Source of the DNA: Heterodontus francisci
Lineage: Eukaryota
Length of the DNA: 64,000 nucleotides
Direction of reading: 5' to 3'
Assembly (NCBI RefSeq): GCF_036365525.1
Contig: NC_090415.1
Location: 11,160,001-11,224,000 of the forward strand
The position numbers and the translations under genes are program-made. The notes beneath the pieces are model-generated. The model was given only the letters and a program-made list of their open reading frames with translations, searched no databases and was not told the origin of the DNA. This document shows positions 1 through 64,000 of this stretch, one piece after another; position 1 is the stretch's first letter; every line of letters begins with the position of its first letter.

Positions 1-2472
1 GCTTTTGGGGGAGGGGGGTGAGGGGTGGTTGCAAACTAATTTGGCAAGGGGGTGGGATACAGAGGGGAGGTGCAGTAAGGGTTGATGCACAGTCAAATAT
101 AGAAGAGAAACTGAGTCAGTCTGGAAGGCAGCAAAATTGCAGACATGTTAAGACACAAACTAACACTGCAAGGCTGGATTGCATCTATTTTAACACAAGG
201 AATCTTACTAGTAAGGCAGATGAATTGAGGCCATTTATTAACACATGGGAATATGATATTATTGTTTTCACGGAGACATGGTTGAGCGAAGGGCAGGACT
301 GGTAGCTCAATATTCCAGGGTATTGAATCTTAAGGCATGACAGGGGAGGGTATAAAATAGGAGGTGGCAGTGCACAGTTGATCAAAGAGTCAATTACTGT
401 ATAAGGAGGGATGATATCTTCGAACATTCCTCAAATGATCCATATGGGTAGAACATAAATACAAAAAGGGGGTAATCACTTGGCTGGGAGTGTACTACAG
501 GCCTCCAAACAGTCAGTGAGAGATAGAGGAGCAGATATGTAGGCAAATCTCAGAGAGGTTTAAAAATAATAGGGTAATAATTGTAGTGGATTTCAACTTA
601 CCCAATATCAACTGGGATCGTCTTAGTGCAAATGGCTTAAAGGAGGCAGAATTCTTAAGGTGCATACAGGAGATCTTTTTGAGCCAGCAGGTAGAAAGTC
701 CGACCAAAGAAGGAGCCGTGCTTGACCTAATCCTAGGGAGTGAAGCCGGACAAGTGGGAGGAGTGTCAGTGGGGGAGCATTTCGGGGATAGTGGCATTAA
801 CTCTGTAATATTTAAGGAAGTTATGGAAAAGGACAAAGAGGGACCAGAAATAAATGTACTCAATTTGGGGAAGACCGATTTCAATATGATAAAACAGGAT
901 CTGGCCAAAGTGGACTGTGAGAAGCTACTTATAGGAAAGTCTGCATCAGACTAGTGGGAGTCATTCAAAAAGGAAATAATGAGAGTTCAGGGTCAACATG
1001 TTCCCATAAAGGTGAAGCGTAGGACCAACAAATCCAGGGAACCCTGGATGTCAAGGGATATAGAGGATTGGATAAGAAAAAAAAAGAGGCTTAGGGCAGA
1101 AAACAGCGGAGGCCAGAGGAGTATAGAAAATGTCAGGGAGTGGGTGAGGGGGGAGGTGGTAATTAATAAAAATATTTAATAATAAGCAGAGTGAGGAGGT
1201 GACTTGAAAAAAAAAATGGTGTCTAACAAACTTGATTGAATTTTTTGAGGAGGTGACTAGATGTGTAGATGAGGGTAAGGCAGTTGATGTTGTCTACATG
1301 GACTTCAGTAAGGCTTCAGATAAGGTCCCACATGGGAGATTGGTTAAGAAGGTAAGAGCCCATGGGATCCAGGGCAATTTGGCAAATTGGATACAAAATT
1401 GGCTTAGTGGCAGGAGGCAGAGGGTGATGGTCGAGCGTTGTTTTTGTGAGTTAAAGTTTGTGACCAGTGGTGTACCACAGCGATCGGTGCTGGGACCATT
1501 GCTGTTTGTAGTGTACATGAATGATTTAGACGTGAATGTAGTAGAGATGATCAGTAAGTTCGCAGATGACACGAAAATTGGTGTCATAAATAGTGAGGAG
1601 GAAAGCCTTAGATTACAGGATGATATAGATGGGCTGGTAAGATGGGTGGAGCAGTGGCAAATGGAATTTAATCCAGAGAAGTGCGAAAATGTGAGGTGAT
1701 GCATTTTGGGAGGCCTAACAAGGCAAGAGAATATACAATGAATGGCCAGATCCTAAGATGTACAGAGGGACTGAGGGACCTTGGTGTACTTGTCCATAGA
1801 TCACTGAAGGCAGAAGCACGGGTAGATAAGGTGGTTAGGAAGACATATGGGATACTTGTCTTTATTAGCTGAGGCATAGAATATAAGAGCAGGGAGGTTA
1901 TGAGGGAGCTGAATGAAATGCTAGTTAGGCCACAGCTGGAGTACTGTGTACAGTTCTGGTCAACTCACCAAAGGAAGGACGGGATTGCAATGGAGAGCGT
2001 GCAGAGGAGATTCACCAGGATGTTTACTGGGCTGTGGCATTTCAGTTATGAAGAGAGACAGGATAGGCTAGGGTTGTTTTCCTTGGAGCAGAGAAGGCTG
2101 AGGGGGGAACTGATTGAGGTATACAAAATTACACGGGACATTGATAGTACAGATCGGAAGAAAACGTTCCCTCAGTGGAGGGATCAACAACCAGGGGAGA
2201 TAGATTTAAGTAATGGGCAGCAGGTTTAGAGGGGACTTGAGGTGAAAATATTTCACGCAGAGTGTGGTTGGAATCTGGAACACACTACCTGAAGGGCTGG
2301 TAGAGGCAGGACCCCTCATAGCATTTGAGAAGGATTTCGATGAACACGTGAAACGTCATAGCATACAAGACTATGGGCCAAGTGCTGGAAAATGTGATTC
2401 GAATAGATTCATGCTTGATGGGAGGCAAAGACACAGTGGGCCAAAGGGCCTGTTTCTGTGCTGTATAACTCT
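1..2472 (+). mobile_element. Degenerate CR1-clade (HER1-like) LINE, ORF2 endonuclease + RT + 3' tail, with an internal deletion
   Basis: ORF pieces give APE motifs (YDIIVFTETWL, DFNLPNINW, AVLDLIL), RT motifs ([36 protein letters not shown]) and the C-terminal [13 protein letters not shown]; multiple stops and frameshifts. Confidence 0.9.
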
Positions 2473-3430
2473 ATGACAAATGTAAAGGAAAGCCAACATT
2501 CAGATAGCAGAAATTCACAGATCCAAAGCAAATCCACCATCCAGTTCAGCAGAAAGTGACAGGACAGAAAAAACACACACTCACATACCAGAAATTGGCA
2601 TACAGAATAAAATTCACACGCCCGTATCAGAAACGAACTTGTACAGATGTAAATCCACAATCATACAGCAGAGAATGAGATGTATGACTAAACCCAGCTT
2701 CTGACACTTGAGGCTAACGTACACAGAGTGAAAACAATGCTCATGTCTCATACCAGAAACGGCCAGATGTAGATCACAACCCACACTCACATATCAGAAC
2801 GGGCAGGTACAGTGTAAAATATCTCTTAATGAACCACTAACAGGGAGACGATACAGTCCACATTCGTTCATCAGAAACTTACAGATACAGATAATAAACA
2901 GTACTTACATACAACAGATTGAAAGAAACAGGTTAAAACCCATCCTTATATGTAGACATCTGATGGGTACAGAACACAGTTGAGGTCTCCAAACCAGAGA
3001 CTGACATGTCGAGTGAAAACAACGCTGGCATGTCATCAATTAACATGTGCAGTGTAAAGCTACACAAAAATGCCACTTACTAACAGGTACAGAGACAAAA
3101 TCAAACAGCCTTTTATACCAGAAACTGACAGGTGCAGATTAAAATCCAAATTCACAATTCAGAAATTAACAGATAAAGAGAAATGCCCAGACTCCAAAAT
3201 CAGATATTAACAGATGCATAACAAAACCCACACTCACAGAACAAAACCCATCATCACCCATTTAGAAACTGAATGTTACGGAGAAAAATAAAACAGAATC
3301 ACCTATTGAAGATTGAAATTATTGAATGAAATGACCAAATCATTGACCATAGATTGACAGATATGGAGTAAAAGCCACGGGTAAATATCACGTACTGATG
3401 GGCACAGAATGAATCCCACACTCACATGTC
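2473..3430 (+). repeat. Decayed ~40-41 bp tandem array (consensus approx. AAACCCACATTCACATATCAGAAACTGACAGGTACAGAGTA)
   Basis: Recurrent CACA(C/T)TCACATA..CAGAAACTGACAG motif with strong A/C strand bias. Confidence 0.65.
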
Positions 3431-3709
3431 CGGCAGGGAAGGACAAATATTTCACGACCCAGAATGTCTATGCATTTCCTCCTGCCATATTCCACATATG
3501 TGACCAAATAGATTCTTTTGTTAACACCTCAAAAACATCATCCCTGCCAGTGTTATCATATTATATTTGATCAATTATTTCAACTCCACAACCCTCCATA
3601 TTTTTTCAGACCTGTCTTTCCTGAATATTTGTCGCCAGTAATAATAAGTTCCCTTGCCTCGCCTAGTTTCAGCCAGAATTATGTAATGGTCACGATATAA
3701 ATCTTTCAT

Positions 3710-4796
3710 AATGAAAACAAGAAATGCTGGATATACTCAGCTGGTTTGGCAGCATCTGTGGAGCGAGAAGCAGAGTTAACATTTCAGGTCAGTGACCCTT
3801 CTTCAGAACTAGTAAATATTAGAAATGTGAAAAGTGTTAAGCAAGTAAAGCGGGGGTGGGGCAAGAGATAACAAGGGAGAAGGTGTAGAAAGGAAAATGT
3901 CACAGAATAGCTGACCAGAAGGTCATGGAGCAAAGGCAAACATTATGTTAATGGTGTGTTGAAAGTCAAAGCATTCGTACAGATAGGGTGTTAATGGATG
4001 AAAATTGAACAGCCGCAAGTACAAATATGAAAAAAAGTGGGTAAGCAAACTGAACCAACTGAGGTGATATAAAATAAAATAAATATAAAAATAAAGATAA
4101 AAAGGAAAGAATAACTAAAAATAAAAGTAAATTGGGGGGCCCGTCATGCTCTGAAATTATTGAACTCAATGCTCAGTCTGGCAGGCTGCATTGTGCCGAA
4201 TCGGTAAATGAGATGCTGTTCTTCGAGCTTACCTTGATGTTCACTGGAACACTGCAGCAATCCCAGGACAGAGATGTAAGCAGGGGGTAGTGTTGTAATG
4301 ACAAGCAACCGGAAGCTCGGGGTCATGCTTTCGGACTGAGCGGAGGTGTTACGCAAAGCGGTCACCCAGTATATGTTTGGTCTCCCCAATGTAGAGGAGA
4401 CCACATTGTGAGTAGCGAATACAGTATACCATATTGAAAGAAGTACAAGTAAATCGTTGCTTCACTCGAAAGGAGTGTTTGGGGCCTGGGATTGTGAGTA
4501 GAGAGGAGTAAAATGGGCAGGTATTACATCTCCTGTGATTGCAGGGGAAGGTGCCGTGTGAAGGGGACAAGGTGGTGGGGGTAATGGAGGAGTGGACCAG
4601 GGTGTCGCGGAGGGAATGATCCCTTCGGAATGCTGACAGGGGAAGGGAGGGGTAGATGTATTTGATAGTGGCATCACGCTGGAGGTGGCAGAAATGGCGG
4701 AGGATGATTCTTTGGATGTGGAGGCTGATGGGGTGGAAAGTGAGGACATGGGTATCCTCGGTTGAGGAAAAAGGAAGACATATCAGAAGCGCTGTC
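3710..4796 (-). mobile_element. 5'-truncated Penelope-like element (GIY-YIG endonuclease + pLTR with hammerhead core)
   Basis: ORF 4349-4798 has CxxxRCxTC and VYCIxxxxCGLLYIGET..LGDRF motifs; flanked by 15-bp TSD ATATAAATCTTTCAT (3695-3709, 4797-4811); empty site at 26983-26997. Confidence 0.88.
3774..3810 (-). ncRNA. Minimal type I hammerhead ribozyme-like motif in the Penelope pLTR
   Basis: Minus strand reads AGUU-CUGAAGA-A-GGGUCACUGACCU-GAAA-UGUU-AACU: catalytic boxes, stem II hairpin, and stem I AGUU/AACU. Confidence 0.65.
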
Positions 4797-4900
4797 ATAT
4801 AAATCTTTCATGTGGTTACTTTTGACTGCAGCTGACCAACCTTATTTGGCACGCTACATGGAGATAAGGACTTGCACTTCAATGCTCGCATTTGCCCCAC

Positions 4901-5862
4901 TCAAAGAACAAAGAAAATTACAGCACAGGAACAGGCCCTTCGGCCCTCCAAGCCTGCGCCGATCCAGATCCTCTATCTAAACATGTCGGCTATTTTCTTA
5001 GGGTCTGTATCTCTTTGCTTCCTGCCCATTCATGTATCTGTCTAGATACATCTTAAAAGACGCTATCGTGCCCGCGTCTACCACCTCCGCTGGCAACACG
5101 TTCCAGGCACCCACCACCCTCTGTGTAAAGAACTTTTCACGCATATCCCCCCTAAACTTTTCTCCTCTCACTTTGAACTTGTGACCCCTAGTAATTGAGT
5201 CCCCCACTCTGGGGAAAAAGCTTCTTGCTATCCACCCTGTCTATACCTCTCATGATTTTGTACACCTCAATCAGGTCCCCCCTCAACCTCCGTCTTTCTA
5301 ATGAAAATAATCCTAATCTGCTCAACCTCTCTTCATAGCTAACGCCCTCCATACCAGGCAACATCCTGGTGAACCTCCTCTGCACCCTCTCCAAAGCATC
5401 TACATCCTTTTGGTAATGTGGCGACCAGAACTGCACGCAGTATTCCAAATGTGGCCGAACCAAAGTCTTAGACAACTGTAACATGACCTGCCAACCCTTG
5501 TACTCAATACCCCGTCCAATGAAGGAAAGCATGCCGTATGCCTTCTTGACCACTCTATTGACCTGCTTTGCCACCTTCAGGGAACAATGGACCTGAACAC
5601 CCAAGTCTCTCTGTACATCAATTTTCCCCAGGACTTTTCCATTTACTGTATAATTCACTCTTGAATTGGATCTTCCAAAATGCATCACCTCGCATTTGCC
5701 CTGATTGAACTCCATCTGCCATTTTTCTGCCCAACTCTCCAATCTATTTATATTCTGCTGTATTCTCTGACAGTCCCCTTCACTATCTGCGACACCACCA
5801 ATCTTAGTGTCGTCTGCAAACTTGCTAATCAGACCACCTATACTTTCCTCCAAATCATTTAT
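4901..5862 (-). mobile_element. 5'-truncated CR1-clade LINE (RT C-terminal half + tail)
   Basis: ORF 5188-5877 with [12 protein letters not shown] and [17 protein letters not shown]; absent from the paralogous site near 27085. Confidence 0.9.
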
Positions 5863-6109
5863 GTATCTGACACCCACTATACTGGACGATTCGGTCCTGT
5901 TGATGGACGGAAGTGCAGAGGGGCGCTACATCCTGATAAGGAAGGGAACTATCGAGAGTGAAAAAAGAGACGAGTTCGAACTAGCAAAATAGAAATGGTT
6001 GATGAGGAAGAGGGACTCAGAAAGTCACTGACATAGATGGATAAGGGCGGGCAAAGGGGTTGGACGATCTGACTGCTGCGACAGTGTGTGTCTGTGAGAA
6101 GCACGAAAT

Positions 6110-6243
6110 GTGATTGGTTACTTTAGACACCCAATCAGATAGATATAGAACATCAGGCAGTGACATCATTGTAAACCAGCCAATCATGAACATGGTCATC
6201 TCCCATCCTTCATTTGCATAGGGTTCTGGGGATGTCTATAAAA
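6110..6243 (+). promoter_or_regulatory. H2B promoter: CCAAT boxes, octamer ATTTGCAT (6212-6219), TATAAAA (6237-6243)
   Basis: Canonical vertebrate H2B CCAAT-octamer-TATA arrangement upstream of ATG 6297. Confidence 0.85.
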
Positions 6244-6296
6244 TGCGAGCTTGGAGCGAAATTTCGGTTATTCTGTGTCTGAAGTTGATCGTGATC

Positions 6297-6677
6297 ATGG
6301 TTGACGAGAAGAAAACTACAGCACCTTCCAAGAAGGGCGCCAAGAAAGTTCTGAAGAAGGCGCCAGTGAAGGGCAGCAAGAAACGGAGAAGATCCAGGAA
6401 AGAAAGTTACTCCATTTACGTGTACAAAGTGATGAAGCAGGTTCACCCTGACACCGGCATCTCCTCCAAGGCCATGAGCATCATGAATTCGTTTGTGAAT
6501 GATATTTTCGAGCGAATCGCGGGTGAGGCTTCCCGCCTGGCCCATTACAACAAACGCAGCACCATCAGCTCCCGGGAGATCCAGACCGCCGTGCGCCTGC
6601 TGCTGCCCGGGGAGCTGGCCAAACACGCCGTGTCGGAAGGTACAAAGGCGGTCACCAAGTACACCAGCTCCAAGTAA
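6297..6677 (+). CDS. H2B: Histone H2B, replication-dependent (126 aa, MVDEKK...)
   Basis: [25 protein letters not shown]...AVTKYTSSK; true start is the internal ATG downstream of TATA; intronless; stem-loop follows. Confidence 0.97.
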
Positions 6678-6716
6678 ATATCCGCAATGTACTGTAACAC
6701 ACCCAAATCACAAAAA

Positions 6717-6737
6717 GGCTCTTTTAAGAGCCACCCA
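6717..6737 (+). other. Histone 3' stem-loop + ACCCA
   Basis: GGCTCTTTTAAGAGCC-ACCCA followed by a purine-rich downstream element. Confidence 0.95.
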
Positions 6738-7449
6738 CAACTTCTCTGAAAAAGCGACAACATTGTCTGTATAGTATCGACTTATATTGATTTATATATC
6801 AAGTGTCCTTGCCTTTGTGATCTCTGTTTTACTCCCATAGATTCTGGTTAATGCAGTTTCACTGCCCGTGCGATCTTTCTGTCTCTAACTAATAATGTCC
6901 CGTACATAAATTACTGACCACTGACCATTTGTGAGGTTTGTTCTCGGACGTGTTCATATTCGGCCCCTTTTCTGTATTTCGACAATAAAAGCTGATTTAA
7001 CGCACATACATCAGTTCGCAGTCACTAATTTCCCTCGTTCAAGTTTGACCTCAATAATTAATAAGTACATTATCTGGAACCCCGGGTGGTGTCGGAACCC
7101 TCCGTCTCACACGCTGACACCTGACACTGAAAATCTACACTCCGCTGTTGTCTCCCACGAATAACAAACAATCGTTCATCAGTGATGCGGTATTATTATG
7201 AAAATTGACATGAAATGTGCCCGGTTGGAGAATGTTGTGAAAGAGACTTTCTGCTCGCTGGTTTCAAAAAGGACAGAGAGTAAACCCGAATAGATGTCAG
7301 AATGTAAAAGCCAATCTGGAACTTGTTACCAAATGTAGAATAACACAATATGAAAAAGGTTTTATTTATTTAACCGTAAAAAAAGAACTATAAATGTAAT
7401 ATTCTATATTGAAGTCGCCCCAATATATTGGCGGGCTTTTCAAATTTGA

Positions 7450-8064
<615 letters not shown>

Positions 8065-8094
8065 AGCTGCCTGATTTGAATCTGCGAACCCAAA

Positions 8095-8115
8095 GGCTAT
8101 TTTCAGAGCCACCCA
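8095..8115 (+). other. Histone 3' stem-loop with a stem mismatch
   Basis: GGCTATTTTCAGAGCC-ACCCA; C>A at 8099 relative to both paralogs. Confidence 0.9.
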
Positions 8116-8474
8116 CTTCATCTGTGAAAGGGCTGGTTACTGTCTGAGAGACGGTAATGTTATACTGTTCGCGTTATTTTGTGTTGGTATGAATTGTACT
8201 GGAGTCAAGCTTTTATCTGCTCATCAGATGGAATGCATTTTAATTTTCTCGCCATATTTGTAAGGCTTTTTTACAATTCTACCGTTTATATACCACGAAG
8301 GCGTGTCTTGAGTTCTAAAATGAGCTACTCTGATAAAATGACTTGTATACAATGGTGTCACTGCTCTCACACTGAGAACTGCAAGGTCCTGAAATTCCCA
8401 GCTACAATATGGAGACAAAGGAATCTGGGTCACTCTGCTTCGAGAGTTGTCAGTGGACAGTAAAGAGGGTGGTC

Positions 8475-8605
8475 AAATCCTTCTGAGACGTTTATGTGCT
8501 GGAATCAACAAGAGATAACAGCTCTATCTTTTGCCAATTTGATGTCTCTTTGAAGAGCCGTTGTGTTATCTGATGCCAAACTCAGTTCCGGGCAGGGTCA
8601 GTTTA
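8475..8605 (-). pseudogene. Relic of the H3 3' end (stop codon, 3' UTR, decayed stem-loop); CDS absent
   Basis: Aligns with about 29935-30067; similarity stops at the TTA (8603-8605) matching the H3 stop codon; stem-loop decayed to GTCTCTTTGAAGAGCC (8544-8559). Confidence 0.85.
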
Positions 8606-9064
8606 TTTTTCAGAGCAGTTGTTTCAAAGAAGCTGAAGGCGAATTTTAAAAGAGATGTTGCGTTTCGTGTTTTATTTCTGTACATTGTGGAGATTTACAA
8701 GGAACTGGGATAATTCGTCAGTGTTTTTGTCCCTGCCAAGGCGGCGTGCTTGGAGAACTCCCCGGACAGCAGCAGACCCATTGCGGTCGATATGTGTGTA
8801 CACAAATCACAAGATCCAAATGATTGTAGACTGATGCCATCTACTGGCTAAAAGTGAGTCATGCAAGAATATTCCCATTCCTTCAGAAATATCTGAAATT
8901 GGAGAGGAATAACATCGAGTGTGTTGGGGGCAGATTCAATCGAGACCCTGAAAACAGAATTGGATAATTATATCAAGAATAAAACAAAACTGCAGAGCAA
9001 TGGAGAAAAGGCGGGTCGGTGGAGGAGGTCTTGCTGAGAGCCGGCCTTGACACGACGAATAACT

Positions 9065-9885
9065 AATATAATAGAAACATAGAAAAATTGGAGCACGAGT
9101 AAATCATTCGGCCCTTCGAGCCTGCACCTCCAGTCAATACGATCATGGCTGATCATCCAAACTCAGTACCCTGTTCTCGCTTTGTCCGCGTATCCTTTGA
9201 TCCCTTTAGACATAAGCGGCGCTCATTTTAGAACTAAAAGACACGCTTTAGTAGTACATAGAGTCAGAGAGAGATACAGCACAGAAACAGGCCCTTCGGC
9301 CCACCCAGTCTGTGCCGACCATCAACCACATCAACCATACTATTCCAACGTTAATCCCATATTCCCTATCACATTTCCACCTTCCCTCAATTCTCCGACC
9401 ACCTACCTGCACTAGGGGCAATTTACAATGGCCAATTTACCTATCAAAATGCAAGTCTTTGGCTGTGAGAGAAAACCGGAGCACCCGGCGGAAACCCATG
9501 TGGTCACAGGGAGAACTTGCAAACTCCACACAGGCAGTACCCAGAACTGAACCCGGGTCGAATTGTAAAAAAAAAGCCTTCCACAAATGACCAGAGTAAA
9601 TTAAAATGCATTTCATCTGATGGGCATCTAAATGCCCGAATCCAGTGCAACAAACTCTCTTATGAATTTATTTAATGATTTGGCCTCAACTCTTTTCTGT
9701 GGTCGAGAATTCCACAGGTTCACCACTCCCTGGGTGAAGAAATCCCTCCTCATCTCAGTCCTAAATGTCTTACCCCTTATCTTTAGACTGTCACCCCTGG
9801 TCCTGGACTCCCCCGCCATCAGGAACATCCTTCCTACATCTAGTCTGTCCAGTCCTGTTAGAATTTTTTCGGTTTCTAGGAGATG
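9065..9885 (-). mobile_element. CR1 3' fragment interrupted by a SINE
   Basis: KILTGLDRLDVGRMF...ESRTRGDSLKIRG...FFTQGVVNLWNS and a CR1-type tail hairpin. Confidence 0.75.
9260..9560 (-). mobile_element. HE1-type SINE (head truncated)
   Basis: V-domain (GTGTGGAGTTTGCAAGTTCTCCCTGTG) and HER1-like tail on the minus strand. Confidence 0.85.
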
Positions 9886-12205
9886 ATGTAACCATTCCAT
9901 GATTCTATCCTCCAATGGGAACATGAACGTGGTGTTAAGGTGCAGATTGAAATGGTTGAAATGACATTTGAGTTCCAATGAGCTCTGGTGTGTATACTGT
10001 ATAAATGACGAGCTACATGTATGCCAGCGATGCTGGTATAGTGGTGAGTATATCTGCCTTCCAAACAATTGACCCAGATTAGATTCCCGGTCATCGCAAT
10101 GCCCACTCGCAGTCAAATATATTTCTGCAACCTTGCTACAGAATGTGACAAATGAAAAGCTATGACTAAATTGAAGTCGACAAATATTCTCAACATTATG
10201 TTCTTCTCCCTTAAAGTTGATGGTCAAGTGTGCTGTGGAATTTTGCAGCTTAAAAATGTCAATGCAAATTCAGAAAGAAAGCTTACAAAATATTCTCAAC
10301 ATCCAATCAGATTCACTTCCTTGCTTGATCAGCGTCGCCCTGCAGCAAGTTTGTTTCCTTCAAGTGTTTATCCAGTTTCTTATTGAAATCATTGATTGTC
10401 TCTCCTTCCACCACACTTGTGGACAGCGAGGTCCAGCAGGTAAAACAGAAAAAGTTCTTCCTCACATTCCCTTCCATCTCTTGCCATAAACCATCAGTCT
10501 GTGTCTCCTAGTCCTTGTACAATCAGCTAATGGGAACAGGTTATCCTTGTCTAACTTATATACACCTCTATCAAATCTCCTCTCAATCTCCATTTCTCTA
10601 AGGAGAACAACCCCTTACTTACAGAACACAATCCAGAGTCATCTATCCAAGCTTTTCAGGTGTAAAAGAATAGTTGTGGAGTAAGTAGTATAGATAGGAG
10701 CATAAAACTAAGAGACTTTGAGAGATCAACTGATTGTCTCTGTCCAATTCACTGGATTTTCTGTATCACCTGAACACTGCTATACTCTGTGTAAAGGTTA
10801 GAGCATTTCCATGGCTTACATTTATGCAAGAACTGCTATATCAAGGCTGGATGGCAAAGCATGACGGTCATCTTCACAGAAATATGTCAAAATGCCATGT
10901 TGAGAGATGTGTCTGTGTGGATGATGCACTGAGTCACGACAAAAAGGAAAGAAAAGTCGTGCAGCAGGAGGGGGCCCACAATGTGGGGGTGATGGATCAT
11001 GACATATTTTGCCTTTGTGAATAATAAGGACAGCTAAAATAATAGGACTAATTGTATGCTATGTACATCAATATATTACAGTCTGTTTGAGCTAATGCTT
11101 GCTTCATTATGAAATGACATTACAAGGCTATAGTCCGTTAAAACCTCTATGTAAGAACAATGGGAGAGATAGGTTGAAGACCACAGCATCCTTACAGGGG
11201 GTGAGATGAGATAAATAGGACACTGTAGAATTGCAAACTCAAAATGGCTTCCATCAGCAAGAATGTGACCTTTAGTATCCTTGTTAAAATAGAAAGGAAC
11301 AGGAAGTATCTGTAATGTGTGTAGATTGAACCATTAACTAACTCGGGTCAAACAATGATGTCAAGCTGGTCCAATTCAAAGCTAATATGGGAACATTCTT
11401 GCACCCAAAGAAGGGTAAAAGAAAGGGTGTTACAGGACATTGTCGGCACTTACAGAGGGGTCCACGGAACATCGTTATCACACTTAGAAGGAGAAGATAG
11501 AGTCCGGTCAAGAAAACAGCAAGGGAAGCAGAAAGAGAGAAGTCCACGCCCCAGCAAGCACAGAAGCAAGAACCGGTGCTGAGTGATGCTGCAAACCTAT
11601 TGCTGTTGTTAAACATTCACTTTATCTATCTTAGTTAAGACTAATAAACTCTCAGACTTGATCACAGAACTTGAGTTTGTACCTTGTAGGTCTATTTTGG
11701 CCAATAATCACAGGACATTTTCTGTCGCCACTTCCCCTCTCTATTCTATCTCCCTCCTCTCGCTCTCCTCCCTATGCACTTTATTATTATTGATGATGGT
11801 CATATTGACCTATTTATTCTCCTCCATCTCAGACAGTCCCCTGCGATTATGGATGACTTTTTACACTCCAGTTTGATGGGTTCTGAAATAGCTGATAAAT
11901 CCACTGCATGATCTGCAGACTCTGCCACATGAGGGTTAGGTGGTGTTAGAAGGGTTCAGGTAAATGACCCGTTTGGAGGTATGGATGCTGCCTTCGAGCC
12001 TCGACTTCACATGTTACCGACAAATTTCCCTGAACTGTAAACTATCTTCCCAAATGAGAGATGATTTGAGGACATATCTAAAATGTTTCCACACTCAGCC
12101 AGGGGTTCTCCTGCAACGACCAATTTCTGAGCAAAACAGCTGCTTCCGGATTCTGCATTTGCAGGTTTTTGGAGAGACCCCTGTTCAGACTAAGTGATAG
12201 ACGAA

Positions 12206-12301
12206 ACAAAAACAAGAAATGCTGGATTCACTCAGCAGGTCTGGCAGCATCTGTGGAAAGAGAAGCAGAGTTAACGTTTCGGGTCAGTGACCCTTCTTCG
12301 G
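12206..12301 (-). mobile_element. 96-bp Penelope pLTR-derived element containing a hammerhead core
   Basis: 14-bp TSD AAGTGATAGACGAA (12192-12205, 12302-12315); minus strand CCGAAGA-A-GGGTCACTGACCC-GAAACGTT-AACT. Confidence 0.85.
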
Positions 12302-13319
12302 AAGTGATAGACGAATACTGACTGAACACACGTCAGTTGCTGTCTGTGAGTGAGGGGCTTTGGAAAACTTTCCCTTGTACCATGTCACAGATACAGTAAG
12401 GAAGGATGGAGTAGATGAGTCTATGTCTTTCTCCAGTACTGAATTGCAGTGGGGTGGATGTTTAATCAGTCTCTAACTGTCTCTTTTTGGGTGAGGAGGT
12501 AACAGAAAGGAGACCAGTTCCCCTCCCTGAGTACCTGTCACTGCTTCTATCCTGTGTGTGTAGGATTCACCCTGAGTCCCTCTATCCAGCTTTACCTGCT
12601 CTATCTGCAAAAGTGCTGAACCTTTCAGTTTTTGGTCTGCTCAAACCGAGTTCAAGGCCTGAGTAGTGAACAGAATGTCTCATTAATTCTTTGAATACTA
12701 ACATGATTGAACAACAGGTTATGATCGACTCGGCCAAAGATTGGAAAAATCCCCGTCCATCAATATTACAACAGGGACTGCGAGAATCTCCTGTCTCAGA
12801 GTGTTTAAGGGATACAGACCGAGGCATCGGCAACTAACCCCTGAAAATCACAGCAAAGACTGTGTACATGAGGACATTTAACAACTGGGAGCTGGGACTC
12901 TGGGACGGTCCAGCTCTATTCTCACTGTGCTTGTGTGTCCGGTGTAATCGCGTGTCTCTTGTTTAAAATAAAACGATGAAGATTGCCGTCCGGTATTACT
13001 CTCATTGACCTGGGTTTTCACTCGGGTAAAATAAAATGTTGCTGGCTGATATTAACTCTGCAAAGTCCCAGCAAACACACCGGCTCCCTCATTCTTCCCA
13101 TGTTTCTGTCGCTTTGAGAAGAGGGGCTCAATAGTAACAAACACCCTGCAGACAGAGTCCGCAATTTGAGCATCTAAATGGGACCAGCTGCCAGTTTTAT
13201 ATGTTCCATGTTCCCCCACACTTCCCCTCCCTCCCTCCACCCTAACCACATGTTTGACTTTTCAATGTGGACATTGGGAGATGTTCCCATTGATGTTTAT
13301 TTGCTGAATTATTGCAGAG

Positions 13320-13475
13320 ATCTGCGCACGCGCGAGAAAGGCCAGTCGAATATGACGTCATAACGCGGAGAAGAGCGCATGCGCACCCCATCCCCCAGCT
13401 CTGTCTCTGAGCGCCATTCACTGTGATTGTTTAAATCAGCTGCAAATGGAGACATTACAAGCCTGGGGTAAGTGA
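13320..13475 (+). promoter_or_regulatory. CpG-rich promoter-like segment: NRF1-type GCGCATGCGC (13375-13384), CRE TGACGTCA (13353-13360), splice donor GTAAGT (13468-13473)
   Basis: Motifs seen directly; paralog at 42590-42760. Confidence 0.6.
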
Positions 13476-13766
13476 ACAAACAGTATCTGCTCACAGCAGT
13501 ACAACAGATTTGGGCCCGTGTCTGCCGATGTGCTCATAGATTAGCATTGATTACCGGGTACATTCAGTGGGAGTGGGGGACAGTTTGTAATGTACATTGT
13601 GGAGCAGGAACTGGTCCTGGAACATGGAGTGAGCTGGGGGGTGGGGGGGGGGGGAAGGGAGAGGTCTTTCTCAGGCAGTGTCTGGCCAGGGAGAGAGAGA
13701 CAGAATATGATGAACTCACTATTGAAAATCATTGCTGATTTCTCTCTCCAAACAGTAATGAATGTT

Positions 13767-14232
13767 ATAATTAAAAGCAAAATACTGCGGATGCTGGAAA
13801 TCTGAAATAAAAACAAGAAATGTGGCGCAGTGGTTAGCACCGCAGCCTCACAGCTCCAGCGACCCGGGTTCAATTCTGAGTACTGTCTGTGTGGAGTTTG
13901 CAAGTTCTCCCTGTGTCTGCGTGGGTTTTCTCCGGGTGCTCCGGTTTCCTCCCACAAGCCAAAAGACTTGCAGGTTGGTCGGCAAATTGGCCATTATAAA
14001 TTGCCCCGAGTATAGGTAGGTGGTAGGGAAATATAGGGACAATTGGGGATGTGGTAGGAGTATGGGATTAGTGTAGGATTACTATAAATGGGTGGTTGAT
14101 GGTCGGCACAGACTCAGTGGGCCGAAGGGCCTGTTTGAGTGCTGTATCTCTAAACTAAACTAAACTCAGCAGGTCTGGCTGTATCTGTGGAGAGAGAAGC
14201 AGAGTTAACGCTTCAGGTCAGTGACCCTTCTT
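13767..14232 (-). mobile_element. Short Penelope pLTR-derived element with hammerhead core, containing a nested SINE
   Basis: TSD CAGTAATGAATGTT (13753-13766, 14233-14246); empty paralogous site near 19680-19691. Confidence 0.8.
13822..14166 (+). mobile_element. HE1-type SINE
   Basis: tRNA-like head GTGGCGCAGTGGTTAGCAC..GGTTCAATTC, V-domain, tail GGGCCGAAGGGCCTG..(CTAAA)n. Confidence 0.92.
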
Positions 14233-15589
14233 CAGTAATGAATGTTCCTGGTTCAGATCCAGTATCTCACTATTTATTGTTATTGGATATTGAATAGCAG
14301 AAAAAAATGTCTGAACAATAAAGATGCGGCAGATTTGAAGGGACCAGGTGAGAAGATTAAAGACACTTTTTTAAACAGTGCTTACTTGTTGTCCGTTGAA
14401 CAATGGGACATGGAAATAGTAATCTGGCTTACACAAATGTCGTGACTCGATCGGGTATTCCAATTCATGGAGCAGTGCGGGGCTTGGGGTGTTTCTGAAT
14501 GTCACAAAATTGTTATAAAACCGCTCCAAATACCTGGCAAGTAGAAGCAGAGTTCTGCAGTACTGCAGTGGACTCAGACACTGACACTGCTTGTGTTGTT
14601 GACTTTCCTTTTGTGATTGTTCAGAATGTTTATTATTGTAAAGATTACATTGATCACTTTTCTGTCTTCTCACTCAGCTGTTATTCAAGTATAAGAGTTA
14701 ACTTTCTTTTCCTGCAGGCAAACACTTGAAGGAACCAGAAGGAAAGGCATGACTCCTCGACAGAAGGAAATGTGCATCCAGCTCGTTGCAATACACAGTA
14801 GGTACAGTATCAGTCACAAAGCACACTGACATGGTCAGGTCGTCATTTTCAGTGTAACAAACAAAAGAAGTAGTCAGACCCACACTGATCCCAAAGAGAC
14901 ACATTATCAATTCAATAGTCAAACAGAGCATTAGAGATAGTCGTCATTTCTATTTCACTCCAACTGACTGGTAGATATATCAATCACAGTCCAAAAACAC
15001 ACGCATTATCAGATTTAAATACATTGTGTTGCCTTGACTACAATTCAATTCCCAAATCTTAAGTAGAACAGACAAAATGTACCTGATTGAATGCTACAGA
15101 ATGAATCCCAATAACGTACCCCACACTATAAACTGAGCTTCAAATTACACATCAGTCCAAACATGTTACTGAGGGTCAGACAAAAACACATAGGATTAAT
15201 TCATTTTCTACAAACGGATGGAATTTGACATTACATATCAGGTCATGTTCTAAAATTAAAAGCTCGTCATTCATAATTGCTTTTTCAGAGCGACAATTGG
15301 ATACCAAACTGCAACTCAAACAAGAATTGCATAAAACCTACAGCAATCAAATTTTGTTTATCCATATTTTAAATTAAACACATATTGATACATTAACGTG
15401 TGAAACAAAGCATTGCCAACACAGTGCCTGAAATATATATTAAGTCCTGAATACAGCAGGATCTCAACTCACATACAGCACAAAGACACATAGATGCAGA
15501 GTGAATCCTACACTCAACCAGGGTGCCAGAGCCTCACAGATCAGGAATGAATCAAATATACAGACATAGTATCAGTAACTTGCATATAC

Positions 15590-15862
15590 TTATTTATTTA
15601 TTTTATTTATTTAGCGATGCAGCACTGAAACAGGCCCTTCGGCCCACCGAGTCTCTGCCGACCAACAACCACCCATTTATACCAATCCTACATTAACCCA
15701 TATTCCCTACCACATCCCCAGCATTCTCCTACCAACACTAGAGGGAATTTACAATGGCCAATTCACCTATCAACCTGCAAGTCTTTGGCTGTGGGAGGAA
15801 ACCAGAGCACCCTGCAGAAAACCATGCGGTCACAGGGAGAACTTGCAAACTCCGCACAGACA
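15590..15862 (-). mobile_element. HE1-type SINE, 5'-truncated
   Basis: V-domain and tail on the minus strand. Confidence 0.85.
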
Positions 15863-16399
15863 AAAACTGACAGGTTCAGAATAAAATTGGCCGTCACATA
15901 CCAGAGAATGACATGTACAAATTAAACCTCAGAGCCCTATGTTAGAAACAGGCATGTACAGACTGAAAATCACATTCACTTCCGAGACAATGTAGAGATG
16001 TGGTGAAAAATCCACAATTAAAAACCAGAATGATATCCTTACTCTTATAACAGATAGTGACAGTGACAGGTTAAAAACCACAGCTACATGTTAGAAATTT
16101 AAGGGCACAGGTTAAACCTTAAATTGGCCTTCTAGACAATCAAAGATGAAATGTGAACCCCCATATCTTTTTTTTTATATATATATTCCCAAGAATGTAA
16201 CATTAACAGTCAAATCCACACTCACATACCCTAAACTGATGGGGATAAAGTACAAGCCAGACACACAGACACATCAAAATCTGAAAGGGTCAGAATAAGA
16301 TGATTCCCACATAAAACAGGTACAGAAAAACTCACACTCAAAATCAGAAACTGACAGAGATAAATTGTAGATTAGGGAATTGAGAGGTATACATTGACA

Positions 16400-19300
16400 C
16401 TTACACTCCAAAAGACTGGTGTGGGAGAAGTGGGGTTCAGTTCATGGGGCACTGGCACCATTACCGGAGAAAATGGGGGCTGTACCATTCTGACGGTCTG
16501 CACCTGAAACGGCTTGGACCAGTGTTCTGGCAAACTGCATAACTAGGGAAATAGAGAGGGCTTTGAACTAAACAGAGGGATCAAGCTTGGGTAGATGCAA
16601 CAAATCAAGGGGTAGAGTCAAGGTCAGAGAGCAGAATAGTAATATGGGAAATGAAGACCAGTGAATGGCGGAAGGGACAGAGAGAAAAAAACCTAAGAAC
16701 ACACCAACAGTCCACACGAGGGGTTACAAAGATAATAAAAATCTAAGGCTCTGTATGTGAATGCACATAGCATTCATAACAAGGTAGAGGAACAGATAGT
16801 GCACATTGAAGTAAATCAATATGATATAATAGCCATTACAGAGACTTGGCTACAAGATAACAATGGTTGGGTCCTGAATACTGAGGCATATACAGCATTC
16901 AAGAAGAATAGGAAGCTAGGTAAAGGTGGAGGGGTTGCAATGTTAATCAAGGATGGCATTGGTGCAATAGTTAGAGATGACCTTGCTTCAGGAGATCAGG
17001 ATGTAGAATTGGTTTGGGTGATGATGAGGAATAGTCGGAGAAAGAAGTCACTCGTGGGAGTTGTGTACAGGCCCCCAAGCAATAATGACAATGTAGGGTG
17101 AAGTATACAAGAAGAAATTTTGGGTGCTTGTGATAAAGGGATAGAAATAATAATGAGGATTTTGTTCAACATTTCAACCGGAAAATTCAGACTGGTTATA
17201 GCAGCCTGGACGAGGAGTTCATAGAATGCTTTTTGAGATAGTTTCTTAGAGCGGTACATTCTGGAACCATCCAGCCAGGGTTATATTAGATTTGCTATTG
17301 TGTAATTTAACAGGGTTCATTAATGACGAGTATTTTAAACTTAAATAAGGACAACAATGTGGGCATGCCAGCTGAACTAGCTGAATTGAACGGGGTTTCT
17401 AGGCTTGGAGATAAATTAATAGAGAAGCAGTGGCAGACATTTAAGGGGATATTTCAGAATACTCAAAGTATATTCCTACAGTAAAGTAAAATTCCAAGTG
17501 GAGGACCCATCATCCATGGTTAACTAAAGAAGTTAATGATAACCTCAGCCTTAAAGAAAATGCATATAATTGTGCAAAGACGAGTGGCAGGTCAGATGAT
17601 TGGTCAGAATATAATGAATGGCAGAGAATGACTAAAAGGTTAATCAGGAGAAAATAAATTAGATTATGACAGAAAATTAGCCAGAAATGTAAAAACGGAT
17701 AGCAAGTGTTTCTATAGGTATTTAAAAAGGAAAAGTGTAAGTAAAGTGAGTGTTCGTCATTTAGAGAATGAGAATGGGGAGTTAATAGTAGCGAATAAGG
17801 AAATGGTGGTTGAAATGAACAATTATTTGGCTTCTGTCTTCACTAGAGGATACACAAAATATTTCAGTAATAGCAGTAAATCAGGAGGTGGAAGGAAGAG
17901 AGGAACTTGGTGAAGTTACAATCACCAGGGAAGTGGTACTGAGTAAACTGATGGAGCTGCTGGCTGACAAGTCTCTGGGTCCTGATGGGCTTCATCCTTG
18001 GGTCCTTAAAGTTATGGCTGCTGAAATAGTTGATTCGTTATTTTTTCAAGATTCGCTAGATTCTAGAAAGGTTCCATCAGACTGGAAAGTAGCAAATATA
18101 ACCCTTCTATTCAAGAAGGTGGGGAGGCAGAAATTGGGTAACTATAGGATAGTTAGCTTGACCCCTGATTCAGGGAAGGCGTTAGAATTGATCATTAAGG
18201 AGGCTATAGCTGGGCATTTAGAAAAACACAAGGTTATTGGAAATGTTCAGCATGGCTATGTGAAAGGGAAATCATGGTTAATCAAAGTATTAGAGTTCTT
18301 TCAAGGAGGAAAATGCACTGGGGATAAAGGGGAGCCCATTGACATATAGTATTTGGTTTTCAAGAAGGCCTTTGTCAAGGTGCCACATGAAAGGTTATTG
18401 TGCAAAGCAGGAGTTCATGGTGTAGTGGGTAACTTAATTAGCATGGATAGAAGATTGGCTGGCTGACAGAAAACATTCTGATCGGGAGGATGTGATAAGT
18501 GGAGTAACACAGGGGTCTGTGCTGGGCCCACAACATTTTACACTTTATATCCATAACCTAGATGAGGGGAGCAATGGCATGGCAGTTAAATTTGCAGATG
18601 ACACACAGATCGGTAGGAAAGTGTGTTGTGGAGAGGACATAAGGAGGTTGCAGACCTTGATAGATGGTTGAGTGAGTGGTCAGAAATCTGGCAGATGAAG
18701 TATAATGTGAAAAAATGTGAAGTTGTTCACTTTGTCTGGAAGATTAAAAAAACAAAGTATTACTTAAATGGAGAACAACTGCATAATTCCGAGGTGCAGA
18801 GGGATCTAGGTGTTCTGGTGCATGAGTCATGAAAAGTTAGTATGCAGGTACAGCAAGTCATCAAGAAGGAAAATGGAATACTATCCTTTATCATGAGAGG
18901 AATTGAAAATAAATGGAAGAATGTTATGCTTCAGTTATACAGGGCATTGGTGTGACCACATCTTGAATACTGCATGCAGTTTTAGTCTCCATATTTCAGG
19001 AAGGAAGTAAATGTGTTGGAGGCGTTTCACAGGAGGTTTATTAGATTGATACCTGGAATGAGTGGGATGTCTTATGAGGAAAGGTTGGACAGACTGGGCT
19101 TTTCTTCACTGGAGTTTAGAAGAGTGAGGGGAGACTTGATTGAAGTGTATAACATCCTGAATGGTCTTGACAAGTGGATGGGGAAAGGATGTTTCCTCTT
19201 GTGGATGAGTTCAAAACTCGGGGATGCTGTTTTCGAATTTGGGGTCACCATTTTAGGACAGAGATGAGATTTATTTCTCTCCGAGGGCTGTGCAACTTTG

Positions 19301-19500
19301 GAATTCTCTGCCTCAGAAGGTGGTGGAGGTGGGGTAATTGAATATTTTTAAGGCAGGGGGAGATAGATTCTTGTTAGGCAAGGGAATCAAAGATTATCAG
19401 GCATAGATGGGAGTGTGGAATTCAACTCAGAAATTGATCAGCCATGAACAAATTGAATAGCGGCGCAAGCTCGAGCGGCTGAATGGTCTACTTCTGCTAG
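16400..19500 (+). mobile_element. Old CR1-clade LINE (ORF1 end, endonuclease, RT, tail)
   Basis: YDIIAITETWLQ, GGGVAMLIK, GVVYRPP, PGPDG-like and DWKVANIT motifs; paralogous insertion at 46170-49083. Confidence 0.88.
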
Positions 19501-21245
19501 TTCAGCAGGACTGGGGGACTGTTTGTAATATGCACTGTGAAGCAGGAACTGGACCCGGAACATGGAGTGAGCCAGGGGAAAGGGAGAGGTCTTTCTCGGG
19601 CAGTGTCTAGACAGGGAGAGAGAGACAGAATATGATGAACTCCCTTTTCAAAATCATTGCTGATTTCTCTCTCCAAAGTGTAATGAATGTTCCTGGTTTG
19701 GATTCAATATCTCACTGTTTGTTGTTGTTGGATAGTGAATTGGGTGGCAGAGTGGCACAGTGACTAGCACCGCAGCCTCACAGCTCCAGTGACATTGGTC
19801 CGGTTCTTCGTACTGCTTGTGTGGATTTTGCAACTTTTCCCTGTGACTGCATGGGTTTCCGCTGGGTGCTCTGGTTTCCTTCCACATGCCAAAGACTTGC
19901 AAGTTGATTGGTAAATTAGCCATTGCAAAAAAAGAAATGCCCCTGGTGTAGGTATGTTGTAGGAGAATAGTGGGGACTTTAGAGGGAAAAATGGGATTAA
20001 TATAGGATTGGTATAAATGGGTGGTTGATGGTCAGGAAGGACTCGATGGGCTGAAGGGCCTGTTTAGGTACTGTATATCTCTATAAATGGCGGAAAAAAA
20101 TGGCTGAATAATGGAGACACGGCAGATTTTCAAAGGCTGTCTATTGCAGGATCAGGAGAGGAGATTAAGGACACTTTTTTAAACAGTTATTACTTCTTGT
20201 CCATTGAACAATTGGACATGGAAATAGAACTCTGGCTTGTGCAAATGTCACTTCTCCATTGAGTCGTCCGATTCATTGAGCACTGCGGGGCATGGGTTGT
20301 TTCTGAATGTCACAAAATTGCTGTAAAACTGCTCCAAATACCTGGGAAACAGAAGCAGAGTACTGCAGTGGACTCAGACACTGACACTGCTTATGTGTGA
20401 ACTTTCCTTTTGTGATTGCTCAGAATGATTATTATTGAAAATATTACATTGATTACTTTTGTGTCTTCTCACTCACCTGTTCTTCAAGTGTAAGAGTTAC
20501 CTTTATTTTCTGCCAGGCAAACACTTGAAGGAACCAGAACGAAAGTCATGACTCATCAATAGATGGAAAAGTACCTCCAGCTCGTTCCAACACATATTAG
20601 GTACAGTATCAGTCACAAAGCACAGTGACACAGTCAGGTCATCATTTCCACTGTAACAAACAAAAGAAGTAGTCAGACCCACACTGATCCCAAAGAGACA
20701 CATTATCAATCCAATAGTCAAACAGAGCATCGAGATAGTATTTGTTTCTATTTCTCTCCAACTGACTGGTAGATACATGATTCACAGTCCAAAAACACAC
20801 ACATTATCTGATTTAAATACACTGTGTCACCTTGGCTACAATTCAAATACCAAATCTTAAACAGAACAGACAAAATGTACCTGATTGAAAGCTACAGAAT
20901 GAATCCCAATAACATACCCCACAATATAAACTGAGCTACAAATTACACACCAGTGTAAACATGTCACTAAGGGTCAGACAAAAATATACACGATTAGTTA
21001 ATTTACTACAAACCGATGGAATTTAACATTACATGTCAGGTCATACTCTAAAATTGAAAGATTGTCATTCACAATTGCTTTTGCAGAGATACAAATTGGA
21101 TAAAAAGCTACAACTCACAAACAAGAATTGAATAAAACCTACAGCAATAAAACATTGTTAATCCATATTTTAAATTAAACACAAGTAAACACATATTGAT
21201 ACATTAACGTGTGAAACAAAGAGTTGTCACCACAATGCCTGAGAT
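19501..21245 (+). repeat. Local duplicate of about 13563-15430
   Basis: Colinear unique sequence (e.g. GCAAACACTTGAAGGAACCAGAA at 14718 and 20517) carrying different TE insertions. Confidence 0.88.
19742..20085 (+). mobile_element. HE1-type SINE (older copy)
   Basis: Head, V-domain and tail all recognisable. Confidence 0.85.
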
Positions 21246-21259
21246 ACATATGAAGTACC

Positions 21260-22800
21260 GGATATTCCAAAATTCTGTAGACTCTGGAGCAGTTCGTACA
21301 GATTGGAGGGTAGAAAATGTAACCTCACTATTTAAAACAAGGAGGGAGAGGAAAAAAAGGAATTACAGACAGAACCTTACATCAGTAGTGGGGAAAATGC
21401 TGGAGTCCATTATAAAGGATGTGATAGCTTTACAAAAGAGAAGTCATGCTTAACAAATCCACTGGAGTTTTTTGAGGATGTAACTAGCAGACTCGATAAT
21501 GGAGAACTAGTGGATGTGGTGCATTTGGATTTTCAGAAGGCTTTTGACAAGGTCCCACATCAGAGGTTAGTGTGCAAAATTAAAGCACATGGGATTGGGG
21601 GTAATATACTGGCAGGGATTGGGAATTCATTCACAGACAGGAAACAGAGTAGGAATAAATGGGTATATTTCTGGGTGGCAGGCAGAGTCCAGTGGGGTCC
21701 TGCAGGAAACTGTGCTTGAGCCCCAGCTATTCACAATATATCTTACAGACTAGGGTGAGGGAAGTAAATGTAACATTTCCAGGTTTGCAGATGACACAGA
21801 GCTGGGGGTGGGGTTTGGTGGGGGATTGTGAGCTGTGAGGAGGATGCAAAAGGCTCCAATGTGATTTGGACAAGTTTGGTGAGTAGGCAATTGCGTGGCA
21901 GATTAAATATAAATTGGATAAAAGTGAAGTTATCCACTTTGGTTTTAAAATAGTAAAGCAGATTATTATCTGAATAGTGATAGATAGGTAAAGGGGGAGG
22001 TGCAACTAGACCTGGGTGTCCTTGTACATCAGTCGCTGAAAGCAAGCATTCAGGTGCAGCAAGCAATTAGGAAGGAAAATGGTATGTTGGCCTTCGTTGC
22101 AAGAGGATTTGAGTGCAGGAGCACAGATGTCTTACTGCAGTTATACAAGGCCTTGGTGAGACTCATCTGGAGTACTTAGAGTCATGGAGTGATACAGCAC
22201 TGAACCAGGCCCTTTGGGCAACCGAGTCTGTGCTGACCAACAACCACCCATTTTTATACTAATCCTACATTAACCCCATCCAACCAACAATCACCTATTT
22301 ACACTAATCCTACATTAATCCCATATTCCCTACCTCTACCCACCTTCCCTACCACCAACCTATACTAGGGGCAATTTACAATGGCCAATTTACCTATCAA
22401 CCTGCAAGTCTTTGGCTGTGGGAGAAAATCAGAGCACCCAGCGGAAACCCACATGGTCACAGGAAGAACTTGCAAACTCCGCACAAGCAGTACCCAGAAC
22501 CAAACCCATGTCGCTGGAGCTGTGAGGCTGTGGTGCCAACCACTGTGCCACCGTATTGTGTGTAGTTTTGGTCTATTTGTCTTAGGAATTTTGTTCTCGC
22601 CTTGGTTCCTGGGATGGCAGGATTGATGTAGGAGGAGAGATTGGGTCAAGTAGGCCTACATTTACTTTGGTTTAGAAGAATGAGAGGGGATCTCATAGAA
22701 ATCAATAAAATTCTAACAGGATTCATGCTGAATGCAGGGAGGATGTTCCCGATGGCTGGGGAGTCCAGAACCAGGGGTCACAGTCTCAGGATACGGGGTA
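21260..22800 (+). mobile_element. Degenerate CR1 RT fragment interrupted by a SINE
   Basis: DWRVENVTSLFK and DVVHLDFQKAFDKVPHQRL motifs. Confidence 0.8.
22178..22554 (-). mobile_element. HE1-type SINE
   Basis: Reverse-complement head, V-domain and tail. Confidence 0.87.
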
Positions 22801-22811
22801 TAGAACAGTAC

Positions 22812-23158
22812 AGCACAGTGGCGCAGTGGTTAGCACTGCAGCCTCACAGCTCCAGCGACCCGGGTTCAATTCTGGGTACTGCCTGTGTGGAGTTTGCAAG
22901 TTCTCCTTGTGTCTGCGTGGGTTTCCTCCGGCTGCTCTGGTTTCCTCCCACATGCCAAAGACTTGCAGGTTGATAGGTTAATTGGCCATTATAAATTGCC
23001 CCTAGTATAGGTAGGTGGGAGGAAATATAGGGACATGTGGGGATGTGGTAGGAATATGGGATTAGTGTAGGATTCGTATAAATGGGTGGTTGATGGTCGG
23101 CACAGACTCAGTGGGCCGAAGGGCCTGTTTCAGTGCTGTATCTCTAAACTGAACTAAA
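22812..23158 (+). mobile_element. HE1-type SINE inserted in the tail of a CR1
   Basis: Full head to (CTAAA)n tail. Confidence 0.9.
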
Positions 23159-24196
23159 CAGTACAGGCCCTTCGGCCCACGATGTTGTGCCTAACCTTTA
23201 ACCTACTCGAAGATCAAACTACCTGCATACCCTTCTTTCTACTATCATCCATGTACCTATCCAAGAGTCGCTTAAATGTTCCTAATGTATCTGCTTCTAC
23301 TACCACCACTGGCAGTGCATTCCACGCACCCACCACTCTCTGTGGAAAAACCCTACCTCTGACATCTCCCCGAAACCTTTCTCCAATCACCTTAAAATTA
23401 TGCCCCCTGGTGATAGCCCTTTCCGCCCTGGGAAAAAGTTTCTGGCTATCCACTCTATCTATGCCTCTCATCATCTTGTACCCCTCTATCAAGTCACCTC
23501 TCATCCTTCTTCGCTCCAATGAGAAAAGCCATAGCTCCCTCAACCTTTCTTCGTAAGACATGCCCTCCAGTCCAGGCAGCATCCTGGTAAATCTCTTCTG
23601 CACCCTCTCTAAAGCTTCCACATCCTTCCTATAATGAGGCGACCAGAACTGAACACAATATTCCAAGTGTGGTCTAACCAGGGCTTTATAGAGCTGCAGC
23701 ATAACCTCGCGGCTCTTAAACTCAATCCCCCTGTTAATGAAAGCCAACACACCATACGCCTTTTAACAACCCTTATCAACTTGGGTGGCAACTTTGAGCG
23801 ATCTATGGACATGGACCCCAAGATCCCTCTGTTCCTCCACACTACCAAGAATCCTGTCTTTAAGCCTGTATTCTGCATTCAAATTCGACCTTCCAAAATG
23901 ATTCACTTCACACTTTTCCAGGTTGAACTTCATCTGTCACTTCTCAGCCCAGCTCTGCATCCTGTCAATGTCCCGTTGCAACCTACAACAGCCTTCCACA
24001 CTATCCACAACTCCAGCAATCTTCGTGTCATCGGCAAACTTGCTAACCCAGCCTTCCACTTCCTCATCCAAGTCATTTATAAAAATCACAAAGAGCAGAG
24101 GTCCCAGAACAGATACCTGCAGAACACCACTGGTCACCGAGCTCCAGGCTGAATACTTTCCATCTATTACCACCCTCTGTCTTCTATGGGCCAGCC
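23159..24196 (-). mobile_element. 5'-truncated CR1-clade LINE
   Basis: ORFs 23937-24275 ([12 protein letters not shown]) and 23214-23750 ([17 protein letters not shown]). Confidence 0.92.
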
Positions 24197-24199
24197 AAA

Positions 24200-26720
24200 A
24201 ACCAGAAGAGATCAATAAATCAAATGGCAGATACAGCATGAATCCCAACTTCCCATTGCAGTGACTGACATGCACAGAGTAAAACTATCATCTATTTAGC
24301 AGAAGTTAACAAGCACCCTTCAAATGTACACTCACAGAGTAGTAACTGTCAGTTCAAGGCAGAAGCAGATTCACACACAACAAGATGAAAGATACAATGT
24401 GAACCTCATACTTAAATACCAGAAGCTGATGAGTATACAGTAAAACTTGCAATAGGATACCAGACACAGACAGATAGATAAAAGACAATATCACATAGCA
24501 GAATCTGACAAGTGCAGAGTAAACTGTATAGTAGCATATCAGAGAGTGACCGTAAAAGTGTAAATCAAGCACTACCATAAACCAACAAGTACAGAATAAT
24601 GACCATCCTCACAAGAGTGATTCTGATAGATACAGGGGAAATGTTACCCTCACCATAGATGCACAGAAACAGAATACAACATATACACATAAAGTAACTG
24701 AGGCACATAGCAAAATCCACATTGAGAAACATACAGGGAAAGTAAAACACATACTCACAAATCATGCACAGACAAAAGCCACATTCACATTACAGAGACT
24801 GGCAGATACAGAGGAAAACCCACAATCAATTACCACAAACAAAATGTTACAGAATAAAACAGATATTTGCATTGCAGTAACTGACAACATGCTAGGTAAA
24901 ATCCACATTTACATATCAGAAACCAAAGGTTAAAGATTAATCCCACATTCATTTGCCAGAATATACGATGTACAGTGGAAATAAAAACAGAAAATGCTGG
25001 AAATAATCTGCAAATCTGGTAGCACCTGTGGAGAGAGAAAGTGAGTTAACATTTCAGGTCAATGACCTTCGATCAGAACAGACCTTTCTGATGAAAGACC
25101 ATTGACCAGAATGGTTATCTCTGTTTCTGTCTCCACAGATGCTGGCAGGCCTGCTGAGTATCTGTGGAGAATGACTGCAGAATTCTGAGGTGCAGAGGGA
25201 TCTAGGTGTTCTTGTGCTTGAGTCACAAAAAGTTAGTATGCAGGTATGGCAAATCACAAAGGCAATTGGAAAGTTATCCTTTATTACAACAGGAATTGAA
25301 AATTAATCTAAGGATGTTATGCTTCAGTTATACGGGGCTTTGGTGAGACAGGTCTTGATAGATTCTTGTTCGGCAAGGGAATCAAAGATTATTGGGAGGA
25401 GATAGGAGTGTGGAATTCAAGTCAGAAACAGATCAGCCATGATTTAATGTAAGAAGCAGGAGGTTTAGAGTGGATTTGAGGATTTTTTTTTTTAATTTCA
25501 TTTTTACCCAGATGGTGGTTGGAATCTGGAACACATTACCTGAAAGGGGTGGTAGAGGCAGGACCCCACACAACACTTAAGAAGTATTTAGATATACATT
25601 TGAAAGGCCATAGCATACAAGGCGATGGGCCAAGTACTGGAAAATGGGATTAGAATAGATCACTGATTGTGCCTGTGCCGGCCATCAATGTGTCTAAGGG
25701 CCTGTTTCTGTGCTGTATAACTCTATGGCTCTATCTCTCGATGACAAATACAAAGTAAAACCAACATTCACATCGCAGAACTTGGCAGATTGAAAGCAAA
25801 TCCACCATACAGTTCAGCAGAAACTGACAGAACAGAAAGAACACATAATCACATACCATAAATTGGCATAGAGAATAAAATTCACATGCCCGTACCAGAA
25901 ATTAACTTGTCCAGATGAAAATCCATAATCATACAGCAGAGAGTGAGCTGTACTATTAAACCCAGCTGCTGCACTTGAGGCTAATATGCACAGAGTAAAA
26001 ACAATGCTCATGTCTCATACCAGAAACGGCCAGCCGTAGATCACAACCCACACTCACATATCAGAACAGGCAGGTACAGTGTAAAATATCTCTTAATGAA
26101 CCACTGACAGGGACGTGATACAGTCCACATTCATTCATCAGAAACTTACAGATACAGATAATAAACAGTACTTACATACAACAGATTGAAAGGAACAGGT
26201 TAAAACCCATCCTTATATGAAGACGTCTGATGGGTACAGAACACAGGTGAGGCCCCCAAACCAGAGACTGACATGTCGAGTGAAAACAACGCTGGCATGT
26301 CATCAATTAACATGTGCAGTGTAAAGCTACACAAAAATGTCACTTACTAACAGATACAGAGACAAAATCAAACAACCTTTCATCCCAGAAACTGACAGGT
26401 GCAGATTAAAATCCAAATTCACAATTCAGAAATTAACAAATAAAGAGAAATGCCCAGACTCCAAAATCAGATATTAACAGATACATAACAAAACCCACAC
26501 TCACTCAGTCGAAGCTCATAGGTACAGAACAAAACTCATAATCACCCACTTAGAAACTGAATGTTACAGAGAAAGAAAAAAAAACAATCACCTGTTGAAG
26601 ATTGAAATTACTGAATTAAATCACAAAATCATTGACCATAGATTGACCAATACGGAGTAAAAGCCACAGTTAAATATCACATACTGATAGGCACAGAATG
26701 AAACCCACAATCACATGTCC
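24200..26720 (+). repeat. Decayed ~40-41 bp tandem array, interrupted at about 24975-25740 by TE pieces
   Basis: Same periodic motif; 25740-27000 is paralogous to 2473-3709, and 24200-25160 to about 49180-50155. Confidence 0.65.
24979..25162. mobile_element. Head-to-head inverted pair of Penelope pLTR ends, each with a hammerhead-like core
   Basis: GCTGGAAATAATCTGC..TGTGGAGAGAGAAA mirrored by TTTCTGTCTCCACAGATGCTGGCAGGCCTGCTGAGTAT; CTGATGA at 25088. Confidence 0.75.
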
Positions 26721-27372
26721 TGCAGGGAAAGACAAACATGACACGACCCAGAATGTCCATGCATTTCCTCCTGCCATATTCCGCATCTATGACCAAATCG
26801 ATTATTTTGTTAACAACTCAAAAACATCATCGCTGCCAGTGTTATCATATTATATTTGATCAACTCTTTCCACTCCACAACCCTGCATATTTTTTCAGAC
26901 CTGTCTTGCTGAATATTTGTAGCCAGTAATAATAAGTTCCCTTGCCTCGCCTAGTTTCAGCCAGAATTATGTAATTGCCACTATATAAATCTTTCATGTG
27001 GTGACTTGTGGCTGCAGCTGACCAAACTTATTTGGCACGCAACATAGATTTAAAGACTTGCACTTCAATGCTTGCATTTGCCCATGTCTGACCCCAACTA
27101 TACTGGACGGTTCCGTCCTGGTGATGGAGGGAAGTGCAGCAGGGCGGTACATCCTGATAAGGAATGGAAGTGTCGAGAAATTATATGTACAGAGTGAAAA
27201 AATAGATGTGTTCATACCAGCAAAATGGAAATGTTTGAAGAGACAGAGGGACTCAGAAAGTCATGGTTAAGTTCGGGCAAAGGGGGTTGGACGATCTGAC
27301 TGCTGCGTCAGTTTGTGGCTGTGATAGGCATGAAGTGTGATTGGTTAATTTAGATATCCAATCAGACAGATT

Positions 27373-27703
27373 TAGCTTTTAGTTTTAGTTTTAGAGATGC
27401 AGCACTGAAACAGGCCCACCGAGTCTGTGCCGACCATCAACCACCCATTTATACTAACTCTACACGAATTCCATATTCCTACCTGTCCCTATATTTCCCG
27501 ACCACCTACCTATACTAGGGGCAATTTTATCATGGGCAATTAACCTATAAACCAGCAAGTCTTTGGCATGTGGGAGGAAACCGGAGCACCCGGAGCAAAC
27601 CCACGCAGACACAAGGAGAACTTGCAAACTCCACACAGGCAGCACCCAGAATTGAACCCCGGTCGCTGGAGCTGTGAGGATGCGGTGCGAACCGCTGCGC
27701 CAC
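27373..27703 (-). mobile_element. HE1-type SINE inserted in the H2B promoter
   Basis: Interrupts sequence that is contiguous at 6131-6160 and 61199-61230. Confidence 0.92.
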
Positions 27704-27853
27704 TCAACATCAGGCAGTGACATCATTGTAAACCAGCCAATCATGAACATGGTCATCTCCCATCCTTCATTTGCATAGGGTTCTGGGGATGTCCATAAAA
27801 TTCAAGCTCCGAGCGAAATTTCGGTTATTCTGCGTCTGAAGTTGATCGTGATC

Positions 27854-28234
27854 ATGGTTGACGAGAAGAAAACTGCAGCACCTTCCAAGAAGGGCGCCAA
27901 GAAAACTCAGAAGAAGGCGCCAACGAAGGGCAGCAAGAAACGTAGAAGATCCAGGAGAGAAAGTTACTCCATCTACGTGTACAAAGTGATGAAGCAGGTT
28001 CACCCTGACACCGGCATCTCCTCCAAAGCCATGAGTATCATGAATTCGTTTGTGAATGATATTTTCGAGCGAATCGCGGGTGAAGCTTCCCGCCTGGCCC
28101 ATTACAACAAACGCAGCACCATCAGCTCCCGGGAGATCCAGACCGCCGTGCGCCTGCTGCTGCCCGGGGAGCTGGCCAAACACGCCGTGTCGGAAGGTAC
28201 AAAGGCGGTCACCAAGTACACCAGCTCCAAGTAA
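27854..28234 (+). CDS. H2B: Histone H2B (126 aa)
   Basis: Full H2B fold; octamer at 27769-27776; stem-loop GGCTCTTTTAAGAGCC at 28273-28288. Confidence 0.97.
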
Positions 28235-29033
28235 ATATCCGCAATGTACTGAAAAACACAATATACAAAAAAGGCTCTTTTAAGAGCCACCCACAACTTC
28301 TCTGAAATAGCTACAACATCATCATGATTATCGAATTCTTTTTATGTTAATACGAATACTCTGCAAATTTTTGATGGCGGTTGTAAATCTCTGTTTAAAT
28401 CAGTTCAGGTTAATGCAGATTCATTCGGCCCCTTTGCTATATTTCGAAAATGAAAGCTGATTTAACGCATGATTTAAAGATGTTCTCAGTTACTTGGTTG
28501 CCGTGTTGAAGTTTGACTATCTTTATGAATAAGTACATTGTTAAGAAACCTCGTTGGTTTAGGCACCCTCAGTCTCTAACCGGTGACACAGAAAATCTAT
28601 GCTCCGCTTTTGTCTCCCACGAAAAGGGATCAATCTATAATCAGTGATACAGTATAATTACGAAGATTGACCTGAAATGTGTCCGGTTACAAAATGCTGT
28701 GAATGAGTCTTTCAGCCGCTGGTTAGACTGTATCATGAAAAAGAATAAAGCAGAATACATGGCGGATTACAAAAGCGAATCTGGGACAAAATGTGGAATA
28801 AAAAAATGAACACGTTTTCGCAATGTTTTCTGTAAAACAATATAACCTATAAATGTGATATTCTATATTGAAGCCGCACCTTGTTTTACAAATATATTGG
28901 CGGGCTTTTCAAATGTGAAATATCGTTGGGAGGCTGACCATTTCGCGCTCTTATTTTCCGCTCTCAACTCACTGTCTTCTTGTGATTGGTGAATTGAGCA
29001 GCTCTCTGATTGGTTACATGTACAGTACAATGA

Positions 29034-29543
<510 letters not shown>

Positions 29544-30064
29544 AGCGGCCTCACTTGAATCTGTGAACCCAAAGGCTCTTTTCAGAGCCACCCACTTTAT
29601 CTGTGAAAGGGCTGGTTACTGTCTGAAAGACTGTAATATTACACTGTTCTCATTGTTTTGTGTTGGAATGAAGTGTACTGGATTTTGGCATTTAGTTGCT
29701 CATCAGATGAAATACATTCTAATTCCCTCAGACCCTATTGGAAAGGCACTTTTACCATTCTACCCTTTATGTCCCACAAACGTTTGTTCAGTCCTAAAAC
29801 GATCGCCGGTCTATTAAAATACGCTGTGCACATTGGTATCGCTACTCTAGATCTGACAAATGCCACGTCATGAAATCTCCAGCTGCCGGATGCAGACAAA
29901 AGTATTTGTCTCCCGGCTTTGAGTAAATAAGTGGTCAAAACCTGCTGAGACGTTTTTGTGCTGGAATGAACAAGAGATCACAACTCTTTCTTTTGTCGAT
30001 TTGGTGGCTCTTAAAAGAGCCGTTGTGGTATTTGATGCCGAACTCAGTTCAGGGCAGGGTCAGT

Positions 30065-30496
<432 letters not shown>

Positions 30497-31236
30497 TCAA
30501 TGCGGAGGCTGCTCAGGGACTGCCTATTTAAGACAGTTGAGGGACCGCCCTAGTGTTGTGATTGGATGCAGCCCCGTCCTTCATTTCAGTTTGAAACTCG
30601 CTTTGGGAAGTGAATGGGCCTCGGGAATTGCTGCGTCCTGATTGGTTGAACTGCAACTGAAATTTCATCAATTTGAAAAAGCCCGCCAATTTCAAATTAG
30701 CAAACTACTCAAAGATTAAATAAAACCTAATTCGGCGGGAACAATTATAAAATCTCAGTGCTTGCAGCGTCATTTTTTCCCGCTCCAGATCCCCTTCTAT
30801 CTTCCCACACGGTTTGAATTGGTGTTCATTCCATGTTCGGTGTCTGGCGGGAATAAAGCTCCGGTCATTGCATGTTCTAACGTGAGTAAATCCAGCATCT
30901 ATACCGGCAGTTCAGGTCGTCAATGGACATTTTCACATGCAACCGTTTAATTCATGACGCAGTGAATGAACATGGAACAGAAAAACCACAGTGAAAATTG
31001 TGACACGGAAAATGACTATGAGAAAGCAATACTGTATTTAAGCAAAAGTATTTATACAAAATTAGATGCAGATATCATGATATCCTGAGCTACAACCGTT
31101 TCATATCCCTAAATATCACGGCACCAGTTCCAAACCTGGACATCCGCGCTGCAGTTTCAAGGTCACTTATCTCTGTATGAAGTTTTGGGTGGCTCTTAGA
31201 AGAGCCTTTTGTTTTTGTTAGACAAGGTCGATTTGT

Positions 31237-31557
<321 letters not shown>

Positions 31558-32312
31558 TCAGACAAATCGTTTGTGAATGAGAAACGAGTAGTTTCTGCTG
31601 CCTTTTTATACAGCCTGCCCCAACCTGACTGAGAAAGAGACAGAGAGCCAGAGGCGGGTCTGGAGGAAATTGAGTGACAGACAGAGCAGAGAAATGTCTT
31701 TGATCCTCTCGCTCCGCCTCCCACTTGCTCGAACCGCCAATTCAAGAAAAAACAGTTCTCGACATTCGAGCTCAGCATGAAACCTGGAGATTCGGCATTG
31801 ATAGTCACTGGTAACAGAAATTAGCGCTTTAAATAAGGATCTGTTACAATTAAAAGTTAGTAATACACCCGCCTAAGTGCAGTGCTTCCGATCACAAGTC
31901 AACCTGTTTCGGCACACCTCTCCTCCCAGACGGATTGAGCAGTTTACTGAAACCTAACCCCAGCTGAATTATAGAAAATCATGTATTGGGGTTTGAGATG
32001 TGACGCGGGGTATCTCGCCCGTGTTACTGTGTTACAGGCTGTCACCCTGAAACGAGCATGAACTGAGACTTCACCGAACATATACCCGGGTACAGTGAGG
32101 CCCGGACATCCCTGATTTGTTGCAGAGTGGGGAAGGACTGGGTTGAGAGTCACCAGGGAACCTGGATTTACTTCAAATCATTTCTAGGTGAAATGTGCAA
32201 ACGACTGCGGGACAGGGATCATTTGATCGGGGGATCAGCTCTTTCCTGAGAGACGTGGGTGGCTCTGAAAAGAGCCTTTGGGTTCAGATGTCTACAAGTT
32301 TCCCGTGCTGTT

Positions 32313-32996
32313 TCACTTCTTTCCAGGAGCTGCTTTCTGAGCCTTTGCTGCTTTCGGCTTCTTCCCGCCCCTTGATGATTGGACTTTCTTGGGCGGCTTT
32401 CCGCCCGTGGCCCTCTTGGCTTTTTTGGCATTCTTCGCTGGAGATTTTTTTGGAAGCGTTGCTTTCTTTACCGCCTTCTTTGGCGTTGCCGTCTTCTTGC
32501 TGCTCACTTTCTTGGCTGCTGTCTTCTTGCTGCTCACTTTCTTGGCGACTATTTTCTTCCCTGGGGATTTCTTGGCTGTTTTCTTTGTTATCTGTTTCTT
32601 GGCAGCTGTTTTCTTCACTAAAGATCTCTTGGCTGCTCCTGTCTTAATCTTCTTCACCACATTTCCCTTCTTTTCCTGTTTCGCGATTTTGAAGGTGCCG
32701 GAGGCCCCCGTGCCCTTCGTCTGCACCAGGAAGTCTTTCGCCACAAGCCGCTTGATACTTTGCTTGATTTGGAACTTGCCCTTCTCCACATCGACACCTT
32801 TAACACGCAGAGCCTTCTTTATTGCCTGCAGTGACATCCCACTGCGGACACTGCATTCCGCCACAGTCTTGAGGATCAGCTCGCCCAACTTGGGACCGCC
32901 TGACCCCTTCCGAGGAGCCGCCTTCTTCTTCTTGGGAGTCTTGACTTGAGCGGCGGCGGCTGGAGGAGCCGTTTCGGCGGCTGCAGTATCGGTCAT
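32313..32996 (-). CDS. H1: Linker histone H1 (227 aa, MTDTAAAETAPP...)
   Basis: Winged-helix motifs (RSGMSLQAIKKAL, LVQTKGTGASGTFK) and Lys/Ala-rich tail; stem-loop at 32261-32276; H1 box AAACACA at 33141-33147 on the minus strand. Confidence 0.95.
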   Translation of the reverse strand: MTDTAAAETAPPAAAAQVKTPKKKKAAPRKGSGGPKLGELILKTVAECSVRSGMSLQAIKKALRVKGVDVEKGKFQIKQSIKRLVAKDFLVQTKGTGASGTFKIAKQEKKGNVVKKIKTGAAKRSLVKKTAAKKQITKKTAKKSPGKKIVAKKVSSKKTAAKKVSSKKTATPKKAVKKATLPKKSPAKNAKKAKRATGGKPPKKVQSSRGGKKPKAAKAQKAAPGKK

Positions 32997-34176
32997 GTCC
33001 AGGACTCTGCACAAAGTCTCTCTGTCAGTCAGAACTGGGTCAGAAATGAAGCTGGTGGTGGCGGCACTGAGCAACTTAAAGGCAGCGAGCGGACGGGGCG
33101 GAGACAACCTGCTGTCAGCTCCCGGCTCCTGCTGCCTCTCTGTGTTTCTCTCTGGTCCTAAACTCTCCAATTCCACTGAAATTCGGGTATTCCAGAGTCC
33201 CAGGCTAGATCCTTCCTGTCTCTGACATCAGAATGTTTGCTGTCTCAAAGGTTTCACTTGAAGTAAAGACTCCATTTTCGACTGAAACCCGTTTCATTGC
33301 TGCACTGATGACTCTCTCTCAGCCGATCGCTGACATGTTCCATACTTTTCGATTAAAACCTTGAAATCAACAAACAAACAACACTGAATTCCCACTTTGA
33401 GGATTAGAAGGGGAGCAAAGTGCTTCTTTGACTGAAGAATCTTGTTATTTTACGCAAGAGGGACTCGGAAATCCGGCGATGAGACCAGACCCACAAACAC
33501 AGTGGCATTAGACTAACGCGCCCGCCCCTTCAATACACTCTCTTACACAATATTCACATCCACACAATCTCAGGCCGAAATGTTCGTTAAATTTAGTATT
33601 TCCAGGACAGGATTTCCCCTCCGCTCGGCTTGTGCTGCAGATTCACGGTGGGTATTTGTATTTTCTAGACTCAGTAAGTGTTAAACACTCTGAGACTGGC
33701 GCTGCGAATGTTGTCTGTTTCCCAGATTTGGCGTCAAGAGCCAATCACAGCTTTGAATGTGTTCAAACCAATATCGGCTTTGATGTTATTATATTGATCA
33801 CAAACACAAGCATGTTTCCTGACGGTGAAAATACAACTTATGCCCTGTCTCTCCCTGCATTCCATCCATATTTTTTTCTCGGTGTCCTAGACATCCCATT
33901 GTCAACAAGGAGAGACGTCCAGTTGCACAATAATCCCACATTCATACACAGTGTTTTTATTTTGTTCCAGGCAGTGACAGGCTGGTTCTCTCCGTGCTTA
34001 GTTTCAGGACTGAAGACGGATAAACACACCGTCAGATTCGAACATGCGAGCGGAGAAGTGACAGTGACCGTCTCACCTGCGGCACCGGTGGCGTGTTCAC
34101 TGTTCCAATACCGTACGTCTCTTCAGCGTGTCCATAACACGCTCAATAACTTCATTCCTCTTTCATATACAACAAC

Positions 34177-34500
34177 AGAGCGACAGAGAGGGAGAGTGAA
34201 AGAGAGAGAGGGGTGAGAGAGGGAGGGAGGCAGACCGTTTCAGTCTTACAATTTCCAACTGTGTGTCCCTTTCACACTGAATAACAGTATTTCACCTTCA
34301 CCTGAATATTCAGAGAGAGAGACTATCAGTTCTCCAATAGAATGCATACATATAACACTTAGTAACAGTATCTCCAACATAGATACAGCACCAAAGGCAG
34401 AGGGAGAGAGACAGCATCAATAGCGAGAAAAAGGCGGAGAGAGAGAGAAAGATCTGGATTGGGGGAGAGGCTTGGAGGATGGTGAGATAGAGAGATATGT
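34177..34500 (+). repeat. GA-rich low-complexity patches
   Basis: (GA)n-like runs. Confidence 0.6.
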
Positions 34501-34507
34501 ATTCACT

Positions 34508-34735
34508 TAGAATCATAGAAGCATCGAAATATTATGGCACAGGAAGAAGCCACTTGGCCCATCATGTCTGTGCCAGCCGAAAAGAATTCCACCTATTCTA
34601 ATCCCAGCTGCCAGCATTTGGTCCGTCACCCGCAGATTACGGCACTTGAGATGCATATCCAGACCTCTTTTGTATGAGTTGAAGGTTTATGCCTCAACTA
34701 CCCTTTCAGGCAGTGAGTTCCAGAACACCACCACA
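34508..34735 (-). mobile_element. CR1 3' tail fragment
   Basis: TAGAATCATAGAA tail and CR1 3' similarity. Confidence 0.65.
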
Positions 34736-35017
34736 CACTTTTTTTCAAATTCATTCATATGATGTGGGTGTTGCTGGCTCGGCCAGCATTTATTGCCCAT
34801 CCCTCACTGCCCTTGAGGAGGTTGTGGTGAAATGGCTTCTTGAACTGCTGCACTCCATGTGAGGTAGGTACAGCCACAGTGCTGTTAGGAAGGGAGTTCC
34901 AGGATTTTGACACAGCGACAGTGAATGAACAACAATATAATTCTAAGTCAGAATGATGTGTGACTTGGAGCGGAACTTGCAGGTGGTGGTGTTCCCATGC
35001 ATCAGCTGCCCTTGAGA

Positions 35018-35381
35018 TTCTAGATTAGATTTTTAGATTAGAGATACAGCACTGAAACAGGCCCTTCGGCCCACCGAGTCTGTGCCGAACATCAACCACC
35101 CATTTATACTAATCCTACACTAATCCCATATTCCTACCAAACATCCCCACCTGTTCCTATATTTTCCTACCACCTACCTATACTAGTGACAATTTATAAT
35201 GGCCAATTTACCTATCAACCTGCAAGTCTTTTGGCTTGTGGGAGGAAACCGGAGCACCCGGAGAAAACCCACGCAGACACAGGGAGAACTTGCAAACTCC
35301 ACGCAGGCAGTACCCGGAATCGAACCGGGGTCCCTGGAGCTGTGAGGCTGCAGTGCTAACCACTGCGCCACTGTGCCGCCC
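35018..35381 (-). mobile_element. HE1-type SINE
   Basis: Full-length reverse copy. Confidence 0.92.
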
Positions 35382-36286
35382 CTGGTTGGTAGAGGTCGCG
35401 GGTTTGGAAGATGCTGTCGAAAGAGCCTTGGTTCGTTGCTGCAGTGCATCTTGTAAATGTTACACACTGCTCTGCTGTGTGTCGGTGGTGGCGGGAGTGA
35501 ATGTTTGTGCATGGGGTGGCAATCAAGTGGGCTGCTTCGTCCTGGATGGTGTCGAGCTTCTTGAGTGTTGTTGGAACTGCACACATCCAGGCAAGTGGAG
35601 AGTATTACATCACCCAGTTCAGTTTCTGGTCAATGGTAGACCCTAGGATATTGATAGTGGGGGATTCAGCGATGCTAATTGCCATTGAATGTTAATGGGA
35701 GATGGTTAGATTCTCTCTTGTTGAAGGTGGTAGTTGCCTGGCACTTATGTGGCACGAATGTTACTTGCCACTTATCAGCACAAGCCTGGATATTGTCCAG
35801 GTCTTGCTGCATTTCAAAGAACAAAGAACAGTACAGCACAGGAACGGGCCATTCGGCCCTCCAAGCCTGCGCCGATCTTGATGCCTGCCTAAACTAACAC
35901 CTTCTGCACTTCCGGGGCCCATATCCCTCTATTCCCTTCCTATTCATGTATTTGTCAAGATGTCTCTTAAACGTCGCTATCGTATCTGCTTCCACCACCT
36001 CCGCTGTCAGCAAGTTCCAGGCACTCACCAGCCTCTGTGTAAAAAACTTGCCTCGCACATCCCCTCTAAACTTGGCCCCTCGCACCTTAAACCTATGTCC
36101 CCTAGTAACTGACTCTTCCACCCTGGCAAAAAGCTTCTGACTATCCACTCTGTCCATGCCGCTCATAACTTTGTAAACCTCTATCATGTGGCCCCTCCAC
36201 CTCCGTCGTTCCAGTGAAAACAATCCGAGTTTTTCCAACCTCTCCTCATAGCTAATGGATAGATAGCAGGAGGGAGAGATAGAGAA

Positions 36287-36643
36287 GCACAGTGGCGCAG
36301 TGGTTAGCACCGCAGCCTCACAGCTCCAGCGACCTGGGTGCAACTCAGGGTACTGCCTGTGTGGAGTTTGCAAGTTCTCCCTGTGTCTGCGTTGGTTTTC
36401 TCCGGGTGCTCCGGTTTCCTCCCACAAGCCAAAAGACTTGCAGGTTGGTAGGTAAATTGTCCATTATAAATTGCCACTAGTATAGGTAGGTGGTAGTGAA
36501 ATATAGAGACAGGTGGGGATGTGGTAGGAATATGGGATCAGTGTAGGATTAGCATAAATGGGTGGTTGATGGTCAGCACAGACTCGGTGGGCCGAAGGGC
36601 CTGTTTCAGTGCTGTATCTCTAAACTAAAACTAAACTAAACTA
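36287..36643 (+). mobile_element. HE1-type SINE
   Basis: Head, V-domain, (CTAAA)n tail. Confidence 0.92.
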
Positions 36644-37629
36644 ATGCCCTCCAGATCAGGCAACATCCTGGTAAACCACCTCTGTACCCTCTCCAAAGCC
36701 TCCACGTCCTTCTGGTAGTGTGGCGACCAGAATTGCATGCAATATTCTAAGTGTGGCCTAACTAAGGTTCTGTACAGCTGCAACATGACTCGCCAATTTT
36801 TGTACTCTATGCCCCGTCTGATGAAGGCAAGCATGCCGTATGCCTTCTTGACTACCTTATCCACCTGCGTTGCCACTTTCAGTGACGTGTGGACCTGGAC
36901 ACCCAGATCTTTCTGCCTGTCAATACTCCTAAGGGTTCTGCCATTTACTGTATACCTCCCACCTGCATTAGACCTTCCAAAATGCCCTTCCCTCATCAAT
37001 CATCTTCGTCACTTCCTCAAAAAACTCAATCAAATTAGTAAGACACGACCTCCCCTTCACAAAACCATGCTGTCCCTCGCTAATAAGTTCGTTTGTTTCC
37101 AAATGGGAGTAAATCCTGTCCCGAAGAATCCTCTCTAATAGTTTCCCTTCCACTGACGTAAGGCTCACTGGCCTATAATTTCCTAGATTATCCTTACCCC
37201 CTTCTTAAACAAAGGAACAACATTGGTTATTCTCCAGTCCTCTGGGACCTCACCTGTAGCCAATGAGGATGCAAAGATTTCTGTCAAGGCCCCAGCAATT
37301 TCTTTCCTTGCCTCCCTCAGTATTCTAGGGTAGATCCCATCAGGCCCTGGGGACTTATCTACCTTAATGCTTTGCAAGACACCCAACATCTTCTCCTTTT
37401 TGATAATGAGATGACTGAGACTATCTGCACTCCCTTCCCTAGGCTCATCATCCACCAACTTCTTCTCCTTGGTGAATACTGATGCAAAGTACTCATTTAG
37501 CACCTCACCCATTTCCTCTGGCTCCACGCATAGATTCCCATCTCTGTCCTTGAGTGGGCCAACCCTTTCCCTGGTTACCCTCTTGCTCTTTATATATGTA
37601 TAAAAAGCCTTGGGATTTTCCTTTATCCT

Positions 37630-37982
37630 GTTTAGTTTAGTTTTAGTTTAGAGATACAGCACTGAAACAGGCCCTTCGGCCCACCGAGTCTGCGCTGACC
37701 ATCAACCACCCATTTATACTAATCCAGCATGAATTCCATACTCCTACCACATCCCCACCTGTCCCTATATTTCCCTACCACCGACCTATACTAGGGACAA
37801 TTTATAATGGACAATTTACCTATCAACCTGCAAGTCTTTGGCATGTGGGAGGAAACCGGAGCACCCAGAGGAAACCCACGCAGACACAGGAAGAACTTGC
37901 AAACTCCACACAGGCAGTACCCAGAATTGAACCCGGGTCGCTGGAGCTGTGAGGCTGCGGTGCTAACCACTGCACCCACTGT
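37630..37982 (-). mobile_element. HE1-type SINE
   Basis: Reverse copy with a (TTTAG)n tail. Confidence 0.92.
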
Positions 37983-39329
37983 TTGCCAATGATTATTCAT
38001 GACCCCTTTTAGCCCTCCTAACTCCTTGCTTAAGTTCCTTCCTACTGTCTTTATATTCCTCAAGTGCTTCATCTTTTCGACACGGATTGCTTCAGTAGCT
38101 GAGGAGTCACGAATCATGCTGAACATTGGAGAATCATCAGTGAACATCCCCACTTCTGACGTTATGATTGAAGGAAGGTCATTGATGAAGCAGCTGAAGA
38201 TGGTTGGGCCGAGGACATTACCCTGAGGAACTCCTGCAGTGATGTCCTGGAGCTGAGATGATTGACTTCGAACAACCACAACCATCTTCCTTTGCACTAG
38301 GTATGACTCCAACCAGCGGAGAGTTTTCCCACTGATTCCCATTGACCCCAGTTTTGCAAGGGTTCTTTGATGCCATACTCGGTCAAATGCTGCCTTGATG
38401 TCAAGGCCAGTCACTTTCTCTTCTCTTCTTGAATTCAGCTCTTTTGTCCATGTTTGAACTAAGGCTGTAATGTGGTCAGGAGCTGAGTGGCACTGGCAGA
38501 ACCCAAACTGAGCGTCACTGAGCAGGTTATTACAAAGCAAGTGCCGTTTGATGGCACTGTTGATGACATCTTCCATCACTTTTATGATGATTGAGAGTAG
38601 GCTGATTGTCCAGCTTGGACATGACCTGCTTTTGGTGTCAAAGACATACTTGGGGAATATTCCACATTGTCAGGTACATGCCAATGTTGTAGCTGTACTG
38701 GAACAACTTGGCTAGGGGCAGATCAAGTTCTGGAGAATAGGTCTTCAGAACTATTGCCAGAACATTGTTGGAGCCCAGAGCCTTTGCAGTCTCCAATGCC
38801 TTTAGTCATTACTTGATGTCACACGGAGTGAATCGAAATAGCTGATGCATTCAGGAGGAGTCCGAGATAAATCATCAACTCGGCACCTCGAGCGAAGATT
38901 GTTGCAAATGCTTCAACCTTATCTTTCGCACTGATGTGTTGGGCTCCCTCATCATTGAAGATGGGGATATTTGTGGAGCCACCTCCTTCAGTTAGTCTTT
39001 TACTTGTGTACCACCATTCATGGCTGGATGTGACAGGATTGCAGAGCTTAGTTCTGATCTGTTGGTTATGAGATCACTTGACTCTGTCTATTGCATGCTG
39101 CTTATGCAGTTTGGCCCCCAAATAATCCTGTGTTGTAGCTTCCCCAGGTTGACACCTCATTTTGAGGTATGCCTGGTGCTGCTCCAGGCATGCCCTGCTG
39201 TACTCTTCATTGAACCACGTTTGGTCACCGACCTTGATGGTAATGGTAGAGTGGGGGATATGCCGGGCCATGAGATTACAGGTTGCAGTTGAGTACAATT
39301 CTGCTGCTGTTGGTAACTCGATCCTCATG

Positions 39330-39885
39330 TACGAACATACGAATTATGATCAGGAGTAGGCCACTCGGTCCTTCGAGCCTGCTCTGCCATGCCATTCAAT
39401 ACGTTTTTGTCTCTACTGATTACTTCACATTTCCACCACCCCCCGGTAATCCTCCACTCCCTTGCTCGTGAAGAAACTATTTACTCTGCCTTAAAAATAT
39501 TCAAAGACTCCGCTTATATCGCCGTTTGAGGATGAGAATTCCAAAGGCTCACGACCCTCTGAAAGAAAATAAAAATCTCCTTATCTCTGTCTTAAATTTG
39601 CGACCCCTTATTTCTAAACAGTGACCCCTAGTTATAGATTCTCCCACAAGGGGAAACATCCTTTCCACATCCACCCTGTCAAGACCCCTCAGGATCTTAT
39701 ATGTTTCAATCAAGTCACATCTTACTCTTCTAAATTCCAGTGGATACAAGCCTAGCTTGTCCAATCCTTCCTCGTAAGACAGCCCGTCCATTCCAGGCAT
39801 TAGCCTAGTAAACCTTCTCTGTACTGCCTCCAACGCATTTAAACCGTTCCTTTCATAAGGAGACCAGTACTGTACACATTAATCC
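39330..39885 (-). mobile_element. CR1 3' fragment
   Basis: EAVQRRFTRLMPGM..LIETYKILRGLDRVD. Confidence 0.85.
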
Positions 39886-39929
39886 GAATGGCCCACAGAG
39901 CCTCATGGATGCCCAGTTTTGCATTGCTA

Positions 39930-42065
39930 GGTGAGGAAAACTTTCCCTTATCTCCCCTCTAATCTTTCTACCAAACACTTTAAGTCTTTGTCCCCTCGTC
40001 ACTGACCTCCCTACGAAGGTAAATAGGCCCTTGACATCCACTCTATCCAGGCCTCTCAAAATGTTATACATTTCAATCAGATCTACCATTCTCTGTTCCA
40101 AGGGGAACAGTCCCAGGCCACCCAATCTTTCCTCATAGCTGCATTTTTTCCAGTCCCGGCAACATCCTTGTAAATCTCCTCTGTACCCTCTATAATGCAA
40201 TTCTTCTTTGGCTTCCTTATCTCCACAGACAATGGATGTGGTCAGTGGTGTGTGGAGCAGTGCCTGGAGTGGCGATAAAGGCCAATTCTAGAGTGACAGG
40301 CTCTTCCACAGGTGCTGCAGTAAAAATTGATTGTTGGGGCTGTTACACAGTTGGCTCTTCCCTTGTGCCTCTGTCTTATTTCCTGCCAACTGCAGGAACT
40401 CACCACACTTTAGCCCCGCCTTTATGGCTGTCCGCCAGCTCTGGCGAACGCTGGCAACTGACTCCCACGACTTGTGATCAATGTCACAGGATTTCATGTC
40501 GCGTTTGCAGACGTCTTTAAAGCGGAGACATGGACGGCCAATGGGTCTGATACCAGTGGCGAGCTCGCTGTACAATGTGTCTTTGGGGATCCTGCCATCT
40601 TCCATGCGGCTCACATGGCCAAGCCATCTCAAGCACCGCTGACTCAGTAGTGTGTATAAGCTGGGGATGTTGGCCGCCTCGAGGACTTCTGTGTTGGAGA
40701 TACGGTCCTGCCACCTGATGCCAAGTATTCTCCGGAGGCAGCGAAGATGGAATGAATTGAGACGTCGCTCTTGGCTGACATACATTGTCCAGGCCTCGCT
40801 GCCATAGATCAAGGTACAGAGGACACAGGCTTGATACACTCGGACTATTGTATTCCGTGACAATGCGCCATTTTCCCACACTCTCTTGGCCAGTCTGGAC
40901 ATAGCAGTGGAAGCCTTTCCCATGTGCTTGTTGATTTCTGCATCTAGAGGCAGGTTACTGGTGGTAGTTGAGCCGAGGTAGGTGAACTCTTGAACCACTT
41001 CCAGAGCGTGGTCGCCAATATTGATGGATGGAGCATTTCTGACGTCCTGCCCCATGATGTTCGTTTTCCTGAGGCTGATGGTTAGGCCAAATTCATTGCA
41101 GGCAGCCACAAACCTGTTGATGAGACTCTGCAGGCACTTTTCAGTATGAGATGTTAAAGCAGCATCATCAGCAAAGAGGAGTTCCCTGATGAGGACTTTC
41201 CGTACTTTGGACTTCGCTCTTCGACGGACAAGGTTGAACAACCTGCCCCCTGATCTTGTGTGGAGGAAAATTCCTTCTTCCAAGGACTTGAACGCATGTG
41301 AAAGCAATTACATGACTTCTTAACCACCTTGTAGACCTGTCCTCCTACCTTCTGGGTCAGTGGACATTTACTCCAAGGTCCCTCACATTCTCTACACAAC
41401 TCAGTATATTCCCATTAATCATGTATTCCTTTGCCTTGTTTGACCTCCCAAAATGCATCGCCTCACATTTATCCGAATTTTATTCCATTTGTCATTTTTT
41501 TTGCCCATATGTCCAGAGCATCAATATCTTCCTGCAGCCTACAGCAATCCTCCTCGCTTTCTATCACACGACCAATTTTTGTGTCGTCTGTAAGCTTCTT
41601 GATCATTTCCCCTACATTTACGTCCAAATCATTAATATATACCACAATGAGCAGGTGACCCAGTTCTGAGCCAAGTGGAACGCCAATGGAAACAGCTCTC
41701 CAATCGCAAAAACACCCGTTAATAATTACCCTTTATTGCCTGCCACTGAATCAAATTTACATCCAGCTTACTGTATTTTCCCGCATCCCCCGGGATTTTA
41801 TTTTTGAAACAGTCTCCCATGTGGGACCTTGTCAAAATCCTTGTTAAAGTCCATGTCGACCGCATCAACTGCAGTGCCCTCATACAACTTCCTTGTTACT
41901 TCTTCAATAAATTCGCTCAAGTTGGTCAGACGAGATCTTCCCTTCACAAATCCACGCTGACTATTCTTGACTAATCGATGCCTTTCTAAGTGACAGTTTA
42001 TCCTGTCTCTCAGAATGATTCCAATATTTTGCTCACTACTGAGGTTAGACTGACTGACCTGTAAT
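39930..42065 (-). mobile_element. CR1 RT fragment split by an RTE insertion
   Basis: CR1 RT sequence at 41305-42065 continues at 39930-40200. Confidence 0.75.
40203..41303 (-). mobile_element. RTE-clade non-LTR retrotransposon, 5'-truncated
   Basis: ORF 40288-41307: ELLFADDAAL, FGLTISLRKT, FTYLGS, YGSEAWT, RWLGHVSRMEDGRIPK; possible short TSD GCAATT. Confidence 0.9.
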
Positions 42066-42589
42066 TATTGAGTTGTGGGCTGAAATGTCAGATTCGTTTT
42101 ATCTCGAAAGATCCACCCGGGGAGACCGACGATACAAACTTATCTCTCACTTATATGGTGCCACAAGCAGCCACATTATTAATCTCACAATCTGAGGACG
42201 TGTCCGAAAGTGAGTCACACAATGTCCCAAATGTAACTTTTTTTCTGCCCTGTTGAGGTCTCTGCAATGTTTCAGCTCGAACCGTTCGCTCTGACACTCA
42301 GTGACCGACATTTTCAATGTGATTACATGAATCTAGGACTGTTACTGTCAGATATTAAATCCTGCGCGATCCCAGCAAACACACCGACTCCCTCCAAGGA
42401 TTGCTTTGAGAAACTGGGCAAACATACTGCAGAGAATAAACTCAAATTGAACTTTATAAAGGGGTAATCTCCCAGATGTGAACCTTCTCTAATCTTACCC
42501 GCAGCCCCTGTTCCATTGCTCACAATGTGATAAAACTGAACTGAATAAAGTTCCAATTGTTTGTATTTTTGTTTTTCAAAGCGTTGCCG

Positions 42590-42970
42590 AAAGAAGCGCA
42601 TGCGCGTTAAAGCCCCGCCCACACCTCTGATCGTTGATGACTGACAGAGCGCATGCGCTCCCCTGTGCCTGCAAGGCTATTGAACGGCATTTATTCAAAG
42701 AGGGGAAAGCGTTTGTTTTTAACAGAGGGAATGGAGATATTACAGTATCGGGGTAAGTCAGCAAACAGCAGTCTCCTTCCAGCAGCACTTTGTTTGGGGA
42801 AACTTGTCCGCAATCTGGCTCAGAGATCGTCATTGACTTTGGGGCAAGTTCAGGAGGGTTGCGAGTTGTTTGCAAGAGACAGAGTGAGGCAGGAAGTGAT
42901 CCGGTAACATGGAGTGAGCGGCGGAAGGCAGAGGCATTTCTTGGGCTGCGTGTGCACTGCGTAAGTGAGA
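42590..42970 (+). promoter_or_regulatory. CpG-rich promoter-like segment: two GCGCATGCGC (42596, 42649), GC box, splice donor GTAAGT (42753)
   Basis: Motifs seen directly; paralogous to 13320-13700. Confidence 0.6.
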
Positions 42971-43104
42971 CAAAACGTGAAGAAGCTGCTGTTGAAATTC
43001 ATGGCTGTTTTTATCCTCAAACCTGTAATGCTTGTTCCTGGTTTAGCTCCTATTTCACGCTGTTTGTTGTTATTGACAAGTGAATAGTGAAAACAGAGCC
43101 GGAC

Positions 43105-43695
43105 TGTTGGCATTTATTGCAAGGGGGATGGAATATAAACGTCGGTTGTTGGTGAGACCTCACCTGGAGTATTGGATACAGTTGTGGTCTCCTTCGCATT
43201 GGATGCAGTTCAGGCAAGGTTCGTTCCGTTGCTTCCTGCGATGAAGAGGTTGCGCTTTGAGGAAAAGGTGGAGCAGGTTGTGTTACACTCATTGGAGTTT
43301 GTAATAATCAGAGCTAATCTTATTGAAAAATGTAAAATTCTGAGGGGTCTTGACAGAGTAGATGCTGAGAAGATATCTCCCCTCCTGAGGGAATCAAGAA
43401 CCACGTCGCACAGTTTCAGAATAAGGGGTCTCCCATTTTAGACGGAGGTAAGGAAGAATTTCATCTCACAAAGCGTCATTAAGCTATGGAATTTTCTACC
43501 CCTGAGAGAAGTGGATGCTGGATGATTAAATATATTCAAGGATGAGTTAATTTTTTGATCTACAAGGGAGTAATGGGTTTTTAGCCAGGCAGGATAATGG
43601 AGCTGAAGCCAAGATCAAATCAGACATGATTTTATTGAATGGTGGATCAGGCTGGAGAGGCTGAATGGCTGACTCCTGCTCCTAGTTCTTAGGTT
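43105..43695 (+). mobile_element. Old CR1 3' fragment
   Basis: KILRGLDRVDAEK..RESRT..HSFRIRG. Confidence 0.75.
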
Positions 43696-44269
43696 ATTAC
43701 ATTATAATGCCAGATGGAAATAGAAACCTGACCTGCACAAATATCCCTGCTCCATCAGGTCGTCCCAACCTTGGAGCAGTGTAGATGTTGGCTTGTTTCT
43801 GGATGTCCCAAAATTGCTGTGAAACTGCCAAGACACCTCGTCAGCAGATGCTGAGAGCTGCAGTGGAATCAGACAGTGACATTCTTTGTATTTTTGGTTT
43901 GATTTGTGATTAGTCATAATGATTATTAATTGAAATGTTACATTAATCTCTTTTCTAGCTTCCAACTCAACTGATCGTGACTTACAATACATAGTTTTCT
44001 TCCTTTCTGTTGGCAAATAGTTCAAGGGAGCAGAATGAATGTGTTGATTCCCAGGCACAAGGGCAAGTGCAGTCGGCTCCTTCCATCACAGACAAGGTAC
44101 AGTACCACTCCCATCGGCCTTCAGTTCATGGCATTGTCACAAGAAGCAGATGTAGTCAAACTCTCACTGATCCTAAGTTTAGAGACCCATTTCCAATCCA
44201 GCAATCAAACAAATCAGAAGAGACAGACATTGTATCCAATCCAATCCAAATCAATACTGCTGAAAATTA

Positions 44270-46150
44270 GGTAAAGTTCAAAAGCAGAACCCACTATCAG
44301 AGTAAAAGGCACTCTGTCAATCTCACAAGAGGGTGCATCCTGGAGACAGTGAATCTCACCCTCACATGCCTGAAACTGATGTTGACAAAATAAAAATAAA
44401 CACATTCATATAATGTAAACAGACAGGCACAAAGTGAAATTCACATTTACAAATGATTAAAAAGTTTAAGTAAAGATTAAAACATTCAGCCACAGAAAGG
44501 AAACTGACAGATACAGAGAAGAAAATGAAACCACTCACAGGCAAGAGACTGTCAGATAGAAAATAAAACCAGAGTCACCTAACAGAGACAGACAGTTACC
44601 AGTAACAGACATGGACACATTGCAGAGACTGAGAAGCACAAAGGAAAATCAATTCTTCAATAACAGAAATTGAAATCTAGGAATAACACACATAGACATT
44701 GTAGTAGACATAGATAGCTGCAGAAAAAAGAAAATGTGCTCACACACCTATCAGGAACTGTATGTTGCAGTTTAAAACGTACAGTTACAGAGCAGAAATC
44801 GACAGATTCAGAGAAAGGCCCCATGTCACACACTAGAATTTGAAAGATGCAGAATAAAACCACACTATATTACCTTAACTTTACCGGTGCAGCTTAGAAC
44901 TGACACTCACATAACAGAAGACAACTGGTGCAAAGTGAAACTCACTCAAGTAATAGAAACTGACAGGTACAGATCAAAAACCACAATCATATCCCAGAAA
45001 ATAACAGGTACAGAACAAATCAACAGTCACATAACAAAATCTGGCAGAAAGATAAATAAAACCACCTTCATTTTTCATAAACTGACAGGTACAGACTGAA
45101 AACTACATTCATATACAATCAATGCACTGGAACAGATTTAATCCCTCATTCACTTAACAGAAGCAAACAGATATAGGGTAAAGCACGGACTCAAATTCCA
45201 AAGATTGAAAGATCCAGAATAAACCCACATTCACATATCAGCAACTGACAGGGAAAGAGTAAATTCTTCCCACATTTCGGAAAGTAACAGGTACAGAATA
45301 AATGCCACCCTCACATATGAGAAACTGGCAGAAACAGATTGTAAAAAGACTCATATAGGAGAAACCTAGAGGTACACATTAAAATCAACATTCACATATC
45401 AGAAATTAGGAGAGACAGTAAAAAATGCCAGACTTAACTACCAGAGACTGACAGAGACAGTGTGAAATCCATAATGAATTGCAAGAAATTAACAGTTAGA
45501 GAGTGAAAGTCTCTCATCCACAAGAGACACTGACAGGTACAAAGAAAACCTAACAATTGCACTTCAGACCCTCACAGATACAGATCAACACGCACATAAT
45601 TAAGAAGATTCATATACCAGATACTGACAGATACAGGTTAAAACTCACACAAACAGAAATAAAAAACAGACAGGTTCAGAATAAAATTGGCAGTCACATA
45701 TCAGAGAATGACAATGTACAAAGTAAACCACACAGCCACATGTCAGAAACTGGCATGTACAGATTAAATATCACATCGGAGAGCAAGTAGAGATGTGGTG
45801 TAAAATCCACACTCAAAAACCAGACTGAAACTCTTACTCTTATACCAGACAGTGACAGAGAGAGGTTAAAAGCCTCAGCTACACATGAGACATTTAAGGG
45901 CACAAGTCAAACCTTAAATTGGCATACTAGACAATCAAAGATAAAGTGTGAACTCCCACTCATATACACAAGAATGTAATATTAACTGTCAAATCCACAC
46001 TCACATACCATATACTGATGGGGACAAAGTACAACCCAGATACTTTTACACACAAGAAGCTGAAAGGTACAGAATAAGACGTTTCTCACATAAAACAAAC
46101 TGACAGGTGCAGATAAAGCCACACTCAAAATCCAAAACTGACAGAGGTAA
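44270..46150 (+). repeat. Decayed ~40-41 bp tandem array
   Basis: Periodic CACATTCACATATCAG.AACTGACAG units, clearest at 44900-45700. Confidence 0.72.
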
Positions 46151-46169
46151 ATTGTAGACTAGGGATTGA

Positions 46170-49083
46170 GAGATATACAGTGAAACTTACACCCGCCAAG
46201 ACTGGTGTGGGAGAAGTCAGGTTCAGTTTGTGGGGCACTGGCACCAGCACTAGTGAAAGTGGAGGCTGTACCGTTCGAACAGTCTATACCTGAACTGAGC
46301 TGGGACCAGTGTTCGAGAAAACCATATAACTAGGGATGTAGAGAGGCACTTGATCTAATCAAAGGGGTAGAGGGATCAAGCTTTAGTAGATGTAACAAAT
46401 CAAGGGTTAGAGTCAGTGCAGGAGAACACAATAGTAACAGGGGAAATGAAGGCCAGTGAATGGCAGGAAGGGGCAAAGAGAAAAAAAACCTAAGAGCAGA
46501 CCGACAGTCAACACTAGATGTGACAAAGATAACAAAAAGGTAAAACCAAAGGCTCTTTATGTGAATGCACATAGCGTTCATAACAAAGTAGAGGAACTGA
46601 TAGCACATGTTGATGTAAATAAATATGATCTCATAGCCATTATGGAGACATGGTTGCAGGATGACAAGGATTGGGTCCTCAATATTGATGGATATATAAC
46701 ATTCAAGAAGAACAGGAAGCGAGGTAAAGGTGGAGGGGTGGCACTGTTAATCAAGGATCGTATTGTTGCAATAGTTAGACATGACCTTGGTTCAGGAGAT
46801 CAGGATGTAGAATCGGTTTGAGTGGAGATGAGGAATAGTCAGGGAAAAAGGCACTCGTGGGAGTCGTCGACAGGCCCCCAGACAGTAATCACAATGTAGG
46901 ATGAAGTCTTCAAGAATAACTAATGGGTGCTTGAGATAAAGGGATGGAAATAATCATGGGTGATTTTAGTCAACATATAAACTGGAAAAAATCAGATTGG
47001 TAATCGAAGCCTGTATGAGGAGTTCATAGAATGCTTTCGAAATCGTTTCTTCGAGCAGCATGTTCTAGAACCATCCGGCGAGCAGGTTATTTTCGACTGG
47101 GTATTGTGCAATTTGACAGGATTAATTAATGACCTCAGATAAAGGCACCTCTTGGTAGCAATGATCACAATGTGACTGAAGTTTGCATCCAGTTTAAAAG
47201 TGAGAGGAGTGTGTCTAAGACTAGTATTGTAAACTTAAATAAGGGCAACTATGTGGGCATGAAAGCTGAGCTAGCTGAAGTGAACTGGGTTACTGGGCCA
47301 GGAGATAGTTCAATTGAGAAGCAGTGGCAGACATTTAAGTGGATATTTCAGAATACTTAAAATAAGTATATCCCTACTATAAAGAATAATTCCAAGGGGA
47401 GGATCCCCCATCCATGGTTGATTAAAGAAGTTAAGGAAGGCATCAACCTGAATGAAAAGGCAGAGAATTGTGCAAAGATGAATGGCAGGTCAGATGATTG
47501 AGTCATTCTGTGCCATTCTATATATTCTGACCAAAGGTTAATCAGGAGAAAAGAAATTAGAGCATGGGAGTAAGCTAGCTAGAAATCTAAAAACGGATAG
47601 CAAGGGTTTCTGCAGGTATTTGAAAAGGAAAAGTTTAAGTAAATTGAGTGTTGGTCCTCTATGGAATGAAAATTGGGAGTTAACGTTTGGTAATAAGAAA
47701 ATGGCAGAAGAAATGAATAAAAAAATTCCTTCTGTCTTAACAATAGCGGAGACAAAAATCATTCCCGTAATAGCTGTAAATCAAGAGGTGGATGGAAGAG
47801 AGGAACTTGTTGAAATTACAATCACCAGGGAAGCAGCACTGAGTAAACTGATGGAGCTGTGGGCTGACAAGTCCCTGGGTCCTGTTGGTGTTCATCCTAG
47901 TGTCTTAAAATGGTGGCTACTGAAGTCATAGATTTGTGGGTGTTAATTTTTCAAAATTCGTAAGATTCGGGAAAGGTTGCTTCAGACTGGACTGTAGAAA
48001 ATATAACCCCTCTATTCGAGAAGGTAGGGAGGCAGAGAAAGGGTAACTATAGTAATCTTAAAGCAAAATACTGCAGATGCTGGAAATTTGAAATAAAAAC
48101 AATAAATGTGGGAAATACTCAGCAGGTCTGGCAGCATCTGTGGAGAGAGATGCAGAGTCAACATTTCAGGTCAGTGACCCTTCATCAGGGTAACTATAGA
48201 CCCCGATAGCTTAACCCCTGTGATCAGGAAGGTGGTAGAATTGCTCAATGAGGAGGCTACAGCTGGGCATTTAGAAAAACACAAGGTCATCAGGAATATT
48301 CAGCATGGTTTTGTGAAGAGGTAATCATGTTTAACTGATTTATTGAAGTTCTTTGAAGGACTAACATGCGGTGTGGATAAAGGGGAATCCTTTGACATAA
48401 AGTACTTGGATTTCCAGAAGGTATTTGACAAGGTGCCACATAAAAGGTTATTGTGCAATGTATGAGCTCATGGCGTGGTGGGTAACATATTGGCATGGAT
48501 AGAAGGTTGACTGGCTGGCAGAAAACAGAGAATGCATAAATGGGTCCTTTTCTGATTGGCAGGATGTGACAAGTGCTGGGATCTCCACTTTTTACAATTT
48601 ATATCAATGATTTAGATGAGGGGAGCGATAACATGGCAGCTAAATTTGCAGATGAAACAAAGATAGGTAGGAAAGTATGTTGTGAAGAGGACATAAGGAG
48701 GTTGCAGATTGATCTAGATTGGTTGAGTGACAGGGCAGAAATCTGGCAGATGATGTACAATGTGAGAAAATGTGAAGTTGTTCACTTTGTCAGGAAGATC
48801 AAAAGATACATCAGTGTCGCGTGACTGCAGAATTCTGGGGTGCAGAGGGATCTAGGTGTTCTGGTGCATGAGTCAAAAATGTTAGTGTGCAGTTACAGCA
48901 AGACATAAAGAAGGCAAATGGAATGCTATCCATTATTATGAGAGGAATTGAAAATGACAATAAGCCTGTTATACTTCAGTTATACAGGTCATTGGTGAGA
49001 CCACATCCAGAATACTGTGTGCAGTTTTGGTCTCCTTTAAGGAAGGAAGTAAATGTGTTGGAGGCGGTTCAAAGGAGGTTTAC
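46170..49083 (+). mobile_element. Old CR1-clade LINE, paralog of 16400-19500
   Basis: KYDLIAIMETWLQ, KFADETKIG and [15 protein letters not shown]; same 5' flank. Confidence 0.88.
48053..48186 (-). mobile_element. 134-bp Penelope pLTR-derived element with hammerhead core
   Basis: 13-bp TSD AGGGTAACTATAG (48040-48052, 48187-48199); empty site in the paralogous CR1 near 18136-18147; minus strand CTGATGA-A-GGGTCACTGACCT-GAAA. Confidence 0.85.
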
Positions 49084-49974
49084 TTCAGAGAAGTGAGCGT
49101 AACAGCTAACCGGAAGAAAAAGACACAAACTCAAATACCAGAGAATGAGGGTTACAGAGTAAAACCCACACTCACTTATCAGTAATAGCCATTTTCAGAA
49201 TTAAAAACCTTTCCCATCTTCCCATTGCAGCGACTGACATGCACAGAGTAAAACTAACAGTTATTTAGCAGAAATTAACAAGCACACTTGTAAATGTACA
49301 CTCACAGAATAGAAACTGTCAGTTCAAGGTAGAAGCAGATTCACACAGATCAAATTGAATGTTACAATGTTAACTCCATAATTAAATACCAGAAGCTGAT
49401 GGGCACACAGTAAATCTTACAATAGCATACCAGACGCAGACAGACAGTGAAACAACATTATCACAGAGTGGAATCTGACAAGTGAAGAGGAAAATTTACA
49501 GTAGCATATCAGGGAATGAGAGGGAAAGAGTAATTCAAGCAGTACCATAAACCAACAAGTGCAGAATCATGGCCATACAAAGAAGTGTGATGCTGATAGG
49601 TACAGGGAAAATATTACACTCACAACAGATGGACAGAAACAGAATAAAGCACATACACATAAAGTAACTGAGGTACATAGCAAAATCCACATTTACATGT
49701 CAGAAACAGACACAGAGAGCAAAACACACACTCACAAATTGTACACAGATAAATACAGAGTAATAGCCACATTCACATTACAGAGACTGGTAGATGTAGG
49801 GTCAAACCCACAATCAGTTACCACAATCATAAAGTTACAGAATAAATCAGATAATTGCACTGCAGGAACTGACAACATGCTGGGTCAAATCCTCATTTGC
49901 ATATCAGAACTGAAAGGTTAAATATTGATCCCACATTCACTTGCCAGAAAATGTACATCTCCATGTACAGTGTA

Positions 49975-50212
49975 AATGAAAATGGAAAATGCTGGAAATA
50001 CTCTGCAAGTCTGGCAGCACCTGTGGAGAGAGAAATTCAGTTCACATTTCAGGTCAATGACCTTTGATCAGGACAGACCTTTCTGATGAAAGGTCATTGA
50101 CCTGAAAGGCTAATTCTGTTTCTGTCTCCACAGATGCTGGCAGTCCTGCTGTGTATTTACAGAATTTTCTGCTTTAATTTCCAATTTCCAGCATTAACAG
50201 TATTTTGCTTTG
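49975..50212. mobile_element. Head-to-head inverted Penelope pLTR pair with hammerhead cores
   Basis: Plus-strand CTGATGA-A-AGGTCATTGACCT-GAAA at 50083-50107, mirrored at 50047-50071. Confidence 0.78.
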
Positions 50213-50639
50213 TATTCGGTGCAGTTTAAAGATCTTACTTCAATACCAGTAATTGACAAGTACGAAGGAATACTCATATTCACGTAAGAGAAAGTGAGCG
50301 ATTCAAACCAAAACCACCGTTCAATTCATCAGTAAATGACAGGTGCATAAAAAAATCCACTCACATCAGAAGCTGCAGGTAGAGTGAAAAGTGCACATGC
50401 ACATATCAGTAAGTGACAGAGATAAATATAGTCACATTCCACATTCTGAGATAAAGAATGAATCCCTCACACACATACCATACAAAGAGGGACAGATATT
50501 TGGACAGATCTAGGTGTGTAAGAGATCCTTCATTGTTCGTTAAATATAAACAAACAGATCCTGTCTTTCAGAGTGGCAGATGCAGAATAAGTTCTACACT
50601 CAGACTGTACCATTGATGAACAGCTACAGAACGAATGTC

Positions 50640-51065
50640 ATTCATAAAAGTGGTGTTAGGCAGGGAGTTCCAGAATTTGGGCTGAGTGATGATGAAGGAA
50701 TGGTGTTATATTTTTGAAGTCAGTATGTTGTGCAAACTAGAGTTGAAATTGCAGGTGGTAATGTTCTTATAAGCTTGCTGCCCATGTTCCAGTCAGTAGC
50801 AGATGTCATGGGTTTGGAAGGTGCTGTTGTACGGTACTTCCTCAGGTTGATGCAGTACATCTTTTAGATGGGACACACTGTGCACTGGTGGGTGGAGGGA
50901 GTAAATGCATAACCTGGTGAATGGTAAGATAATCAAGCCTGCTGATTTGTCCTGGATGGTATCAAGCTTCTTCGGTGTTTTTAGAGCTGCACTCAACCAA
51001 GCAAGTGGAGAGTAATCCATCAGAATTCTGACTTGTGGCTTGTAGGTGGTGGAAAGACTTTGGGA
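50640..51065 (-). mobile_element. L2/CR1-group LINE 3' fragment
   Basis: YKPQVRILMDYSPLAW..KKLDTIQDK, similar to 34740-35600. Confidence 0.7.
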
Positions 51066-51325
51066 AGTTCTCCCTGTGTCTGCATGGGTTTTCTCCGGGT
51101 GCTCCAGTTTACTCCCACATGCCAATGACTTGCAGGTTGATAGGTAAATTGGCCATTATAAATTGCCCCTAATATAGGTAGGTGGTTGGAAAAAATAGGG
51201 ACAGGTGGGGATGTGGTTGGAACATGGAATTAGTGGAGGATTAGTATAAATGGGTGGTTGATGGTCGGCACAGACTCGGTGGGCCGAAGGGCCTGTTTCA
51301 GTGCTGTATCTCTAAACTAAACTAA
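51066..51325 (+). mobile_element. HE1-type SINE, 5'-truncated
   Basis: V-domain through (CTAAA)n tail. Confidence 0.88.
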
Positions 51326-52149
51326 GTTAGGACATGAGTTGCTCATCACAGAATTCCCAGTCTCTGACCAGCCCTTGAAGCCATAGAAGTAATATGGCAG
51401 AAGAAAGAGTAAATCCTTTAGTCATTTCCCATAAAGCAACATGCACATAAGAATGGGCATGTGCAAACAAGATACTGACATGCCTTGGACACAAGCTGCA
51501 ATCACTAATCATAGGCTCATGGAGACAGAATAAAACCGCGATCACATACCAGTAACTGAGAGGTACATAGTAAAATTCACATTCACATATCAGGCACAGA
51601 AAGGCAAAGAAAAACACTTGCTGGCAAATCCAACACAGACAGACACAGAGTAAGAGCCACATTCACATTCCAGAGACTGACAGATCAAGAGTAAACACTC
51701 CAATTAATTACAAGTAACAAACAAGAACAGAATAGAATACATACTTGCATTTTAGTATCTGACAGGTACCCAGAATAAAATAAACATTCACGTATCAGAA
51801 ACTGACAAGTGAAGAGTAAAAGTCACAGTAATATGTCACAAACTGACAGATACAGGGTGATCTCACATTCACTTGCCAGATTATAAAAGGTAATGAAAAA
51901 AATCTTTCTTCCAGACCTGAAACTGACAGGCACAGAATAAAGGAGCGACTGACATTGCAGTAAGTGACCAGAATGAGGAAAATCCATATTCACATGTCAG
52001 AGACTGACAGCTGAAGAGTAAAATCTGAAATAACATCACACTCTGACAGATATGGATTGATGTCACAATCACTTGCCAGCAACTAGCAGGTACAGAGTAA
52101 AGATCTTTATTCCATACCAGAAACTGACAGGTACAAAGAGGGATGAGGT

Positions 52150-54903
52150 CATGCAACATGAACATCAAAAGCAAGGTAGCAGATTAAAGAAAAGTGGTCC
52201 ACAAAGGTTGTAATCACTGGATTACTCCCGCTGCCACGTGCAGGTGAGTATAGGAATAGGAGGATAGAGCAGATGAATGTGTGGCTGAAGAGATAGTGCA
52301 GGAGGGAGGGCTTTAATTTCCTGGATCACTGGGTCTGTTTCTGGCCAAGGTGGGAATTTACAAGTTGGACAGATTGCACCTGAACTGGATCGGGACCAAC
52401 AGCCTTGCTGGGAGGTTTGCACGTGCTTTTGGGGGAGGGGGGTGGGTGGTGGTTGTAAACTAATTTGGCAAGGGGGTGGGATACAGAGGGGACGTGCAGT
52501 AAGGGTTGATGCACAGTCAAATATAGAAGAGAAACTGAGTCAGTCTGGAAGGCAGAGAAAATGCAGACCTGTTAAGACAGAAGCTAACAATGCAAGGCTG
52601 GATTGCATCTATTTTAACACAAGGAATCTTACTAGTAAGGCAGATGAATTGAGGCCATTTATTAACACATGGAAATATGATATTATTGTTTTCACGGAGA
52701 CATGGTTGAAGGAAGGGCAGGACTGGCAGCTCAATATTCCAGGGTCTAGAAACTTCAGGCATGACAGGGGAGGGTATAAAATAGGAGGTGGCAGTGCACT
52801 GTTGATTAAGGAGTCAATTACTGTATAAGGAGGGATGATATCTTCGAACATTCCTCAAATGATCCATATGGGTAGAACATAAATACAAAAAGGGGGGCAA
52901 TCACTTGGCTGGTAGTGTACGACAGGCCTCCAAACAGTCAGGGAGAGATAGAGGAGCAGATATGTAGGCAAATCTCAGAGAGGTGTAAAAATAATAGGGT
53001 AATAATTGTAGGGGATTTCAACTTGCCCAATATCAACTGGGATCGTCTTCGTGCAAATGGCTTAAAGGATGCAGAATTCTTAAGGTGCATACAGGAGATC
53101 TTTTTGAGCCAGCAGGTAGAAAGTCCTACAAATGAAGGAGCCATGCTCGACCTAATCCTAGGGAGTGAAGCCGGACAAGTGGTAGGAGTGTTAGTGGGGG
53201 AGCATTTCGGGGATAGTGGCCATAACTCTGTAATATTTAAGGTAGTTATGGAAAAGGACAAAGAGGTACCAGAAATAAATGTACTCAATTTGGGGAAGAC
53301 CGATTTCAATATGATAAAACAGGATCTTGCCAAAGTGAACTGCGAGAAGCTACTTATAGGAAAGTCTACATCAGACTAGTGGGATTCATTCAAAAAGGAA
53401 ATAATGAGAGTTCAGGGCCAACATGTTCCCATAAAGGTGAAGCATAGGACCAACAAATCCAGGGAACCCTGGATGTCTAGGGATATAGAGGATTGGATAA
53501 GGACAAAAAAAGAGGATTCGGGCAGAAAACAGCGGAGGCCCTAGAGGATTATAGAAAATGTAAGGGGGAGGGCGGAGTGGGGGGAGGTGGTACTTAAAAA
53601 AATATATAAGAATAATAAGCAGAGCGAGGAGGTGACTTGCAAAAAAAGTCGTGTCTAACAAACTTGATTGAACTTTTTGAGGAGGTGACTCAATGTGTAG
53701 ATGAGGGTAAGGCAGTTGATGTTGTCTACATGGACTTCAGTAAGGCTTCAGATAAGGTCCCACATGGGAGATTGGTTAAGAAGTTAAGAGCCCATGGGAT
53801 CCAGGGCAATTTGGCAAATTGGATTCAGAATTGGCTTAGTGGCAGGAAGCAGAGGGTGATGGTCGAGCGTTGTTTTTGTGAGTTGAAGTTTGTGACCAGT
53901 GGTGTACCACAGCGATCGGTGCTGGGACCATTGCTGTTTGTAGTGTACATGAATGATTTAGACGTGAATGTGGTAGATATGATCAGTAAGTTCGCAGATG
54001 ACACGAAAATTGGTGTCATAAATAGTGAGGAGGTAAGCCTTAGATTACAGGATGATATAGATGGGCTGGTAAGATGTGTGGAGCAGTGGCAAATGGAATT
54101 TAATCCAGAGAAGTGCGAAAATGTGAGGTGATGCATTTTGGGAGGCCTAACAAGGCAAGAGAATATACAATGAATGGCAGATCCTAAGATGTACAGAGGG
54201 TCTGAGGGACATTGGTGTACTTGTCCATAGATCACTGAAGGCAGAAGCACGGGTAGATAAGGCGGTTAGGAAGGCATATGGGATACTTGTCTTTGTTAGC
54301 CGAGGCATAGAATAAAGGAGCAGGGAGGTTAAGAGGGAGCTGAATGAAATGCTAGTTAGGCCACAGCTGGAGTACTGTGTACAGTTCTGGTCAACTCACC
54401 AAAGGAAGGACGTGATTGCAATGCAGAAGGTGCAGAGGAGATTTACCAGGATGTTACCTGGGCTGTGGCATTTCAGTTATGAAGAGAGACTGGATTGGCT
54501 AGGGTTGTTTTCCTTGGAGCAGAGAAGGCTGAGAGGGGAACTGATTGAGGTATACAAAATTACACGGGACATTGATAGTACAGATAGGAAGAAAACGTTC
54601 CCTCAGTGGAGGGATCAACAACCAGGGGAGATAGATTTAAGTAATGGGCAGCAGGTTTAGAGGGGACTTGAGGAGAAAATACTTCACGCAGAGTGTGGTT
54701 GGAATCTGGAACACACTACCTGAAGGGCTGGTAGAGGCAGGACCCCTCATAGCATTTGAGAAGGATTTCGATGAACACGTGAAACGTCATAGCATACAAG
54801 ACTATGGGCCAAGTGCTGGAAAATGTGATTCGAATAGATTCATGCTTGATGGGAGGCAAAGACACAGTGGGCCAAAGGGCCTGTTTCTGTGCTGCATAAC
54901 TCT
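52150..54903 (+). mobile_element. Degenerate CR1 LINE including the ORF1 esterase-like end
   Basis: 52200-52420 translates as KVVITGLLP..RNRRIEQMNVWL..GFNFLDHW..LHLN (SGNH-esterase-like CR1 ORF1), then APE and RT ORF pieces. Confidence 0.9.
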
Positions 54904-55860
54904 ATGACAAATGTAAAGGAAAGCCAACATTCACATAGCAGAAATTCACAGATCCAAAGCAAATCCACCATACAGTTCAGCAGAAAGTGAGAGGACAGAA
55001 AAAACACACACTCACATACCAGAAATTGGCATACAGAATAAAATTCACACGCCCGTATCAGAAACTAACTTGTACAGATGTAAATCCACAATCATACAGC
55101 AGAGAATGAGATGTATGACTAAACCCAGCTTCTGACACTTGAGGCTACCGTACACAGAGTGAAAACAATGCTCATGTCTCATACCAGAAACGGCCAGATG
55201 TAGGTCACAACCCACACTCACATATCAGAACGGGCAAGTACCTTGTAAAATATCTCTTAATGAACCACTGACAGGGAGACAATACAGTCCACATTCGTTC
55301 ATCAGAAACTTACAGATACAGATAATAAACAGTACTTACATACAACAGATTGAAAGAAACAGGTTAAAACCCATCCTTATATGTAGACATCTGATGGGTA
55401 CAGAACACAGGTGAGGCCTCCAAACCAGAGACTGACATGTAGAGTGAAAACAACGCTGGCATGTCATCAATTAACATGTGCAGTGTAAAGCTACACAAAA
55501 ATGCCTCTTACTAACAGGTACAGAGACAAAATCAAACAACCTTTCATACCAGAAACTGACAGGTGCAGATTAAAATCCAAATTCACAATTCAGAAATTAA
55601 CAGATAAAGAGAAATGCCCAGACTCCAAAATCAGATATTAACAGATGCATAACAAAACCCACGCTCACAGAACAAAACCCATCATCACCCATTTAGAAAC
55701 TGAATGTTACGGAGAAAAATAAAACAGAATCACCTATTGAAGATTGAAATTATTGAATGAAATGACCAAATCATTGACCATAGATTGACAGATACGGAGT
55801 AAAAGCCACGGGTAAATATCACATACTGATGGGCACAGAATGAATCCCACACTCACGTGT
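54904..55860 (+). repeat. Decayed ~40-41 bp tandem array (copy of 2473-3430)
   Basis: Near-identical to copy 1. Confidence 0.65.
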
Positions 55861-56156
55861 CCGGCAGGGAAGGACAAATATTTCGCGACCCAGAATGTCT
55901 ATGCATTTCCTCCTGCCATATTCCACATATGTGACCAAATAGATGCTTTTGTTAACACCTCAAAAACATCATCCCTGCCAGTGTTATCATATTATATTTG
56001 ATCAATTATTTCAACTCCACAACCCTCCATATTTTTTCAGACCTGACTTTCCTGAATATTTGTCGCCAGTAATAATAAGTTGCCTTGCCTCGCCTAGTTT
56101 CAGCCAGAATTATGTAATGGTCACGATATAAATCTTTCATAATGAAAACAAGAAAT

Positions 56157-58789
56157 TAGAATTAGAATTAGAATTAGAACATTACAGCGCAGTACAGGCC
56201 CTTCGGCCCTCGATGTTGCGCTGACCATCTGACCTACACTATTCCATTTTCATCCATATGTCTATCCAATGACCACTTAAATGCCCTTAAAGTTGGCGAG
56301 TCTACTACTGTTGCAGGCAGGGCGTTCCACGCCCCTACTACTCTCTGCGTAAAGAAACTACCTCTGACATCTGTCCTATATCTTACACCCCTCAACTTAA
56401 AGCTACGTCCCCTCGTGTTTGCCATCATCATCCGAGGAAAAAGACTCTCACTATCCACCCTATCTAACCCTCTGATTATCTTGTATGTCTCTATTAAGTC
56501 ATCTCTCCTCCTCCTTCTCTCCAACGAAAATAACCTCAAGTCCCTCAGCCTTTCCTCGTAAGACCTTCCCTCCATACCAGGCAACATCCTAGTAAATCTC
56601 CTCTGCACCCTTTCCAAAGCTTCCACATCCTTCCTGTAATGCGGTGACCAGAACTGCACGCAATACTCAAGGTGCGGCCTCACCAGAGTTTTGTACAGCT
56701 GCATCATGACCTCGTGGCTCCGAAACTCGATCCCCCTACTAATAAAAGCTAACACACCATATGCCTTCTTAACAGCCCTATTAACCTGGGTAGCAACTTT
56801 CAGGGATTTATGTACCTGGACACCAAGATCTCTCTGCTCATCTACACTACCAAGAATCTTCCCATTAGCCCAGCACTCTGCATTGCTGTTACTCCTTCCA
56901 AAGTGAATCACCTCACACTTCTCCGCATTAAACTCCATTTGCCATCTCTCAGCCCAGCTCTGCAGCCTATCTATGTCCCTCTGTACCCTACAACACCCTT
57001 CGACACTATCCACAACTCCACCGACCGTCGTGTCATCCGCAAATTTACTAACCCACCCTTCTACACCCTCATCCAGGTCATTTATAAAAATGACAAACAG
57101 CAGTGGCCCCAAAATAGAACCTTGCGGTACACCACTAGTAACTAAACTCCAGGATGAACATTTGCCATCAACCACCGTCTTCTTTCAGCTCGCCAATTTC
57201 TGATCCAAAGCTCTAAATCACCTTCAACCCCATACTTCCGTATTTTCTGCAATAGCCTACCGTGGGGAACCTTATCAAACGCCTTACTGAAATCCATATA
57301 CACCACATCCACGGCTTTACCCTCATCCACCTGTTAGGTCACCTTCTCGAAAAACTCAATAAGGTTTGTGAGGCACGACCTACCTTTCACAAAACCGTGC
57401 TGACTGTTGCAAATGAACTTATTCTTTTCAAGATGATTATAAATCCTATCTCTTATAACCTTTTCCAACATTTTACCCACAACCGAAGTAAGGCTCACAG
57501 GTCTATAATTACCAGGGCTGTCTCTACTCCCCTTCTTGAACAAGGGGACAACATTTGCTATCCTCCAGTCCTCCGGCACTACTCCTGTCGACAATGACGA
57601 CATAAACATCAACAACAATGGCTCTGCAATCTCCTCCCTGGCTTCCCAGAGAATCCTCGGATAAATCCCATCTGGCCCAGGGGACTTATCTATTTTCACT
57701 CTTTCCAAAATTGCTAACACCTCCTCCTTGTGAATCTCAATCCCATCTAGCCTAGTAGGCTGTATCTCAGTAATCTCCTCGGCAACATTTTCTTTCTCTA
57801 CTGTAAATACTGACGAAAATTATTCATTTAACGCTTCCCCTATCTCCTCTGATTCCGCACACAACTTCCCACTACTATCCTTGATTGGCCCTGTTCTAAC
57901 TCTTATCATTCTTTTATTCCTGATATACCTTTAGAAAGCCTTAGGGTTTTCCCTGATCCTATCCACCAATGACTTCTCGTGTCCTCTCCTTGCTCTTCTT
58001 AGCCCTCCCTTTAGATCCTTCCTGACTAGTTTGTAACTCTCAAGCGCCCTAACTGAGCCTTCACGTCTCATCCTAACATAAGCCGCCCTCTTCCTCTTGA
58101 CAAGCCCTTCAACTTCTTGAGTAAACCACGGCTCCCTCGCTCGACAACTTCCTCCCTGCCTGACAGGTACATACTTATCAAGGACACGCATTAGCTGCTC
58201 CTTGAATAAGCTCCACATTTCGTTTGTGCCCATCCCCTGCAGTTTCCTTCCCCATCCTACACATCCTAAATCTTGCCTAATTGCGTCATAATTTCCTTTC
58301 CCCCAGCTATAATTCTTGCCCTGCGGTATATACATGTCCCTGCCCATCGCTAAGGTAAACCTAACCGAATTGTAATCACTATCGCCAAAGTGCTCACCGA
58401 CATCTAAATCGAACACCTGGCCAGGTTCATTACCCAGTACCAAATCCAATGTGGCATCGCCCCTGGTTGGCCTGTCCACATACTGTGTCAGAAAACCCTC
58501 CTGCACACACTGGACAAAAACAGACCCATCTAAAGTACTCGAACTATAGTATTTCCAGTCAATATTTGGAAAGTTAAAGTCCCCCATAACCACTACCCTG
58601 TTAGTCTCGCTCCTGTCGAGAATCATCTTCGCTATCCTTTCCTCTAGATCTCTGGAACTATTCGGAGTTCTATAGAAAACTCCCAACAGGGTGACCTTTC
58701 CTCTCCTGTTTCTAACCTCGGCCCATACTACCTCAGTAGACGAGTCCTCAAACGTCCTTTCTGCCGCTGTAATACTTTCCTTGATTAAC
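56157..58789 (-). mobile_element. Comparatively young CR1-clade LINE (most of ORF2), specific to duplication copy 2
   Basis: ORFs 57931-58791, 57334-57720, 57142-57330 and 56234-57175; (TTCTAA)n tail; absent at 3720-3725. Confidence 0.93.
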
Positions 58790-59863
58790 AATGCTGGATA
58801 TACTCAGCTGGTTTGGCAGCATCTGTGGAGAGAGAAGCAGAGTTAACATTTCTGGTCAGTGACCCTTCTTCAGAACTGGTAAATATTAGAAATGTGAAAG
58901 GTTTTAAGCAAGTAAAGCGGGGGTGGGGCAAGAGATAACATGGGAGAAGGTGTAGAAAGGAAAATGTCACAGAATAGCTGACCAGAAGGTCATGGAGCAA
59001 AGGCAAACATTATGTTAATGGTGTGTTGAAAGACAAAGCATTCGTACAGATCGGGTGTTAATGGATGAAAATTGAACAGCCGCAAGTACAAATATGAAAA
59101 AAAGTGGGTAAGCAAACTGAACCAACTGAGGTGATATAAAATAAAATAAATATAAAAATAAAGATAAAAAGGAAAGAATAACTAAAAATAAAAGTAAATT
59201 GGGGGGCCCGTCATGCTCTGAAATTATTGAACTCAATGCTCAGTCTGGCAGGTTGTATTGTGCCTAATCGGTAAATGAGATGCTGTTCCTCGAGCTTACC
59301 TTGATGTTCACTGTAACACTGCAGCAATCCCAGGACAGAGATGTAAGCAGGGGGGAGTGTTGAAATGACAAGCAACCGGAAGCTCGGGGTCATGCTTTCG
59401 GACTGAGCGGAGGTGTTACGCAAAGCGGTCACCCAGTATATGTTTGGTCTCCCCAATGTAGAGGAGACCACATTGTGAGCAGCGAATACAGTATACCATA
59501 TTGAAAGAAGTACAAGTAAATCGCTGCTTCACTCGAAAGGAGTGTTTGGGGCCTGGGATTGTGAGTAGAGAGGAGTAAAATGGGCAGGTATTATATCTCC
59601 TGTGATTGCAGGGGAAGGTGCCATGTGAAGGGGACAAGGTGGTGGGGGTAATGGAGGAGTGGACCAGGGTGTCGCGGAGGGAATGATCCCTTCGGAATGC
59701 TGACAGGGGAAGGGAGGGGAAGATGTATTTGGTCGTGGCATCACGCTGGAGGTGGCAGAAATGGCGGAGGATGATTCTTTGGATGTGGAGGCTGATGGGG
59801 TGGAAAGTGAGGACAAGGGTATCCTCGGTTGAGGAAAAAGGAAGACATATCAGAAGCGCTGTC
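58790..59863 (-). mobile_element. Penelope-like element (copy of 3710-4796; its terminal bases lie at 56141-56156)
   Basis: GIY-YIG ORF 59416-59865; TSD at 56126-56140 and 59864-59878; hammerhead-like core at 58841-58877. Confidence 0.88.
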
Positions 59864-59967
59864 ATATAAATCTTTCATGTGGTTACTTGTGACTGCAGCT
59901 GACCAATCTTATTTGGCACGCTACATGGAGATAAGGACTTGCACTTCAATGCTCGCATTTGCCCCAC

Positions 59968-60929
59968 TCAAAGAACAAAGAAAATTACAGCACAGGAACA
60001 GGCCCTTCGGCCCTCCAAGCCTGTGCCGATCCAGACCCTCTATCTAAACATGTTGCCTATTTTCTTAGGGTCTGTATCTCTTTGCTTCCTGCCCATTCAT
60101 GTATCTGTCTAGATACATCTTAAAAGACGCTATCGTGCCCGCGTCTACCACCTCCGCTGGCAACACGTTCCAGGCACCCACCACCCTCTGTGTAAAGAAC
60201 TTTCCACGCATATCCCCCCTAAACTTTTCCCCTATCACTTTGAACTCGTGACCCCTAGTAATTGAATCCCCCGCTCTGGGGAAAAAGCTTCTTGCTATCC
60301 ACCCTGTCTATTCCTCTCATGATTTTGTACACCTCAATCAGGTCCCCCCTCAACCTCCGTCTTTCTAATGAAAATAATCCTAATCTGCTCAACCTCTCTT
60401 CATAGCTAGCACCCTCCATCCCAGGCAACATCCTGGTGAACCTCCTCTGCACCCTCTCCAAAGCATCCACATCCTTTTGGTAATGTGGCGACCAGAACTG
60501 CACGCAGTATTCCAAATGTGGCCGAACCAAAGTCTAATACAACTGTAACATGACCTGCCAACCCTTGTACTCAATACCCCGTCCAATGAAGGAAAGCATG
60601 CCGTATGCCTTCTTGACCACTCTATTGACCTGCTTTGCCACCTTCAGGGAACAATGGACCTGAACACCCAAGTCTCTCTGTACATCAATTTTCCCCAGGA
60701 CTTTTCCATTTACTGTATAATTCACTCTTGAATTGGATCTTCCAAAATGCATCACCTCGCATTTGCCCTGATTGAACTCCATCTGCCATTTTTCTGCCCA
60801 ACTCTCCAATCTATTTATATTCTGCTGTATTCTCTGACAGACCCCTTCACTATCTGCTACTCCACCAATCTTAGTGTCGTCTGCAAACTTGCTAATCAGA
60901 CCACCTATACTTTCCTCCAAATCATTTAT
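59968..60929 (-). mobile_element. 5'-truncated CR1 (copy of 4901-5862)
   Basis: ORFs 60534-60944 and 60255-60530. Confidence 0.9.
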
Positions 60930-61364
60930 GTATCTGACACCCACTATACTGGACGATTCGGTCCTGTTGATGGACGGAAGTGCAGAGGGGCGCTACATCC
61001 TGATTAGGAAGCGAACTATAGAGAGTGAAAAAAGAGACGAGTTCGTACTAGCAAAATAGAAATGGTTGATGAGGAAGAGGGACTCAGAAAGTCACTGATG
61101 TAGATGTATAAGGGCGGGCAAAGGGGTTTGGACGATCTGACTGCTGCGACAGTTTGTGTCTGTGAGAAGCACAAAATGTGATTGGTTACTTTAGACACCC
61201 AATCAGATAGATATAGAACATCAGGCAGTGACATCATTGTAAACCAGCCAATCATGAACATGGCCTTCTCCCATTCCTCATTAGCATAGGGTTCTGGGGA
61301 TGTCTATAAAATGCGAGCTTGGAGCAAAATTTCGGTTATTCTGTGTCTGAAGTTGATCGTGATC

Positions 61365-61745
61365 ATGGTTGACGAGAAGAAAACTGCAGCAGGTTCCAAG
61401 AAGGGCGCCAAGAAAGTTCTGAAGAAGGCGCCAACAAAGGACAGCAAGAAACGGAGAAAATCCAGGAAAGAAAGTTACTCCATCTACGTGTACAAAGTGA
61501 TGAAGCAGGTTCACCCTGACACCGGCATCTCCTCCAAGGCCATGAGCATCATGAATTCGTTTGTGAATGATATTTTCGAGCGAATCGCGGGTGAGGCTTC
61601 CCGCCTGGCCCATTACAACAAACGCAGCACCATCAGCTCCCGGGAGATCCAGACCGCCGTGCGCTTGCTGCTGCCCGGGGAGCTGGCCAAACACGCCGTG
61701 TCGGAAGGTACAAAGGCGGTCACCAAGTACACCAGCTCCAAGTAA
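61365..61745 (+). CDS. H2B: Histone H2B (126 aa)
   Basis: Full H2B; TATAAAA at 61305; stem-loop at 61785-61800. Confidence 0.97.
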
Positions 61746-62742
61746 ATATCCGCAATGTACTGAAACACACCCAAAAGACAAAAAGGCTCTTTTAAGAGCC
61801 ACCCACAACTTCTCTGAAAAAGCTACAACATTGTGTGTATAGTATCGACTTATATTGATTTATATATCAAGTGTCCTTGCCTTTGTGATCTCTGTTTTAC
61901 TCCCATAGATTCTGGTTAATGCAGTTTCACTGCCCGTGCGATCTTTCTGTCTCTATTTAATAATGTCCCGTACACAAATTACTGGCCACTGACCATTTGT
62001 GAGGTTTGTTCTCGGACGTGTTTATATTCGGCCCCTTTTCTGTATTTCCACAATAAAAGCTGATTTAACGCACATACATCAGTTCGCAGTCACTAATTTC
62101 CCGAGTTCAAGTTTGACCTCAAAAATTAATAAGTACATTATCTCGAACCCCTGGTGGTGTCGGAACCCTCCGTCTCACACGCTGACAACTGACACTGAAA
62201 ATCTACACTCCGCTGTTGTCTCCCACGAATAACAAACAATCGTTCATCAGTAATGCGGTATTATTATGAAAATTGACATGAAATGTGCCCGGTTGGAGAA
62301 TGTTGTGAAAGAGACTTTCTGCTCGCTGGTTTCAAAAAGGACAGAGAGTAAACCCGAATAGATGTCAGAATGTAAAAGCCAATCTGGAACTTGTTACCAA
62401 ATGTAGAATAACACAATGTGAAAAAGGTTTTATTTATTTAACCGTAAAAAAAGAACTATAAATATGATATTCTATATTGAAGTCGCCCCAATATATTGGC
62501 GGGCTTTTCAAATTTGAAAAATCGGTTTCAGTCTGACAATTTGGCGCCGTTATTTTCCGCCCTCATCTCCTTGGCGTCTCCTGATTGGTGAATTCAGCAG
62601 CTCTCCGATTGGTTACATGAAGAGCACAGAGCAGAGTGACCAATCAGCAGTGCCCACCACTCCATTCCTCCAGAAGGTACAAGGAGGAGGAATGTGGGCG
62701 GATCTCAACATTCTTCGTGAAAGTGCTTGTGAGATTGTGGAA

Positions 62743-63132
62743 ATGTCTGGAAGAGGGAAGACCAGTGGTAAAGCTCGGTCCAAGGCCAAGTCCCGCTCCT
62801 CCCGAGCTGGACTGCAGTTCCCGGTGGGCCGTGTTCACAGGTTCCTTAAAAAGGGCAACTATGCTGAGCGGGTGGGTGCCGGAGCCCCGGTCTATCTGGC
62901 TGCTGTGCTCGAGTATCTGACAGCTGAAATCCTCGAGCTGGCCGGCAACGCGGCCCGGGACAACAAGAAGAGCCGTATCATCCCCAGACACCTGCAGCTG
63001 GCCGTCCGTAACGACGAGGAGCTCAACAGGCTGCTGGGAGGGGTGACCATCGCACAAGGCGGGGTGCTGCCTAATATCCAGGCCGTATTGCTGCCCAAGA
63101 AAACCAGCGCTCCGAGCACGAAGGGCAAGTGA
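62743..63132 (+). CDS. H2A: Histone H2A, divergent type (129 aa)
   Basis: Full H2A; intact stem-loop at 63163-63178. Confidence 0.97.
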
Positions 63133-63544
63133 AGCTGCCAGACCTGAATTTGTCAACCCAAAGGCTCTTTTCAGAGCCACCCACTTCATCTGTGAAAGGG
63201 CTGGTTACTGTCTGAGAGACGGTAATGTTATACTGTTCGCGTTATTTTGTGTTGGTATGAATTGTACTGGAGTCAAGCATTTATCTGCTCATCAGATGGA
63301 ATGCATTTTAATTTTCTCTTGCCATATTTGTAAGTCTTTTTTTTTACAATTCTACCGTTTATATACCACTAAGGCGTGTCTTGAGTTCTAAAATGAGCTA
63401 CTCTGATAAAATGTCTTGTATACAATGGTGTCGTTGCTCTCACACTGAGAACTGCAAGGTCCTGAAATTCCCAGCTACAATATGGAGACAAAGGAATCTG
63501 GGTCACTCTGCTTCAAGAGTTATCAGTGGACAGTAAAGAGGGTG

Positions 63545-63678
63545 GTCAAATCCTTCTGAGACGTTTATGTGCTGGAATCAACAAGAGATAACAGCTCTAT
63601 CTTTTGCCAATTTGATGTCTCTTTGAAGAGCCGTTGTGTTATCTGATGCCAAACTCACTTCCGGGCAGGGTCAGTTTT
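63545..63678 (-). pseudogene. Relic of the H3 3' end; CDS absent
   Basis: Copy of 8475-8605; decayed stem-loop at 63617-63632. Confidence 0.83.
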
Positions 63679-64000
63679 TTTTTCAGGGCAGTTGTTTCAA
63701 AGAAGCTGTCGGCTGATTTTAAAAGAGATGTTGCGTTTCGTGTTTTATTTCTGTACATTGTGGAGATTTACAAGGAACTGGGATAATTCGTCAGTGTTTT
63801 TGTCCCTGCCAAGGCGGCGTGCTTGGAGAACTCCCCGGGCAGCAGCAGACCCATTGCGGTCGATATGTGTGTACACAAATCACAAGATCCAAATGATTGT
63901 AGACTGATGCCATCTCCTGGCTAAAAGTGAGTCATGCAAGAATATTCCCATTCCTTCAGAAATATCTGAAATTGGAGAGGAATAACATCGAGTGTGTTGG

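Follow-up and report, generated by a model that had tools for sequence, protein, structure and literature searches.

Short Insertions That Begin at a Hammerhead Motif in Heterodontus francisci: Possible Run-Off Products of a Penelope-Like Element

Three short insertions in a histone gene cluster

The window analyzed here is a 64,000-nucleotide stretch of the Heterodontus francisci genome (NC_090415.1, positions 11,160,001 to 11,224,000). Nine histone 3' stem-loop matches, eight of them above the gathering score, lie between 6712 and 63203 along with triplicated blocks, which marks the window as a duplicated histone gene cluster. The window also holds three short insertions, here called stubs. 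We numbered them in the element sense, which is the window minus strand, with +1 as the first base 3' of the predicted GUU cut of a hammerhead motif; on this scale the core base C3 is -29 and the 5' strand of helix I spans -33 to -30.

Stub 1 (12206..12301, minus strand, 96 bp) runs from -29 to about +67 and has a U4C core, stem II, an intact GAAACGUU box, and the short tail end. Its 14-bp TSDs match exactly, at 12192..12205 on the tail side and at 12302..12315 on the core side, the latter overlapping the element by 2 nt (-31/-30). By sequence, the putative hammerhead core and stem II occupy 12272..12301 on the minus strand, with the predicted cut at 12273/12272 and an incomplete 5' strand of helix I. 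Stub 2 (13767..14232, minus strand) is a 466-bp insert with the long tail end and exact 14-bp TSDs at 13753-13766 and 14233-14246. Nested in it is a tRNA-type SINE (about 13824-14163), which took the place of about 8 bp of its target and has no visible TSD; without the SINE, stub 2 measures about 126 bp, which corrects the figure of about 120 bp in an earlier, sequence-only reading of the window. Stub 3 (48053..48186, minus strand, 134 bp) also has the long tail end and is flanked by exact 13-bp TSDs at 48040-48052 and 48187-48199.

That reading had described three insertions with TSDs of their own, empty paralogous sites for two of them, and a 2- to 3-nt overlap between TSD and core, and all of this holds. 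Stub 2 has one empty site at 19588..19740 (plus strand, 89.5%) and a second, more diverged one at 42964-43087 (72%), and stub 3 has one at 18045..18234 (plus strand, 83%); none was found within the window for stub 1 (12206-12301). The overlaps are 2, 3, and 2 nt in stubs 1, 2, and 3, and when these are counted the 5' ends lie at -31, -29, and -29, respectively. A shared CUGA(A/U)GA core had also been proposed; the boundary is indeed near the core, but the 12206 copy reads CCGAAGA (U4C). As the 5' strand of helix I (-33 to -30) is complete in 0/3 stubs and the GAAACGUU box is altered in stub 2 (GAAGCGUU) and stub 3 (GAAAUGUU), the window stubs are best regarded as incomplete ribozymes.

Longer and paired copies occur in the same window. 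A 5'-truncated parent copy at 3714..4807 (minus strand) contains the endonuclease end of an open reading frame (ORF), the 3' untranslated region (UTR), a complete hammerhead, and a tail, and its A(-33), the putative start base discussed below, is position 3810. A paralogue at 58790..59367 (minus strand) is 97% identical to it over these aligned coordinates alone. Two stubs lie head to head at 49974..50211, with arms ending at about -36 and -31, and the pair is duplicated with the same junction at 24969..25161.

The parent element and its hammerhead motif

The 6.0-Gb genome contains 88,769 exact occurrences of a 28-mer taken from a stub (all genome-wide counts were made with exact patterns). 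In tandem arrays of the parent, the unit is 3290-3296 bp long; its open frame spans 904-924 codons, contains RT motifs, and has its ATG about 140 nt beyond the predicted cut. The sole Pfam match of this ORF is RVT_1, with an E value of 6.4e-6 and 26.5 bits, under the cutoff of 29.6. At the C terminus, the translation contains VY...YIGET...RF.EH, which has no Pfam match and is a candidate GIY-YIG endonuclease motif. It is preceded by a C-x4-C-x2-C linker, the Neptune/Nematis criterion as given in the accessible part of PMC8557442. Tandem or partial-tandem and inverted pLTR structures with an optional tail are also present in the family. These features fit an intact 3.3-kb EN+ Penelope-like element (PLE), of the Neptune/Nematis type as judged by motif. 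As far as that source describes them, Neptune/Nematis elements share with the present one the RT, the Cys-rich linker, the partial tandems, the inverted 5'-truncated copy, the optional 30- to 40-bp tail, and the pLTR hammerhead, and their C-terminal GIY-YIG domain has a candidate counterpart here. The difference lies in the 5' ends: 5' truncation is described there as variable, whereas here a dominant 5' end at helix I yields solo insertions of 100-140 bp.

An Rfam scan of the window returned no hammerhead at an E value of ≤1, and we therefore assigned the motif by direct inspection. The minimal type I hammerhead, with core boxes, stem II, palindromic helix III, and helix I, is complete in the parent and incomplete in the three window stubs, which agrees with the proposal that the stubs derive from a Penelope pLTR carrying such a motif. 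Both the element type and the hammerhead motif are already known (for the hammerhead type, PMC4209133 and PMC6765202). The PLE hammerheads of metazoans in the accessible text of PMC4209133 likewise have the core boxes, an extra base between 9 and 10.1, a palindromic helix III, and a 4-bp helix I, and they also occur mostly as single motifs and close opposite-strand pairs, attributed there to truncated PLEs. The present element differs in that its youngest subfamily has U4C and an older subfamily has A10.1-U11.1; copy ends are not mapped in that text.

The stem II pairs are retained in 285-299 of 303 copies. Variation is confined to the 10.1-11.1 pair (GC in 202, GU in 63, and AU in 28 of the 303), where GU may represent CpG decay and AU a single subfamily change. 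Intact arrays carry U4C, a substitution reported to reduce hammerhead activity in vitro (PMC3088659). The predicted minimum-energy fold of the monomer is not a stable hammerhead, and cofolding of two copies gives a predicted symmetric dimer at -26 kcal/mol. In the young subfamily (unit of locus L083, -56 to -13), a hairpin is predicted in which upstream bases can pair with stem II and the core of the hammerhead. Such a hairpin could keep the ribozyme inactive in read-through RNA, but not in an RNA starting at -33.

Where copies end: two tail positions and the start of helix I

As an unbiased sample, we mapped the ends of 100 copies containing the exact 28-mer, at the loci of the first 100 places listed (contig C1, 0.26-7.1 Mb). 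The 3' ends fall into two classes, with 55 at +58 to +80 and 43 at +98 to +120, and 1 past +120. At the other side, the numbers of copies ending among those at risk are 4/100 in +1 to +16, 11/96 in -25 to -1, 36/85 in -37 to -26, 7/49 in -60 to -38, 7/42 in -200 to -61, 9/35 in -600 to -201, and 14/26 in -1200 to -601. The rate in the -37 to -26 interval is thus 3.5% per nt, 30-60 times the 0.06-0.12% per nt over -1200 to -61. The breakpoint mapping that the sequence-only reading had proposed as a check accordingly gave a pile-up and not a uniform spread, in line with its claim that the shared boundary is nonrandom. Within -37 to -26 the ends are scattered, with -33, -32, and -31 about equally frequent, and the interval surrounds the first base of helix I, 33 nt ahead of the predicted cut. 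Exactly at +1 we found 0 of the 100 sampled copies, and with the 4/100 in +1 to +16 there is no second pile-up at the cut site. Self-cleavage therefore cannot account for the boundary, as had been suspected. At many hotspot junctions, 6- to 11-nt reiterations of the first bases of the element, or runs of 2-4 G, can be seen, as if RT had re-annealed repeatedly close to the end of the template.

The pile-up is seen in young and older subfamilies alike. We applied a genome-wide filter that required nonelement bases at three upstream test positions. Of 39,730 matches to the young core, 6,474 had no upstream element sequence by this filter; for the older core, the corresponding numbers were 10,806 and 1,975. 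The same filter on a 3' UTR control gave 783/23,181, a figure inflated by indel variants and by one amplified junction, the latter making up about half of the first 100 control matches listed. This inverted Penelope 3' UTR junction has been amplified many times over, in clusters a few kilobases apart (L269-L279 on contig C1, 235.6-236.1 Mb, and contigs C5, C7, and C8). Since the filter is estimated to pass about 0.4 of random flanks, roughly 40-45% of core-matched copies would start at the hotspot.

We parsed 346 copies, of which 107 were hotspot copies; the loci were partly chosen by pattern and are biased to the young subfamily. An inverted partner accompanies 42 of the hotspot copies, and for 13 of them element sequence in direct orientation was flagged on the upstream side. 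TSDs of at least 8 bp flank 30 of the 65 noninverted hotspot copies, compared with 9 of 300 shuffled flank pairs, and short microhomology is found at the 5' join of stubs. The partner arms of the inverted copies end at -36 to -25 in 22/42 cases (pairs being counted from both sides). An outer TSD, with a mode of 14 bp, is present in 15/22 head-to-head pairs, so that each pair represents a single event, in which both strands were probably primed. An antisense template that primes itself, as described in the accessible part of PMC3846280, was also considered as their origin. Twin priming is the better fit, given the outer TSDs and the position of the ends of both arms at tail sites.

A proposed run-off model for the stubs

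The explanation that we favor, with some confidence, is that the stubs are run-off cDNAs: RT would prime internally near the 5' end of an uncut, presumably capped RNA and run off its start. In this model, A(-33), with which helix I of the hammerhead opens, would be the transcription start. The RT of the element would prime from a nick in the target DNA and begin copying at either of two internal positions in the tail, about 68 or 105 nt beyond the predicted cut; having copied 100-140 nt of the uncut RNA, it would arrive at the putative cap. Priming on both target strands would give head-to-head pairs, and jump copies would result if RT moved from the cap to an RNA 3' end or to an internal site. 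For long copies the model needs another kind of template, namely read-through, multimeric, or circular RNA, with -33 lying inside the molecule. This class has to be assumed, because 29/31 copies that cross the ORF extend past -33, although copies of ORF-length mRNA would be expected to start there if most of that mRNA began at -33. From our own data the model draws on the parent, the two 3' classes, the 5' pile-up, the TSDs, the 5' microhomology, and the haplotypes common to short and long copies.

Internal priming at two tail sites and uncleaved RNA as the main substrate are carried over from Poseidon PAc, a PLE of Anolis carolinensis, as described in the accessible part of PMC11167929. There, RT starts at two neighboring internal positions on the 3' side of the hammerhead, and these define the PLE tail; the two 3' end classes found here match them. 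In that system both target strands are cut and extended, uncleaved RNA is used, and the product length is set by the template 5' end, to which we liken the present case. Poseidon PAc belongs to a different clade, however, and its hammerhead overlaps the ORF start, whereas the ATG here is about 140 nt past the cut; in the portion of that paper available, neither a start site nor a genomic run-off class is reported. In the openly accessible main texts examined, we found no account of PLE 5' ends piling up at helix I and none of run-off copies as a class.

Promoter-like signals are consistent with a start at -33. On its sense strand, the 3290-nt unit has TATAA at two places, one of which (-62) precedes A(-33) by 29 nt. 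A(-33) itself is the A of a match to the initiator YYANWYY, of which there are 6 in the last 300 nt. The older subfamily has mostly TTAAAA or a decayed sequence at the TATA position, and the conserved AG is also compatible with helix I pairing and with a splice acceptor. According to the accessible parts of the respective papers, a TATA and Inr-like pair was noted in a rotifer pLTR (PMC3846280), and the start of Drosophila virilis Penelope sits in the pLTR (PMC2377424). The D. virilis promoter is TATA-less, and its start precedes helix I by 46 bp and a 75-bp intron, whereas here the start would be at helix I itself. The RNA data covered 8 of 23 listed runs, all as assembled contigs, in which transcript starts are not visible; the drop of summed contig depth near -33 was set aside as evidence, as it reflects copy number.

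A single untemplated G precedes A(-33) in 3/11 jumps that leave from -33/-34 and in 0/27 others (P = 0.02); locus L343 was left out of the jump count, having been found with a G-selecting pattern. An extra G marks capped full-length junctions in L1 (PMC11702581), and we regard the cap signal here as modest. At TSD-flanked loci, the extra G is no commoner than an extra A (single G in 2/9 and single A in 2/15). In the older subfamily, G stands ahead of AGTT in 13/21 non-C cases among 100 strings listed, scored by eye and unsorted for inversions. The genome-wide excess of G before AGTT (1,084 versus 787 for A or T) was rejected as cap evidence; it is inflated, as 17/30 G-class loci are inverted joins, 7 of which parse with a templated G.

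Template end versus trimming or arrest

Whether RT meets a template end or a stall at the hammerhead can be judged from copies that approach the site a second time. An ORF-start set of 92 copies was collected from 90 of the first 100 listed places, and 8/52 at risk end in -37 to -26. Among copies that cross the whole ORF, as far as the DNA examined shows, only 2/31 stop at the second hammerhead (a hand count, with one rearranged copy excluded); the remaining hotspot enders of this set are jump copies. When jumps leave from -33/-34, the upstream arm restarts at -39 to -27 in 6/11 cases, compared with 1/22 other readable jumps (P = 0.0025).

Much of the same data would be explained if a longer RNA were trimmed from 5' to 3' by an exonuclease as far as a folded or protein-bound hammerhead, leaving an uncapped physical 5' end at -33. 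Trimming accounts for a boundary that falls just where helix I begins, for the passage of ORF-crossing copies through the site, and for the stop that recurs in jump copies. In these copies the upstream arms mostly end at +170 to +300, as a footprint would, and in the anole element the ribozyme is helped by the PLE protein (accessible part of PMC11167929). We nevertheless hold it to be unlikely: it does not predict the TATAA 29 nt upstream or the initiator match, the extra G at -33 jumps favors a cap, and the monomer is not predicted to fold as a stable hammerhead.

Improbable to a higher degree is RT arrest at the hammerhead beside the priming site, caused by RNA structure or a bound protein, with the RNA continuing upstream. 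A local ribonucleoprotein would fit a stop that is strong only at the first hammerhead met (36/85 versus 2/31), and in the young subfamily the upstream bases can pair with the core. The passage of most ORF-crossing copies through the site argues against simple arrest, however. Moreover, RT copies the entire motif before it stops and does not halt at the 3' side, a second pass in jump copies ends at the same position (6/11), and the upstream hairpin bases differ between subfamilies that both show the pile-up. The sequence-only reading had offered RT arrest or template jumping at the ribozyme, and a transcription start was not among its options; jumping does occur at the boundary and looks like a consequence of reaching the RNA 5' end, but plain arrest is weakened.

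No separate family of stubs

The other proposal of that reading was a nonautonomous ribozyme-bearing family, SINE-like or a retrozyme monomer, moved in trans by the Penelope protein. The very high copy number, the uniform sizes, and the TSDs would suit such a family, and nonautonomous retrozymes derived from PLEs are known (bioRxiv 10.64898/2026.07.22.740005). However, short (n = 93) and long (n = 156) copies have alleles in common at similar frequencies, zero alleles are specific to short copies, and 37/93 short copies are identical to some long copy over -29 to +60. Nearest-neighbor separation of short from long copies was not detected (0.538 versus a null of 0.533 ± 0.024; 84/200 shuffles reach the value). 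The common haplotypes speak against a separate family, and stubs are present in every subfamily examined. The upstream TATA is missing from them, many are without helix I, and they do not form tandems. The sequences thus already largely refute the proposal, to which we give very little credence, and on this comparison the stubs are real fragments of the intact Penelope-type element and not a distinct mini-element. The non-LTR retrozymes of the above preprint, as far as its accessible text goes, resemble the stubs in their PLE pLTR origin and type I hammerhead. They are tandem units with a complete hammerhead in each, whereas the stubs are single or head to head, TSD-flanked, often without helix I, and form no lineage; we therefore did not classify the stubs as non-LTR retrozymes.

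The least probable alternative is a splice acceptor (AG at -33/-32) with stubs copying spliced RNA, which has in its favor a branch-point-like CTAAY and a pyrimidine run ahead of the AG and the D. virilis Penelope intron that ends at the 5' end of helix I (PMC4209133), and against it the many stubs that contain the A or G of the AG, the lack of shared exon-1 sequence ahead of stubs, and the finding of no splice-type joint at the boundary among the joints listed (RNA contigs, 8 runs).

Implications and jump products

Tens of thousands of stubs record both where copying started and where the template ended, which bears on how PLEs replicate and on what their hammerhead does. If the run-off reading holds, the RNA of the element starts at the first base of the ribozyme and is copied uncut, and internal priming makes the commonest insertion of the family a dead-end by-product. 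It would also give a route from PLE to partial tandems and retrozymes. One extension, which is tentative and on balance doubtful, is a step resembling strong stop: in PLEs, RT would begin close to the 5' end of the capped mRNA and copy as far as the cap, where the hammerhead starts; the product would then be integrated as a stub or transferred to an RNA 3' end. The start and the downstream cut would together define a 33-nt terminal repeat for this transfer, and the same jumps would build partial tandems and new retrozyme-like units.

For jumps outside the hotspot, the landing point in the ORF (+170 to +300) shifts downstream as the leaving point shifts upstream; similar pyrimidine-rich stretches, spaced about 330 nt from each other, account for part of this trend. 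At L239, L258, L162, L252, L072/L153, and L167, all on contig C1, repeated identical jump junctions have produced hammerhead-containing direct repeats of 255-430 bp (one of 1.5 kb), which look like nascent retrozyme units from circular templates or repeated jumps.
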